Source: Candidatus Nomurabacteria bacterium
GTDB lineage: Bacteria; Patescibacteriota; Minisyncoccia; Phycocordibacterales; UBA9973
Assembly (NCBI GenBank): GCA_016699365.1
Contig: CP064973.1
Coordinates: 64,195 to 128,194 of the forward strand
Length of the DNA stretch: 64,000 bases
Reading direction: 5' to 3'
Part shown: piece by piece, positions 1 through 64,000 of the stretch
How the letters are laid out: each line of letters opens with the position of its first letter
How positions within the stretch are numbered: position 1 is the first letter of the stretch
Translations under genes and position numbers: made by a program
Notes under the pieces: model-generated
The model's input: the letters and a program-made list of their open reading frames with translations, nothing else
Databases searched by the model: none
What the model was told of the DNA's origin: nothing

Positions 1-1631
1 ACGATATCAAGAAGCTTCGCAGATACGATAGGATCTCCGTTTTGAGGTTTCAATAGATTTTTATTTGAAGCCATCAAGTCACGAGCCTCGTTTTGAGCAT
101 CATTTGAAAGAGGTAAGTAAACAGCCATCTGGTCTCCGTCGAAGTCAGCGTTGAATCCTGTACAAACAAGTGGGTGAACTTGAATAGCATTACCTTCGAT
201 TAGAACTGGATTGAAAGCTTGAATACCAAGTCTGTGAAGTGTAGGAGCGCGGTTCAACATCACATATTTACCTTGAATTGCCTCTTCTAGAATTGCCCAA
301 ACTTCTGGAACTCCTTCTTCAATCAATTTGTTTGCTCCACGTATGTTGAAAGCAAGTTCATTTTTTAGAATTTTTGAAATTATGAATGGTCTGAATAGCT
401 CAAGTGCCATGTGCTTTGGTAGACCACACTGGTTTAGTTTAAGCTGAGGACCCACAACGATAACTGAGCGTCCTGAATAGTCTACGCGCTTACCAAGAAG
501 GTTTTGACGAAATAGACCTTGTTTACTTTTTAGGTTATCAGAAAGAGATTTAAGTGCTCGTTTTTGAGACTGAGAAACTGCCTGAGAATCATTTTGTTTT
601 GCAATTGAGTTATCTATAAGCGCATCTACTGCTTCTTGTAGAATACGTTTTTCGTTACGCAAGATAACATCTGGTGCTCCAATCTCTTTTAGTTTCTTTA
701 GACGATTGTTTCGGTTTATAACGCGACGATATAGATCGTTTAGATCACTAGTTGCATGCCTACCTCCATCAAGAGCAACCATTGGTCGCAATGCTGGTGG
801 AATAACAGGTATAACAGAGAGGAACATCCACTCTGGACGAATCTTTGAATAGATCATTGAACGAAGTAGTGACATACGGCGCTCTAGCTTTTCTTTATCG
901 ATAGTACTTGCCTTTTCAGACATCTCTTCTGTTTGCTTTTTCAATTTTTCTAAATCAAGAGATTTAAATATATTGAAAATAGCCTCAGCTCCAATAGCTG
1001 CTTCAAAACAGATACCGTACTTCAATGAGAAGTGGTGGTAAGATATTTCGTTCAATACTTTACCAGTATGAATTTCAGCAATTTCTTTCTTTGTATTTAC
1101 AAGAAGATTTTTAAGTTTTTCACGAGTCTCCTCATCTTCAATACTCTTAACCTTTGCCTTGTATTCACTTTCTATATTTTTTATGATTTTAGCCTTTTCT
1201 TCTTCATGAACTTTAGTGATGATATATCCAGCAAAGTAAATTACTTTTTCTAAGTCAGAAACTGGGATATTTAGAAGTATAGACATACGAGATGGAACTC
1301 CACGCAAGAACCAAATATGAGCAACTGGACTTGCAAGCTCAATATGTCCCATACGTTCACGTCGAACTATAGACTTTGTAACTTCAACTCCACACTTTTC
1401 ACATATAATATCCTTGTAACGAATACGTCTGTATTTACCACAGTAACATTCATAGTCTTTTTCTGGACCGAAAACTCGCTCATCGAAAAGACCTCCACGT
1501 TCTGAACGTCCAGTTCGGTAGTTTATAGTTTCAGGTTTTGTAACCTCTCCATAAGACCAATCGCGTATATTTTCAGGTGAAGCCAGTTTGAGTGTTATGT
1601 AGTCAAAGTCACTTGTATCAATTGTTTTCAT
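1..1631 (-). CDS. rpoC: DNA-directed RNA polymerase beta' subunit, N-terminal part (gene continues beyond the window start)
   Basis: Minus-strand translation from the ATG at 1631 gives [56 protein letters not shown]... and further on ...[11 protein letters not shown] (catalytic Mg motif). Lies immediately downstream of rpoB in the canonical order. Not in the ORF track because there is no stop in the window. Confidence 0.9.
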
Positions 1632-1651
1632 AATTTTTATTTTTTAGATTA

Positions 1652-4600
1652 CTAAGCGCCGTTTAATTTTTCTTTAGTTCGACCCTTCTTTTTAAGATCT
1701 ACATTGAGTGACAACCCTCTCAAGTAATTTAACAATACATTGAATGATGCTGGAGCGTTCGGCGGTAGTATTTCTTCACCCTTGATAATCGAATCGAATG
1801 TTGCAGAACGTCCCATGATATCGTCAGATTTTATAGTGATCATCTCACGAAGTATGTGTGATGCTCCGTAACCTTCCAGTGCCCAGACTTCCATCTCTCC
1901 GAATCTTTGTCCTCCACCTTGAGCTTTACCTCCAAGCGGCTGTTGTGTAATAAGTGAGTATGCTCCAATAGAACGCATGTGAATCTTGTCTTCAACCATG
2001 TGGTGAAGTTTCAAAATATACATGTAACCGACAGCAATATCTTGCTCAAATTCTTCCCCAGTTCTTCCATCAAAGAGTTTCATTTTTCCACTTTCTGGCA
2101 TTCCAGCTTTTACAAGTTCGCCTTTGATTTCTTGAATAGTTGCTCCACAAAACGATGGTACAACAGCTTGGTATCCAAGTGCGTTAGCGGCATAACCCAA
2201 GTGCATCTCTAGGATTTGTCCCAAGTTCATACGAGATGGAACTCCAAGTGGCGTAAGCACTATATCTATAGGAGTACCGTCAGCCATAAATGGCATTTCT
2301 TCTTCTGGTAAGATAATTGAGATAACACCTTTGTTACCGTGACGTCCTGCAAGTTTGTCTCCAACTGAGATGTTTCGGATTTGTGCAATTTCAATTACAA
2401 CTTTTTTAATGATTCCACTTTCCAAGTTGTGTCCTTGATCACGAGAAAAGATTTTTACTCCTATAATACGTCCACGTTTTCCGTGTTCCATACGAAGTGA
2501 AGTGTCTTTTACATCACGAGCTTTTTCAGCAAAGATAGATCTTAGCAAGCGCTCTTCTGCAGTAAGCTCTGTCTCACCTTTTGGAGTAATTTTTCCAACA
2601 AGAATATCATTTTCACGAACTTCCGCTCCAACACGAACTATACCGTCTTCGTCTAGATCTTTTAGTTTTATTTCTCCAACGTTTGGAATATCACGAGTTG
2701 TTATTTCTGGTCCGAGTTTTGTATCACGAACTATACAAACGAACTCTTCAATATATATAGAAGTGAACTTACTTTCTTTTACAAGACGCTCAGATAGAAT
2801 AATCGCATCTTCGTAGTTAGATCCGTTCCATGACATGAAAGCAATCAATGCATTTTGTCCTAAAGCAATTTGTCCATGTGCTGTTGTTGAAGTATCAGCC
2901 AAAATCATACCCTTCTTCACCTTGTCTCCTATAGAAACACTAGGGCGCTGATGGAATGAACTAAAGTTGTTTGTTCTCTGGAAAGACATAAGATTGTAGT
3001 CTTCTTTTTTACCCTTAGAATTTTCAACAGTTATTTTTTTTGCGTCAACATATGTAACTTCTCCGTCTTCTTTTGCAACTATTAGTCTTCCTGAATATCG
3101 TGAAGCGAGTTCTTCCATACCTGTAGCCACAAGTGGAGCTTCTGGGCGAACACATGCCATAGCTTGTTTCTGCATATTACTTCCCATGAGTGCACGGTTA
3201 GCGTCATCGTTTTCCAAGAAAGGAATCATAGAAGTAGCAATAGAGAAAGCTTGGTTTGTTGATACGTCTATATAATCTACTTCTGCGCGCGCGATAAGTC
3301 CTGGCTCAGTTTTTACACGAGCTTCTACCATGTCTTCTACTATCTTTCCGTCTTCTGTGTATTTAATACCAGAGTGAGCAATGTTGTATTGCTCTTCTTC
3401 TAGAGCATTTAGATAAACTATTTCTTTTGTGATTACACCATTTTTTACTTTCGCGTAAGGTGTTTCAATAATACCGAAATCATTCACTCGAGCATAAGTA
3501 GACAAGTGAAGTATGAGACCGATGTTCGGACCTTCTGGAGTGTGAATAGGACAAACACGACCGTAGTGAGATGTGTGCACGTCACGAACCTCTAGTCCTG
3601 CGCGTTCACGTGTTAGTCCTCCGGGTCCAAGTGCAGATAAAATACGCAAGTGTTCAATCTCGTTTAGTACGTTTTCTTGTGACATGAACTGAGAAAGTTG
3701 GTTCGTTGTGAAAAATTCTTTTATGCGTGCCTGAAGTGGGCGTTGGTTGATTATGTTTATCGGCAAAGCTGTAGCAACGTCGATTGTAGACATACGATCC
3801 TGAATATTTCTCTTGATCTGTGTCATACCAACACGAATTTTTTGCTGGAGCAATTCACCAACATATCTAACACGACGTTGACCCAAGTGGTCGATATCAT
3901 CTGCTTTAGAGTTTGGAGTATTATTTAGAGATATTATGTGTTCAACAATTACCATCAAATCTTCTTTTGAGATTGTTCGGCGTTCTAGGTCTTTGTCTGT
4001 CATTGGCTTACCAAAACGCTTGTTGAATCTAAATCTTCCAACTGGAGATAGGTCGTAGCGTTCAGATGAAAACAGAGAATTTATGAATTCTTTTGCATTT
4101 TCTGTAGTAGCTAGGTCTCCATCTCTAAGACGCTTGTATATTTCTATAAAAGATTCATCAGATGTCTTTGCTGGATCTTTTTCTATTGAGAGTTTCAATA
4201 TATGACGAACTTCGTCAGTAGCTGCAGCAGCGAGCATTGACTCATCAGTAAAACCTAAAACACGAAGAAGCGAAGTAATCGAGAACTTTCGCTTTTTATC
4301 AATACGCACATATAAAACACCATCTGAATCAGATTCAATCTCAATCCATACACCACGAGCTGGGATTATTTTTGCACCAAAAAGTTTTTTACCTTTTAGA
4401 TCAAGGTCTGTGAAAAATACACCGAAACTTCTTGCAAGCTGAGAAACTATAACGCGTTCTACTCCGTTTATTATAAAAGTCCCATGATCTGTCATGAGTG
4501 GTATATCAGCAAGGAAAATTTCTTGTTCCTTTGATGATCCACCTAGAGTTTTGTTCATAAGCTTTACTCGTGCTTTTAGTTGAGCATCGTAAGTAAGCTT

Positions 4601-4843
4601 GTTTGCTTTTGCATAATATTCATCAAACTTTGGTTCACCAAGAGAAAATGATGTGAACTCAAGCATGAATTTTTTCTCTGAGTAATCGTTTATCGGAGAA
4701 AATTCTTTGAACACTTCTTTTAGGCCGTGTTCTATGAGCCATTTGTATGAGGCAAGTTGTGTCTCAAGTAAGTTTGGAAATTCGACCAGTGGTTTTTTGT
4801 ATTTTGAAAAATACTTCTTCTCGATTTTTGTTTTTGTCGACAT
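1652..4843 (-). CDS. rpoB: DNA-directed RNA polymerase beta subunit (short 1063-aa form)
   Basis: 1063-aa ORF with typical RpoB blocks (...GPGGLTRERAGLEVRDVHTSHYGRVCPIHTPEGPNIGLI..., ...MPFMADGTPIDIVLTPLGVPSRMN...). Followed by rpoC. Confidence 0.95.
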   Translation of the reverse strand: MSTKTKIEKKYFSKYKKPLVEFPNLLETQLASYKWLIEHGLKEVFKEFSPINDYSEKKFMLEFTSFSLGEPKFDEYYAKANKLTYDAQLKARVKLMNKTLGGSSKEQEIFLADIPLMTDHGTFIINGVERVIVSQLARSFGVFFTDLDLKGKKLFGAKIIPARGVWIEIESDSDGVLYVRIDKKRKFSITSLLRVLGFTDESMLAAAATDEVRHILKLSIEKDPAKTSDESFIEIYKRLRDGDLATTENAKEFINSLFSSERYDLSPVGRFRFNKRFGKPMTDKDLERRTISKEDLMVIVEHIISLNNTPNSKADDIDHLGQRRVRYVGELLQQKIRVGMTQIKRNIQDRMSTIDVATALPINIINQRPLQARIKEFFTTNQLSQFMSQENVLNEIEHLRILSALGPGGLTRERAGLEVRDVHTSHYGRVCPIHTPEGPNIGLILHLSTYARVNDFGIIETPYAKVKNGVITKEIVYLNALEEEQYNIAHSGIKYTEDGKIVEDMVEARVKTEPGLIARAEVDYIDVSTNQAFSIATSMIPFLENDDANRALMGSNMQKQAMACVRPEAPLVATGMEELASRYSGRLIVAKEDGEVTYVDAKKITVENSKGKKEDYNLMSFQRTNNFSSFHQRPSVSIGDKVKKGMILADTSTTAHGQIALGQNALIAFMSWNGSNYEDAIILSERLVKESKFTSIYIEEFVCIVRDTKLGPEITTRDIPNVGEIKLKDLDEDGIVRVGAEVRENDILVGKITPKGETELTAEERLLRSIFAEKARDVKDTSLRMEHGKRGRIIGVKIFSRDQGHNLESGIIKKVVIEIAQIRNISVGDKLAGRHGNKGVISIILPEEEMPFMADGTPIDIVLTPLGVPSRMNLGQILEMHLGYAANALGYQAVVPSFCGATIQEIKGELVKAGMPESGKMKLFDGRTGEEFEQDIAVGYMYILKLHHMVEDKIHMRSIGAYSLITQQPLGGKAQGGGQRFGEMEVWALEGYGASHILREMITIKSDDIMGRSATFDSIIKGEEILPPNAPASFNVLLNYLRGLSLNVDLKKKGRTKEKLNGA

Positions 4844-5068
4844 GTGGTGTTTTTGCTTAATGAGTAAAAAAATAAAAACTCAGGGCACTAAAAAGTACCT
4901 TTTGTGTAAGGCTAACGCTTTTTATTGGTTTGTTTCAGCAAATTTATAAATTGCTTTTGGCTAGTAAAGTAGATTGAAGCCTGTCGTAACTCAATCTTTT
5001 CAATCAAAATCAGTATACTCTAGCCGCAATACCTTGTCAAATATTACAAAATGACCCAATTTTGGGAT

Positions 5069-5749
5069 TTATTTACCCTTTTTCCACTCTTCTATTTTCT
5101 TGTGATCCCCTGACATAAGCACCTTTGGGACCCTGTATTTTTTACCCTTGAATTCCAAGATTTCTGGTCTAGTATAGAATTCGCTCGAAGACACCCTTTC
5201 CTCCTCCAAAGAGTCATGTTTACCTAGTACTCCTGGAATCTGTCGGGAAATACAATCGACAAGTATCATTGCTGGCAACTCCCCACCAGTCAGTACATAG
5301 TCCCCAATCGAAATTTTATCTGTCTTCAGTATCTTATCCACACGAGCATCTATACCTTCATAACGTCCGCAAATCAAAATTATATCTGAATATTTTTTAA
5401 CTGAATCTTTCGCATAAGCTGTAGTAAATTTTTTACCACTCGGAACAAAATTTATTATTTTTGTCTTCCCTCCCTTTTTAGTTTTTTTTAAAGCACTCTC
5501 CACTGCTTTCACAACAGGCTCTGCGCGGATTATCATACCTGGCCCACCGCCATATGGTCTATCGTCGACAACCTGTGACACATTCCCATCAGGCCAGACT
5601 TTCTTGTATTTTCCGGTTACAAACTTACGAGGATTATAGAAATTTACTTTTATCTTTTTCTCTTTTATTGCACGTCCAATAATCGATTCTTTTAAATATG
5701 AATCGAAGCTCTCAGGAAAAAGTGTAATAATATGAAATGTCATTTGCAA
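5069..5749 (-). CDS. trmD: tRNA (guanine37-N1)-methyltransferase
   Basis: 226 aa. N-terminus HIITLFPESF... and a GGGPGM motif, characteristic of TrmD (SPOUT fold). Confidence 0.85.
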   Translation of the reverse strand: MQMTFHIITLFPESFDSYLKESIIGRAIKEKKIKVNFYNPRKFVTGKYKKVWPDGNVSQVVDDRPYGGGPGMIIRAEPVVKAVESALKKTKKGGKTKIINFVPSGKKFTTAYAKDSVKKYSDIILICGRYEGIDARVDKILKTDKISIGDYVLTGGELPAMILVDCISRQIPGVLGKHDSLEEERVSSSEFYTRPEILEFKGKKYRVPKVLMSGDHKKIEEWKKGK

Positions 5750-5902
5750 TAACGTGCCTGCCCGCCTCTGGCGGGAAAAGTCATAAATTAGGTTATAGCT
5801 TAAAGGTTATAGGCAATAGTGAAAAAATGCAAATCTGTACATACAAAAAACTTGCAAAATATAAAATTTGTGTTATTATATTGATGAATCAAAAAAAATC
5901 AG

Positions 5903-6190
5903 ATGAAAAATTTGCTGTTGTCCTTTGTCTTGGGAATGGGAGTATTGTTTGGTGGATGCCAGAAAGCGGAAGAGCCAAAGTTGATTGTAACGATCACAAA
6001 AATGGACTTCGGGAAAGAAGGCAAGTATGTAGGATACATAGGATACCCAGACAACAAAGTATTCTTGCGAGCCGATCCTGAGACCAGCTCAAAAATACAG
6101 GAACTCCTGGAAAAAAATATGGAGGTGAGGGTCGAAGGAGAATTCCAGGATCTTCACACGAGAGAGGTCAAAGTGTTAACTCTATTATAA
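5903..6190 (+). CDS. small putative lipoprotein (hypothetical)
   Basis: 95-aa ORF with signal peptide MKNLLLSFVLGMGVLFGGC (lipobox-like LFGGC), followed by a hairpin+T-run terminator. Confidence 0.45.
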   Translation: MKNLLLSFVLGMGVLFGGCQKAEEPKLIVTITKMDFGKEGKYVGYIGYPDNKVFLRADPETSSKIQELLEKNMEVRVEGEFQDLHTREVKVLTLL

Positions 6191-6207
6191 AAAAGTTGAT
6201 ACAAATA

Positions 6208-6233
6208 AAAGCGGTCGAAAGACCGCTTTTTTA
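6208..6233. terminator. bidirectional rho-independent terminator
   Basis: gcggtc-gaaa-gaccgc hairpin followed by TTTTTT, between two convergent genes. Confidence 0.6.
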
Positions 6234-6243
6234 TTATTCAATT

Positions 6244-7353
6244 TTACAGATTACCTCTTGTTGCCTGCTCTCTCTCGATTGCTTCAAAAAGAGCTTTGAA
6301 ATTCCCTTTACCAAAAGTCTTTGCTCCACGGCGCTGGATAATTTCGAAGAAAAGCGTTGGCCTGTCTGTCACTGGCTTTGTAAAAAGCTGGAGCATATAC
6401 CCTTCATCATCATGATCTACAAGGATATTGAGCTTCTTGATCATCTCGAAATCCTCCTCTATTGGGAATTTTACCCTCTCAAGGACGTCTTCATAATATG
6501 TTTCTGGTACATGTAAAAACTCAACTCCTCTTCTTCGTAATTGAGATACGGTATACAGAATGTCATCTGTTGCTAGTGCGATATGTTGCACTCCGGAACC
6601 ATGATAGAAATCCAAGTATTCTTGAATTTGAGATTTATTTTTCCTGCTTTCGGCCGGCTCATTGATTGGAAATTTTATATATCCATTGCCATTTGCAACA
6701 ACCTTGCTCATAAGCGCAGAATACTCAGTTGAGATGTCATTGTCGTCGTATGTAACAAGTAATTTAAAACCCATTACATCCTCGTAGAACTTAACCCACT
6801 CATTCATTTTTCCGAGCTCTACGTTCCCCACACAATGATCTACATATTGAAGACCTACTGTTGATACAACACCGTTGCGATCAATTGGTTTATACCCCGG
6901 CATAAAAATGCCCTTGTATTTACTTCGGTCAACAAATTTGTGAATTGTATCTCCATATGTTTTGATGCCAGAAACTGAAACACTTCCCTCGCTTACATCA
7001 CAAAATTCTGTAGGAGACATGAACTTGATCGCACCTCGTGCAATAGTTTCTTCAAAACTTTTTACGGCATTTGGTACCTTAAGAGCAATAACCTTCACTC
7101 CATCACCATGGATCCTCACATGCTGTGAGATTTCGCTTTCAGGATCAAATGAAGTTGTAAAAACCAGGACGATTTTATTCTGCTTCAAAACATAACTTGC
7201 CTTGTCACGAACGCCGGTTTCAAGCCCAGCATATGCAACAATTTCAAATCCAAAAGCATTTTTATAGTAATATGCCGCCTGCTTAGCATTGCCAACATAA
7301 AACTCAATGTGGTCTGTGCCGAGTATCGGCAGAAAATCTTTTTGTTCTTCCAT
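6244..7353 (-). CDS. hppD: 4-hydroxyphenylpyruvate dioxygenase
   Basis: 369 aa. N-terminal HIEFYVGNAKQAAYYYKNAFGFE and the two-VOC-domain layout typical of HPPD. Confidence 0.8.
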   Translation of the reverse strand: MEEQKDFLPILGTDHIEFYVGNAKQAAYYYKNAFGFEIVAYAGLETGVRDKASYVLKQNKIVLVFTTSFDPESEISQHVRIHGDGVKVIALKVPNAVKSFEETIARGAIKFMSPTEFCDVSEGSVSVSGIKTYGDTIHKFVDRSKYKGIFMPGYKPIDRNGVVSTVGLQYVDHCVGNVELGKMNEWVKFYEDVMGFKLLVTYDDNDISTEYSALMSKVVANGNGYIKFPINEPAESRKNKSQIQEYLDFYHGSGVQHIALATDDILYTVSQLRRRGVEFLHVPETYYEDVLERVKFPIEEDFEMIKKLNILVDHDDEGYMLQLFTKPVTDRPTLFFEIIQRRGAKTFGKGNFKALFEAIEREQATRGNL

Positions 7354-7440
7354 AAAAGTAACTTTTTCTTGAGTCTACTTATCTATTTATCTATTGTCAA
7401 ACAAAAAAAACACCCAAGGAGTAGGTGTTCTGCGCACAAT

Positions 7441-7899
7441 TTATTTAAAATAACTTTCGACTACAGAATTCTCAATATACCGAATAGTTGTCTTGTAAGA
7501 CACTAGAGTGAATTGAAAATCTTTTGTTTCAATACCAAGAGCCTGCGCAATATCGCAGGTAAGTTTTTTTACTTCCTCGAAATTGCTCTCACCGCATATA
7601 TTAATATGCCATCCTCCAAGCTTACTGTCCCATAAATTTAACTGTATCGAACATATAAGTTCTGTCCTGTATAAATATTTTTCAAGACCAAAAAATTTAT
7701 TCCAATCTATACCGAAAAATTTTTCATTATTTTCTCTTGTTTTTCTCAGTATGTAGACCATTTTAGTGTCGATGGTTTTATCGCAACTCTCAAGTAATCC
7801 CAGAGAATTACCAAAGAGATAACCTTTTTGATCAAGAACATCAGCTATACTTAGTCTGATCGATTTTTTAACTTCACTAGTTACTACTTCCATTTTCAA
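7441..7899 (-). CDS. hypothetical protein
   Basis: 152-aa ORF with no recognisable motif. Hairpin+T8 terminator downstream at about 7405-7436. Confidence 0.4.
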   Translation of the reverse strand: MKMEVVTSEVKKSIRLSIADVLDQKGYLFGNSLGLLESCDKTIDTKMVYILRKTRENNEKFFGIDWNKFFGLEKYLYRTELICSIQLNLWDSKLGGWHINICGESNFEEVKKLTCDIAQALGIETKDFQFTLVSYKTTIRYIENSVVESYFK

Positions 7900-8006
7900 A
7901 AGTTTAAGTTACAAAATATTTCTACCTAAAGCATACTATATAATATTAACTTTGTCAAACAAAACAAAAAACACCTTCCAGGTGTTTCTTGTTTTGAAAA
8001 TTTAAT

Positions 8007-8342
8007 TTATATTCCCTTTAGATCATCCATTGCTTGGTCTACTGAGGAAGCTTGTGGGGCTTGTCTTGGCATACCACCTTCTGGTTCATTGATTTTTAGG
8101 TTTACACGAGCCTTGTTCTTCATACCAATCACGCGTAGTAGTGTTCGGATAGCTTTTGCAGTATTACCTTGGCGGCCAATTATCTTACCCATATCTGCTT
8201 GGTTTACTGTTAGAGTAACAAGTACTCCCATTTCATCTACTCCACGATCAATCTTTACATCGTCTGGATTGTCTACTAATGCTTTTACTACGTACTCTAA
8301 GAATGCTTTATCGTCTTGCATATATAATCTATATCTATTCAT
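8007..8342 (-). CDS. KH-domain RNA-binding protein (YlqC/UPF0109-like)
   Basis: 111 aa. GKIIGRQGNTAKAIRTLLRV is a KH GXXG-type motif. Positioned directly after rpsP, as in many bacteria. Confidence 0.7.
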   Translation of the reverse strand: MNRYRLYMQDDKAFLEYVVKALVDNPDDVKIDRGVDEMGVLVTLTVNQADMGKIIGRQGNTAKAIRTLLRVIGMKNKARVNLKINEPEGGMPRQAPQASSVDQAMDDLKGI

Positions 8343-8433
8343 AATCCGCAGTACTTCGACAAACTGACTGCTTCGATATAATTGTAACTAAAGTATAAAA
8401 TACAGTCAACAAAAAATACCCACAGGGGTATTT

Positions 8434-8742
8434 TTATTTTGCAGCTTTTAATTCTTTGCGCTTCTTTGTTGGAGATTTCTTTGACAAAACGTTTTTCTTC
8501 TTTGTCTTTAGAGCACCTTCCTTAACAAGAAAATTGTGCACTGTGTCTGATACTTGCGCACCATTTGAAACCCAGTGAGCAATACGATCTTGCTTCAAAT
8601 TTATAGTTGATTCATGCGGGTTGTAAGTACCCAAGATTTCTAAAAACTTACCACTTTTTGCACTATTTTTTGAGTCAGTCAAAACCACGCGGAAATGCGC
8701 TTCGTTTTTGCGACCTATGCGTTGTAATCTAATCATTAACAT
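8434..8742 (-). CDS. rpsP: 30S ribosomal protein S16
   Basis: MLMIRLQRIGRKNEAHFRVVLTDSKNSAKSGKFLEILGTYNP... is canonical S16. Confidence 0.9.
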   Translation of the reverse strand: MLMIRLQRIGRKNEAHFRVVLTDSKNSAKSGKFLEILGTYNPHESTINLKQDRIAHWVSNGAQVSDTVHNFLVKEGALKTKKKNVLSKKSPTKKRKELKAAK

Positions 8743-8801
8743 GTGTTGGCTATCTTACCAGAAAGTTCTCTGTAGGTCAAATAAAAACCCGTTCAATCTA
8801 T

Positions 8802-9449
8802 TTATATAGATTGCCCGGGTTTATCAAAATTGAACTCTTTAATTATCTTGTCTGCTAAAGCATTTTCTAGGACACTTTTAGCAGTCAGTGCTCTTTTTGC
8901 CAAAAACAAACGCTTTACCTGCATTTGGGTCATTTTAGAACCTATGCGGGTTGCGTATTGATTGTAAATTTCCCTCTGTTCTTTACGCATCTTATCGCGT
9001 TGTTCTTTAGCCCTGTCTATTATAGCCGTAGAAACATCGGACAAATTCGTGTGAGGAGTTAATCGTATTTTAAACTCCATCTCTACCCACATTGGATGCA
9101 AGAAGACATGAGAGCTATCTACAATCCACCGCTCCGAACATACTTCAAAGATATAGCTTGCGATAGACATCACGTCGCCTGTTGCTACACCTATAATCTT
9201 ACTGCGTGAACTTTCAATCGCGTCTTTAATCTTCATTCCGGCCTCAACGCTTCCACCGTCACTCTCCAGTATCAGATATATAGGCCTGCTAGACTTAGAA
9301 TTAAGATACTGAATGCTCTTGATTATACGACTTGCGTATTCAAGGGTAATTTTGTTTTTTACTTTTAAATCCTCTTTATTCTCGATGTATATTATACGCC
9401 TAGTAAGGAGGATGTCTTCTGTAAGTTGTTTTTTAACTGACAATTTCAA
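8802..9449 (-). CDS. ClpP-family (S14) serine protease-like protein
   Basis: 215 aa. LILESDGGSVEAGMKIKDAI resembles the ClpP INSPGGSVTAG block. A Ser (GDVMSIASY) and a His (FLHPMW) sit at positions matching ClpP catalytic residues. Divergent from ClpP overall. Confidence 0.5.
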   Translation of the reverse strand: MKLSVKKQLTEDILLTRRIIYIENKEDLKVKNKITLEYASRIIKSIQYLNSKSSRPIYLILESDGGSVEAGMKIKDAIESSRSKIIGVATGDVMSIASYIFEVCSERWIVDSSHVFLHPMWVEMEFKIRLTPHTNLSDVSTAIIDRAKEQRDKMRKEQREIYNQYATRIGSKMTQMQVKRLFLAKRALTAKSVLENALADKIIKEFNFDKPGQSI

Positions 9450-9551
9450 CCTCCTTTTATTTGACTTTTTAAACTTTCTAGTATATAATATAACCCATAA
9501 GATCTAACATGTCAATAGATTTTATTTTTAATAAATAAAATACAAATATAT

Positions 9552-9698
9552 GGATAATCACGAACCAGAAATTAAAAAAGATGAGCCTACTGAAGTAGTT
9601 GAAGTTATGGTGGGAGACACTGCTATGCTTATGACAAAGGAAGAGCGCGATGCTTACCTACAAGACAAGAGAGATGGAATGATTGATGACAAATAAAG
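9552..9698 (+). CDS. small acidic hypothetical protein (48 aa), not in the ORF track
   Basis: ATG..TAA ORF MDNHEPEIKKDEPTEVVEVMVGDTAMLMTKEERDAYLQDKRDGMIDDK, directly followed by a hairpin terminator (accgga-tctag-tccggt+T-run, 9711-9740). Confidence 0.25.
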
Positions 9699-9710
9699 TC
9701 ACAAAAAACA

Positions 9711-9740
9711 AAAACCGGATCTAGTCCGGTTTTTGTTTTG
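9711..9740 (+). terminator. rho-independent terminator
   Basis: accgga / tccggt 6-bp stem followed by TTTTTGTTTTG. Confidence 0.55.
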
Positions 9741-9911
9741 TTTAAAATTGAAAAATAAAAAAAACGCCCACCTTTTCAAGTGGACGCTCAATGATTTGCA
9801 GGTTTAACTTTTCTGACCTACGATCAGGACTAGTTTTTCTGCCATAAGAGACATGATTTTTTAGACTCGTTTTCTCATCTCACAGATACAAATTTAAAAA
9901 TAAAAAAATAA

Positions 9912-10133
9912 CTAAATCCCGGTAATCCCGAGACTACGCAGATTCTTTGTGATTCTAAAGCCTCTTTTAAAGGAGTTAGAGTCACGAAGGTCTTCGTCTT
10001 CGTTCAACATATTGAAGCCGCTTAAAAGCTTCATATCAACGGAGTTTTCGCCCCCACCAAAGCGGAATGCTTTGTCTTCGGCGTTATTTTTTTTGTTTGT
10101 TTCTTTGAATTGGTCGATTTTACTTTTTGCCAT
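9912..10133 (-). CDS. small hypothetical protein
   Basis: 73-aa ORF (MAKSKIDQFKETNKK...), no motif. It sits at the left end of the ~220-nt intergenic region before the + strand rnr gene. Confidence 0.3.
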   Translation of the reverse strand: MAKSKIDQFKETNKKNNAEDKAFRFGGGENSVDMKLLSGFNMLNEDEDLRDSNSFKRGFRITKNLRSLGITGI

Positions 10134-10361
10134 ATATCGGATTTTAAATGAAGAAAAAGTTTTGCGTTGATTGCACTTAAAAGCAATCTATTTGTTTTCA
10201 GCGCAAGACTTTTCCCTCATTTATAAAACAATCCTTTAATATGACTATTCTGGTAGTATTATATACCATACAAACTAATTTGTCAAGTACTAAAATATGT
10301 GGTACAATCTTAAAATCAATCTAAACATAAGGGTTTCTAACCTTTTTAGTATTCAAAAATA

Positions 10362-12356
10362 ATGAAAAATCCAAAAAATAAGCAAGTTACCCGTTTCCAA
10401 GCTAAATCGGCTTCAGATCCAAAAAAACCAATTCACACTAAAAAATCTCCAAAAACAGAGATTATAGAAGGGGTAATATCAGTATCTTCTCGAGGAGATG
10501 GGTATTTGCGTATTCGTGAACCAAAAGAAGACATAGCTATCATCCGAGGAGGACTAAACACTGCCCTACACGGAGATCTAGTGAGTGTCCGCGTATTGCC
10601 TATGCGCCAAAAAGGTTCTCGTATGGGTGAAGTCGAAAAGATTATCTCTCGCGGACGACCTGGCTTTTCTGGGGTGCTAGAAGAAAGTGAGGGCATGTTC
10701 TTCCTGGTTCCTTCTGATACAAAAATGTATACAGACATAATAATCCCGAAAGAAAAATTAAATGGAGCAAAAAATGGAGACAAGGTTTTTGGAGTTATTA
10801 GTTCATGGGAAGATCCAAAAAAATCTCCGATAGGAAAAATTGAAAAAGTCTTGGGTAGACCATATGAAAACAATGCAGAGATGCAAGGAATCGCACTTGA
10901 GCGCGGTTTTGACAGTGACTTCCCTATCGAAGTTACAAACGAAGCAAAGCACCTCTATGACAAATCTACGCATGACGAGGGAGTTCGTCGCGATATGCGA
11001 AAAGTTCCAACCTTTACTATTGATCCGTATGACGCAAAAGACTTTGACGACGCTCTTTCTTTTGTAGAACTACCTGATGGAACATACGAAATAGGAATTC
11101 ATATTGCAGACGTATCACATTTTGTCCGACCAGGAACAGCTCTAGATGAAGAAGCATATAAACGCGGAACTTCTGTGTATCTAGTCGATCGCACAATCCC
11201 CATGCTTCCTGATGTTTTATCAAACGACTTATGTAGTCTTAAGCCAAATGTGGACAGACTTTCTATGAGTGCGATTTTTATAATGAACAAAAGTGGAGCT
11301 GTTCTAAATGAATGGTATGGACGCACTATTATACATTCTATTAGACGCTTCACATACGAAGAGGCTCAAGAAGTTTTAAATACAAAAAAAGGAGATTTTG
11401 CTCGTGAGCTTGAAATTATGAATAGTATTGCAAAGAAGCTACTAAAAGCTCGCTACGACAAGGGAGCGATGTCTCTTGATCAAGAAGAAGTAAAATTCAA
11501 GCTCGATGAAAAAGGTGTGCCTATATCAGTCGTACGTAAGGTTCGTACAGATTCTCACAAACTAATCGAGGAATTTATGTTGCTCGCAAACAGAAAAGTT
11601 GCTGAATTTATATCTGGAAGCGGAAAACGTAAAGACAGAGTTTTTGTGTACAGAGTTCATGATGTCCCAGATAAAATGAGAATTGCAGACCTAGCATTCT
11701 TTTTGAAATCACTTGGTTATAAACTTCCACTTCATGAAGGACTTCCAAAACCAGAAGCGTTAAACAAATTACTCGAGGAACTGGATGGTCATCCTGAAAA
11801 AAATACGATTCAAACTGCGATTATTCGATCTATGGCCAAGGCTGTTTATTCTACAAAAAATATCGGCCACTACGGTCTTGCTTTTGATTTCTATACTCAC
11901 TTTACTTCACCTATCAGACGTTATCCAGATGTCATAGTTCACAGACTGCTTATGGAGTATTTGGCAAATAGAGAAATCAAAAAAGATTCTTGGCAAACTT
12001 ATCAAGAGAGCGCACTCTATGCTTCCGAACGTGAAAAACATGCTACAGATGCAGAACGTTCATCTATAAAATACAAACAAGTTGAATATATGTCTTCACA
12101 TGTAGGAGAAATATTTGAAGGTATAATTTCTGGAGTTACAGAATGGGGTCTATATGTAGAAGAAAAGGAAACAAAGTGCGAAGGTATGGTAAAATTGAGA
12201 GATCTTGAGGGAGATATATTTATATTCGACGAAAAACACATGGCTATAGTTGGTACTAAAACCAAGAAGCGCTACCGCATTGGGAATAGTATAAAAATCA
12301 AAGTTGTAAACGCAAACCTCGAGAAAAAAATAATTGATTACGCACTAGTTGCATAA
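10362..12356 (+). CDS. rnr: ribonuclease R (RNB-family 3'-5' exoribonuclease)
   Basis: 664 aa. RNB catalytic region (IDPYDAKDFDDALSF...HIADVSHFV...VYLVDRTIPMLP) and a C-terminal S1-like region. Confidence 0.85.
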   Translation: MKNPKNKQVTRFQAKSASDPKKPIHTKKSPKTEIIEGVISVSSRGDGYLRIREPKEDIAIIRGGLNTALHGDLVSVRVLPMRQKGSRMGEVEKIISRGRPGFSGVLEESEGMFFLVPSDTKMYTDIIIPKEKLNGAKNGDKVFGVISSWEDPKKSPIGKIEKVLGRPYENNAEMQGIALERGFDSDFPIEVTNEAKHLYDKSTHDEGVRRDMRKVPTFTIDPYDAKDFDDALSFVELPDGTYEIGIHIADVSHFVRPGTALDEEAYKRGTSVYLVDRTIPMLPDVLSNDLCSLKPNVDRLSMSAIFIMNKSGAVLNEWYGRTIIHSIRRFTYEEAQEVLNTKKGDFARELEIMNSIAKKLLKARYDKGAMSLDQEEVKFKLDEKGVPISVVRKVRTDSHKLIEEFMLLANRKVAEFISGSGKRKDRVFVYRVHDVPDKMRIADLAFFLKSLGYKLPLHEGLPKPEALNKLLEELDGHPEKNTIQTAIIRSMAKAVYSTKNIGHYGLAFDFYTHFTSPIRRYPDVIVHRLLMEYLANREIKKDSWQTYQESALYASEREKHATDAERSSIKYKQVEYMSSHVGEIFEGIISGVTEWGLYVEEKETKCEGMVKLRDLEGDIFIFDEKHMAIVGTKTKKRYRIGNSIKIKVVNANLEKKIIDYALVA

Positions 12357-12371
12357 TCAAAATAAAAATAA

Positions 12372-14720
12372 ATGCAAAAAAGAAGAATAAAACAAGTTTT
12401 TCTGGTATCCGGATTAACAATCGGGTCTGTTTTGTTTGGAATATTTGTAGCTATTTTTATATTTCAAGGATCTGTAAGGGCTTTCACATCAGCTAAGGCT
12501 TTTGGTGAACAGCTTAGTATTTTAGGAGACAGGATACGCGGTATAGACAACGATGTACTCAGTGAAAATTTTATAAATAAAGACACTCTATCTACGGAAG
12601 AACTATCGCCAGTAGAAATAACGCTTGGAAATATAAGTGATGGAATGTACACACCTCCGGAAACAGGAAAAGTAATCCGCATAAATCTTGAGAGTATGGA
12701 GCTTACTCAATATGAAGACGGAAAAATAATAAAAAATATTCCAGTTCTATCAAAAGGAAAAACAGGTTCTTATTGGGAGACACCAGGAGGAAAGTATAGT
12801 GTTTTATATAAAGAAGAAAGTCATCTTTCAAGTTTTGGTAAAGTATGGATGCCATGGAGCATGCAATTTTTTGGAAACTACTTTATCCACGGATGGCCAG
12901 TGGATAATTCAGGCAAACCTCTAGCAGACATAGGATATTCAGGTGGATGTATAAGACTAGACACATCAGATGCAAAAGCTTTGTATGAATGGGCAGACAT
13001 AGGGACAACTGTTTCTATATACAGCACCACGAGCGAAGAACCAACTTCCGTAGGAGAATCATCTCCTTACTTTTTGAAAAATCCAAAACTACTACCAAAA
13101 GTCTCGGCTAGTGCATATATAGTAGGAGATGTTTCTTCGGGAGATATTATCTTGGAAAAAAATATGGATGAAGTCCACCCTATTGCATCTGTATCAAAAC
13201 TCATGACTGCACTAACAGCACTAGACGTAGTTCATCAACGCGGAACATCTACTGTATCAAAAAAAGCTCTTTCTACTTATGGAGAAAATGGTGGTTTTTA
13301 TATAGGAGAAAAAATAAAAAATAGCGATCTCCTGTTCCCTCTTCTTTTAGAATCTTCGAACGATTCTGCAGAAATAATTGCTGAACAAGTCGGGCGCAAT
13401 TATTTTATGCGCGCAATGAACACCAAAGCTTCTTCTATTGGTCTAATACAAACAAATTTTGATGACCCAAGTGGATTGTCAGAAAACAACATATCAACAG
13501 CTAGAGATTTGTTTAAGATGGCTAGATATATACACGAGTTCAAGCACTATGTATACGACATAACCAAGTTAGAAAAATATTCCAACGGAACTCATACATG
13601 GGTAAACACAAATAGATACCTGGGAGAAGAAAATTATGCTGGAGGAAAAACTGGTTACACAAATCCTGCAAAAGAAACGATTGTTGCACTATTTGATGTA
13701 CCTATATCAGAATTTGAAAATAGAACAATTGCAATAATATTATTGCAAAGTTCAGACAGATATGGAGATACAAATGAGCTAATTAGTTACTTAAGAAAAA
13801 ATGTATACAGAGGAGCCAACAGACCAATTGAGATAGTTGAAAATACAGAAGAACCAAGCAGAAAAGTCAGCTTAGCTTTTGGTGGAGATGTAATGCTCGA
13901 CAGAGGTGTAAGAAGTTCTGTAGATAGAAATTTTGCAGGAGATTATTCTAGATTGTTCGAAAATCTAATTCCCTTAAAAGAAGCGGATATAAGTTTCATA
14001 AATCTTGAAGGACCAGTTTCAGACACCGGCAACAATGTAGGAAGTAAATATTCTTTTCGTATGGATCCTAAAGTTTTAGATGTTATGAGGTATGCGGGCA
14101 TAGATATTGTATCTTTTGCAAACAACCATGTCGGCGACTGGAATAAAAGCGCTTTCAATGACACTCTATCAAGACTAAGAGAATCTGGAATAAAATACAC
14201 AGGTGCTGGAAGCAACCGATCTGTCGCAATAGAGCCAACAATAATAGAAAAAAATGGATTGAAAATCGGATTCTTGGGATTCTCTGATGTTGGCCCAGAT
14301 TGGGTAAAGGCTACAGATACTTCATCTGGAATATTGATAGCAAGCGATCCAGATTTGGAAAATATAATAAGAAACGCAAATCAAAAAGTAGATATACTAG
14401 CTGTGTCTTTTCACTGGGGTACTGAATATTCAGAACATAACGCGCGACAAAAAACTCTAGCTTACAAAGCAGTAGAAAACGGTGCTGAGTTAGTTGTAGG
14501 ACACCATCCTCATGTCATACAAGATACAGAGGAATACAAAGGAGCACTCATAATGTACAGTCTTGGAAACCTAATATTTGATCAATACTTCTCAGAGGAA
14601 ACAATGCAAGGCTTAATAGTGGAAGTCAGCTTCTCTGGAGACAAACTAGAAAGTTACCAAAAAAAACTTGTTAAATTGAATTCTTATTTCCAACCCCAAG
14701 AAATCTTGGATTACCCATAA
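12372..14720 (+). CDS. membrane-anchored tri-domain cell-wall enzyme: L,D-transpeptidase (YkuD) + D-Ala-D-Ala carboxypeptidase (S11/PBP5-like) + CapA/PgsA-type metallophosphatase
   Basis: 782 aa. N-terminal TM helix. YkuD motif HGWPV...GYSGGCIRLD. S11 motifs SVSKLMT (SxxK), SSND (SxN), GGKTGYT (KTG). C-terminal CapA-like blocks VSFANNHVGDW, LAVSFHWGTEY, GHHPHVIQ. Confidence 0.75.
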   Translation: MQKRRIKQVFLVSGLTIGSVLFGIFVAIFIFQGSVRAFTSAKAFGEQLSILGDRIRGIDNDVLSENFINKDTLSTEELSPVEITLGNISDGMYTPPETGKVIRINLESMELTQYEDGKIIKNIPVLSKGKTGSYWETPGGKYSVLYKEESHLSSFGKVWMPWSMQFFGNYFIHGWPVDNSGKPLADIGYSGGCIRLDTSDAKALYEWADIGTTVSIYSTTSEEPTSVGESSPYFLKNPKLLPKVSASAYIVGDVSSGDIILEKNMDEVHPIASVSKLMTALTALDVVHQRGTSTVSKKALSTYGENGGFYIGEKIKNSDLLFPLLLESSNDSAEIIAEQVGRNYFMRAMNTKASSIGLIQTNFDDPSGLSENNISTARDLFKMARYIHEFKHYVYDITKLEKYSNGTHTWVNTNRYLGEENYAGGKTGYTNPAKETIVALFDVPISEFENRTIAIILLQSSDRYGDTNELISYLRKNVYRGANRPIEIVENTEEPSRKVSLAFGGDVMLDRGVRSSVDRNFAGDYSRLFENLIPLKEADISFINLEGPVSDTGNNVGSKYSFRMDPKVLDVMRYAGIDIVSFANNHVGDWNKSAFNDTLSRLRESGIKYTGAGSNRSVAIEPTIIEKNGLKIGFLGFSDVGPDWVKATDTSSGILIASDPDLENIIRNANQKVDILAVSFHWGTEYSEHNARQKTLAYKAVENGAELVVGHHPHVIQDTEEYKGALIMYSLGNLIFDQYFSEETMQGLIVEVSFSGDKLESYQKKLVKLNSYFQPQEILDYP

Positions 14721-14785
14721 AGATACTTTTATCTGGTATAATTAGTCCGTCGCATTACTCGTTTAGAAACGTGTTTTAACTCTAT

Positions 14786-16993
14786 ATGAAAAATTTTTTA
14801 AAAGATCCAGAATATAACTCAATCAAAAGTATTTTTCTGGTTGTGTTTGTGATTGGAGTAGGTTATTTTATAGGTCAATTTGCAATAAACAGAAGCAATT
14901 ACCTAAAAGCACTAGTAAACCCAGAAGACGTAGCCACAATAAGTATAAATTTAAATTCAATTGGAGGAGCTGATTCTGTAGAACCAGGGATATATGGTAT
15001 TCATATGGCAAAGCTCTTAGATGAAGCCGGTGTTGCTGATGGATGGTTATCTACTATAGAAGACTTCACTAGTGACTTAGAGCCTCACTATGCCAGATTT
15101 TTTGCCGGAGGCGAAGTGAGTTACTATCATTTTAAGACTACATACCTAGAGACAGGCAGACTCTCTGCAGCTGAGATAGCAAGTCTTGCTCCTGGAAACG
15201 AAATCCGCGGAAATGGATTTATTATTGCGGACAGAGAGGACGAAGAAGCTAATGGGAACACTGGAGAACTAGACCAGCTTCTAGCAACAAAACCTAGATA
15301 TGGAAATCTATCTTATTTAGAAGGATTCCAAAATACAAAATCTCGTAATTTTATTAGAGATTACGTTGATATATTAGATGCAGGAAATTCTAAATCTATG
15401 TTTGTTCTAAACCTAAGATATTCAACACCACAAGCAGAATTGGAGAAAATAGATTTCTTGATAGAAGAGGGTGTAGAAATAATAGGCATCGAATGCGGCA
15501 ATGAAGCATACGCAAAAACTCACCCTTGGTACAACACAGGCAACCCAACGATAAATGCTCCTCTATCTGTAGAGGAATACTTAGATACTTGTGATACTTA
15601 TAGAGATCTAATACTTGCTTCACACCCTGGCATACCGTTTGCAGTTTCAGCTGCTCCAAAAAAGAATTTTGAAGAAGGAGCAGAATGGGAAGCTAGTGAC
15701 TTCAATACAGAATGGAATATTTCCCTGGCAACAAAAATGAACGAGCATGGGTATGACAATTACACCGTTCACTTCTACGCACCTTTCAATAGCTGTGAAG
15801 ATGAAGTCGCCACAGGAGATAGAGATTCTATATTTACATGTGGACTCGAAGAAATACGCGATCTACGAAATACAGTAGAGGGACCAAATGGAACAGTAAG
15901 ATTACCTGTAATATTTAGTTGGTATAAAGAAAATTTCCCAGGAAAAGATATGTGGTTTACTGAATGGAACATAAACCAAGATCCTCTAAATGGAACAGAT
16001 GCAAAATACGCAAACTCAATACTTCATGCTGCTTTTGTTACGAATGTAATGAATATTATAAATATGCAAAATGCATATAATGGAAACTTTATTCCATTTG
16101 CAAACTTACATACATATGTAACCGATGGCGGAAACGCAATGATAAATCTACATGTATCAAAAGGAGTTGGTAACAGCGAACCAGAGGATACTGGTGAATT
16201 TGTAAGACGAACACCGTACTTTGCTTATATGTCTATGAAAGAAATATTTCAAGACGACTACAAACCACTTGAAACTACATTTACAATAAATACTCCGGGA
16301 TTAGACCCAAATGACGTAACAATATATGGATATAAAAAAGATAATGGAGACATAGCATTGGCGTTTACAAATCTCACAAGTAAAACTTTACACATAGATG
16401 AACTCACAATCGACGGAGACGCCGTGGACTTAAATAGCTCTAGTGCAAATCTATATTCAATCGACGGAGACGCCAATTACGCAAGTAGAGGAAAGACTGA
16501 GTTCGCTGTAAATCCTGGACATGAGGTTACAATAAGAGAAAATGACTTCTATTCAAGTATCACAAATCTTTATATACCATCTTTTGGAATATCTACAGTA
16601 ACTATAAACACAGATATCGTAGAAGATAATCCTGGTTGTACTATACTGGAAAATATAACTGGAAACTGTGATGAAGATATCAATGAACCAGAAAACGATA
16701 CAGAAGCACCTACTATTGAATTAGCTGGACCTGCAGATAAATTCATCCTAAACGGAGCTACAACAGTAGTAGCAGCAAGCGCAGCAGACAACATCGGTAT
16801 ACAGAAGGTAGAGTTCTATTATGGCAGTACAGCGGATATGAAAAATCTAATTGCAACAGATGATACAGCTCCTTACAAATCTACGTGGAATACAGCCCAA
16901 TTACCTGTAGGTACATATAGAGTTGGAGCAAAAGCTTACGACACTTCTGGAAATACCACTTTCAGTAATTATGTGACAGTAAAAAAACAATAA
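14786..16993 (+). CDS. membrane-anchored putative glycoside hydrolase (clan GH-A-like TIM barrel) with C-terminal Ig-like domain
   Basis: 735 aa. N-terminal TM. GIECGNEAY and WFTEWN resemble the acid/base and nucleophile Glu motifs of clan GH-A enzymes. The C-terminal ~90 aa (…VEFYYGSTADMKNLIATDDTAPYKSTWNTAQLPVGTYRVGAKAYDTSGN…) is a typical Ig-like domain of secreted hydrolases. Confidence 0.5.
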   Translation: MKNFLKDPEYNSIKSIFLVVFVIGVGYFIGQFAINRSNYLKALVNPEDVATISINLNSIGGADSVEPGIYGIHMAKLLDEAGVADGWLSTIEDFTSDLEPHYARFFAGGEVSYYHFKTTYLETGRLSAAEIASLAPGNEIRGNGFIIADREDEEANGNTGELDQLLATKPRYGNLSYLEGFQNTKSRNFIRDYVDILDAGNSKSMFVLNLRYSTPQAELEKIDFLIEEGVEIIGIECGNEAYAKTHPWYNTGNPTINAPLSVEEYLDTCDTYRDLILASHPGIPFAVSAAPKKNFEEGAEWEASDFNTEWNISLATKMNEHGYDNYTVHFYAPFNSCEDEVATGDRDSIFTCGLEEIRDLRNTVEGPNGTVRLPVIFSWYKENFPGKDMWFTEWNINQDPLNGTDAKYANSILHAAFVTNVMNIINMQNAYNGNFIPFANLHTYVTDGGNAMINLHVSKGVGNSEPEDTGEFVRRTPYFAYMSMKEIFQDDYKPLETTFTINTPGLDPNDVTIYGYKKDNGDIALAFTNLTSKTLHIDELTIDGDAVDLNSSSANLYSIDGDANYASRGKTEFAVNPGHEVTIRENDFYSSITNLYIPSFGISTVTINTDIVEDNPGCTILENITGNCDEDINEPENDTEAPTIELAGPADKFILNGATTVVAASAADNIGIQKVEFYYGSTADMKNLIATDDTAPYKSTWNTAQLPVGTYRVGAKAYDTSGNTTFSNYVTVKKQ

Positions 16994-17000
16994 AAAAATA

Positions 17001-17033
17001 AAAACGGAATTTTTTAAAATTCCGTTTTTTTAT
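17001..17033. terminator. bidirectional rho-independent terminator
   Basis: aacggaatttt-ttaa-aaattccgtt hairpin flanked by A/T runs, between convergent genes. Confidence 0.6.
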
Positions 17034-19279
17034 TTAGCAACTTTTAACGCTTCGTCAAATTTTATAGAAAGTAATTTTGATCCTCCGTCAGACCCAATCG
17101 TAACTCCATAGAGTATATTTGCACGAGACATCGTCTCTCTGTTGTGAGTAACAACAATCAACTGAGAATACTTGGCCAAGGACTCAATCATGTCACCATA
17201 TTTTCTACTATTTGCTTCATCGAGCGCTGCATCTGTTTCGTCCAGTACCAAGAATGGCGGTGGGTTAACTTGAGACATCGCAAACAAGAGCGCGATAGAA
17301 GTGAGTGATCTTTCTCCTCCTGAGAGCATATGAAGGTCTTTAACTTTTTTATGTGGCAATGCTACGTTTATCTCGATTCCCCTCTCAAACAAAAGCTCAG
17401 AGCTAGAATCTTCACCTACAACCTCTTCCTTGTATTCATCTTCAGATTCACGAACACCTTTGTGTTCGACCATTATACGCAAGAAAGCAGTTCCTCCGCC
17501 GAACATTAATGCAAAAAACTTTTGAAATTGTTCATTTATCTTCTCAATTCCGGAATTAAACTCTTCATCCAAAGTATCACGTAAATCACGTATTAGAGTC
17601 TTTAATTCTAAAATACTACTTTCTAGGTCAGCCAATTCTTTTGCTAAAAATTGATCCCTAGAAACTGTTTCTTCATATTCTTTCAAAATATCTCCACCAG
17701 CTCCACCGCCAACGTCTTCTATTTTTATCTTTAGTCTCTCTATTCTCCTTCGTACATCTTCTTGGTCTATCCTACTAACCTCTCTACCGATAGATGGATC
17801 ATAAGCACTAGCTCCAAAACCAATCAAAACCTCAGCTTCTTTTAATTCATCTTGAAAAGAAACCTCCTGACTCTTTAGTGTTTCTTCTTGTACCAAAAGT
17901 ATATCTCGAGCTCCTATCAATTCAGTTTCTTTTTGTTTTAATTCATAGCGTTCTTTTTCACCTTCCCTATCTTCTCTTTCTTTGTTTCTAAGTATATTAC
18001 GCGCTTCTTCTAAGATAGATTCTTTTTTAGATCTCTCTTCGGATAAATTCTTCTCTAAGACAGACAGTTCATCATAAGAAATTTCCAAAATTTTTATCTC
18101 CTCAATCAAATCATTGTTTTTTGTATTTGTATTTTCACCAGAAGAAACAAAAGACTGGAGTCGATTTTTTAAAGACAGCAAAGCTTCGACAATCTCTTCT
18201 CTGGATTGTCTTTGTATAGCTTCATCAATAGAACTAGAAACCTCATCGAGCATTTTTCTAACCTCAGATTGTGATATCAACAAATCTTCTGTGTTCTCTT
18301 TTGTTTGTGATAAAGATTTCTTTGCTTCAAGTAGTCCCTCTAGTCGAGCAATCTTTCTAATTATTTCATCTCTCTCTGTATTTATATCAAGTAAAGCTTT
18401 CTGTGCTTCTCTTACAGCAATCTCATCATCGTTTGTTTTCTTACTATCTGGAGTACTAAGTAGCCCGAGAGAATGTGTAATCTTATCTAGCTCAGCAGCT
18501 ATTGTAGATTTTTTTATTTGAACCCTGCTTCTTTCTCTGTCTAGGTAAAAAGCTTCATTTGCAAAATACTCTGCATATAAACCAGAAAGTTCTACGCGCA
18601 TTTCTTTTGCTTTTTCAATTTTTTCAACTTGTTTCTTAAGAAAATGTAAGTGCGGACCTATCTCGCGACGCAATGTTGCTATCTCCTTCATATTAAGAGA
18701 AGTTCTTTCTAATTTTCTTTCACTTTCTCTTATGCGGTATTGATATATTTTTAAACCAAGAGCATCTTCAATCATTGCCCTTCTGTCTTTTGAAGAAGAG
18801 TTAAGTATTCGATCAGCCTCACCTTGTGAGATCATGTGGTGACCCGAGCTACCTATGTGCACACTAGAGAGCAATTCAACTATATCTTTCAGTCTTACAT
18901 CTGTACCATTTATCTTGTATACATTCTGCCCATCAGAATATACTTCACGAGATATAGAGACTTCATCAAAAAGCAGCTCTGGCGCACCTTCTTTGTTTGC
19001 AAAAGAAAATATTTTTTTAGTATTATCAAAAACAATCTCTACAGAAGCACGATTTGGGGCAGAGAGACCTTTCGATCCCTTGAAAATCAAATCTGTGCCA
19101 GATTTTCCGCGCATTGATTTTATAGATTGTTCACCTAAAACGAAGCGAAGAGATTCAACTACGTTTGACTTACCTGATCCGTTTGGTCCAACTATGGCTG
19201 TAACTGGCGCCGAAAACTCAAGAACTGTTTTCTTGGCAAAAGATTTAAATCCAGTTAATTCAATACGTTTAAGATACAT
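17030..19279 (-). CDS. smc: SMC-family ATPase (short chromosome-segregation Smc-like protein)
   Basis: 749 aa. Walker A (GPNGSGKSN), long coiled-coil middle, C-terminal ABC signature and Walker B (LSGGERSLTSIALLFA...FLVLDETDAALD). Adjacent to rnc as in many bacteria. Much shorter than canonical ~1180-aa Smc. Confidence 0.65.
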   Translation of the reverse strand: MYLKRIELTGFKSFAKKTVLEFSAPVTAIVGPNGSGKSNVVESLRFVLGEQSIKSMRGKSGTDLIFKGSKGLSAPNRASVEIVFDNTKKIFSFANKEGAPELLFDEVSISREVYSDGQNVYKINGTDVRLKDIVELLSSVHIGSSGHHMISQGEADRILNSSSKDRRAMIEDALGLKIYQYRIRESERKLERTSLNMKEIATLRREIGPHLHFLKKQVEKIEKAKEMRVELSGLYAEYFANEAFYLDRERSRVQIKKSTIAAELDKITHSLGLLSTPDSKKTNDDEIAVREAQKALLDINTERDEIIRKIARLEGLLEAKKSLSQTKENTEDLLISQSEVRKMLDEVSSSIDEAIQRQSREEIVEALLSLKNRLQSFVSSGENTNTKNNDLIEEIKILEISYDELSVLEKNLSEERSKKESILEEARNILRNKEREDREGEKERYELKQKETELIGARDILLVQEETLKSQEVSFQDELKEAEVLIGFGASAYDPSIGREVSRIDQEDVRRRIERLKIKIEDVGGGAGGDILKEYEETVSRDQFLAKELADLESSILELKTLIRDLRDTLDEEFNSGIEKINEQFQKFFALMFGGGTAFLRIMVEHKGVRESEDEYKEEVVGEDSSSELLFERGIEINVALPHKKVKDLHMLSGGERSLTSIALLFAMSQVNPPPFLVLDETDAALDEANSRKYGDMIESLAKYSQLIVVTHNRETMSRANILYGVTIGSDGGSKLLSIKFDEALKVAK

Positions 19280-19306
19280 TTTTTAAAATCAATTTTTTAA
19301 AATATT

Positions 19307-20032
19307 TTAATCAAGCCAATTCTTAACTTTCAATGCTTCAGTTGCTGCTTTTTGTTCTGCTTCTTGTTTAGACTTACCTTTACCTTGGGCTATCAAATCT
19401 GCTCCAAAAAATATACCAGTAGTAAAATGCTTGTCGTGATCTGGGCCTGCTTCTGATAATACCTTATAAGAAGGCGTAACTCCTACAAATTCTTGGGCTT
19501 TTTCTTGGACAAGACTCTTAGGATCTCTCCAGGATTTATTTTTTACAATCTCATCAGTCAAAGGAAATAGTGTCTTAGAGACAAATAATTCAGATTTTTC
19601 GTATCCTTGGTCTAAGTATACCGCACCTAAAAAAGCCTCATATGTGTTTGCCAATATGTATTGTCTAGCCTTACCGATATCTTTTGCTTCACCTTTAGAT
19701 AACAATAGAAATTCTCCCATACCTATCGAAGTAGCAACCTCAGCAATTGTCACAGCATTCACCAAAGCCGCCCTAAAAGCTGTTAGCTCCCCTTCGTTGT
19801 GTTGTGAAAACTTTTTATACAAATAATCTGTAATGATAAGCTCGAGTACTGCGTCGCCTAAAAACTCCAACCTTTCATTGTGAGAAAAACTTAGATTTGG
19901 ATTTTCATTTAGATATGAGCGATGGACAAAAGCCTGCATTAGCAAATTTTTATCTTTGAAAGTCATTCCGACTTTCTTTTCAAAAAGAGAGAAGTCAACC
20001 ATATATTTATTGAAGTATGAATTATGAATCAA
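19307..20032 (-). CDS. rnc: ribonuclease III
   Basis: 241 aa. RNase III signature NERLEFLGDAVLEL, plus a dsRBD at the C-terminus. Confidence 0.9.
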   Translation of the reverse strand: MIHNSYFNKYMVDFSLFEKKVGMTFKDKNLLMQAFVHRSYLNENPNLSFSHNERLEFLGDAVLELIITDYLYKKFSQHNEGELTAFRAALVNAVTIAEVATSIGMGEFLLLSKGEAKDIGKARQYILANTYEAFLGAVYLDQGYEKSELFVSKTLFPLTDEIVKNKSWRDPKSLVQEKAQEFVGVTPSYKVLSEAGPDHDKHFTTGIFFGADLIAQGKGKSKQEAEQKAATEALKVKNWLD

Positions 20033-20083
20033 GCGTTTTTGGCTTCATTCCTAATTCTTAACTCATAGTTTTTAAACTAAAAT

Positions 20084-20980
20084 TTATTTTGTAATTTTTT
20101 CAATAGACTTAGCAAGTAGAGGCAGGATATCATCATATGTTTTGATATCTCCTATCTGACTTAAACTAAACCATTTTGCATCATCAAGTCCACCACTTGA
20201 AGTCAGCGCAAGCTCCTGATACGGTGCTTCAACCAAGAAGTAATGAACTTCTTTTCTGATCTTTCCTTTCTCAGGATGCGAAGCAATATACTCATTTTGC
20301 CCTAGCTTTTCTTTGACTACTATAGGCAATCCTACCTCGTCTTTAATTTCTCGAACAACAGCAACAGCCTCGTCTTCACCGTCCTCTACACCACCCTTAG
20401 ATAGAGTCCAGTAACCAAAAACATCATGTACAAGTGCAAAATATACTGCACCTTCGTGGCGAGCATATATAACAGCACCTGCCTTTTTTTCAGTAGGTAA
20501 TTTTGTTATATCAACAGGTGTGTCATCTTTTTTCTTTTTAGAAGTTTGATCCTTTCCCGGTTCTCCTATTTCTTTGTATACAGCACCTAAAACTCCGTTT
20601 ACAAATTTACTAGATGTTTCACCTCCAAAAGCTTTCGCAAGTTCAATTGCTTCATTGATTGCTACTTTAGGCGGGACTTCTTCTCTGTTACCAAATAAGA
20701 GCTCAGCTAAACCAAGTCTTAGAATATTTCTATCCACAACTGATATTTTATCAATAGGCCAATCTGGAGCAGCTTTAGTAATTATTTCATCTATTATTGA
20801 ACGCTTCTTTAGCACAAGTTCAGCTAGATTTTCAATAAAAGTAAAATCATCTAAGCCTGGACCAAATTCGCTTTCATTGCGCTTCAATATAGGGACGATT
20901 ATGTCGTCTTGTTTACCGTTGAAATCCCACTCAAAGAGTGATTGGAGAACTATTGATCTTGAAAGGTGCCTGTTTGCCAT
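20084..20980 (-). CDS. nusB: NusB antitermination factor fused to a C-terminal NUDIX hydrolase domain
   Basis: Residues ~1-140 match NusB (…PPKVAINEAIELAKAFGGETSSKFVNGVLGAVYKEIGEP). The C-terminal ~150 aa carry a Nudix box (SKGGVEDGEDEAVAVVREIKDEVG). Confidence 0.75.
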   Translation of the reverse strand: MANRHLSRSIVLQSLFEWDFNGKQDDIIVPILKRNESEFGPGLDDFTFIENLAELVLKKRSIIDEIITKAAPDWPIDKISVVDRNILRLGLAELLFGNREEVPPKVAINEAIELAKAFGGETSSKFVNGVLGAVYKEIGEPGKDQTSKKKKDDTPVDITKLPTEKKAGAVIYARHEGAVYFALVHDVFGYWTLSKGGVEDGEDEAVAVVREIKDEVGLPIVVKEKLGQNEYIASHPEKGKIRKEVHYFLVEAPYQELALTSSGGLDDAKWFSLSQIGDIKTYDDILPLLAKSIEKITK

Positions 20981-21041
20981 TTTGTTGTTTACAACTTTTT
21001 TTAATTTTTATATGAACGAAAGAACACAGTAAATCAAATTA

Positions 21042-21263
21042 CTATGCTTTCTTTGTTTTTGCCATTTTCTCGGCTTTCTTTATGGATTTTTTGTTAACCT
21101 CTAGTACCTTTCTACCTCTGTACATACCAGTTGTGGTGCATACATGGTGACGAAGGTGAGGAACTCCAGTTTCTGTATCAACAGAGAAAATGCGCGCTTT
21201 TAAAGCGTGATGTGAACGTCTGTTGGCGGTATGTGACCGCGTATGTCTCATTCGGACTACCAT
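21042..21263 (-). CDS. rpmF: 50S ribosomal protein L32
   Basis: MVVRMRHTRSHTANRRSHHALKA...GVPHLRHHVCTTTGMYRGRKV matches the L32 pattern. Confidence 0.8.
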   Translation of the reverse strand: MVVRMRHTRSHTANRRSHHALKARIFSVDTETGVPHLRHHVCTTTGMYRGRKVLEVNKKSIKKAEKMAKTKKA

Positions 21264-21293
21264 GTGGACGAGTATAGCATAGGGGTATATAAA

Positions 21294-21950
21294 TTACAAG
21301 ACTTTTTTCAAAAATGTCTTCCTGTGTATGTCTGTAATACCATATCTATATATAGCCTCATAGTGAGCTTTTGTCCCATACCCTTTATGCATATAAAAAT
21401 TGTATTTTGGGTATATTTTTGAAACCCTATCCATATATCTATCACGTGTGACCTTGGCACATATGGAAGCTAGAGCAATTGCCGGCTCTTTTTCGTCCCC
21501 TTTTATAATTGTTTTCTGACGGGCAAACTCTTTTGGCGCCTTGAGGCCACCATCGAGTAATACTATCTTATAATCTGAAGTCTTTAGTTTATAAATAGAA
21601 TTTGAAAGAGCTCTTTTGATGGCAGGAACTATACCTATAGAATCAATTTTAGCCGCAGATACGAGCGTTACCTTATAGTCACACTTCCCTTCTTTTTTCC
21701 ATTTTTTAATTACTTCAAACCATTTTTCCCGTTCTGCGTGAGACAACTTTTTTGAGTCTCGTAGTTTTAAATTGGTTTTTTTAACTAAAATTTTAAAATT
21801 CTTGTTTTCAATATCAAGCCGAAATACTCCAACTGCTACTGGTCCTGCTATCGGCCCTCTCCCTACTTCATCGATGCCGAAAATAGATTGCATGTAGTTT
21901 ATTATAGCAAAATAAAAAATCAGGTTTTTACCTGATTTTAAAATTATCAA
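21294..21950 (-). CDS. rnhB: ribonuclease HII
   Basis: GIDEVGRGPIAGPVAVGV motif. True start is probably the internal Met (MQSIFGIDEVGRG, near 21891). Confidence 0.85.
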   Translation of the reverse strand: MIILKSGKNLIFYFAIINYMQSIFGIDEVGRGPIAGPVAVGVFRLDIENKNFKILVKKTNLKLRDSKKLSHAEREKWFEVIKKWKKEGKCDYKVTLVSAAKIDSIGIVPAIKRALSNSIYKLKTSDYKIVLLDGGLKAPKEFARQKTIIKGDEKEPAIALASICAKVTRDRYMDRVSKIYPKYNFYMHKGYGTKAHYEAIYRYGITDIHRKTFLKKVL

Positions 21951-21958
21951 TTACGAAT

Positions 21959-22627
21959 CTATTCAAAGAAAAGACTCCCTAGCTTCATAAAAATATCCCT
22001 TATGATACTTCTACCAGAATAAAAGTAAGAATCCTCAGTAATAGTAGTCCATGGCTCGATTTCCGGCTGATAGCTGTTCGAGACAACTTTCACTGATAAA
22101 ACGAATGCTTGTGGCGAAGTTATATCTCCTACCACGATTTCGCATGAACCATTGTCTCTACTATAAAAACTGTATGACATGGTTATAGCTCCATCAGTTT
22201 CCTTTTCAACCGTAAGCCCCTCATGACTAAAAGTATCAACGCTTTTGAGTAACTTTTGCAGCTTTGGAAGTATTTTGGCGCATGGCATTTCAATAATTCC
22301 TCCCTTTTCCGGAAAAACATTTACTGTAATATTTGCCATATCTAACACATGAATTTCATTTTCCGCTCTTTTGCGAAAACCTTCTTTCTTGGCCAACCTT
22401 GCTTTTTCCGCTATCGAATTTTCTTCTTCCTTCTTTTTTCGATTGTTATCAGATTCAATTTTTTCTGCTTCTTTCAGCTTATCGAGATCTAACCCTAAGA
22501 TAGAGATTTCTTTTTCGAAACCTTCTACTTCCTCAGGCTTTTCATTTGCCAAGGCTCGCAGCACAAGCTTTTTAAGTCGATTAATTTCCTTTCGGATATC
22601 TGAGGCTGTTTTTACTTTAGCTTCCAT
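21959..22627 (-). CDS. hypothetical protein (N-terminal coiled-coil)
   Basis: 222-aa ORF, Lys/Glu-rich N-terminus, no motif. Confidence 0.4.
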   Translation of the reverse strand: MEAKVKTASDIRKEINRLKKLVLRALANEKPEEVEGFEKEISILGLDLDKLKEAEKIESDNNRKKKEEENSIAEKARLAKKEGFRKRAENEIHVLDMANITVNVFPEKGGIIEMPCAKILPKLQKLLKSVDTFSHEGLTVEKETDGAITMSYSFYSRDNGSCEIVVGDITSPQAFVLSVKVVSNSYQPEIEPWTTITEDSYFYSGRSIIRDIFMKLGSLFFE

Positions 22628-22724
22628 TTAGTATATTTATTTTTAGGTGAAATTATTTTTCGAACTATACTCTTAGATATCAATATTGTCAAATATAAAT
22701 CACCCTACAGTCGCAGGGTGATTT

Positions 22725-23045
22725 TCACTTTATAACTCTATCGTTTCTACGTAGAGTTTTATATTTCTTTTTATGATTCAAGTAATTGTTTCTAAACTTC
22801 GTCTGCTTGCCGTAAAACCTAGGCTCGCGGTCAAAAAAACCTATCAACAGTTCAGGAACCTGAATAATTTCAATAGGAATTTTATTTCTAAATTCAAATT
22901 CCTTTTTCGACACTTCTTGAGTGTTGTCGATAACAATCATTTCTACCCCCACTTCTCTGTGCATCATTTCTATAAGAGCAGCAGTGGTGGTCCCTGTACC
23001 AATGTGGCCACATACAATAATTCCTATATCTCGTCTTTCTGACAT
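22725..23045 (-). CDS. hypothetical protein (possibly a gene fragment)
   Basis: 106-aa ORF starting GIIVCGHIGTGTTTAAL. Downstream hairpin terminator at about 22692-22722. Confidence 0.3.
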   Translation of the reverse strand: MSERRDIGIIVCGHIGTGTTTAALIEMMHREVGVEMIVIDNTQEVSKKEFEFRNKIPIEIIQVPELLIGFFDREPRFYGKQTKFRNNYLNHKKKYKTLRRNDRVIK

Positions 23046-23083
23046 AAATTACAATTTACTTTATTATAACAGAAATATATATT

Positions 23084-26000
23084 TTGTCAAAAATTAAAGA
23101 CATCTGTTATAATCTACGCATGTCATTCGTCCATCTGCATACACACTCACACTATTCCCTACTCGACGGCCTAACAAAAATAGATGATCTAGTAAAAACC
23201 GCAAAAGCACATGGGATGAATGCTGTTGCACTTACTGATCACGGAAGTATGTATGGCGCAATAGAATTCTATAAAGCTTGTAAAAAGGAAGGTATCAAAC
23301 CCATTATTGGAGTAGAGGCATACATCGCTGAGCGCACACGCTTCGACAAAGATCCGGGTCTTGATAGTAAGCGATATCATCTGACTCTTCTTGCTAAAAA
23401 CGAAAAAGGTTATCGAAACTTGATGAAGCTTGTATCTCGCGCAAACCTGGAAGGTTTTTATTACAAGCCTCGAATGGACAAAGATCTTCTAAAAGAATTT
23501 GGAGAAGGAATAATCTGCCTATCTGGCTGCCCAGGAAGTGAATTCGTAAATTTAATAAAAAATAAACACTTAGATAGAGCTAAGGATCTTTTAAAATACT
23601 ATATAGATACTTTCGGTAGAGAAAATGTTTTTGTTGAAGTGATGAAACATGATGATGTTGAATGGTACACACCACTAATAAAAGACATTGTGCAAATAGC
23701 AGAAGATATGGATTTACCAATTGTCGGTACATGGGATTCACATTATTTACACCAAGATGATGCCGAAGCCCAAGACACATTGGTAGCAATAAACACTGGA
23801 AGTGAAGTTGGAGATAGTTCCATGAGTATGAAGAACGGGGATTATTCTTTTATTTCTGATTCGAGAGCAAGAGAAATATTTCGCGATATACCAGGAGCTT
23901 ATGATAATACTGCAAAAGTAGCTGACATGGTAGACATAGAAATATCTCTTGGTGAATGGGTTTTCCCAAAATATGAAATCCCAGAAGGAACAACATATGA
24001 CGAAGAACTTAGAAGAGTTACATATGAAGGCTTCGCTTCACGTAACATCGAACAGACTCCAGAGATGGTAGAGCGCGTAGAGTATGAACTTGAAATAATA
24101 AAAAACAAAGGTTATTCACCATACTTTTTGGTTGTGTCTGACCTACTTCGCTATGCTCGAGAAAACAATATTATATCTACAACCAGAGGATCTGCTGCTG
24201 GATCTTTTGTGTCTTATCTAAATTTCATTACCACAGTAGATCCAATTCACTTCAAATTACCCTTTGAGAGATTTTTAAATCCCTTCCGTCCTTCCCCTCC
24301 CGATATTGATATGGATATCGCCGACAACAGACGCGATGACATGATTAGCTACGCAAAACAAAAATACGGAACTGCAAATGTTGCGCAAATTGGTACATTT
24401 GGAACCATGATGGCACGCGGATCTGTGCGCGATGTGGCACGCGCATTGGGATATTCATATTCCATCGGTGACAGACTGTCTAAAATGATCCCTATGGGCT
24501 CCCAGGGTATGCCTATGACAATAGACAAGGCTTTTGAGCTAGTACCTGAATTAAAATCTGCATATGAAAACGAAAGAGAAACAAAAGAAATAATCGACTT
24601 AGCAAAAAAAATGGAAGGCTGCGCAAGGCATATATCAGTGCATGCTGCAGGTGTGGTCGTTGCACCAACTCCAGTCGAAGATTTTTCACCAATACAATTT
24701 GATCCAAAAGGCGACAAAATTATCACACAATACGACATGTACTCTATCGAAGAAGCAGGTCTACTGAAATTGGATTTCTTGGGTATTAGAAACCTGGCAA
24801 TTTTAGGAGATGCAATAGAACGTATAAAAAAAATACGTGGGATAACTATAGATCTCGAAAAAATACCTTACGACGATAAAAAAACTTTTGAAATGCTAGC
24901 CCGCGGAGAAACAGTCGGAGTTTTCCAGTTATCTGGAGATGGTATGACAGTGTATGTAAAAGATCTAAAACCAACTTGCGTAGACGATCTTAACGCAATG
25001 GTGGCCCTGTATCGACCAGGCCCGATGGAAACAATTCCAGAATACATTAAACGCAAAAATAATCCTGAGCTTATTTCATACCCTGATCCTAGAATGGAAA
25101 AATATCTAAAGGCATCTTATGGATTGATAGTTTACCAAGACGACCTTCTCTTCTCTGCGCTCGAACTTGCTGGATACAACTGGGAAGAAGCTGATAAATT
25201 CCGCAAAGCTGTGGGTAAAAAAATTCCCGCAGAGATGGCGGCCCAAAAACAAAAACTTATAAAAGGTATCGTTGCTAACGGTCAAACACAAAAATTTGCT
25301 GAAACCCTATGGAAACTTTTTGAACCATTCCAGGCGTATGGATTCAACAAAGCTCATGCTGCAAGTTATGGGAAAGTTGCATATCAAACAGCTTATATGA
25401 AAGCCAACTACCCTGCTGAATACATGTCTTCTATCCTAACCGCAGAAAGTGATGACTTAGAAAAAGTAGCGGAAGTTATCGACGAATGTAAAAGAATGGG
25501 ATTCGTAGTACTCCCTCCAGATATAAATGAAAGTTTTTCTGACTTCACTGTTGTAATGGAAAACGGAAAAATAAGTAACAAAATTCGTTTTGGTCTAAAT
25601 AGTATAAAAAACTTTGGAGAAGAAATAGGCAAAGCAATTATTCACGACAGAAAAGAAAAGGGACCTTTTACAAGCTTGGCCAACTTCTTGGAACGTGTTC
25701 ATCATCGCAGTCTAAACAAAAAATCTCTAGAGGCCCTAATCAAATCTGGGGCTATGGATATATATGGAGACAGAGGAGAACTTCTAGGTAATATGGAAAT
25801 TTTGCTTGCATACAACAAACAAACAGAAAGTAACAAAGGCCAAGAATCTCTGTTTGGCGGAATGGACTACAACAGTAGTGCAAAGTTAAATCTACACGAA
25901 GCATCTAAAATAGAAGAAGTAGACAAGCTGGCTTGGGAAAAAGAATTTTTAGGCCTATATATTTCTGGACACCCTTTGGAAAAATGTTCTCACTTAATTG

Positions 26001-26296
26001 AAAAGAGTGGAACAAATATAAAAGAAATTATAGAAAAAACTGCAAATGGATTCCCTGTTACTTTTGTTGGTATGCCAAGTAGTATAAAAACAATTATTAC
26101 AAAGAAAAACGAGAAAATGGCATTCATGAAAATAATAGACCTGACTGGAAGTATTGAAGCTGTTGTATTTAGTCGGACTTTTGAACAATATTCTCCATTG
26201 CTTCTAGAAGATAAGTGCCTGGTCTTCAAAGGAAAAGTATCCATTAGAAACAATGAAAAAAGCATCTTGCTTGAAGCAGTGAAATTGGCAGAATAA
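23084..26296 (+). CDS. dnaE: DNA polymerase III alpha subunit
   Basis: 1070 aa. N-terminal PHP domain (FVHLHTHSHYSLLDG...ALTDHGSMYG), polymerase core, C-terminal OB fold. True start likely MSFVHLH at about 23120. Confidence 0.9.
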   Translation: MSKIKDICYNLRMSFVHLHTHSHYSLLDGLTKIDDLVKTAKAHGMNAVALTDHGSMYGAIEFYKACKKEGIKPIIGVEAYIAERTRFDKDPGLDSKRYHLTLLAKNEKGYRNLMKLVSRANLEGFYYKPRMDKDLLKEFGEGIICLSGCPGSEFVNLIKNKHLDRAKDLLKYYIDTFGRENVFVEVMKHDDVEWYTPLIKDIVQIAEDMDLPIVGTWDSHYLHQDDAEAQDTLVAINTGSEVGDSSMSMKNGDYSFISDSRAREIFRDIPGAYDNTAKVADMVDIEISLGEWVFPKYEIPEGTTYDEELRRVTYEGFASRNIEQTPEMVERVEYELEIIKNKGYSPYFLVVSDLLRYARENNIISTTRGSAAGSFVSYLNFITTVDPIHFKLPFERFLNPFRPSPPDIDMDIADNRRDDMISYAKQKYGTANVAQIGTFGTMMARGSVRDVARALGYSYSIGDRLSKMIPMGSQGMPMTIDKAFELVPELKSAYENERETKEIIDLAKKMEGCARHISVHAAGVVVAPTPVEDFSPIQFDPKGDKIITQYDMYSIEEAGLLKLDFLGIRNLAILGDAIERIKKIRGITIDLEKIPYDDKKTFEMLARGETVGVFQLSGDGMTVYVKDLKPTCVDDLNAMVALYRPGPMETIPEYIKRKNNPELISYPDPRMEKYLKASYGLIVYQDDLLFSALELAGYNWEEADKFRKAVGKKIPAEMAAQKQKLIKGIVANGQTQKFAETLWKLFEPFQAYGFNKAHAASYGKVAYQTAYMKANYPAEYMSSILTAESDDLEKVAEVIDECKRMGFVVLPPDINESFSDFTVVMENGKISNKIRFGLNSIKNFGEEIGKAIIHDRKEKGPFTSLANFLERVHHRSLNKKSLEALIKSGAMDIYGDRGELLGNMEILLAYNKQTESNKGQESLFGGMDYNSSAKLNLHEASKIEEVDKLAWEKEFLGLYISGHPLEKCSHLIEKSGTNIKEIIEKTANGFPVTFVGMPSSIKTIITKKNEKMAFMKIIDLTGSIEAVVFSRTFEQYSPLLLEDKCLVFKGKVSIRNNEKSILLEAVKLAE

Positions 26297-26474
26297 CTTG
26301 CCAAACTATTAAGCTAGGTGCATACTTAATCTATGCAAATAAACACAACGACTACAACTACCACCACCTAAGGGGGTTTGTATTCGTCATACTGCGAAAC
26401 ATAGCCCCCAAATAGGGGTATTTTTTATTAAAAAACGCTCGAAATTATAATTTTAAAATGATATAGTAACCCAT

Positions 26475-28226
26475 ATGAATGAAGAACAATTGCACCCAAA
26501 AAGACATACACTAGCCCACCTTTTAGGAGCGGCTGTATTAGAAATATACCCAGGATCAAAACTAACACTAGGACCTTCAATAGAAGATGGTTTCTACTAT
26601 GATATAGATGTTTCAGGAAAAATAAGTGAAGGAGATCTATCAAAAATTGAAGATAAAATGCGCGAACTACTTCCTACTTGGACAAGCTTTTCACATAAAA
26701 AAAATACTCCCGAAGAAGCAAAAAATGTATTTGCAGGCAATGAATACAAATCAGAGCTAATAGACGAGATCGCAGCAAAGGGCGAAGATATAACTTTGTA
26801 TACTTCAGGAACTTTTACAGACCTTTGCCGTGGTGGTCACGTAGAAAATCCTAGCGTAGATATAACAGAAGGGTCTTGGAAGCTCGACCGTGTTGCAGGC
26901 GCATACTGGCGTGGAAGCGAAAAAAATAAAATGCTTACTCGTATATACGGACTCGCATTTGAATCAAAAGAAAAAATCGATGAGTATCTAAACATGCGTG
27001 AAGAAGCGCAAAAACGTGATCACAGAAAAATTGGCCAAGAACAAAAACTTTTCTTTGTCGACGAGATGGTAGGAAAAGGTCTCATAATGTGGCAACCAAA
27101 CGGTACAATCATCCGAGATGAAATCGAGAAATTTGCTCGAGCAATGGAAAGTGATGCTGGGTATGTGCGCGTTGTGACTCCCCACTTAGCCAAAGAAGAG
27201 CTATTCCTAACCTCTGGGCACCTTCCTTATTACAAAGATGATATGTACCCAGCAATGGTTATGGATGACGGAACATACTATCTAAAAGCTATGAACTGTC
27301 CGCACCACCATATAATCTTCCGCCATGAACACAGAAGCTATCGTGACCTGCCTGTACGCCTGGCCGAATACGGAACAGTATACAGAAACGAACTCTCTGG
27401 AACTCTAGCAGGACTACTACGTGTACGATGTCTTGCTATGAACGATGCACATATATACTGCCGTAAAGATCAGATACGCGATGAGTTCAAAAATGCTCTT
27501 GCACTCACAATGAAATATTTCGAAATATTCGGACTCAAAGATTATTGGTTCAGACTCTCACTTTGGGACCCAGAAAGAAAAGACAAGTATGTAGATGAAC
27601 CAGAAAACTGGAATTATACAGAAGGAGTATTACGTGATGTGCTTGTAGAACTAGGAGTAAAATTCATCGAAGTAAAAGATGAAGCTGCTTTCTATGGACC
27701 AAAAGTCGATATCCAATTCAAATCTGTAATCGGACGCACTGAAAGTATGTCCACAGTCCAACTAGACTTCATCGCAAAGAAACGTTTTGAACTTTCATAT
27801 GTAGATGAAACTGGAAAAGTAAATGACGAAATATTTGTAATCCATCGCGCGCCACTCTCTACACATGAACGCTTCACAGCATTCTTGATCGAACACTACG
27901 CTGGTATATGGCCAACATGGCTTGCACCAGTTCAGGTACGCATCGTTCCGGTAAGTGAAAAGTTCAACGATTTTTCTATGAGTGTATTGAGTAGCTTAAA
28001 ATCAGCTGGAGTACGTGCAGACCTAGATGGTGCTAGTGACACACGCGGCAAGCGTATCAGAAATGCGAAGACTGAAAAGGTTCCTTATGTAGTTGTAATT
28101 GGTGAAAAAGAAGTTACTGCAAACTCTCTAACTATAGAGAAACGTTCTGGTGATAAAATAGAAAATATAAGTGTAGAAAATTTTGTAGAAATACTAAATG
28201 AAGAAATCAGTACAAGAAAATCTTAG
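26475..28226 (+). CDS. thrS: threonine--tRNA ligase (lacks N-terminal TGS domain)
   Basis: 583 aa. Starts at the N2/editing domain (RHTLAHLLGAAVLEIYPGSKLTLGPSIEDGFYYD). Class II catalytic motifs (HRSYRDLPVRLAEYGTVYRNELSG) and anticodon-binding domain present. Confidence 0.9.
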   Translation: MNEEQLHPKRHTLAHLLGAAVLEIYPGSKLTLGPSIEDGFYYDIDVSGKISEGDLSKIEDKMRELLPTWTSFSHKKNTPEEAKNVFAGNEYKSELIDEIAAKGEDITLYTSGTFTDLCRGGHVENPSVDITEGSWKLDRVAGAYWRGSEKNKMLTRIYGLAFESKEKIDEYLNMREEAQKRDHRKIGQEQKLFFVDEMVGKGLIMWQPNGTIIRDEIEKFARAMESDAGYVRVVTPHLAKEELFLTSGHLPYYKDDMYPAMVMDDGTYYLKAMNCPHHHIIFRHEHRSYRDLPVRLAEYGTVYRNELSGTLAGLLRVRCLAMNDAHIYCRKDQIRDEFKNALALTMKYFEIFGLKDYWFRLSLWDPERKDKYVDEPENWNYTEGVLRDVLVELGVKFIEVKDEAAFYGPKVDIQFKSVIGRTESMSTVQLDFIAKKRFELSYVDETGKVNDEIFVIHRAPLSTHERFTAFLIEHYAGIWPTWLAPVQVRIVPVSEKFNDFSMSVLSSLKSAGVRADLDGASDTRGKRIRNAKTEKVPYVVVIGEKEVTANSLTIEKRSGDKIENISVENFVEILNEEISTRKS

Positions 28227-28374
28227 AGGCACTGTATCTGTAGAACACTTGCACCATTTCCGTTGTGGAGCGTGCGACAAATGGTGGAGTGTTGGAGATC
28301 CAAAAATTGCCAAGAAAAAGATTCTAGATTGGTTCTGTCCATGGTGTGGTAAAAAACAAAAATTCAATAAATAA
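28198..28374 (+). CDS. possible 58-aa zinc-ribbon mini-protein overlapping the thrS 3' end (not in the ORF track)
   Basis: ATG at 28198 to TAA at 28372-28374: MKKSVQENLRGTVSVEHLHHFRCGACDKWWSVGDPKIAKKKILDWFCPWCGKKQKFNK (CxxC...CxxC). Followed by a strong bidirectional terminator at 28381-28409. Confidence 0.25.
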   Translation: MKKSVQENLRGTVSVEHLHHFRCGACDKWWSVGDPKIAKKKILDWFCPWCGKKQKFNK

Positions 28375-28380
28375 TATAAA

Positions 28381-28409
28381 ATCCCCTGCAGGCCGCAGGG
28401 GATTTTATA
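28381..28409. terminator. bidirectional rho-independent terminator
   Basis: atcccctgc-aggcc-gcaggggat perfect hairpin followed by TTTT. Confidence 0.65.
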
Positions 28410-28417
28410 TTTATAAT

Positions 28418-28771
28418 TTATTTAAAAAATAATCGTATTGCTATGAGCACCAGCACTACTGCAAAGATTTTAGTGAGAATATCATGATCTACTATAAAGG
28501 CAAGTTTTGATCCAGATATACTCCCTACTATAAAACCCAGAGCAAGTAATAGCGCGATAGTTAGATCTACGTGTCCCGCTCGATAATAATTCATAAAAGC
28601 AAATATAGAAAGTGGCACCACAAACAATGCGAGACTTGTACCCTGGGCTGTAAGCTGAGGAATATTTGCAAGCAACATAAGTGCTGGCACCACAATAATC
28701 CCTCCACCTATACCAACAAGACCACTCAAAGTTCCAGCTACTAAGCCTATGGCAATATAGAGCGCAAACAT
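28418..28771 (-). CDS. small membrane protein, TauE/SafE (DUF81)-like half-size unit
   Basis: 117 aa, 4 predicted TM helices, Gly-rich GIGGGIIVVP motif typical of TauE/SafE repeats. Confidence 0.45.
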   Translation of the reverse strand: MFALYIAIGLVAGTLSGLVGIGGGIIVVPALMLLANIPQLTAQGTSLALFVVPLSIFAFMNYYRAGHVDLTIALLLALGFIVGSISGSKLAFIVDHDILTKIFAVVLVLIAIRLFFK

Positions 28772-28774
28772 GTT

Positions 28775-30823
28775 TTATATATCTAACTCTGCCATTTTGG
28801 CATGTGTTTGAATAAAGCTCTTACGAGGCGCAACATCAGACCCCATAAGCATATCAAAAACTTTATCAGCTTCTTCTGCGTCGTTTATAGTAACTTGTTT
28901 CAAGATACGACGTGTGTGATCCATAGTTGTCTCCCATAGCTCGTCTGCGTTCATTTCTCCGAGACCTTTATATCGCTGTACTGATATTTTCTGAACTCTA
29001 GCTTTTACTTCCTTTGCATCAGCAGTAATTTCAGTGTCTCCAGATTCTTCGGTTTCATCTTCCTCTGTGCTTTCATCTATATTTTCACTCGAACCCGCAA
29101 AAGCAACTTTTTCTTCTTCGGAATATGCATAGAAAACTTCTTTTCCTTTTTTGATCTTATATAGAGGCGGTTGAGCAATATAAATAAATCCTCCGTCCAA
29201 AAGCGGTTTGAAATATCTATAAAGTAGAGTGAGTATAAGTGTTCGAATGTGAGCTCCGTCAACGTCCGCATCAGTTGCGATTATAACTTTATGATAACGA
29301 AGTTTAGAAATATCAAATGTATCTCCGATTGCAGTTCCCATAGCCACTATCAAGTTACGCACTTGTTCTGACTGCATGATTTTATCTAGACGTGCACGCT
29401 CTATGTTTAGAATCTTTCCACGAAGTGGCAAGATAGCCTGAGTACGTCGGTCACGACCCATTTTCGCTGTACCTCCCGCAGAGTCTCCCTCTACTATAAA
29501 TAGTTCTGATTCTTCAGCACTTTTACTTTGACAGTCAGCAAGCTTTCCAGGCAATGTCATACCTTCGAGTGCACCCTTACGGAGCACAGAGTCTTTTGCG
29601 GCTTTTGCAGCTTTACGCGCGCGCACCGCTAGAACAACCTTGCCTATAATAGCCTTTGCCTCATCTGGATTTTCTTCTAAGTATGCAGCAAATGCCTCAC
29701 CGAAAACACTGGCTACTGCTCCTTGTGCCTCCATCGATCCTAATTTACTTTTTGTCTGTCCTTCAAATTGAATTTCGCGAAGTTTTACTGATATAACCGC
29801 AGTTAAACCTTCTAACACATCTTCTCCTGTAAAACCTCCATCAGATTCTTTGATGATGTTGTTCTTTTTTCCGTAAGTATTTAAAACACGAGTGAGGGCT
29901 GTTTTGAATCCAGTAACATGAGTACCTCCTTCTGGAGTATGAATATTGTTTGCAAAAGCAACGATCTTTGCGCTTATGTCATCTACGTATTGAAGCGCAA
30001 TCTCAATCCCCACTCCATCAAGTTCCTTGTCTACATAAAATATTTTATCTTGAACCTCCTTTTCGTTTCGATTGTAATAAGAAACAAGTGATACAAGTCC
30101 ACCTTCAAAATAAAAAGTTGTGGATGGGATTTCTAATTTTAAATCTTCAAAATAAAATATATCATCTAGGTCTGCGTTCCAGTCTGCTTCACGCGCATCA
30201 AGTATTGATATGCGTAATTTTTTTACCAAATAAGCTTGCTGGCGAAGATGGTTTACGATTGTATTCCAATCAAACTTTAAAGTTTTGAATATTTCTTCAT
30301 CTGGTTCAAATGTAACTATAGTTCCTTTTTCTTTTGAAGATCCAATTTTTTTGACATTGGCTTTTTTCTTACCCTGAGAATATTCTTGCATGTGCTTACC
30401 ACCCTCTCTGTGTACAATTGCCTGAGTGTAGATAGAAAGCGCATTTACAACAGAAGCACCCACACCATGCAAACCTCCGGAAACTTTATACCCTTCGCCG
30501 CCAAATTTTCCTCCAGCATGAAGTGTGGTCATAACAGTTTCTAGTGCAGAAACTTTTGTCTTTGCGTGAACATCTACAGGGATTCCACGTCCGTTGTCAG
30601 CAACGCGAATACGATTGTCTGGAAGTAGAACCACTTCTATGTGGTCACAATGTCCCGCCATGGCTTCGTCGCGAGAGTTATCGAAAATCTCCCACACCAA
30701 ATGATGCAAGCCTTCTGGACCCGTTCCTCCGATATACATTCCAGGACGCTTACGTACTGGCTCTAGACCCTCCAAAACCGAGATATCACTAGCACTGTAT
30801 GAACCTTCCTTTTTATCTGCCAT
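28775..30823 (-). CDS. gyrB: DNA gyrase subunit B (type IIA topoisomerase ATPase subunit)
   Basis: 682 aa. GHKL ATPase motifs (LHHLVWEIFDNSRDEAMAG, VADNGRGIPVD), Toprim EGDSAGG and PLRGKILN. Confidence 0.85.
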   Translation of the reverse strand: MADKKEGSYSASDISVLEGLEPVRKRPGMYIGGTGPEGLHHLVWEIFDNSRDEAMAGHCDHIEVVLLPDNRIRVADNGRGIPVDVHAKTKVSALETVMTTLHAGGKFGGEGYKVSGGLHGVGASVVNALSIYTQAIVHREGGKHMQEYSQGKKKANVKKIGSSKEKGTIVTFEPDEEIFKTLKFDWNTIVNHLRQQAYLVKKLRISILDAREADWNADLDDIFYFEDLKLEIPSTTFYFEGGLVSLVSYYNRNEKEVQDKIFYVDKELDGVGIEIALQYVDDISAKIVAFANNIHTPEGGTHVTGFKTALTRVLNTYGKKNNIIKESDGGFTGEDVLEGLTAVISVKLREIQFEGQTKSKLGSMEAQGAVASVFGEAFAAYLEENPDEAKAIIGKVVLAVRARKAAKAAKDSVLRKGALEGMTLPGKLADCQSKSAEESELFIVEGDSAGGTAKMGRDRRTQAILPLRGKILNIERARLDKIMQSEQVRNLIVAMGTAIGDTFDISKLRYHKVIIATDADVDGAHIRTLILTLLYRYFKPLLDGGFIYIAQPPLYKIKKGKEVFYAYSEEEKVAFAGSSENIDESTEEDETEESGDTEITADAKEVKARVQKISVQRYKGLGEMNADELWETTMDHTRRILKQVTINDAEEADKVFDMLMGSDVAPRKSFIQTHAKMAELDI

Positions 30824-30948
30824 AAATTAAAAAATACCCTTAAAATTAAGCTTTAATATGTTATTTATTACCCTAACATTATAGCAAAAAAATCCACTTT
30901 CTCCTAGTAGAAAATAGTGGATTTCTCCTTATTTTAAGGCCTAAAATA

Positions 30949-32757
30949 CTACCGAATCTCGAAACCTTTATCTTGGAGAGATTTGGTTATAGAGTTCATG
31001 GATTCTGCGACTTCTATATCTGTAAGCGTCCTATCAAAACTCTGAAAAACCAACCTAAAAGCTAGACTTTTTTTGCCGTCTTTTTCAAATGAATCTAGTA
31101 AATCTGGACCTCTAACAACTAAATCCCCCATGTTCTCTCTAATTACTGGAGAAACATCTATAGAATCAACGTTGGATGGAACCCACATTGAAATATCACG
31201 TACAATAAATGGATATTGAGACCAGGGAGAAAAGTTTTCAGATTTTAACTCTAAACTATTAGGTAAAACAGAATCGTACGAACTTCCGATTTCTATATCC
31301 TTTGTATATTCTTCTAGGGTCATTTCTTGTACCCCTTTTTTATCCATCCAAGCAACATGTGTTTCTTCAACACCTGCAGCTGGAAAAACATTACCAACTT
31401 CAAATATTTTTATTTCAGATTCTCCAAGTAGTGGCGCGTTAAGTCTATTGAGCTCATACGCTTGCTTCAATCCATCACTTAGATTTGTCCGGAGCGCTTC
31501 CTTGCCCTTTGCTCCATAAGCAACATACACTTCGCCTTTTTTTGTAAATGCATAAGTATAGACTTCTCTAAATCTATCTTCGGTAAGTTTTTTCTTTGCT
31601 GATAAAATTCTATAAAAAATTTCATTTGTTTTCGGCTTGAAATCTATTATCGGTAATTCTGGTAAAACCCTATCGTATCCAAGCACTCTTCCAATCTCCT
31701 CTACCAAATCATGGGGACCAATAAGATCCAAGCGAAGTACAGATGGAGAGACGACAAAAGCCTCCCCTTCTCTACGAAAACTAATTCTCAAACGCATTAA
31801 AACATTCTCGATCTCTTCCTCTTTAAAATTTGATCCGAGTTTTTTGTTGATATAGTCAGTTGTAATTTCAATATCTTGTCTTGTCTCCCATTTCTGCTTG
31901 TCAGGAAACACATCAACAATATCTTCGAACTCTGCATCCGGACACATTTCAAATATAAGTGCTGACAGCTCTCGCATTGCATATTCTGCACGCACAGGAG
32001 ATAGATCATTCTCAAATCTTTTTATTGCATCTGTAAAAAGTCCCATTCCACGGCCAGTCTTTCGCACAGTCACCGGGTCGAAGTTTGCTACTTCTAGTAT
32101 TATATCTGCTGTATTCTCGTCTACCTCAGCTCGTGTTCCACCTTTCACTCCAGCAATCGCCAAAACATTATCTTCTCCGTCGGTAATCACCAAGTCGGTT
32201 TCTTTTAAATCTTTTTCTTCACCGCCAAGAAGGCTCACCTTTTTTTGACTGCCTGTTTCTTTTATTCGTATTGTACTTCCAACTTTTTTAGCATCAAATA
32301 CATGAGTTGGGTTTCCACAATCAAACATCACAATATTTGTTGCATCTACGACATTGTTTATACTTTTCTGTCCTACTGACTCAAGATGCTTCACTACCCA
32401 CTCCGGACTTGGACCAACTTTTACATTTCGAACTATTCGTCCCATATATCTGCGGCATTTATCATTTTCAATTTTCACTTCAAGACTTGTTGGTTTTGAC
32501 GTAGGAATTTTGTACATATCAACTGGACTCTTGTATTCGATATCGAGAAGCGCAGAAAGTTCTTGTGCGACCCCCTGATGATTTAGTAAATCGTGGGCAC
32601 GATTTGGCAAGATATTGATATCGAAAATAGTATCTCCATCTGACATTTTATCCATACTCTCTACTTCACAGAGATGAAATGTAAAAACATCCCAGAGCTT
32701 ATCGGGTTCACAAATGTCAGGTATATACGATTTGAGCCAGTTGTAAGATATTTTCAT
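30949..32757 (-). CDS. pheT: phenylalanine--tRNA ligase beta subunit (short, lacks N-terminal tRNA-binding domain)
   Basis: 602 aa. Starts MKISYNWLKSYIP (typical PheT start). B3/B4 and B5 regions present and C-terminal FDX-ACB-like end. About 200 aa shorter than E. coli PheT. Confidence 0.85.
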   Translation of the reverse strand: MKISYNWLKSYIPDICEPDKLWDVFTFHLCEVESMDKMSDGDTIFDINILPNRAHDLLNHQGVAQELSALLDIEYKSPVDMYKIPTSKPTSLEVKIENDKCRRYMGRIVRNVKVGPSPEWVVKHLESVGQKSINNVVDATNIVMFDCGNPTHVFDAKKVGSTIRIKETGSQKKVSLLGGEEKDLKETDLVITDGEDNVLAIAGVKGGTRAEVDENTADIILEVANFDPVTVRKTGRGMGLFTDAIKRFENDLSPVRAEYAMRELSALIFEMCPDAEFEDIVDVFPDKQKWETRQDIEITTDYINKKLGSNFKEEEIENVLMRLRISFRREGEAFVVSPSVLRLDLIGPHDLVEEIGRVLGYDRVLPELPIIDFKPKTNEIFYRILSAKKKLTEDRFREVYTYAFTKKGEVYVAYGAKGKEALRTNLSDGLKQAYELNRLNAPLLGESEIKIFEVGNVFPAAGVEETHVAWMDKKGVQEMTLEEYTKDIEIGSSYDSVLPNSLELKSENFSPWSQYPFIVRDISMWVPSNVDSIDVSPVIRENMGDLVVRGPDLLDSFEKDGKKSLAFRLVFQSFDRTLTDIEVAESMNSITKSLQDKGFEIR

Positions 32758-32764
32758 AATTACT

Positions 32765-33739
32765 CTATTTTAATTCTCCAATCATCAATTCTGCCTTGTT
32801 GTCTATATCTGAAAGTTTTTTGTTAAAAATTTGCAAAAACTTTTCTGGTAAAAGTGCTTTAAAATTGTGGTCTCTGCTAAAATACAGCCCATTACCATCT
32901 CTTCCTTGAGAAAGAAAATATTTTAAATCAGAATATCCCGCTCCAAAATAAAACTCAATTTTATTGTCTTCAATAGTAACTGAAGATCTACCTATTATAT
33001 GCCTGCCCTCTTTATACCCTTCTCCGTGTTCAATTTTATCAGTAGTATCACTATTGTTGTATTCATAGAAAGCCTCCAAAAAAGCACCGTCTATCATATC
33101 TCCCAATTTATGATAAATCTCGCGGAGCTTTGGTTCTTTTGATTCTTTTATATTTTTTTCAAAAACAGTTTCTTTGTGGTATATACCTGTTGGATACCTA
33201 ACCGGCCAATTTTCTCTACCTTCTGGCGTATCCACAGACAATTCAAACAAATCTCTATCTATAGAATCCACTCTCCAATGCAAAATAGTTGAAACACCTC
33301 GCAGGTTTTGATAATCAGGGTTTTCTATATTCAAGGTTTGAATCAATTCATTTTTCATCTTCTTTAGATCTTCAATATTTTGATGAACCAATTCCTCTGA
33401 CGAACTCATATCGAAAACTTCATCTGTATCAGAAAAATTCTCCTGCATTTCTGATATATTTGAGACTCCTCTTTCAGCCAGCAATTTCTTTTTTTCTTCA
33501 TCTTCAAAAAGAGGTAGTAAATTTTCCAAAGCATTTTTAAATTTTACCCTGTTGCCTGCAAGCTCAGCTCTTTTGGCTTTTATATCTTCAATAAGTTGTA
33601 GGTACTGGGTCTTTTGCTCTTCCAGCTTGGACATATCTTCTCTAACTTCAGATAAAATATTTTCTTTTTTAGTTTGAATTACTTCTTCTTCTGCTGTCTT
33701 AAAGCTATTTAGTTTTCCAAAAATCGAATTTTCGTTCAT
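32765..33739 (-). CDS. hypothetical protein with N-terminal coiled-coil, inserted between pheS and pheT
   Basis: 324-aa ORF with no recognised motif. Confidence 0.45.
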   Translation of the reverse strand: MNENSIFGKLNSFKTAEEEVIQTKKENILSEVREDMSKLEEQKTQYLQLIEDIKAKRAELAGNRVKFKNALENLLPLFEDEEKKKLLAERGVSNISEMQENFSDTDEVFDMSSSEELVHQNIEDLKKMKNELIQTLNIENPDYQNLRGVSTILHWRVDSIDRDLFELSVDTPEGRENWPVRYPTGIYHKETVFEKNIKESKEPKLREIYHKLGDMIDGAFLEAFYEYNNSDTTDKIEHGEGYKEGRHIIGRSSVTIEDNKIEFYFGAGYSDLKYFLSQGRDGNGLYFSRDHNFKALLPEKFLQIFNKKLSDIDNKAELMIGELK

Positions 33740-33761
33740 AGTGTAAAAATAATTAATAAAA

Positions 33762-34502
33762 TTAAAACTGATTTATTCTCAAATCTCCCTGATAAAGGAA
33801 TCGTACATCTGGAATATTGTGTTTAATCATTAAAATACGATCAAGCCCTCCACCGAATGCGAAGCCTTGGACTTTTTCCGGATCTAGCCCTGCGTTCCGT
33901 AAAACATTTGGGTGGAGCATTCCACCTCCCATCATCTCGAGCCACTTGCCGTTAAACTTTGCATGTACTTCCACTGACGGCTCAGTAAACGGAAAGAAGC
34001 TCGGACGAAACTGTATCTCAGTCTCAGAGCCAAGCATGGTCTGGTAGAATTTAATCAAAACTGCCTTCATATTTGCGAGTGTAATATTTTCTCCAATCAT
34101 AACTCCATCTATCTGATGAAATTGTGCTTCGTGAGTGATGTCTGTTGCTTCGTTACGAAAAGTTTTTCCGATTGCGATATATCCAGCTTCCTTTATTCCA
34201 TCTTTTGCCATTTTTTCAATCATACGCATAGAGACACTTGTCGTGTGTGTACGCAAAACTGGACGAGAGCTTCGTTCGCCACTTTGTGCTTTTGCAATCT
34301 CCTCAGGAGTTTGCTTTATCCAAAAAGTATCTTGCATGTCGCGCGCTGGATGGTCTTTTGAAACATTTAGTGCATCGAAGTTGTACCATTCGTGTTCAAG
34401 TTCCGGCCCAACAGCCATTTCAAAACCGAGCTCTGAAAAAACCCGAATTGCATCTTCCGCAAGGAGTGTCATTGGATGAAGTTGTCCTTTAGATATCTGC
34501 AT
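33762..34502 (-). CDS. pheS: phenylalanine--tRNA ligase alpha subunit, catalytic core only
   Basis: 246 aa. Class II motifs (FRNEATDITHEAQFHQIDG, FRPSFFPFTEPSVEV, GFAFGGGLDRI). Begins at the position equivalent to E. coli residue ~100, so the N-terminal helical domain is absent. Confidence 0.85.
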   Translation of the reverse strand: MQISKGQLHPMTLLAEDAIRVFSELGFEMAVGPELEHEWYNFDALNVSKDHPARDMQDTFWIKQTPEEIAKAQSGERSSRPVLRTHTTSVSMRMIEKMAKDGIKEAGYIAIGKTFRNEATDITHEAQFHQIDGVMIGENITLANMKAVLIKFYQTMLGSETEIQFRPSFFPFTEPSVEVHAKFNGKWLEMMGGGMLHPNVLRNAGLDPEKVQGFAFGGGLDRILMIKHNIPDVRFLYQGDLRINQF

Positions 34503-34908
34503 AAGCTTGTTTTAAAACTTCCGTACCTGCAATTATATCTTCATTGCTATAGTCATTTACATTATTGAACATATCTACAAGATTGTTCTGATCAGTCATA
34601 AAATCTTCGACAGTAGACATCGTATTCAATGTATCTTTATCACCGAGACCATCCTCTGACACAGATTCAAGTTTTGACACCATTCTCTCTGCTAAATCTT
34701 TTATTGTTGAATATGCTTCTGTTCCTAAATCTGTGTGTAATGTCTCTATCATACCTCTGCAGAAAATAACTAATTTTTTCAGATCTCTTATGTGTGATTC
34801 TATAGAATTCTCCATATCACTCACTCCATCATCTTCGAAAAAGTCCTCTCTGGGTTCACTGGGTTTAGTATCGAAATTATTTTCTCTAGGCTTACCAAAT
34901 GGGGACAT
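34489..34908 (-). CDS. acidic hypothetical protein overlapping the pheS start by 14 nt
   Basis: 139-aa ORF, acidic and helical-looking. Could be a detached N-terminal PheS domain or an unrelated small protein. Confidence 0.35.
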   Translation of the reverse strand: MSPFGKPRENNFDTKPSEPREDFFEDDGVSDMENSIESHIRDLKKLVIFCRGMIETLHTDLGTEAYSTIKDLAERMVSKLESVSEDGLGDKDTLNTMSTVEDFMTDQNNLVDMFNNVNDYSNEDIIAGTEVLKQAYADI

Positions 34909-34911
34909 AAA

Positions 34912-35187
34912 TTATACGCGTGAGATTAATAAATAAATATTATTACCCTTGTACATCAATGTAAACTGATGGTTTTCATTATCTTCAAACTGAGCACTCT
35001 TTTTATCATGAGCTTGAGCAAAAAATACTTTTGCCTCAAGAGGTTCAATTTTATTGTCCAAATAGTTTATACCGTCACGAATATGCCTGTCTTCGCTTTC
35101 GTATTCAACCTTTATTCCGTGAATATACTCGTATTTAACCATACTAGCGATTATAGCAAAAAATGGGCTCGAAATGCTATACTTCAA
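34912..35187 (-). CDS. hypothetical protein
   Basis: 91-aa ORF directly downstream of the tail-fibre-like gene. Confidence 0.3.
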   Translation of the reverse strand: MKYSISSPFFAIIASMVKYEYIHGIKVEYESEDRHIRDGINYLDNKIEPLEAKVFFAQAHDKKSAQFEDNENHQFTLMYKGNNIYLLISRV

Positions 35188-35322
35188 GCATATGAAAAAG
35201 CGTTATATTTTCTTGGTAATATGCATCTTAATACTATCTGCCATAGGGTTCTATTTGGGTAGATTGGACGAAGAAAGAAGAAAAATTGATGTCTTTTCCC
35301 TACCTAGTAGACTTGATCTATA

Positions 35323-35352
35323 AAAAAACACCCCGCAAGTATGGGGTGTTTT
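35323..35352 (-). terminator. rho-independent terminator
   Basis: acacccc-gcaagta-tggggtgt hairpin flanked by A/T runs. Confidence 0.55.
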
Positions 35353-35354
35353 GT

Positions 35355-36614
35355 TTAATTTTCTAAAAGAATTTTTAGTTTTATAACTTCTTCTTCTGTA
35401 AGACATGTGTCACCTACACACAATAATTCTGTTTCGATTTTTGGAGTAGTGATTTTTTCGTTTTCAATTTTCTCGAATCTGGAAGCAAGATCAGTAAGAC
35501 TGCCAACAATATATGGAATCAAGCCACTCATAGAAATACGTTTCTGGTTATTTTCTGTAACTACAACCTCTGGTAATATCGCCTCAACTTCCTGAGCAAT
35601 AAATCCAGATGTTTTGTTTTCTTTATCGGATTCATTTTTCCAATTGTATTTGACGGGACGAAGATTTTTTATAATATCCAAAGACTCACCACTTGATATA
35701 CTTTCAATATTTTTCTTCAAATTAACATCTGATGTACAAGTGATTCCACCTGCAACCGCCGGGTTTATAGAACATGTCCCGCTTGTATTTGTAAATGTTG
35801 CCACATCTAAAGTTCCAGTCTTTTCTACATCAAGAGGAGTCTCTGGAGTTGTATCTCCAATACCAACATTTCCATCCGCGTCTACCACCATTCTAGTTTG
35901 CAAGATAACAGATCCCCGTCCGGTTGTTCGAAAGAAGAGCCCTGTTCCCCATGCACTATCTGAGAAAGTTTCTGCCGCAATAACACGCATACCTGCAGTT
36001 GTAGAAGGAGCAAAAGCGGTTGTTCCGTATCCAAGTCCTGAGAATTCAGCAAGAATGTCATTGTTTTGAACAGGTAAAGGAGAAATTCTGGTTCCACGAG
36101 CAGCACGGCCACCAAAAACAGTTTTTGTGGTAAAAGTTGGAGATGTACTAAACGTGTCAGCAACTATCTCAACATTTTGTCCATCATTTGCAACTTCAAA
36201 TTCATATGTTGGATTTGATAGACCAACACCTATGCGGTCATTTACACCATCAATAAACAAAAGATCATTTTCATTATCAGATTTTATTCTGATATTTTTT
36301 GCATCCCCAATGTCATTTAAAGTTAAAGTACTAGTTAGTGCATCGTATGAAAAAGGATAATTTCCACTTACTCCACCCACACCCAAAGATCCTGTAAGTG
36401 TATTTCCTACTACAGTAAGTGGTGATGACGGAGAGTTTGTACCAATACCTAGATAGTTAAGTGTGTCGTTCCAAAAAAAGTTCAAATTATCTTGGCCTGT
36501 GTTTTTACCTACTGGATTAGCAAAAACAACAGACCCTGGAGTCAGGGCGGCATTTGTATTTAAATATGGAACAAAAACTATAAAAGCAATAAATAAGTAA
36601 GCAAACTTTTTCAT
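35355..36614 (-). CDS. secreted phage-tail-fibre-like protein with C-terminal intramolecular chaperone (peptidase S74) domain
   Basis: 419 aa. Signal peptide (MKKFAYLFIAFIVFVPYLNTNA). Repeated IGIGT/IGVG..P..L.V fibre-like motifs. C-terminus SDVNLKKNIESISSGESLDIIKNLRPVKYNWKNESDKENKTSGFIAQEVEAILPEVV matches the auto-cleaving chaperone domain of phage tail-spike/endosialidase proteins. Confidence 0.6.
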   Translation of the reverse strand: MKKFAYLFIAFIVFVPYLNTNAALTPGSVVFANPVGKNTGQDNLNFFWNDTLNYLGIGTNSPSSPLTVVGNTLTGSLGVGGVSGNYPFSYDALTSTLTLNDIGDAKNIRIKSDNENDLLFIDGVNDRIGVGLSNPTYEFEVANDGQNVEIVADTFSTSPTFTTKTVFGGRAARGTRISPLPVQNNDILAEFSGLGYGTTAFAPSTTAGMRVIAAETFSDSAWGTGLFFRTTGRGSVILQTRMVVDADGNVGIGDTTPETPLDVEKTGTLDVATFTNTSGTCSINPAVAGGITCTSDVNLKKNIESISSGESLDIIKNLRPVKYNWKNESDKENKTSGFIAQEVEAILPEVVVTENNQKRISMSGLIPYIVGSLTDLASRFEKIENEKITTPKIETELLCVGDTCLTEEEVIKLKILLEN

Positions 36615-36675
36615 AATCTATATATAATAAGCCAATAATGAACACATACTGTCAGTAAATGTGATCAATGTCAAC

Positions 36676-36996
36676 CTATTTAAACTCAAAAAATATCTCT
36701 TCAAAGTTTTTTATTTTCCCTGTTTTTGGATCTACATCTATTCCCTCTTTTTTATAAAGAGCCATTCGTTCTTTTCTGTGCTTGTCGTCTATCCATACTT
36801 TCCCACCAGCGTAGACTATCCTATGCCATGGGATATTCTTCACATCTTCATCGTATGCTTTACCGAGGATAGTAGTAATACTCTGACTTGCCATCGGCCC
36901 CGCACCACAAGCACGGGTAATAGCTCCGTATGTAGTAACTCTACCTTTTGGTATAGAGAGTGCGGCTTTCAAAACACGTTCAGAAAATGTAGACAT
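36676..36996 (-). CDS. alkyltransferase-like (ATL) protein / MGMT-fold DNA-binding protein lacking the active-site Cys
   Basis: 106 aa. O6-alkylguanine-DNA alkyltransferase C-terminal fold with PWHRIV in place of the PCHRV motif (Trp replaces the catalytic Cys), typical of ATL damage sensors. Confidence 0.7.
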   Translation of the reverse strand: MSTFSERVLKAALSIPKGRVTTYGAITRACGAGPMASQSITTILGKAYDEDVKNIPWHRIVYAGGKVWIDDKHRKERMALYKKEGIDVDPKTGKIKNFEEIFFEFK

Positions 36997-37447
36997 ATGT
37001 ATACTCTATCACTAAAAAGAAATCTTTGACAAAAATATTTCTAGTAGTAACATGAAGAAAAATTGTAAATTATGAAAAAATTACTGCTTATTTTATTAGC
37101 GATAATAATTATAGTAGTTGGCGTAGCTGTTGGTTTAAGTTCGTTATATTTTATTGCTGCACCATTACCAAAATGGTTAACAGAGAATCCCGTTGCTTCT
37201 TTCTTTTTATTCAACCAACGCAGGTCATCTAATATATGTATTTGTTTCAATGATACTTGGATATATTATGGTGTTTTGCTCATTTTTAATTCTTGAAATA
37301 GTTGAACCGGGCACAGAAAAACCAAAGGGTCAGTCGAGTTTATACAAAATAGACAAGCTTTTATGAAAACCAAAAATCCGCATTAGCGGATTTTATTTTT
37401 TATAAATTTCTCTTGCCAACTTACATTGCTCACATTCATCTCCCCCG

Positions 37448-38206
37448 CTATATACTTTTTGCAAAGCATGGTCTTTCGGTCCACTCACCTGTTTTCAAAA
37501 GTCTATCGTAATCAGTTATATCTCTAATCAGTAGATCAATCTGTTCTTCTCCTACTCGTGTCGCATAAATCATATTTTTGTCACCATCTTTTGCTTCAAG
37601 GAAATAAAGTTTTGAAGATACTACTTCTTTTTTATCAGAACCTCGCACCAAGTATGAATACATCGCCAACTGTCGCATGTAAGTAGAAAGCCTATTTTCA
37701 TCATCCAGTTTTTCTATAACACCAGAAGTTTTTGTAGAACCAGTTTTGAAATCTGTTACTGAAACACTCCCATCAGGGAATTTTTCTGTAAGGTCAATCT
37801 TTCCATACATGTTCAAATTTGGAAAACGTGAATCTTTAAAAGAAACGGATCTTTCGCTATCACGATTTTGGATGAGATCTTTATATGAATTTTTAATCCA
37901 CTTCGCAACTATTTCTGTTGCATCTTTTGAAAGCTTACTTAAAACCCGAGAATCGCTAACACCCTCGCGTTCAAAACTACTTTTTATACACTCCACTATG
38001 TCTTTATCAGAAGGTATGCTTGGAGATTTCAAAACAAATTCTATTGCCGCATGTACCGCAGACCCTAGTGCAAGAGAATCAGATTTTATCTCAGGCAACT
38101 TCAGAAAATTTCTAAAATACCATTTCCAAGGACATTCGAAAAAGTTGTTAAGTAATGATACAGAAATATTCACACTCTCGTATTCATCTGTGACAAGAGT
38201 TTTCAT
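37448..38206 (-). CDS. PD-(D/E)xK (RecB-family) nuclease domain protein, translationally coupled to the upstream helicase
   Basis: 252 aa. Motifs GKIDL ... VTDFKTG ... QLAMYSY are the RecB/AddA-type nuclease motifs II, III and QxxxY. Start ATG overlaps the helicase stop (ATGA). Confidence 0.55.
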   Translation of the reverse strand: MKTLVTDEYESVNISVSLLNNFFECPWKWYFRNFLKLPEIKSDSLALGSAVHAAIEFVLKSPSIPSDKDIVECIKSSFEREGVSDSRVLSKLSKDATEIVAKWIKNSYKDLIQNRDSERSVSFKDSRFPNLNMYGKIDLTEKFPDGSVSVTDFKTGSTKTSGVIEKLDDENRLSTYMRQLAMYSYLVRGSDKKEVVSSKLYFLEAKDGDKNMIYATRVGEEQIDLLIRDITDYDRLLKTGEWTERPCFAKSI

Positions 38207-40371
38207 CTTCTCAAAATCATCACCTTCTGGTATTGGTTCACTACGTACATATACATCCGGACCCTCTGCGAGTAGATCTTCTTCTGTTTTTGTGGCATCT
38301 TTTTAACAAAATGCATGTCTGGTAGCTCACGTATAACCTCTGCAAGCTCAAGCTCTCCACCCCTAACATCATTTTTCGCGTATGAGATAGTGCAGAATTT
38401 TTTAGCACGTGTGATTGCTACATATACTTCACGTTTTGCTACAGACTTATCCTTCTCTTCAATTTTTTCTTTTACAATCTCGGGCAAAGTAAAACCACCT
38501 CTTTTCTGAGACATTAGAGTTTCTTCGTTCATATGCGCAATCCAAACAGCTTCAAACTCTAAGCCTTTTGATTTATGCAAGGTCATAACCGAAACACCTT
38601 TGTGTGCGCCAAAAGTTGCAAGTGGTATGTGCATCTTATATGACTCTAATCTTTCTATATACTGTAAAAAATCTCCCAAGGTCACATGTGGATTTTTTTG
38701 TATTTGAATTTCTGCCAAATGAAACACTGTCCTCAAAGCTTCAGAATTCTCCAACAAATCTTCATGACTACCAGCACTCTTAATCAACAAGTCGTTCCCA
38801 ATTAGACTAAGTAGAGAAAGAAGTCCGCTTTTTGTAGATTCATTTATGAATAGCTCAAGTTTTTTGCCCCATTTGTATATCTGATCTTCATTTTCAAATA
38901 AACCAAAACTATCTTTTTGGGCTATGAGATTTTCAATGCTAAAATTTTTATTTTTCTTGTCACGAAGAAACTTATGAACTTCTATTGTATCGATCGAAGA
39001 TATATCATCTAGCATTGTATCAACAAGTGCGACAGTATTATTTGGATCTACTATAACTTTCAAGACCTTTCTAAAGCTCATAACCTTTCTAGAATCAAAA
39101 AAAGATGCTGAGTCCCCCATAGAAACAGGTACACCAAGATTCCGCAAACTAACAAGTGCGCTACGAACATGATAATTTTTAGGCACAAGCAAAGCGCATT
39201 CACGAGGATCTATTCCTGTAGAAATAATTTTCTTGAAATATAAACCTGCGCCAATTATCTCATCTCGTGGATACGAATATTCCGATAAATATATTTCATC
39301 AGAACCAGCACGATTACTCTTGAGTTTTTCATTTGTAAGACTACTAGATAGCAGTGTGTCAGCCAGTGACAATATTGGCGCTGTGGAACGATAATTTTCA
39401 ACCAGAGTTATGAGTTCAGCCTTACCAAAAGCTGTTTTGAATTCTTCAAAATACGATAACGATGCCCCTCCAAAACCATATATAAGCTGGCGATCATCTC
39501 CCACTACAAATATATTTGGTTTCTCCACCGAACCCCACACTGCTTTCAAAAAGCTATTTTGAACACCAGAAGAATCTTGATGTTCGTCGACAAGTACATA
39601 TAGCGCGCTCTCACCTACATCCGCACGCACATCTTCAGAATCTTCTACAAGTTGTACTGCGTACTCGAGCACGTCGTCATAATCCATAAGGATTCTATTT
39701 TGTTTTTCTGTCTCATAGCTTTCGTAAAATTCTACCACCTCACTTGTACGTTCAAGTGCTTCTATTTTTTTCAATACATCTTTTTTAATTTCACCTTTTG
39801 TAACACCTCTACTGGAAACACTGTCCGGATTTTTCTTGAGATCTTCTATCTCTTTCTCGATCTGCGCTTTAAAATCAATAGGTGAAATTCGTTCACGCTT
39901 CAAAAGTGAAATTAGGGACTTAAGGTCATGAAAATATGTTTCTGGCTTTACTCTAGGACGCAAATGTTTCCAATCTCTAGAATGTAAGAGTTCATCTGCT
40001 AGAAAAATTGACTCCTTTTCATCTAGCAAACTAGGGACATGACTAAGCCCTAAGCTTAGATAATTATCTTCTATAAGCCCAATAGCATAACTATGAAAAG
40101 TCGTAATACGCACATCATTTGCGCGAGTGCCTATGTACTTTTCGAGTCTCTTGCGCATTGCAGTTACACCAGAGCGTGTAAAAGTAAGACATAAAATACC
40201 CGAAGCCGGGGTATCAGTTTTAGTTAAAATATTTGCAATACGAAGCGCCAAGACCTCAGTTTTGCCGGTTCCAGGCCCTGCTATAACCATAACTGGACCT
40301 TCTATAGTATCAACAGCATCTCTCTGAGCTTCGTTTAGATTTTTATATGCATCAGCAAAGGGGGTGTTCAT
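38203..40371 (-). CDS. UvrD/PcrA-family superfamily-1 DNA helicase
   Basis: 722 aa. Walker A GPGTGKT, DEHQD, YRST and the remaining SF1 helicase motifs. Confidence 0.8.
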   Translation of the reverse strand: MNTPFADAYKNLNEAQRDAVDTIEGPVMVIAGPGTGKTEVLALRIANILTKTDTPASGILCLTFTRSGVTAMRKRLEKYIGTRANDVRITTFHSYAIGLIEDNYLSLGLSHVPSLLDEKESIFLADELLHSRDWKHLRPRVKPETYFHDLKSLISLLKRERISPIDFKAQIEKEIEDLKKNPDSVSSRGVTKGEIKKDVLKKIEALERTSEVVEFYESYETEKQNRILMDYDDVLEYAVQLVEDSEDVRADVGESALYVLVDEHQDSSGVQNSFLKAVWGSVEKPNIFVVGDDRQLIYGFGGASLSYFEEFKTAFGKAELITLVENYRSTAPILSLADTLLSSSLTNEKLKSNRAGSDEIYLSEYSYPRDEIIGAGLYFKKIISTGIDPRECALLVPKNYHVRSALVSLRNLGVPVSMGDSASFFDSRKVMSFRKVLKVIVDPNNTVALVDTMLDDISSIDTIEVHKFLRDKKNKNFSIENLIAQKDSFGLFENEDQIYKWGKKLELFINESTKSGLLSLLSLIGNDLLIKSAGSHEDLLENSEALRTVFHLAEIQIQKNPHVTLGDFLQYIERLESYKMHIPLATFGAHKGVSVMTLHKSKGLEFEAVWIAHMNEETLMSQKRGGFTLPEIVKEKIEEKDKSVAKREVYVAITRAKKFCTISYAKNDVRGGELELAEVIRELPDMHFVKKMPQKQKKIYSQRVRMYMYVVNQYQKVMILRR

Positions 40372-40837
40372 GAACTATATTATACGTAAAATTACTCTTT
40401 CTGATACTATTGACCAAATCGTAAAAAACTGTATACTAATAAAAATTTGTAAATTTATGCAAGGAAAAATTGAACTCGAGGACTACAAGAAATGTCAGTC
40501 CGCAAAGAACGCCGCCCTAGTGGTGGCAGTGTTGAACAAGGGCACGACAGCCCTTGCTCTCGGAATCTCAAAACCTCTTGAGAAAGAGATACGGGACCGA
40601 GCGAAGAAATATGTGAATGCAAAGAACGCCATTATGAAATGGCTCGGTGCAAAAACGCCAACAAATGCGCGACTCGCATTTGCCGAGATTAACAAATGTA
40701 AAATCAAAGATGAGAACATTGTCCGAGATTTTGCGGGGACACTAGACGGATTTGGCCTCGAAGAGATGAAGCGAATGTCACAGAAGGACATGCCTTCTCC
40801 ACAGGAGGCACAAAAACAAGAAGCAGAACAACAATAA
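40364..40837 (+). CDS. hypothetical protein in a GC-rich islet
   Basis: 157-aa ORF (more likely starting at MQGKIELEDY, about 40457). Local GC is visibly higher than surrounding DNA. Followed by a terminator. Confidence 0.4.
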   Translation: MFMNYIIRKITLSDTIDQIVKNCILIKICKFMQGKIELEDYKKCQSAKNAALVVAVLNKGTTALALGISKPLEKEIRDRAKKYVNAKNAIMKWLGAKTPTNARLAFAEINKCKIKDENIVRDFAGTLDGFGLEEMKRMSQKDMPSPQEAQKQEAEQQ

Positions 40838-40847
40838 TAATAAAAAA

Positions 40848-40876
40848 ATAAAAGCCCCGAATTTTCGGGGCTTTAA
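40848..40876. terminator. bidirectional rho-independent terminator
   Basis: gccccgaa-tttt-cggggc hairpin with flanking A/T runs, between convergent genes. Confidence 0.65.
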
Positions 40877-40880
40877 TTAT

Positions 40881-41681
40881 TTATGCAAGATAAATATTGT
40901 CATCTTGCACAACAACCACTGGCTTTCCTTTGGCCAAATGATCTACAGTAACCTGTAATTGCTTTTCAGCAACCTCATTTAGACATTTTCTATAATCCTC
41001 CACATTGAGGTTAGGAAAAAGTCTTTTCATAAAACCATAGGTGTGGTCGCATACATCATCGAGGATTTTTTTATGCCAAGATCGGTGGTATCGATACACC
41101 TGCAGACCGCTTCCATCTTGAGCAGGCAATCCTGTAGTAGTATCGTCAATCACGACAACTGCAACAGCATTGTGAGATCCAGAATATAAATCCGGACTCA
41201 CCCCTCTTGCGTTCAAGTTGTGGAGATAATTTTCTAGAATAAATCTAGCATCATCTTCATGAATACCGTATGTATCCAACTTGGTAAGCGCGCCTTTTGC
41301 GTGCCCACAACCAGCGCATAACATAGAATTTTCTCCATGATCTCCATCATCACTGTGATAAGTAACAGTACCAATAGCTCTCTCTAGATCTTCAATAAAT
41401 TCAGAGATATCATGATCTCCACTGATTCCATGAGATTTTCTAAATAAATCTAAACTTCCGAGAGCTGTTATTACAACCCCCAAACCAGCACCTGGTAGAG
41501 CGACATCAGGCAAAAAGCCCTTTTGTCGGTGCTCTCTATCATCTATACAGCCTTTTGAAACTGCATAAACCGGTCTTTGGCCAATGTCATAGCGATTTCT
41601 TTTTATAAAATCGATTACATCTTCTGGTGAAAAAGGCATAACGCCCAATTCTACATCATGTTGTGCTTGCTGTTCATTCAT
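40881..41681 (-). CDS. hypothetical protein in a GC-rich islet
   Basis: 266-aa ORF with distinctive HSDDGDHGENSMLCAGCGHAKG block. I cannot assign a family from sequence alone. Confidence 0.45.
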   Translation of the reverse strand: MNEQQAQHDVELGVMPFSPEDVIDFIKRNRYDIGQRPVYAVSKGCIDDREHRQKGFLPDVALPGAGLGVVITALGSLDLFRKSHGISGDHDISEFIEDLERAIGTVTYHSDDGDHGENSMLCAGCGHAKGALTKLDTYGIHEDDARFILENYLHNLNARGVSPDLYSGSHNAVAVVVIDDTTTGLPAQDGSGLQVYRYHRSWHKKILDDVCDHTYGFMKRLFPNLNVEDYRKCLNEVAEKQLQVTVDHLAKGKPVVVVQDDNIYLA

Positions 41682-41750
41682 ATCCTATGTTTTTAAATAC
41701 AATAACAAAACCAAAGATGACAATAGCACGCTTAAATACAAAAGACAATA

Positions 41751-42422
41751 TTAGTTTTGAACTTCTAGTGGGACGGCCGGAGTTTCATTTTTTTCTTCAA
41801 CTACAGGCTCGAGACGACGTAAAAGTTTATCGTACACATAAGCATAAGCTATAGCAGAAAGCGGAACTGTAACTAGTAGACCCACAACAAAACAAAGTAA
41901 GCCTAGTAGGTTAATAAGTCCTATAAGAATAGTAAACAAGAAAAGCTTCCATGTTACACCTTTTGTTATAAGCATAGACTCTCTCATGGCCTGACGGATA
42001 GTTATGTCTTTTTTGTCTATAATGAGATATTTATAGAATCCCAACCTAATCATCAAGATTACACCTGGCACAATCAGTAATACAAAACCAAGTAATACAA
42101 AAAATGCATAAACTAAACTTCCTCCAAAATATTTCCAGAATTGAGGAGCGGGCTTAACTATATCCTTAACCCCAAAAGATTCCCCTCTAACAGAAAGTAG
42201 AGTTATGTATATATAACCCATACCCAACAGAACACCAAAAACTACTTGAGCAATATTGAATATAATTATTGCTATAGAGTTGGTAGAATTTGAAGCTGCT
42301 TCACTAAAAAGCAAAGAGACACAAAAAATAGTAAAAGACAGTAAGGCAAAAAATGATAAATTTTCCTTGGCTTTCATCCAGCCAAATTTTATTGATTCTT
42401 TATTTGAAAAAAGTGTATTCAT
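41751..42422 (-). CDS. hypothetical polytopic membrane protein
   Basis: 223 aa with multiple predicted TM helices. Confidence 0.45.
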   Translation of the reverse strand: MNTLFSNKESIKFGWMKAKENLSFFALLSFTIFCVSLLFSEAASNSTNSIAIIIFNIAQVVFGVLLGMGYIYITLLSVRGESFGVKDIVKPAPQFWKYFGGSLVYAFFVLLGFVLLIVPGVILMIRLGFYKYLIIDKKDITIRQAMRESMLITKGVTWKLFLFTILIGLINLLGLLCFVVGLLVTVPLSAIAYAYVYDKLLRRLEPVVEEKNETPAVPLEVQN

Positions 42423-42436
42423 ATTTATATTATGAG

Positions 42437-43669
42437 TTACTTACCACTATTTTCCAAGTTTTCTGATATAGATCGAACAATATTTTCAAACAAAACAGCT
42501 TGAGCTCCGTAGTCTTCTGCTATGAAGTCTCCTGAAGGAATGTCTTTCGATAGTAAGTTTTTATCTTGCAGATACTGCTCTATTTCCTCACTGTTTTTGT
42601 ACATGTCACTCTTAGAGAATAGAAACGCATACCAAGGCATTCGTGTTTTTATATTTCCTAAAACATCTACTGTTACTTTTTCACGGAGAAATGTTTTTCC
42701 AAATCCTAAAAATTTAGCATCAACCGCATATACGAATGATATTTTAGAATCTCCGATTGATACTTCTTTTATACGATCATCTTTATGCATCATAGTTTTT
42801 GAAAATACTTCCAAATCAATCAGAGATGAAACACCCACACTAGATATATAAATATCCTCATCTTTCAGATCAGTCCTTTTGATGGTAAGTTTTTCGCTTT
42901 CTGTATTAGAAGTTAAACCAGCCAAATAAGGTTTGTTTGTAAACCACAAAGAAACTATTTCGGTGTGAATTCTATTTATATTTACAACCGCTTCTGTATT
43001 TACTTCATCTACAGAGCCACTAGTTTCTATACACTTAATAAGCTTTCCTTGAAAATCAAGTAAGGCTTCAACACGCTCCTGATCTGGAAGTGAATCTTTT
43101 CTGTATTCATCAACCACTTCTATAGAGACAGATCTGTAGATCGCCTTTAGTCTATTTAGTACCAAAGACGATGTCTCGTCTTGAGATGTCACTTTCTCTA
43201 CCTCGTCTATCATATCTGATCTTAGACCTAGAGTTTCTTTGTATAGAGAACCCTGAATTTCACTCATGCCGTCTTGTGCATTTTCTGGCAATGTATAACT
43301 ATCTTTCTGCCAAGCAAAACTCTGTTTATCTATATCTTCTTGGTTAGTAAAATAAGTATCTACTAAACTACAAAAATCTGAATCAGAAGGATTCTCGTCA
43401 TTGACTGAAGTTACTAATTTGTCAGTCACAAAAGCTAAGTAGCCAAAAGTTTGTGGAAGATATGTAGTAGAAGGTGCCTGAAGAGCAACGGTATCAACTA
43501 TTGTCTCAGTATCTGGTAGATAATCCTGTGAAAAAACAATACTTTTGGTGGTAGGAAATCCCACAAATATACTAAAAATACTTATAAAAATGGCTATTTT
43601 TTGGATCTTTTTCATAAAAACAGTATAACACCTAGGTAAAATATGAAAAGTATTGAAAAAATTGAGCAC
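42437..43669 (-). CDS. hypothetical secreted protein
   Basis: 410 aa. Probable start at MKKIQKIAIFISIFSIFVG (signal peptide). Confidence 0.45.
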   Translation of the reverse strand: MLNFFNTFHILPRCYTVFMKKIQKIAIFISIFSIFVGFPTTKSIVFSQDYLPDTETIVDTVALQAPSTTYLPQTFGYLAFVTDKLVTSVNDENPSDSDFCSLVDTYFTNQEDIDKQSFAWQKDSYTLPENAQDGMSEIQGSLYKETLGLRSDMIDEVEKVTSQDETSSLVLNRLKAIYRSVSIEVVDEYRKDSLPDQERVEALLDFQGKLIKCIETSGSVDEVNTEAVVNINRIHTEIVSLWFTNKPYLAGLTSNTESEKLTIKRTDLKDEDIYISSVGVSSLIDLEVFSKTMMHKDDRIKEVSIGDSKISFVYAVDAKFLGFGKTFLREKVTVDVLGNIKTRMPWYAFLFSKSDMYKNSEEIEQYLQDKNLLSKDIPSGDFIAEDYGAQAVLFENIVRSISENLENSGK

Positions 43670-43691
43670 AAATTAACAACAAATGTCAAAA

Positions 43692-44261
43692 TTATGATTT
43701 CTTACATCTAAAACAATCCTTCGTGTGATCATCTACCATACCAATACCCTGCATAAATGCATAACAAATAGTAGAACCGAAAAATTTAAAACCCCTCTTT
43801 TTCAAATCCTTGGATAATAGATCTGATATATTACTCTGAGACAGAACTTTAGAATAGTTTGTCGGCTTGTTTACAATACTTTTACCATCTACAAAACTCC
43901 AAAAATATTTAGAAGCTGTACTGAATTCTTTTTGTAAATCTAAAAATGCTTTAGCGTTCCCTATTGTTGCTTCTATTTTGCCTCTATGGCGAATTATTCC
44001 AGGATTTTTCATTAGTCTATCTACATCTCGCTTTGTCATTTTAGAAATTTTGCGTGGGGCAAAATTATAAAAAGCTTTAGCGAAATTATCACGTTTATGA
44101 AGTATACAGGCCCAAGATAATCCAGCCTGATTTGAATCTAAAACCAAAGCTTCAAAAATATCTATATCCTTCTTCTTTGGAACACCCCAAACATAATCAT
44201 GATAATCTCGCATCAAGATATCTTCCCCATTCGCCCATCTACAACGTCTCCTTTTTTTCAT
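43692..44261 (-). CDS. tag: DNA-3-methyladenine glycosylase I
   Basis: 189 aa. CRW..., YHDYVWGVP, ALVLDSNQAGLSWACIL and C-terminal Cys residues match Tag. Confidence 0.8.
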   Translation of the reverse strand: MKKRRRCRWANGEDILMRDYHDYVWGVPKKKDIDIFEALVLDSNQAGLSWACILHKRDNFAKAFYNFAPRKISKMTKRDVDRLMKNPGIIRHRGKIEATIGNAKAFLDLQKEFSTASKYFWSFVDGKSIVNKPTNYSKVLSQSNISDLLSKDLKKRGFKFFGSTICYAFMQGIGMVDDHTKDCFRCKKS

Positions 44262-44354
44262 GTGTTTATTATACTATTTAACTTGCTAATTTTAAAAAAA
44301 TGTATTAGAATGTAGACCTTATCAATTATGCGTGGATAACTCCCACATAAATAC

Positions 44355-44474
44355 ATGTCAGACGAAATAATAAAGGATGAAGAAATGGAAGCTGTAGAAG
44401 GAGCTGAAGTAGCTGCTACAGAAGGAGAAGTAGTTGCTGATGAAGAAGTTTCTTCAGAAGAAGTAGCTGCATAG
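44355..44474 (+). CDS. possible 39-aa highly acidic mini-protein (not in the ORF track)
   Basis: MSDEIIKDEEMEAVEGAEVAATEGEVVADEEVSSEEVAA, followed at about 25 nt by a strong hairpin terminator. Confidence 0.25.
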   Translation: MSDEIIKDEEMEAVEGAEVAATEGEVVADEEVSSEEVAA

Positions 44475-44498
44475 TATTCGATACTAATCGAAATAATA

Positions 44499-44526
44499 AA
44501 AAGCGGGCATTGCCCGCTTTTTATTA
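44499..44526. terminator. bidirectional rho-independent terminator
   Basis: gcgggca-t-tgcccgc hairpin followed by TTTTTATT. Confidence 0.65.
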
Positions 44527-44533
44527 TTTTACC

Positions 44534-44956
44534 TTATCTCCATGAACCTAATATAAAACCAAAAACCATAAACAACACCAGATTATATCCTGCGGAAATT
44601 AAGAAAACTTTCCATGCATCCTTGCGTGGACGAGAACTCCACATACATGACCCCGCAACCACTGGCATAACAAATCCAAGCCAGACCAAAAGTGCATTTG
44701 AAATCCCATTTATACTGGTCCAGTTTTTTATATATACAACCAAAACATATGCCTGTAAAAGCGCGAGGATAAACTGTGTAGCGTATAGCTGCCACATTTT
44801 TTTCTGTATTTCAGCCATTTTTTCAGGCGTCATACCTATATCCATACCAGAAGCTTTAATAAAAGCGTTCCCAAACAAAAGTTTCGAATGCCACAAAGAC
44901 CCTACGATCATAGCAGCAACTCCACACACTAAAACTGCAAGTAAATTTATATCCAT
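44534..44956 (-). CDS. hypothetical membrane protein
   Basis: 140 aa with 4 predicted TM helices. Confidence 0.45.
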   Translation of the reverse strand: MDINLLAVLVCGVAAMIVGSLWHSKLLFGNAFIKASGMDIGMTPEKMAEIQKKMWQLYATQFILALLQAYVLVVYIKNWTSINGISNALLVWLGFVMPVVAGSCMWSSRPRKDAWKVFLISAGYNLVLFMVFGFILGSWR

Positions 44957-45057
44957 AAATTGTTTTTAACTCATAAAACTAGTCCAATTATACCCCAAAT
45001 ATGCCTTACCAAAAATATAGTCTAAACATTGACATATATAGATTTATGTGATATTCT

Positions 45058-45666
45058 ATGAAAAAATACAATATGAAGATATTTGAAAAAGTAGTAAAAA
45101 CCATAACGGTACTGTACCTAAGAAGACATCTAAAGGAGAGCTTCCGCATAGGCAGAATAAACATTTTAATGGAAAAACTGAAAAACTGCCTGGAAGAAAA
45201 GGATACGAAGAAGGCAATAATCTCGTATGTAAGAGCACTAGTGATTCTAGAAAAATGCTCGTGGGAATTCTACTCTTTATCAAGAATAAAAAGTAGAGAA
45301 AAAACAATTTTCTATCAGAAACTAGGTCAGTTACTAACTCTGCACTTAGACTTGAAGAACAATAATCGCCTTATGTTTATAGGACAACCCATTTTCTGGG
45401 GAGGACAGAACATGGAGGACGGTACTCATATATACCATATGCACGTATGGAAAAATTCATTCAACGAGACCGAAGATTATTTCAAGCTATCCAAGCTCTC
45501 TACACTGAACGAGCCCAACAAAGAAGTGGACGAATCTTGGGGGTTTATGAAAGCATCAATCCAGAGATTCTACGATAAAATGATTGAGGTAAACTCAATG
45601 TTAAATAATACAGAAGAAATAAAAATAAAAGGGATGGAGGCTTATGATCCTCTACCCTTGAGATAA
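45058..45666 (+). CDS. hypothetical protein
   Basis: 202-aa ORF. Terminator gccgcatca-aaaa-tgatgcggc+TTT at 45666-45700. Confidence 0.4.
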   Translation: MKKYNMKIFEKVVKTITVLYLRRHLKESFRIGRINILMEKLKNCLEEKDTKKAIISYVRALVILEKCSWEFYSLSRIKSREKTIFYQKLGQLLTLHLDLKNNNRLMFIGQPIFWGGQNMEDGTHIYHMHVWKNSFNETEDYFKLSKLSTLNEPNKEVDESWGFMKASIQRFYDKMIEVNSMLNNTEEIKIKGMEAYDPLPLR

Positions 45667-45944
45667 AAAAAGCCGCATCAAAAATGATGCGGCTTTAATA
45701 TTTAAATATTATTCTTCTGCCGGAATAAAGCTTGTTCCATATATTCGCATTTGATTAAACTTTCCCCAAAAAGCTACAAATACAATAGCTAGTACAATTA
45801 CAAAAGAAACAAAAATCTGCATTTTTTTCATATAACAAATTGTAACGCTTAAATAGAAACTATCAAAATATAAATTTGACTAATATTAACAACAAGCTAT
45901 AATGTGCTAAAGAAAAGATTTTCAAAAAAATAAAACTTTTTATA

Positions 45945-46364
45945 ATGGCGAAGTTACCAGAAAACAAAAGGCTTTACCAAATAAAAGATTTGGGTATTGG
46001 AGAGACTGCATATGTTTCAGTCTATGCATTAAGAGTCGATCAAGATGAAGAGTGTTATCTACTAAAAGATTACGCTATATTCAAAAAAAAGAATGATGAC
46101 AATGCCCAACTAAAAATAAAAAGGGTGAAAAATGGATTCATCGCATTTATTCTTGATATTAACTACCACTGGGGAATATCTGATGACATAGAATACACTG
46201 CGGGTGAAAAATCACAGTACTTACCAATCATAGGTTTCGGAGATGTGCTTGTATATGAGAAGCTTTCTATTAAAGAACTCAGAGATGCTCTTTTGGCAGC
46301 TGAGCAAGTTGAAGATTATGAGGAAGCAAGCAAAATTAGAAATCTATTGGCTCAGAAAAAATAA
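45945..46364 (+). CDS. hypothetical protein with C-terminal UVR (UvrB/UvrC-type) motif
   Basis: 139 aa. C-terminus LSIKELRDALLAAEQVEDYEEASKIRNLLAQ resembles the UVR domain. Terminator at 46363-46396. Confidence 0.45.
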   Translation: MAKLPENKRLYQIKDLGIGETAYVSVYALRVDQDEECYLLKDYAIFKKKNDDNAQLKIKRVKNGFIAFILDINYHWGISDDIEYTAGEKSQYLPIIGFGDVLVYEKLSIKELRDALLAAEQVEDYEEASKIRNLLAQKK

Positions 46365-46402
46365 AAAAACTCCGCAGTTTGCGGAGTTTTTCTTTTGGAA
46401 AT

Positions 46403-46939
46403 TTATTTCATTTCGTGACCTGTACAAACACCACCCTTCTTGCAATCGTCACATCCATCACATTTAGAAGCACCACATGTTCCGCATCCACAATTGCAAA
46501 CATCTTCTTTTGAGCAATCACATCCGCCAGAATGACAAGATTTGCATCCGCATCCACAAACATGTCTCATAAGAGAATACTTACCAGGTCCACCAAAAGC
46601 TATAGCAAGTGATGAAACAAGAAGTATTATATCTATTTCAGCCGCATTGAATCCCATACCAGACTTTACAAGAATTATTGCAAAGATCATTACAACAGAT
46701 AGGAGTATTCCTGCATATCTAGCAAAAACACCCAATAGGACAGCAATACCACCAACCAATTCAATAGAAGCAACTATGTAGGCAAATATTGAACTTAGTC
46801 CTAGTGATCCAAAAAATCCAATTGTAGCATCCATGTTTTGGAATTTAGATATACCGTGGGAAATAAAAATTGCCGCAACACCGATTCGAAGTAGTAGTAA
46901 ACCGGTATCAGGACAGTGCATTTTTTTCATCATTTTCAT
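46403..46939 (-). CDS. DoxX-family membrane protein with metallothionein-like Cys-rich C-terminal tail
   Basis: 178 aa. DoxX-like 4-TM core (LLLLRIGVAAIFISHG...). The C-terminal 55 aa contain 19 Cys (CGCGCKSCHSGGCDCSKEDVCNCGCGTCGASKCDGCDDCKKGGVC). Confidence 0.6.
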   Translation of the reverse strand: MKMMKKMHCPDTGLLLLRIGVAAIFISHGISKFQNMDATIGFFGSLGLSSIFAYIVASIELVGGIAVLLGVFARYAGILLSVVMIFAIILVKSGMGFNAAEIDIILLVSSLAIAFGGPGKYSLMRHVCGCGCKSCHSGGCDCSKEDVCNCGCGTCGASKCDGCDDCKKGGVCTGHEMK

Positions 46940-46998
46940 AATTAAACTAAATAAAATAAATTTATAATGTTTGTATTATATCATACAAAATATCTTGT

Positions 46999-47520
46999 CT
47001 ATTTTTTCTTGACTGTTGCTACTTTCTTCTTTGGAGCTTTCTCAGCTTTAACTGCTTTTTTAACAATAGGCTTTTCTGGAGCCATCTTTTCCACCTTTGG
47101 GGTATTCATTTTTTCTATAGCACCGATTAACCTATCTAGCTTCATACTTATTTCTGCTAGCTGTTTTTTTGTATCATCATTTTGAGGGGCTGGTCTAAAT
47201 TCCTGTCTAGAAGCAGGTGCTCTGCTACCACCAAAATCCTTGCGTGAATTTCTGTCACCACCTTCTCTTTTGCTACCAAAACAATTTGAACAGTACACAG
47301 GCTTCTCACCTGATGGTCTAAAAGGCACTTCACAATTATTTCCACATTCACTACAAGTAGCTTTATGCATAACTACAGAATCTCTACTTCCACCCTTGTC
47401 TCCTCCCCAACTTTTTTTCTGAAAATCCGGTCGTCCACCGCTATTTCCACCTCTAAAACCTCCCCCACCCCTGTTATCTCTATCCTTAAAATTTCCCATA
47501 TAGTTTATGTCTATCGCCAA
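46999..47520 (-). CDS. Gly/Arg-rich zinc-ribbon protein (putative nucleic-acid binding)
   Basis: 173 aa. N-terminal RGG/GGNSGG repeats, CSECGNNC...CSNCF zinc ribbon, Lys-rich C-terminal tail. Confidence 0.45.
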   Translation of the reverse strand: MAIDINYMGNFKDRDNRGGGGFRGGNSGGRPDFQKKSWGGDKGGSRDSVVMHKATCSECGNNCEVPFRPSGEKPVYCSNCFGSKREGGDRNSRKDFGGSRAPASRQEFRPAPQNDDTKKQLAEISMKLDRLIGAIEKMNTPKVEKMAPEKPIVKKAVKAEKAPKKKVATVKKK

Positions 47521-47599
47521 TAATATGACGAATATATTTATTAATTAGTAAGTCTTGCCCATAGTCTATGCTTTTAATCGACAATAATCAAATAAAATC

Positions 47600-47989
47600 T
47601 TATTCTTTGAAATCTATAGAACATGAATTTACACAAAAATGTTTGCCGGTTTTTGCGTGACTATCATCAAACAGGTGCCCCAAATGTGAGCCACATTTCG
47701 AACAAACCACCTCTGTACGCTTCATACCAAGTGAATCATCGTCTTTAAATTCCACAGAACCTGGAATAGCTTCATCAAAAGACGGCCAACCCTGAAGTCC
47801 AGACGGACCAGAATTTGAATCCATCTTTGTATCAGAAGAAAACAGAACTTGTCCGCACACTTTGCATGTGTAAGCGCCCTTTTCATTGTGATTCACAAAT
47901 TTACCGGAAAATGGCACCTCAGTTCCCTTTTCTTGGGTAACGTGATATTCCTCGGCTGATAATTTTTGTTTTAGTTCGTCTTTATTCAT
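47600..47989 (-). CDS. msrB: peptide-methionine (R)-S-oxide reductase
   Basis: 129 aa. Two CxxC pairs (CKVCGQ, CSKCGSHLGH), the GWPSF motif and a C-terminal catalytic Cys context. Confidence 0.85.
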   Translation of the reverse strand: MNKDELKQKLSAEEYHVTQEKGTEVPFSGKFVNHNEKGAYTCKVCGQVLFSSDTKMDSNSGPSGLQGWPSFDEAIPGSVEFKDDDSLGMKRTEVVCSKCGSHLGHLFDDSHAKTGKHFCVNSCSIDFKE

Positions 47990-48074
47990 ACTTTCATTGT
48001 AACATTTGTGTCAAATTTGCAGGTTTGACATGGGTATCGTTTTAAAATAATATGAGGGCAAACAAAAGTTATTT

Positions 48075-49220
48075 ATGCAAAACTTTACACATCCTGTCTG
48101 GGCCGAATATATATGGATAGACGGCCAGGAAACGGGCAAGCTCCGGTCAAAAGCTCAAAGAATTGAATACCCTGAAGGATTGATGGGTAAGCTCGCTGTA
48201 TCTAAAATTCCCGAATGGGGGTTTGACGGATCAAGTACAATGCAAGCCGAAGGTCACTTCAGCGACTGCGCACTCAAACCAGTCTATGCAGTACTCGATC
48301 CGGTACGAGGAGGAAGGAATATTCTCGTATTGTGTGAGGTAATGAATCCTGATGGTTCACCTCACAAAACAAATACGAGACATCATCTCTTTCAAACTAT
48401 TGCAAAATATCCGGAAGCAGAAGCATGGGCCGGTATCGAACAAGAGTACACGCTCTATGGAGCAAACGGAAGACCATTTGGTTGGCCTAAAAAAGGCAAT
48501 CCTGATCCACAGGGTAAGTATTATTGTGGTGTAGGTTTTGACGAAGTGCACGGAAGACCACTTGTGGAGGCTCATATGAAAGCTTGTGTGGATGCTGGAA
48601 TTTCTATCACCGGTGAAAATGGTGAGGTAATGCCAAGCCAACATGAATTCCAAATTGCAGTCAGAGATGCGCTGGAATGTGCAGATCAGCTATGGATTGC
48701 ACGCTGGCTTTTGTATAGACTCGGCGAAGACTTTGGAGCATATGCCAAACTTGATCCTAAGCCTATGAGTGGCGACTGGAACGGAGCTGGAGGACATGTG
48801 AACTTCTCAACCAAATCTATGCGAGAAGAAGGTGGAATCAAGGTCATTCGTGAAGCTTGCGAAAAACTTTCCAAATCTCACTGTGAACATATGGCAGTGT
48901 ACGGAGTAGACAATGACAAACGTCTGACCGGTAAGCATGAAACATGTTCATACAAACAATTTCGTTTTGGTGTAAGCAACCGCGGAGCATCAATCCGGAT
49001 TCCTATGGCCACAGCAAAGAATAACAAAGGCTATCTGGAAGATCGCAGACCTGCTGCAAATCTCGATCCGTATAAAGTACTTACAGCTTTGATGGAAACA
49101 ATTTGTGGAGATGGTTTCAATCCGAAAAATTTTGGATGGAAGCCTGATCTGGTTGTGACAGAATATGCTGTACTTTTTGAAAAGAATGCTGATATCCCGG
49201 TTGAGCAGCCGACAATATAA
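48075..49220 (+). CDS. glnII: glutamine synthetase, type II (eukaryote-like GSII)
   Basis: 381 aa. GKYYCGVG signature and the overall size and layout of GSII rather than the 12-mer GSI. Local GC looks elevated. Confidence 0.75.
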   Translation: MQNFTHPVWAEYIWIDGQETGKLRSKAQRIEYPEGLMGKLAVSKIPEWGFDGSSTMQAEGHFSDCALKPVYAVLDPVRGGRNILVLCEVMNPDGSPHKTNTRHHLFQTIAKYPEAEAWAGIEQEYTLYGANGRPFGWPKKGNPDPQGKYYCGVGFDEVHGRPLVEAHMKACVDAGISITGENGEVMPSQHEFQIAVRDALECADQLWIARWLLYRLGEDFGAYAKLDPKPMSGDWNGAGGHVNFSTKSMREEGGIKVIREACEKLSKSHCEHMAVYGVDNDKRLTGKHETCSYKQFRFGVSNRGASIRIPMATAKNNKGYLEDRRPAANLDPYKVLTALMETICGDGFNPKNFGWKPDLVVTEYAVLFEKNADIPVEQPTI

Positions 49221-49225
49221 CAAAA

Positions 49226-49266
49226 CAATCCCCCGAAAATTCGGGGGATTTAATTTTTATTTTTGG
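49226..49266 (+). terminator. rho-independent terminator
   Basis: atcccccgaa-aat-tcgggggat hairpin followed by T-rich run. Confidence 0.65.
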
Positions 49267-49315
49267 AAAGATCTATCCTGGTATTGGAAAATACATCGAA
49301 ATTCTAATTGTAGTT

Positions 49316-49603
49316 TCATCTGATCGGATTGTCATCACATATTCCATCATCGTGCCACATTATAAAGGCATTACCATGAACCATTATCAAAGACCTCCAA
49401 AAGATGAACTCATTCCATGCAGGGTATGCTACACACAAGCTTCTGCTATATCTTTTCTCAGCTTCTCTTTCACCCGAGTTAAAATTCAAAACTATTTCTA
49501 AACTGTTCAATCCCAAATTCGTTTTCTGGGTTTCCAGCACATTGGTTTCAGGTGAAAATATCTTCCCATCTTCATCTGGCTTGCATACAATTGAAAATAT
49601 CAC
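49316..49603 (-). CDS. hypothetical ORF, possibly a gene remnant
   Basis: 95-aa ORF in a ~1 kb region otherwise lacking long ORFs. The neighbouring minus-strand frames contain stop-interrupted protein-like stretches (…IVYEIPQKDPKEEEDAVGWMEKAALVAEKALCLRAKLEE*). Confidence 0.2.
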   Translation of the reverse strand: MIFSIVCKPDEDGKIFSPETNVLETQKTNLGLNSLEIVLNFNSGEREAEKRYSRSLCVAYPAWNEFIFWRSLIMVHGNAFIMWHDDGICDDNPIR

Positions 49604-50031
49604 GAACCATACATTTGGCTTTCTTCATAACTTTTGTCTTCATTTAATCTTGCTCTGAGTAAAGTCGATATTCAAATTCATCGAGGATAAGCATTTTATC
49701 ATTTTCACAAATACTTTTCCTCCGTTCTAACAATCACTCTTCCAATTTTGCACGCAAACACAGTGCCTTTTCAGCCACAAGAGCTGCTTTCTCCATCCAT
49801 CCAACTGCATCCTCTTCTTCTTTTGGGTCTTTTTGAGGTATTTCATAAACAATGTTTGTAAATTAAAAATATTTGTGGAAAGCAAGAGATTTGAAACTTA
49901 CAGTTTCAGTACACCTTTTCGATGAATTCGGAATAAATTCCTCATTCATAACGAAAAGCTCTTCAAATCTCTCACGCGAGCAAAGCAGTTTGCTCGCTCG
50001 TCTCCGCAGTTCTTCACTGCGTTCAGACCTG

Positions 50032-50118
50032 CGGAGACGGAGAGATTTGAACTCTCGAAGGCTTTGACACCTTGCCGCCTTTCCAAGGTAGTGCACTAGA
50101 CCGCTATGCGACGTCTCC
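50032..50118 (-). tRNA. tRNA-Ser (anticodon GGA), class II tRNA with long variable arm, CCA not encoded
   Basis: Minus strand: GGAGACG-TC-GCAT...TGC (D arm, GG in loop) - anticodon loop TTGGAAA (U33, GGA, A37) - 18-nt variable hairpin (AAGG/CCTT) - T arm GAGAG-TTCAAAT-CTCTC - CGTCTCC-G. Perfect 7-bp acceptor stem. One A-C mismatch in the anticodon stem. Confidence 0.8.
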
Positions 50119-50269
50119 ATAGCCCTCACCCGGAGGTGAGAGCAGGTTGCCGCGCCGATAGCTAACCCCTTCGGTGGAAACATTAATACGTGTCCACCTA
50201 AACTTAAAGAACTCTACGTCTATACTAACGATTAAAAGAAAACCTGCAAGTTTATTGCAGGTTTTTATC

Positions 50270-51142
50270 TTATTTATTCAACAAAGCTTTCACTCTATCC
50301 TCTACTGGAGGATGCGTCGCGAACAATCCTCGAACTTTACCTCCAAACGGATTTGCAATAAAAAGGTGTGCTGTAGCTTTGTGTGCTTTTTGTAGTGGTG
50401 CGCTATGTGAAGAAATCTTCTGTAGTGCGCTCGCAAGACCTTCTGGATAACGTGTAAGTAGTGCACCAGATGCATCAGCTAGAAATTCGCGTTTGCGTGA
50501 TATAGAGAGCTGCACAAGCATCGCAAATATCGGCGCGAGTATCGCAAGCACTATTCCTACAATCATAAGAATACTTCCACCTTTAGAATCATTGTCACGC
50601 CCGCCAAAGATTTGTGAGCGTAAAAATATATCAGCAATAAGAGAAATAAACCCAGCCAGCACTACTGCTATTGTTGAGACTAAAATATCTCTATTCCCTA
50701 TGTGAGAAAGTTCGTGCGCAGCGACGCCTTCTAGTTCAGTTCTATCTAAAATATCTAATATACCTGTTGTAAAAGCCACTGCTGCATGCTCTTTGTTGCG
50801 ACCAGTTGCAAATGCGTTCGGTGCAGAGTCGTTTATGATATACACTTTCGGTTTTGGAATACCAGCTGTAATAGAAAGATTTTCGATAATATTGTGGAGT
50901 TCCCTGTATTGAACTTCGTCGGCTGGCTTTGCTCCTGACACACGGAGTGCAATCTTTGCACTATTCCAATAAGCAAAAATATTCATAAATATGGAAAAGA
51001 TAAAAAATCCATAAAGAATACTCGGATTACCGTAGACTTGTGAAAACACAAATCCAATACCGACAATCAAAACCAAAAACGTAGACATGAGAAGCCATGT
51101 ACGCCGAACATTTTTATCTTGTTGTGTGTAAAGTGTTGCCAT
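50270..51142 (-). CDS. htpX: zinc metalloprotease HtpX (M48)
   Basis: 290 aa. N-terminal TM helices, HELSHIGNRD (HExxH) motif, HtpX-like layout. Confidence 0.85.
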   Translation of the reverse strand: MATLYTQQDKNVRRTWLLMSTFLVLIVGIGFVFSQVYGNPSILYGFFIFSIFMNIFAYWNSAKIALRVSGAKPADEVQYRELHNIIENLSITAGIPKPKVYIINDSAPNAFATGRNKEHAAVAFTTGILDILDRTELEGVAAHELSHIGNRDILVSTIAVVLAGFISLIADIFLRSQIFGGRDNDSKGGSILMIVGIVLAILAPIFAMLVQLSISRKREFLADASGALLTRYPEGLASALQKISSHSAPLQKAHKATAHLFIANPFGGKVRGLFATHPPVEDRVKALLNK

Positions 51143-51170
51143 AATTTATTTAAACTCTAGATCAAGCCTT

Positions 51171-51674
51171 TTATTTTAAATTATATTTATCAACAAAGTA
51201 GGAATTTGGATTGCCTTGTGTATAAGCTTGTCCATACACTACCTCATTACATGCCCCAACCAATGCCTCACAAATACCAGAGGGTGTATAAGTTGCGAGC
51301 TCATAAGATGTCAGACAATCACCCATTATTGCACCCTGCTCATTGTAATAAACCACATTTAGATCTGCGATTCTAGAATCTTTTTTTAACATAAACTGTG
51401 TCCCGTCTGCCCAGTGACATTCAGCTATCTCCGCATAAGGATATGTGGAAACAAGTCCTTTTAAGAAAACAATCGTTGGGTCTACAGGCTTTGATTGCGT
51501 AACTTCCGGTTCTTCTTCTTTTACAACCACGTCCTTTACCACACTTGTTTCTATATCACTTTCGATTCGCTCAGATACTTTGTCATTTACTGCGAGCATC
51601 CAAATACCGATTGCAAGCAAAATGATAACGGTAATGAGAAGTATTGTATTTAATTTTGAATTATTATTTTGCAT
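51171..51674 (-). CDS. hypothetical membrane-anchored/secreted protein
   Basis: 167 aa. N-terminal hydrophobic anchor (ILLITVIILLAIGIWMLAV). Confidence 0.4.
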   Translation of the reverse strand: MQNNNSKLNTILLITVIILLAIGIWMLAVNDKVSERIESDIETSVVKDVVVKEEEPEVTQSKPVDPTIVFLKGLVSTYPYAEIAECHWADGTQFMLKKDSRIADLNVVYYNEQGAIMGDCLTSYELATYTPSGICEALVGACNEVVYGQAYTQGNPNSYFVDKYNLK

Positions 51675-51679
51675 AAAAA

Positions 51680-52179
51680 CTATTGAATTATAATCGGAAT
51701 ATAGATTGCCTTGTCGTTTTCTGGTAATCCTGATGCATTGTCGTTGTGAATCTCAATAAATGCGAGTCCTGATGGAAGTCCTGTAAAATCAATTGTCCCT
51801 GTAAAAGATACTGGACCTACGGTCATCCAATCTGTGATTGCGTTACCATGGCTTACACGAAGCAAATTTTTATTCTCGTCTAAGATATTTAGTAAAACAT
51901 TGCCTTCGAAAAAGTATCCACCTTTTATATTTCCACTAAATACAATTGGTTGCTTTACAACAGAATCCCCGGCATAATCGATGCAGATATAAAGTTCGCA
52001 GTATCTCCTTCTAGAGCAGGAACTGTTGTGTCTGGAACATCTATATCAACAATCGTATCTTTTGGTAAATCGTCCACTACTACGTTTCTATCTTTTACAT
52101 ACACCAAAAAAGCTATTACCATTACGAGGAACAGTATTAAGAATCCCGCTAGATAATCAAAAAATTTATGTAGTGTCAT
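51680..52179 (-). pseudogene. frameshifted hypothetical membrane-anchored protein (two ORF pieces 51955..52179 and 51680..51865)
   Basis: The N-terminal piece (MTLHKFFDYLAGFLILFLVMVIAF...) ends at a stop. A second frame continues without a start codon (…IDYAGDSVVKQPIVFSGNIKGGYFFEGNVLLN...LRVSHGNAITDWM...) up to 51680. Shift lies near 51975-52020. No homopolymer at the site. Confidence 0.4.
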
Positions 52180-52185
52180 CGTGTT

Positions 52186-52743
52186 TTAGAATTTTACTTC
52201 CACTGGCTTACTCTCCACTCCATCATCTGGAATATCAAAGAATTCCATTTTTGCAAATGAAAACATTTTTACAAATATATTTCCTGGAAACATTTCAATC
52301 TTTGTATTTAAGTCACGAACGTTCGTGTTGTAAAAACGTCGCGCTGCTTGAATCTTGTTTTCAGTATCTGATAGTTCACGTTGAAGTTCCATAAAGTTCA
52401 CATTTGCTTTCAAGTCGGGATATGCCTCTGCGATACCGAAAAGCCCTGTGATAGCTTGTCCGAGCATAGCCTCAGTTTTTCCATGCTCACCTGCAGTTTT
52501 TGCCCCCATAGCAGCAGCACGAGCCTGTGTGACCTTCTCGAAGGCAGTAGATTCATGAGTCGCATAACCTTTTACAGTAGAAACAAGGTTTGGGATGAGG
52601 TCATAGCGACGTTTTAGCTGGACTTCAATATCCGCCCAAGCTTCTTTTGTGCGATTTACAAGACGAACAAAGCCGTTGTACATCCCGATCGAGAACACGA
52701 CCAGAACAGCTAGAATAATTAATACGATGATTAGTGGTGACAT
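52186..52743 (-). CDS. lemA: LemA family protein
   Basis: 185 aa. N-terminal TM, then MYNGFVRLVNRTKEAWADIEVQLKRRYDLIPNLV, typical of LemA. Confidence 0.8.
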   Translation of the reverse strand: MSPLIIVLIILAVLVVFSIGMYNGFVRLVNRTKEAWADIEVQLKRRYDLIPNLVSTVKGYATHESTAFEKVTQARAAAMGAKTAGEHGKTEAMLGQAITGLFGIAEAYPDLKANVNFMELQRELSDTENKIQAARRFYNTNVRDLNTKIEMFPGNIFVKMFSFAKMEFFDIPDDGVESKPVEVKF

Positions 52744-52836
52744 AAAATTTATTTAAAATAAAGCGATAAAGCGACTTCTTGTATTATAACAAAAAACAGA
52801 GATATATCAGTTTGACTTTTTATTAAATTTGATGTA

Positions 52837-53145
52837 TTGTTTGCAAAAAATGAAATGTCAAAAATACTCAACCTTGACGAATTAGAATTACTACAAAGAC
52901 AAGGGCTCTGCGAAGACATACGAAACAAACTTAGCGCCCCTCTCTCACTCGCAGATATAGTCTTGAACTTTTTTGATAATACAGAATTGAACGAAGAGAA
53001 AAAGAAAGAGTGTATAAGGATAGCTATAGATGCTGCGAAAATTTCAAAAGACAGTATAGAGCACATAACCGCAAGCCTCGATTACATATTATCTCTATCA
53101 AATGAGAAAATACCAGAATTGATAAGAGGAAATAGAAAAAAGTAA
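52837..53145 (+). CDS. hypothetical protein
   Basis: 102-aa ORF, followed by hairpin terminator (aaaaaccactaattagtggttttt, about 53149-53173). Confidence 0.35.
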   Translation: MFAKNEMSKILNLDELELLQRQGLCEDIRNKLSAPLSLADIVLNFFDNTELNEEKKKECIRIAIDAAKISKDSIEHITASLDYILSLSNEKIPELIRGNRKK

Positions 53146-53236
53146 CAAAAAACCACTAATTAGTGGTTTTTATTTTATATTACGTCTTATTTGACTTTTC
53201 ACATAAAAAGTGATATAATACCATAAAACGTATATC

Positions 53237-53488
53237 ATGAAAAAAATATTCAATACAAAAACTTCGAAAGGTTTGTTAAACCTAGCAACATTTTCTGTGT
53301 TTCTATGCATGTTGGCATTCACTGCTGCGGCATACCACAGAGCATTTATCGACGGCACCCTTACCCCTATTATTAAATGGGGATTTGCATACAATATGCT
53401 ATGTTTAGCATTTGTATTTGAGGTTACGACATTTTTACTCCTTTTCTGGTTAATTATGAAGCGTCGTAAAGAAAAGGCTGTTGAATAG
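53237..53488 (+). CDS. hypothetical small membrane protein
   Basis: 83 aa with 2 predicted TM helices. Terminator at about 53520-53550. Confidence 0.35.
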   Translation: MKKIFNTKTSKGLLNLATFSVFLCMLAFTAAAYHRAFIDGTLTPIIKWGFAYNMLCLAFVFEVTTFLLLFWLIMKRRKEKAVE

Positions 53489-53551
53489 CAGTAAATGATT
53501 ATAAATAAATAAAAATAAAAAAAACCGCCTACCTTGAGGCGGTTTAATTTT

Positions 53552-54463
53552 TTATTTTTTTAGCTTCCTAGCTCTTCTCTGCTCCCAAGCCACAAGTAAT
53601 GGAGATGCTAAAAATATAGATGAATATGTTCCGAAAAACATTCCCGCAGTAAGCATTATTGCAAAGTACCGAGTAGATTCTGGACCAAACACTGCAAGTG
53701 CTGCTAGGGCCAATATCACAGTCAAAGATGTATTTATGGAGCGAGTAAATGTCTGGGATATACTTTTTCCTACAGTTTCTTTGAAATCTTCTTCCTTGTT
53801 TTTATCTAAATTATCCTTTAGATTTTCTCTGATTCTGTCGAACACAACAATAGTATCTGAAACTGAAAGACCCAATATAGTTAGGATTGAAACTATCAAC
53901 AGCGTATCAACTTCAAGATTTTTAAAACTTGCTATAGCTGCAAATATTCCAAGAGGTATCAGAACATCGTGCAAAAGTGTACACACAGCGATAATTCCGT
54001 ATTTCCAAGAAGAAACTGGTTTTGAAACTTTTCTAAATGCATATGCAATAAACAAGACTATTCCGAAACATACTAAGATGATCTGAATTATTGCCTTCCT
54101 TTTCAATTCCGTCCCAACAGAAGGGCCCACTGAGTTGAAACTTATTTCTTCTATACTCACTGTGCCTGATAAGCCAAGTGCATTGAACAAAGACTGTCTT
54201 TCTACATCAGTTAAATCACGAGTTTTTACAAGATATCCATTTTCACCAGCTGGTTGAAATATAGGACCTATATCAAGACCTGAAACTTCATTTTCTAAAA
54301 TAGATACTTCTGGTCTACCAGATGGATAGTTAACTTCCATTACTGCCCCACCTTTGAAATCAATTCCTAGACTAAGTCCAAAATAAGCAATACTCGATAC
54401 AGCTAAAAGGACCAAGGCAACTGACAACCAGATAAATATTTTTTTGTACTTGATGATAAACAT
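53552..54463 (-). CDS. secF: protein-export membrane protein SecF
   Basis: 303 aa. GIDFKGGAVMEV start region and the SecF TM topology. Directly downstream of secD. Confidence 0.85.
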   Translation of the reverse strand: MFIIKYKKIFIWLSVALVLLAVSSIAYFGLSLGIDFKGGAVMEVNYPSGRPEVSILENEVSGLDIGPIFQPAGENGYLVKTRDLTDVERQSLFNALGLSGTVSIEEISFNSVGPSVGTELKRKAIIQIILVCFGIVLFIAYAFRKVSKPVSSWKYGIIAVCTLLHDVLIPLGIFAAIASFKNLEVDTLLIVSILTILGLSVSDTIVVFDRIRENLKDNLDKNKEEDFKETVGKSISQTFTRSINTSLTVILALAALAVFGPESTRYFAIMLTAGMFFGTYSSIFLASPLLVAWEQRRARKLKK

Positions 54464-54464
54464 A

Positions 54465-55847
54465 TTATTTTGAAAATCCTGAACTAAATAAAAATCTAGT
54501 AATCTTATTGGTCTTTTTAATATTCAATGCGTACAAGAATAATCTAGTTATAGATATAGCAGAAACAAGAGATATGATAACACCAAGACCAAAAGTAAGT
54601 GCGAAACCTTGGATAACTGATGTTCCAAATATGAAAAGTATTAAAGCTGTAATAATACTTGAAGTATTAGAATCACGGATAGATAGCCATGCTCGTTCAA
54701 ATCCTGTGTGAATTGCATCCGAAATACTTCTATCGTGTTTTCTAATTTCTTCTTTTATGCGTTCAAATATAAGAACATTGGCATCTACAGCAATACCTAT
54801 AGATATGATAAATCCAGCAATACCGGCAGCAGTAAGCGTAATCGGAATAATCTTGAATAATGCGAGCATCATAACTATATACATAACCAAAGCTATAACA
54901 GCAATAAGTCCTGGAAGTCTGTACCAGAAAATAAGAAAAGCAGATATCAATAAAAATCCAATCAGTCCTGCAGAAACACCAGCTTCTACAGCACTAGCTC
55001 CTAGTGTTGCCCCAACTGTCTGAGTAGATATAAGTTCAATAGGTACAGGCAGTGCTCCTGAATTTAGACGGCCAACTAGCTGCTTTGCTTCTTGAGGTGT
55101 AAATAGACCTGTTATTTGAGCCTGACCACCCGATATAACAGATCTAACTACTGGAGTCGATATAGGTGAACCGTCCAAATATATAGCAACTGTTTTTCCT
55201 ATGTTCTCTCGTGTGATGTCTTCAAACATCTTTGCACCTTGTTCATCAAACTGCAGGGAGACTATAGGTTCACGTGTTGAGGGATCAAATTCGAGAGTTG
55301 CTCTTTTTAGATATCTTCCTGTTAGCTCAGTGCTTATATAATTTAAATTATTTAGATTTATACTATCTAGGTTTATATTTCCATCAACTACATTACTAGC
55401 ATCCAATTGAATTGGCGCGTTCGGATCTGGATTTTCTATTTTAAATTCAAGAAGTGGAGTCTGCCCTATCATCTCTACAGCCTCATCAATGTCTGTAACC
55501 CCAGGTAAATCTATAGACAATCTTTCTTCTTGATTGTTTGCAAAACTTCCCTCTTGTACCTGAACAACTGGCTCTGCAACACCAAACAAATTGACTCTGC
55601 GCTCTATAACATCACGCAGTGCATTCATAGAATCGTCCACCTCAGAAGGAGTTATGGCACTAGTATCAGCTCTGTAGACCAAATGTGTTCCACCAGAAAG
55701 ATCCAAGCCTAGTTTAAATTTAAAATTCTCAAAAAAAGCAGGTGTCGAAAATATTGCTTTATCTTTGTTTTCTGAACCTACAACAAAGTAACCTACGAGG
55801 AGGCCAAATATCAAAACTATTACAGCTAAAATTCTTGTTTTAATCAT
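54465..55847 (-). CDS. secD: protein-export membrane protein SecD
   Basis: 460 aa. Periplasmic domain followed by a 6-TM region with SecD-like motifs. Confidence 0.85.
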   Translation of the reverse strand: MIKTRILAVIVLIFGLLVGYFVVGSENKDKAIFSTPAFFENFKFKLGLDLSGGTHLVYRADTSAITPSEVDDSMNALRDVIERRVNLFGVAEPVVQVQEGSFANNQEERLSIDLPGVTDIDEAVEMIGQTPLLEFKIENPDPNAPIQLDASNVVDGNINLDSINLNNLNYISTELTGRYLKRATLEFDPSTREPIVSLQFDEQGAKMFEDITRENIGKTVAIYLDGSPISTPVVRSVISGGQAQITGLFTPQEAKQLVGRLNSGALPVPIELISTQTVGATLGASAVEAGVSAGLIGFLLISAFLIFWYRLPGLIAVIALVMYIVMMLALFKIIPITLTAAGIAGFIISIGIAVDANVLIFERIKEEIRKHDRSISDAIHTGFERAWLSIRDSNTSSIITALILFIFGTSVIQGFALTFGLGVIISLVSAISITRLFLYALNIKKTNKITRFLFSSGFSK

Positions 55848-55902
55848 ATCAATATAATAGGCCTATTCTATATTTTTTAATATAAAACGCAAACTTGACC
55901 TT

Positions 55903-56476
55903 TTACCAATTTAGTATCCTTTTTACTTTAGGTCTAAGGGATCTGTATACAACAAAAGAAGTAACCGCCCCCAAAACAAACCCCGCTAAAATATCAAATG
56001 GAAAATGTACACCTGCAACAATCCTAGATACACCAATAATCAAAGCTCCTAGAAGATAGAAAATTCCAATTCTTTTGTGGTACATAAAAAGAGCAACTCC
56101 TAGCGCAGAAAAAAAAAGTTGCGTGCCCAGAAGGAAAAGAGTCATAACTACCATAATCAAAAAGTGGTTTTATTTCTGTGTAAGTTATAAAAGGCCTCGG
56201 ACTGTCGAAAATATCCTTTAAAATAAGGACGAAAAGCCATGACAGAAATGCGGACGTGAGAATGACAGAAGCTTCCCCGATCTTTCTTTTCACCTTATCA
56301 AAAGAATACTGGGAACCTTCTTCGTCGTGATGAAATATCAGAAACAAAAATACTCCAACTGTTAGCAGTGTACCGAAAGATGTGGCCAAGAATACAACAA
56401 TAGAATCAAAAAACACAGACTCCGATGTAAGGCTATTTAAGAAAATAAATATATTTTTATCTAATATTCCAATCAT
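55903..56476 (-). pseudogene. PAP2-family phosphatase (undecaprenyl-diphosphatase-like), frameshifted at a T9 homopolymer
   Basis: PAP2 motifs 1 and 2 (KDIFDSPRP, PSGHATFF) lie in ORF 56024..56476. Motif 3 (SRIVAGVHFPFD) lies in the overlapping ORF 55903..56160 in another frame. The frame switch maps to the A9/T9 run at 56104-56112. Likely sequencing/assembly indel or a slippage tract. Confidence 0.65.
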
Positions 56477-56478
56477 AA

Positions 56479-57294
56479 TTATCTATTTAATCTAATCAAA
56501 TTTCTAAATAATACTGCAATCGTAATAGGACCAATACCCCCAGGAACTGGAGTTAGTAAGCTAGCTTTACTTAAAACACCACTATCAACATCACCTAAAA
56601 TCTTTACACCTACTTCACTTGTCCCGGCATCTATTAAGATAACACCATCTTTTATATTATCGTTTTTTATAAGACCAGGAGATCCTGCGCCGGAAATCAC
56701 TATGTCTGCATTTAATAAAACTTCGTTGAAATCCATACTAGAACGAGTGAGTACTGTAGGCCTTATACCTAAACCCTCCAACCATATCCGCGCTGGATCA
56801 CCCACGAGCCTACCCTTACCAATTATGACTATTTTTTTATCCTTTAGGTCTACGGAATACTCTTTGAAAATTTCATCAATAGCACCAATTACTGGAGGTA
56901 GTACACCCTTCTCTTTTCCTAGATTTATAAATGTATCTTCTCTCAAAAGATCGGTGTCATTATCTTGTGGAATATTAGAAATAATCTTTTCTTGATCTAA
57001 ATGTTTTGGAAGTGGGAGCTGGACAATTATTCCTGTATTTTTATCTACAGAGTTTTTTATCTTCTCTATAAGTTCGTTTTCACTTATACTCTCATCTAAA
57101 TTAATAATTTCTACAGCAATACCAATACTTTCACCAAATTTCTTTTTTAAATTTACAAAAACATCTATAACTGGATTATTCCCAATATAAAAAAGTACAA
57201 GCTTTGGTTTAGAATCCATATTCGAAATATCAAGAATTAAATCTTCTTTTATCTTGTCTCGTATTTTCTTTCCATCAACTATTTGTGTTTGCAT
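56479..57294 (-). CDS. folD: bifunctional methylenetetrahydrofolate dehydrogenase/cyclohydrolase
   Basis: 271 aa, MQTQIVDGKKI...VPGGIGPITIAVL, typical FolD. Confidence 0.9.
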   Translation of the reverse strand: MQTQIVDGKKIRDKIKEDLILDISNMDSKPKLVLFYIGNNPVIDVFVNLKKKFGESIGIAVEIINLDESISENELIEKIKNSVDKNTGIIVQLPLPKHLDQEKIISNIPQDNDTDLLREDTFINLGKEKGVLPPVIGAIDEIFKEYSVDLKDKKIVIIGKGRLVGDPARIWLEGLGIRPTVLTRSSMDFNEVLLNADIVISGAGSPGLIKNDNIKDGVILIDAGTSEVGVKILGDVDSGVLSKASLLTPVPGGIGPITIAVLFRNLIRLNR

Positions 57295-57302
57295 TTTATA
57301 TT

Positions 57303-58423
57303 TTACAATCCAAGAAATTCGTTACGCATATCATCTCTGTGTATTGCTCGAGCATACTTACGCATACTCATCAAAATACCAAGACCTAAAAATGAAGTGA
57401 GCAGGTGCGAACCTCCGTAACTCATAAAAGGCAATGTAATTCCCGTAACTGGCATAAGGCCGATATTCATCCCAACATTGATTATAAAGTGACTCATAAA
57501 AAGTATTGCGAGACCCATACCAAAAAGCACTTCGAAGTTTGATGAACCATGCATAGCATTTGCAAGTATCCTCCAGAAAACTATCCCGTATAAAATGAAA
57601 AGTAATAAAACTCCTATGAATCCCCATTCTTCGGTATAAGCAGAAAATATAAAGTCTGTCTCATATTCTGGTAAAAATTGTAGTCTAGACTGAGTGCCGT
57701 ATCCTACCCCTTTGCCCAATATCTCCCCTGAACCAACTGCTATGGTCGACTGGTAAGCATTGTATCCAGTACCCTGTATATCAGCCAAAGGATGGATGAA
57801 GTTCATGATTCGAGCTTTTTGATAGGGCTGAAAAACAAATAACCACAGAATAGTAAATATCACAGCTCCGGCACCAACTACAAACATCAAATGTTTTTTT
57901 GACATCCCAGATACCAAGACCATCCCAAACCATGTCAAAAATATAATAATTGCACTACCAAAGTCTGGCTGTAAAAAACTAATATAAATGGAACAAAAGC
58001 ATATAACCCAGAAATAACTATATGCCTCCAGTGAGCAATCTCCACATGTCTTCGAGAAAAATATTTTGCAAGCATCAAAACCACAACAAGCTTCATCATG
58101 TCTGAGGGCTGGAGAGATATTCCTCCAAAATCAAACCAACTCTGCGCCCCTTTCGATACTGTTCCAACAACAAACAAAGCTAAGAGTAAGCCACAAAAAA
58201 ACAAGAAAAGATACACCAATACATCTGTGCGTTTCAATATTCTCACATCGATAGAAGAGACAACAAAGAAAACAATAAAGGATATAAGTATCCACAATAA
58301 CTGCCTATCAAACAGAACTGCTTGCCCTGTAAAAGAATGCATCGTGATCAACCCTGCAAACAAAATAGGTAAAAGGGCTAAAATCAAAATCCAGTCAATT
58401 TTTCGTATATTTCTCTCTATCAT
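57303..58423 (-). pseudogene. SEDS-family peptidoglycan glycosyltransferase (FtsW/RodA), frameshifted at a T6 homopolymer
   Basis: ORF 57935..58423 carries the N-terminal half including the LQPSDMMKL motif. The frame of ORF 57303..57938 extends upstream without a start and encodes the conserved …FLQPDFGSAIIIF… motif, then the C-terminal half (GTQSRLQFLPEYETDFIF...). The switch maps to the A6/T6 run at 57973-57978. Confidence 0.7.
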
Positions 58424-58426
58424 AAA

Positions 58427-59254
58427 TTAGCGAAGTGGGATTTCAAAAACACTTGTTCTAGGATATATCTTTTTATTTACTATGTTTTCCATAAAAGGCG
58501 CAGGCCAAGTGAAGAATACTTGATCTCTTGAGCCAGGCAGTATGCTTTCTACGATAGTAGAACTAGCTCCGACTACGTTCTCATTCTCATCAAAAAGTAG
58601 AGCTACAGCCGTGATGTTTGATATTTCATAAATAGAAGAATTTTCAATATCTGCGATTAGTCTAGGTCGAGTCCCTAAATTTTCTATCTGAATATCTTGT
58701 GATGACAAAAATACATCTAGTGCTCTTGGGTCTACGCGTTCAAAACGAGGGGGTCCTTTGAATTCAAAAATTGTATATTTAGGAGGACGATTGCCTACAT
58801 CTACTCCTCCTTCAAAAACTACAAATGCTCCGTTTGGATTTACATAAGTAACACCCTCACGTTTTGCGATAAATATATTATCTGCATCATATATACGGAA
58901 TTCATAATTTATACTACGGATTCCAGCATCGCGATTTGGGTTTTCTATATATGCGACTAAGTTATAAATACTTCCCGTAACAGGGAGAGCTCGTGACCAT
59001 TGTATAGTTAGAGGCTGCACATCATTTACACAATATAATTTACATATTCCCCCACAGTCTACCCCAGACTCAGTGCCGTTTTGTCTACCATCAGAACATG
59101 TAGCGGGTTTGGTAATTTTTGGAACGATAATAAGTGCGAGGATTATAAGTCCACATGCAATCAAAATCGCAAGGATTGTAAGTTGTCGTTTGTGTGCCCA
59201 AGTCATATGAAATAAGTATATATTATTGGAGCTAAAGTATAAAGCAAAAACCAC
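58427..59254 (-). CDS. hypothetical membrane-anchored protein with Cys-rich segment
   Basis: 275 aa. TM anchor (LTILAILIACGLIILALIIV) followed by CSDGRQNGTESGVDCGGICKLYC. Confidence 0.4.
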   Translation of the reverse strand: MVFALYFSSNNIYLFHMTWAHKRQLTILAILIACGLIILALIIVPKITKPATCSDGRQNGTESGVDCGGICKLYCVNDVQPLTIQWSRALPVTGSIYNLVAYIENPNRDAGIRSINYEFRIYDADNIFIAKREGVTYVNPNGAFVVFEGGVDVGNRPPKYTIFEFKGPPRFERVDPRALDVFLSSQDIQIENLGTRPRLIADIENSSIYEISNITAVALLFDENENVVGASSTIVESILPGSRDQVFFTWPAPFMENIVNKKIYPRTSVFEIPLR

Positions 59255-59297
59255 CGAGTTTTCTCGATGTTTTTATTTTTAGAAATATATACTTTGT

Positions 59298-59402
59298 TCT
59301 GGCGACTACCTACTTTTGCCCTAAGACTATCATCGGCACAACAGCGCTTAACTTCTTTGTTCGGAATGGAAAAAGGTGTGACCACTGCGTCAAATCACCA
59401 GA
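59298..59402 (-). rRNA. rrf: 5S ribosomal RNA
   Basis: Minus strand TCTGGTGATTTGACGCAGTGGTCACACC...CCGAACAAAGAAGTTAAGCGCTGTTGTGCCGATGATAGT...GTCGCCAGA aligns with bacterial 5S (CCGAAC...GAAGTGAAAC...GCCGATGGTAGT). Ends pair as helix I. Confidence 0.8.
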
Positions 59403-59937
59403 ACAAAACATATATTTTTTCTATGGAACGAAATGTGTATTGAAAAACACCTCGGCAGGTACGACGGTACCGTACGGAGAAAATTTCTAGCAAGAAATTT
59501 TTGTGTGTTTTGAAATATACATGAGTGTATATTGTATGTGATTTTCAGATTTCCTAATAGGAATCGAATAATTAGTACTTCTCGGCTCAACACATTACTG
59601 TGCGTACACCTAAAGCCTATCAACGTGATCATCTCTCACGGTTCTCAAACGATTCCTTATCTTAGGGGGGGCTTCCTTCTTAGATGCTTTCAGAAGTTAT
59701 CCCTTCCCGACATAGCTACCGAGCAGTCCATTTGGTAATAGAGCTCGTACACCAGAGGTCAGTCCACTCCGGTCCTCTCGTACTAGGAGCAGCGCCCTTC
59801 AAGAATCAACGAGCGCAGTAGATAGGAGACCAACCTGTCTCACGACGGTTTGAACCCAGCTCGCGTACCTTTTTAATTAGCGAACAGCTAAACCCTTGGC
59901 AGCTTCTCCACCGCCAGGATAAGGTGAGCCGACATCG

Positions 59938-60299
59938 CTGTCGATTTATCTCAAGAAAAATAAAAAACTTTTCAATCTTTCTTGAGAGTCTTCTGTCACC
60001 AGAAGGATCGGACTATATCTTCATCCTTTCATATAAATATGATTAGGAGATTGGCGTTTAGTCTCTGAGGATTCTTCATGTCTTTTGTAAAAAAGATTTA
60101 GAAGTCTTTCCTGCTGATTGTCTCAACATGCATAATTTTTTAAAACCACTCAGTATATTCTTTCGAATTGCTGTTTGGGTATATGCATTTAAAAGAGAGT
60201 TCCAGCATTTGGCCAATTTTTTGTATCTTTTATTTTGCTATCTACAACAAATATAAAAGACGGCTAATAATATCTCTATCATGGCACCCCGATATGTTA
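59938..60299 (-). mobile_element. group I intron (362 nt, ORF-less) in 23S rRNA domain V (E. coli ~2500 region)
   Basis: Exon sequence ...GGAGTTCGGCACCT | [insert] | CGATGTCGGCTC. 5' exon ends in U, insert ends in G. The insert contains S-element AAGATATAGTCC (plus 60010-60021, rc) and R-like TCAGAGACTAAACG. Confidence 0.75.
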
Positions 60300-60521
60300 A
60301 GGTGCCGAACTCCGCCGTCGATATGAACTCTTAGGCGGAACTAGCCTGTTATCCCCGGAGTAGCTTCTATCCGTTAATCTTCGGCCGCATCTAATGCGTA
60401 CCATCGGTTCACTAGGTTCTGCTTTCGCACCTGCTCGAGATGTCCCTCTTACAGTCAAGCCAGCTTGTGCCCTTACACTATCGGCACGATTTCCATACGC
60501 GCCTAGCTGACCTTAATAAAC

Positions 60522-60562
<41 letters not shown>

Positions 60563-60869
60563 ACCCACCAGATACTGTCTCTCTGTGTTTTTGCCACAGG
60601 GATTAGAATATACATGTCACAAGAATGGTATTTCACTGACGAGTATTACACAGCCGAGACCGTGCACATAACCTCTCCCATCTATGCTACGCAGGTAAAA
60701 CGTATATTCAATATCAAGTTGTAGTAAAGCTTCCGGGGTCTTTTCGTCTATCTGCGCTTAACCGGCATCTTCACCGGTATTGTATTTTCACCGAGCTATT
60801 CCCCGAGACAGTTCTCCAGTCATTACACCATTCGTGCGCGTCGGAACTTACCCGACAAGGTATTTCGCT

Positions 60870-61075
60870 CTTCTATACCTAAGAAGGACTCTATCTTCAT
60901 CCTCTCTTTCGAGGTGGGATGCTTGACGCTGGTCTCTCGTTAGTCAAGTTTGGACCACATATCATTACTGACATGTAGGTAGCTTTCGAATGATTTAATA
61001 ATTTTTTAATTTAATTGTTTACCTTTTTCTACAACAGTCCCAGTCCTTTCACATACAACCGAAGTCATATGCGAA
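60870..61075 (-). mobile_element. small group I-like intron (206 nt, ORF-less) in 23S rRNA at the GGTCCTAAGGT|AGCGAAAT site (E. coli ~1917 region)
   Basis: Conserved exon junction GGTCCTAAGGT ... AGCGAAATaCCTTGTCGGGTAAGTTCCGAC interrupted by a 206-nt AT-rich insert containing AAGATAGAGTCC (S-like) and GAGAGACCAGCG (R-like). Exon ends in U, insert ends in G. Confidence 0.6.
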
Positions 61076-61110
<35 letters not shown>

Positions 61111-61961
61111 CAGGGCTTATATCAGTCAGCTTCTCCCTACCCGAAGGCAGAGAGAAACCGCCGATATTTGACCTTCTCGCATTGGTCAGGTGTCACCCCC
61201 TATACATCCTCTTACGAGTTCGCAGGGAGCTGTGTTTTTGGTAAACAGTTGCCAGAGATACTTTCGCTGCGCCCCCCATAATGGTGAACTACAATATAAA
61301 TACTGAAGTCACCATTATGGGGGGAAGCCTTATTCCGAAGTTACGGCTGCTTTTTTGCCGAGTTCCTTGGGGAACACTCACTCGTTCGTCTTGGTCTTCT
61401 CGACCCGATCACCTGTGTTGGTTTGCGGTACGGTTTCTGTTCTGTTATGCTTAGAAATTTTTCTTGGAAGCGTGCTTTGTAAAATTTACATGGGCGAACC
61501 CACATATTTATGCTCTACTTGGATGTCGCTTTTACGCCAGTTTCCGGATTTGCCTAGAAACCACCCTCATAGCACAAACAGAAATCCAATAATCTGCTCT
61601 ACATACTACCCTCCGTCCTTCCATCGCACAGAAAAGAAGTCATGGAATATTAACCATGTGTCCATCACGTTCGGCTATCGCCATCTGCTTAGGACCGACT
61701 AACCCTTGGCTGATCAACATCGCCAAGGAAACCTTGATCTTTCGACGTGCAGGGATCTCACCTGCATTGCGGTTACTTGTGCCAACATTCTTACTTCGAC
61801 ACGCTCCAGCATGGGTCACCCCTTTGCCTTCAACGCAGAGTCGAATACTCTCCTACCACTCCATATTTCCTCAGAAATATGAAATCCTCAAATTCGGTAC
61901 AATGCTTAGCCCCGATTATCTGCGGCGCGGAATCTCTTGATGAGTGAGCTGTTACGCTTTC

Positions 61962-61993
<32 letters not shown>

Positions 61994-62572
61994 TCATTGT
62001 CGAAGAAATTCCACATCCTTGGTTTGCACTTAACATTGATTTAGGGACCTTAATTAGAGATCTGGGCTGTTTCCCTTTTTACTGACGGAGCTTCGCCCCC
62101 GTAGTCTAACTGCTGCGCTTTTAACTCTTGGTATTCGGAGTTTGATAGATGTCGCGAGATTGCTCCCTGTCGAAATCTTCCAGTGCTCTACCCCCAAGAG
62201 GAACGCACAACGCTAGCCCTAAAGCTATTTCGGAGAGAACCAGCTATTACCAGGTTCGATTAGCTTTTCACTCCAACCCACAAGTCATCCGAGAGTGTTA
62301 AACGGCTCACCGGTTCGGGCCTCCAGTGTGATTTCTCACACCTTCACCCTGCTCATGGGTAGCTCACCTGGCTTCGGGTCTTATGTATACTACCAATTAC
62401 GCGCTATTAACACTTGGTTTCCCTGCAGCTCCAGTCTTTTAAAACTTTAGCTAAGCAGCATACATAAACTCGTTGGCTCATTCTTCAATAGGCACGCCAT
62501 GGCGGACCCGAAGGCCCGCTCTGACTCTTTGTAAACATATGGTTTCAGGTCTATTTCACTGTCCTTTCGGAC

Positions 62573-62611
<39 letters not shown>

Positions 62612-63365
62612 ATCTCTACATGTATTTAGCCTTGCCGGTTAGTTCCGGCGGATTCCCTCAAGCTATTCGTGTCTTGAGGTACTCAAGAATGACAACAAAA
62701 GAGATATATTAATTTCGTGTACCGGGCTATCACCGTCTTTGGCGTTGCTTTCCAACAACTTCTACTATCAATACATTTTGTAACTCTTTACGTAATAAAA
62801 CGTCGTTATCACCTTACAACCCCGATTAATAATATCTTGCGACATTATCATTCGGTTTGGGCTCTTTCCATTTCGCTCGCCGCTACTTCGGAAATTTTGT
62901 CCTTACGGACTTTGTTTTCTTTTCCTCCAGGTACTGAGATGTTTCACTTCCCTGGGTATACTCTTTTTGATTAATCAAAAAGTTATTGAGGTTTACTCAA
63001 TAGGGTTTCCCCATTCGGAGATCTTCGGATATATCGGTTGCTAGGCACCTCCCCGAAGCTTATCGCAGCCATGCTACGTCCTTCATCGCCATGTAGAGTC
63101 AAGGCATCCACCATATGCTCTTAATTTCCTATTAGGAAATCTAAAAACCACATACTCACTAAATACTCTCTCCGGAATATTTAGTGTTTTGAATTCATAC
63201 TAAAACCAAAATCCAACCGCTTGGATAATATCAATATCTAGTATGAATTCACTCTGTTTACGACACGACTTAAAAGACCCCATGTTCTAGATAACCTAGA
63301 ACAAAAAGATTGTATGCCGTAACAGAATTCAGTTTTCAATGAGTAATCGTCCGGTAAATTTTTGA

Positions 63366-63392
63366 CTAAAAAAACCGCCATTTGGCGGGCCA
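63366..63392 (-). terminator. rho-independent terminator upstream of the 23S promoter region
   Basis: Minus strand GCCCGCCAAATGGCGG hairpin followed by TTTTTTT. Confidence 0.5.
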
Positions 63393-63532
63393 AGCTAAAA
63401 CAAAAGAGTTTTAGAATCCCCGCTTAGACTTTGTTTTGTTAGTTATATTCATAACAGTACAAAGAGTATATAGGAACCAAAATCCAATGTCAAGCTTTTT
63501 CTTGTAATATTCTGAGAGTATTAAAATATAAT

Positions 63533-63562
63533 AAAAGCCCTTAAAAATAAGGGCTTTTTAAA
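63533..63562. terminator. bidirectional rho-independent terminator
   Basis: aagccc-ttaaaaataa-gggctt hairpin flanked by A/T runs, directly after the 63567..63920 gene. Confidence 0.55.
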
Positions 63563-63566
63563 TACT

Positions 63567-63920
63567 TTATTTATCTATATTTTCAATAAATTTACCGAGA
63601 CCAGAATGCAAATTTTTAAGTCCGGTTTTCATAGTTTCCTTCAAATCTTTACTGAAGTCTTTTCCAGCATCTTTCATGCGAAGATATGTTTGCAGTGCAG
63701 AACGTCCTGTAGAAATAGCACTGAATTGAAACTGGCCTTCAACATGAAATGTATCGAGTAAATCATACTCTGATAAATAACATACGGAAAACACATTATC
63801 AAAAACCCTACCAATGAAAACCACTTCGCCGGGCATAAGCTTTTCCTTGCTGCTAAGCGGAGACAAGAGCAAATTTTTATATTCATCTCCATAAGTTTCA
63901 CTGCTTAATTTTTTAAACAA
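63567..63920 (-). CDS. hypothetical protein
   Basis: 117-aa ORF upstream of the rRNA locus. It occupies the place where a 16S gene would be in a canonical operon. Confidence 0.35.
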   Translation of the reverse strand: MFKKLSSETYGDEYKNLLLSPLSSKEKLMPGEVVFIGRVFDNVFSVCYLSEYDLLDTFHVEGQFQFSAISTGRSALQTYLRMKDAGKDFSKDLKETMKTGLKNLHSGLGKFIENIDK

Positions 63921-64000
63921 AGCCTCAGCTTTATTTTCAGTGACAATGAAAAATAAAGTCGCAATCTTCGGACTTGTTGTAACTACTTCCTCAAATGACA

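Follow-up and report, generated by a model that had tools for sequence, protein, structure and literature searches.

Group I ribozymes are treated as being built of two universal halves, P3-P7 and P5-P4-P6, the second of which has been described as universally conserved and as scaffolding the catalytic domain (PMC6257700). In the 23S rRNA of CPR bacteria, group I introns are known from position 1931 (site 23IS7 of Tsurumaki et al. 2024), which is usually occupied by introns with LAGLIDADG_1 genes (PMC11270868), and introns at L1931, including those of archaea, have been typed as IB4 (Nawrocki et al. 2018, PMC6125680). The CPR survey classified inserts by Rfam model and left the short ORF-less ones uncharacterised, and it described short non-intron inserts as clustering at 23IS2 and 23IS4, which are known sites of intervening sequences processed by RNase III (PMC11270868). 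No short inserts at site 1931 were found in the supplement of Tsurumaki et al. 2024 (PMC11270868). The literature that we searched, with incomplete coverage, yielded no natural group I introns without P4-P6, which is weak evidence of novelty.

The smallest self-splicing bacterial group I introns are those of the Azoarcus tRNA-Ile (~205 nt) and the Anabaena tRNA-Leu (~249 nt). They resemble the 206-nt insert that we describe here in their length, in their terminal G, and apparently in a P2 GNRA loop that sits on P8, but they differ from it in having a complete P4-P6 and a short hairpin P1 with a U.G wobble, and in having no long-range exon helices. Ribozymes engineered without P5-P4-P6 likewise consist of the catalytic P3-P7/P8/P9 half without the scaffold, and they show weak activity under forcing conditions; those of Ikawa et al. 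in 2000 were reportedly poor catalysts. Whereas these are laboratory deletions, the insert belongs to a family that occurs in nature, is under purifying selection in more than 100 lineages, and has additional helices that anchor the exons. The group I-derived introns of lichen rDNA are also short (mean ~233 nt), and they are still removed in vivo after losing parts needed for catalysis in vitro (bioRxiv 10.1101/2021.05.01.442275). Unlike the insert, they are eukaryotic, of type IC1 (PMC3160393) and located at other sites, they show partial losses rather than a clean excision of P4-P6, and coevolving long exon guides have not been described in them.

The insert after U1931

The window, by which we mean the whole 64-kb stretch of DNA analysed, contains a single detected 23S rRNA gene (59553-63134, minus strand), and this gene is full-length (Rfam LSU_rRNA_bacteria, 2226 bits, model positions 1-2925), so any insert in it must be dealt with by the cell. 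Global alignment with rrlB of E. coli K-12 placed a 206-nt insert at 60870-61075, also on the minus strand as are all features below, between E. coli U1931 and A1932; the Rfam LSU alignment has an insert of ~209 nt here. A first-pass annotation of the sequence had given exactly these coordinates and this length but had located the insert at about position 1917, which the alignment corrects to 1931. The conserved stretch GGUCCUAAGGU|AGCGAAAU is restored solely when the boundaries are drawn at 60870 and 61075, which leaves U as the last base of the 5' exon and G as the last base of the insert, both as the annotation had noted. It was also right that a conserved 23S flank is split here, but not in the letters of the 3' exon, which reads AAAUACCUUG in this host and not AAAUUCCUUG. 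Both motifs that it quoted, one S-like and one R-like, are present; GAGAGACCAGCG lies at intron positions 138-149 and AAGAUAGAGUCC at 179-190.

A two-anchor pattern describing the arrangement of the insert had one match in the window and none in 100 shuffles. The same 206 nt were present, with 100% identity, in the NCBI MAG GCA_017991335.1 and in an independent ENA assembly, which rules out the assembly chimera that had been named as a possible artefact. Against rrlB, the 23S gene of the window has six inserts of at least 8 nt, the largest being the 206 nt after U1931 and 362 nt after U2500 (59938-60299). The insert at U2500 also follows an exon-end U and ends in G, and it is an ordinary ORF-less group I intron that matches Rfam Intron_gpI with 80 bits at 59989-60265. 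This bears out the earlier proposal of two introns in one 23S gene, and the 206-nt insert is, as stated there, devoid of an endonuclease ORF.

Several other features of the locus were observed. The ENA contig that confirms the insert has just 82% identity to the window upstream of 23S position ~1815 (contig positions 1-446), and it looks like a chimeric join of the 23S genes of two organisms, a typical rRNA assembly artefact. The remaining 23S expansions include 68 nt after E. coli position 286 (window 62774-62841) and smaller ones after 227, 1504, and 1865, and there is a 17-nt deletion near the 3' end, around E. coli 2783-2799. In the whole 64 kb, an Rfam scan detected the 23S, a 5S, and a single tRNA-Ser (50031-50118) and did not detect a 16S rRNA, so the rRNA genes appear to be unlinked here; an ORF lies upstream of the 23S gene at 63567-63920.

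Relatives of the insert and the group I core

Relatives were collected in two scans. The first covered one genome per species and required the exon, 160-190 nt, GAAGATANAGTC, 5-35 nt, and the exon again; it returned 62 loci, 61 with the architecture of the window insert and one (L054) that is an ordinary compact group I intron, under record titles that are almost all Paceibacterota, Parcubacteria, Nomurabacteria, or Taylorbacteria. The second scan searched metagenome contigs independently of site for AGAGACCA...GAAGATAGAGTCC and returned at least 120 loci. Together the scans gave at least 141 unique inserts of 140-294 nt (nearly all 186-294 nt), all at L1931 and mostly labelled as Paceibacteria-type Patescibacteria, with a second host group that differs in the sequences of helix 69 and of the 3' exon. 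Because the S motif was fixed in both patterns and the R motif also in that of the second scan, the invariance of S and R is no evidence of conservation. Among the matches listed, every mini-type insert in the metagenome loci is at L1931, and nhmmer (window and L003-L070) found no full-length copies of the family at other sites, the matches elsewhere being just to the R-S core of ordinary group I introns. Identical inserts were also seen in MAGs labelled 'Nanoarchaeia archaeon' and 'Saccharibacteria', and one carrier is labelled 'Segetibacter' (L017 and L065, and also L032); these labels are probably binning or labelling errors around rRNA contigs.

We aligned 128 non-redundant sequences, each extended by 20 nt into the 5' exon and by 30 nt into the 3' exon, and counted pairs in an explicit pseudoknotted structure. 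Pairing was found in 90.4% of cells, compared to 76.2% after shuffling (none of 500 shuffles reached the observed value) and 36-46% when the partners were slid by 1-3 columns, and the covariation score of 0.43 fell to 0.17 with shuffling and to no more than 0.12 with sliding. Hairpin A, helix X, P3 (6 of 6 pairs), P8 (3 of 4), P9 (4 of 4), and two intron–exon helices that we call E1 and E2 show compensatory changes. To call the insert degenerate, as the first-pass annotation did, is thus misleading, since compensatory changes in every variable helix and in both intron–exon helices indicate strong structural constraint over some 140 distinct sequences.

The Rfam Intron_gpI model gives the insert 22.2 bits (local E = 0.0013), which is below the gathering cut-off of 50 bits, so that the insert is not called at this threshold, and none of the 11 mini inserts scanned (the window's and those of 10 relatives) reaches it. 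CPR rRNA surveys that use Intron_gpI would therefore leave such inserts unclassified as introns. The earlier suspicion of a minimal variant is supported, and standard models miss it. Though below the cut-off, the alignment threads the 5' hairpin, P3, both P7 strands, P8, J8/7, P9, and the terminal G, while skipping 89 model positions inside P3. The strands of P3, CUUGAC (60943-60948) and GUCAAG (60922-60927), enclose a loop of just 15 nt, UAACGAGAGACCAGC (60928-60942), which holds the P7 5' strand GACC (60931-60934) and nothing else of the core. P5-P4-P6, which belongs between the P3 5' strand and P7, is absent from the insert, and 15 nt leave no room for it; the closing of P3 over this short loop at the place of P4-P6 explains why the score is just 22 bits.

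The rest of the core follows in the usual order. P8 (60899-60920) is a hairpin with compensatory changes in three of its four basal pairs, and it is followed by J8/7 and the P7 3' strand, GAAGAUAGAGUCC (60886-60898), which fits the Rfam consensus gAAGAUAUAGUC, with an invariance forced by the search patterns. P7 consists of 3 bp (GAC/GUC) and one more pair (C-G) across a bulged A, with a G-C pair at the usual guanosine-binding position that is invariant, partly by the design of the scans, which fixed the S motif (and, in the second scan, R), so that covariation lends P7 no support. All four stem pairs of the P9 hairpin (60871-60885) show compensatory changes. The terminal G (omega G, 60870) is a G in 62 of the 62 matches of the first scan, whose pattern left this base unspecified.

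About 120 of the 206 nt belong to an expanded P1/P2 exon-binding domain. On this anatomy the insert is not a complete miniature group I ribozyme, as its description as near the minimum size for one had implied, but one that has lost its P4-P6 domain. The designation group I-like holds for its position, its ends, its R/S core, and its homology to bona fide group I introns, and it fails for P4-P6.

The 5' domain and its exon guides

Hairpin A (intron 1-28, window 61048-61075) begins at intron base 1 and has 12 bp, all with compensatory changes, and a UUCG loop. It is followed by the 5' strand of helix X, GGACU (intron 30-34, 61042-61046), which pairs with GGUCC (intron 120-124, 60952-60956); the pair counts include GC95/UA27 and CG97/UA14. 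Enclosed by helix X are a guide for the 5' exon, a variable linker, a guide for the splice junction, and hairpin B. The linker (60984-61028) is A-rich and makes up the rest of the expanded P1 loop; it varies in length and sequence around a conserved UAAACA, and comparison of the relatives found no conserved helix in it. One relative, L084, is a mini-type intron of 415 nt with ~200 extra nt in this linker, which therefore tolerates large insertions.

The 5' exon guide, GGGACUGUUGUAG (intron 35-47, 61029-61041), is the reverse complement of the host's own variant of helix 69, a functionally central element of the large subunit. The helix E1 that it forms takes in the loop and 3' strand of helix 69, E. 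coli 1914-1926 (61081-61093), with compensatory changes at 1920, 1921, and 1924. At least three host variants of helix 69 are each matched by the guide of their intron. Host exons with AACGGUCC at 1918-1925 face the guide GGAC(U/G/C)GUU (GGACNGUU), those with AAUCGUCC face GGACGAUU, those with AAUCGUUC face GAACGAUU or GAACGGUU, and those with AACGAUCC face GGAUUGUU; in the full-size relatives described below, E1 joins AAUUGUCC with GGACAAUU or GGACAGUU. The AUAG that follows this block in the intron pairs with the invariant exon CUAU (1914-1917) in 93-127 of the 128 sequences, which extends E1 over 1914-1926, for 13 bp. E1 was also present in the minimum free energy (MFE) structure of the window intron and its flanks, from thermodynamics alone (z = -6.0).

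Three other pairings were considered and rejected. One is a P4-like helix that RNAalifold proposed, (G/A)GG:CCU, and another is CUGUU:AAACAG; in both cases the intron bases follow the exon, and not their supposed partner, in hosts with another helix 69. The pairing of GGACU (intron 30-34) with AGUCC of the S element, seen in a single-sequence MFE fold, was set aside because GGACU covaries with intron 120-124 instead.

The second guide, GCUACCU (intron 93-99, 60977-60983), is nearly invariant and complements exactly the junction that ligation would create, AGGU|AGC, which answers the earlier call for a manual check of P1 and P10 pairing with the flanking exons. Its ACCU complements the last four bases of the 5' exon, AGGU (1928-1931, 61076-61079), as P1 in 128 of 128 sequences, and its G(C/U)U complements the first three bases of the 3' exon, AGC (1932-1934, 60867-60869), as P10, again in 128 of 128. 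The polarity is that of a group I internal guide sequence, with the 5' part on the 3' exon and the 3' part on the 5' exon. Since the exons are invariant, covariation lends no support to P1 or P10; GCUACCU formed no part of either search pattern, and by our own arithmetic the chance of a given 7-mer within 200 nt is ~0.012. The partner of U1931 is an A in all 128 sequences, making a U-A pair in place of the canonical U.G wobble, and it is also an A in the full-size introns L147, L168, and L179. In a fourth full-size intron, L156, the homologous stretch reads GCUGCCU, and the canonical U.G pair that this allows supports the register of the guide.

Hairpin B (60957-60976) occupies the position of P2 and has a GUAA tetraloop in the window and a GNRA loop in 122 of 128 sequences, while the middle of the hairpin was poorly aligned by MAFFT. 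The loop covaries with the fourth base pair of P8, GUAA occurring with C-G in 86 of 86 cases and GAAA with U-A in 21 of 30, and this is the pattern that would be expected of a GNRA loop in the minor groove of a helix. In small bacterial group I introns the P2 GNRA loop docks on P8, and the covariation suggests that a group I-like three-dimensional arrangement may have been kept. E1, P1, hairpin B, and helix X adjoin with linkers of 0-1 nt, so that they could form a four-way junction.

The 3' exon is bound by the loop of P9. In the window, the loop AGGUAU (60875-60880) pairs with the exon AUACCU (1938-1943, 60858-60863) to form E2, with counts across the alignment of AU93/UA27 and UA100/AU16/CG2. 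Loops with AGGAAU face exons with AUUCCU, GGGGUAC faces GUACCUU, and AAGGAGAUA faces UAUUUCCUU; both sides have switched even within the window's own clade, in L032 and L034. E2 and the stem of P9 are predicted to form a pseudoknot whose connecting loop holds the 3' splice site.

Many relatives carry a further insert ~20 nt downstream, after GUCGGGUA(A/G), near site 1951. It was seen in the 3' exon flanks of L012, L015, L020, L043, L052, L057, L076, L078, L081, and L092, and in L043 it is a group I intron detected by Rfam (4700-5128). Where this insert is present, the exon bases paired by the P9 loop lie in a mini-exon of ~20 nt between two introns.

Origin and removal of the mini introns

Four full-size introns, L147, L168, L179 (689 nt), and L156 (857 nt), have the same first hairpin, helix X, E1 guide, internal guide sequence, and hairpin B as the mini introns, and this 5' domain is followed by P3, J3/4, P4-P6, an ORF, and then the same P7, P8, and P9. 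The ORFs of L179 and L156, the two scanned, are LAGLIDADG_1 genes (E = 2e-26 and 4e-22) of 166-170 aa located in P6. Full-size CPR L1931 introns also share with the mini form the site, the P7-strand variant AGAGACCA/GAAGAUAGAGUCC, and the pairing of the P9 loop with the 3' exon; they differ in having J3/4, P4, P5, P6, and the endonuclease gene where the mini form has 5 nt. An HMM of the mini family matched L179, L168, and L147 in two collinear blocks, HMM positions ~8-136 and ~132-211, separated by 508, 503, and 425 nt, respectively, and the gap coincides exactly with the P3 loop. Two collinear blocks interrupted at this point identify the mini form as a deletion derivative. In an ORF-less intron of 349 nt (L103), which scores 61.7 bits and so lies above the Intron_gpI cut-off, the first hairpin, the E1 guide, and P4-P6 are all present. 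From these comparisons, the mini form descends from true group I introns and has ~5 nt in the place of their P4-P6 and endonuclease gene, and both the 5' domain and the U-A pair are older than the loss of P4-P6.

In the full-size relatives L179, L106, L130, and L168 the LAGLIDADG frame crosses the P6 3' strand, P7, P3, and P8 and ends at a UGA in J8/7 (GAUGAAGAU), which means that the C-terminus of the protein is encoded by the ribozyme core. Two further loci, L073 (2360-2618) and L184, hold canonical group I introns at L1931, in which P1 is short (guide GCCUUA, with a U.G pair) and the P7 strands are of the same AGAGACCA/GAAGAUAGAGUCC variant. The host rRNA of L073 has its best score, 2376 bits, with the archaeal LSU model, so the lineage of these introns does not appear to be confined to one domain.

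Taken together, the insert is probably a group I-derived L1931 intron, one of a conserved mini family that lacks ORFs and is carried mainly by Paceibacteria-type Patescibacteria, and which arose from a full-size LAGLIDADG-encoding L1931 intron by the loss of P4-P6 and of the endonuclease gene in P6. Its removal would proceed by group I chemistry and may be autonomous. The catalytic half that was kept would comprise the P3/P7 pseudoknot with its guanosine-site G-C pair, P8, J8/7, P9, and the terminal G, served by an enlarged substrate-binding 5' domain of E1, P1, P10, and the four-way junction, with the E2 pseudoknot (P9 loop with 1938-1943) presenting the 3' splice site. Free guanosine bound in P7 would attack after U1931, the terminal G would then take the place of the guanosine in P7, and the 5' exon would attack the 3' splice site, so that U1931 becomes joined to A1932 and helix 69 is released to fold. 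The role of the P4-P6 scaffold would be taken by the exon-anchoring helices, the four-way junction, and the tetraloop contact between hairpin B and P8, possibly with the help of protein. That variable helices are compensated, that the guides track the host rRNA, that the terminal G is invariant where the search left it unconstrained, and that E1 would block helix 69 all argue for function and not decay. Caution is called for because P5-P4-P6 has been called universal, because the wobble pair is missing, and because lichen introns can depend on host machinery.

Dependence of this kind is the strongest alternative. The RNA may, although we consider this rather unlikely, use group I chemistry without being autonomous and require a protein, encoded by the host or an intron, or a P4-P6 provided in trans by another intron. 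The loss of the scaffold domain and of the wobble pair would fit such dependence, as would the in vivo removal of the lichen introns without catalytically needed parts and the canonical group I intron in the same 23S gene of the window, but the analysis turned up no candidate protein. A co-resident donor of P4-P6 is not a general solution, since Rfam detected no group I intron near 8 of 10 mini loci (7 of the 8 with a complete 23S gene), in a scan that ORF-interrupted introns would escape. The additional contacts made by E1, E2, the four-way junction, and the hairpin B-P8 pair suggest instead that compensation is RNA-based.

It is less probable still, and in our view distinctly improbable, that the insert is a splicing-dead relic, one that either stays in the mature rRNA as an expansion or is cut out by RNases to leave a fragmented 23S, although it lacks both P4-P6 and the U.G pair and the L1931 intron of Simkania is reportedly unspliced. 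Intervening sequences processed by RNase III are common in bacterial 23S, and many short inserts in CPR rRNA are uncharacterised (PMC11270868). A relic would not be expected to keep a terminal G, the guanosine-binding pair of P7, a guide complementary to the junction, and two exon helices that coevolve with the host, and because E1 sequesters half of helix 69, retention of the insert should be harmful. The known RNase III intervening sequences, moreover, are stem-loops at the tips of helices 25 and 45, which we take to be the sites matching 23IS2 and 23IS4, and the insert lies between U1931 and A1932. A complete, compact, and divergent group I ribozyme that includes P4-P6, in essence the reading of the first-pass annotation, is very improbable and contradicted by the comparative data, despite a length close to that of the ~205-nt Azoarcus intron and the weak full-length Rfam match. 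P3, proven by six compensatory pairs, encloses just 15 nt; the 120 nt upstream correspond by homology to P1/P2 of full-size relatives, whose own P4-P6 lies elsewhere; and in the second host group the P4-like pairings GGG/CCU and CUGUU/AAACAG are lost, their bases tracking the exon instead.

We tentatively suggest, as a possibility that we hold at somewhat less than even, that the mini introns are the first natural family of group I-type ribozymes to splice without P4-P6, with an enlarged substrate domain (the 13-bp helix 69 guide, the four-way junction, and the pseudoknot of the P9 loop and 3' exon) serving as the scaffold, and with a Watson-Crick U-A pair tolerated because the wobble receptor borne by P4-P6 is gone. 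A natural family of half-ribozymes in more than 100 lineages would provide a direct test of how much of the fold catalysis requires and of what can replace the scaffold. The exon sequence that these introns read, 13 nt in helix 69 and 6-9 nt in the 3' exon, is unusually long for group I, and their exon guides would tie the excision of the intron to the folding of an important bridge element of the ribosome. By holding half of helix 69 until excision, the mini introns may, with the same reservation, act as a checkpoint in the folding of the large subunit.
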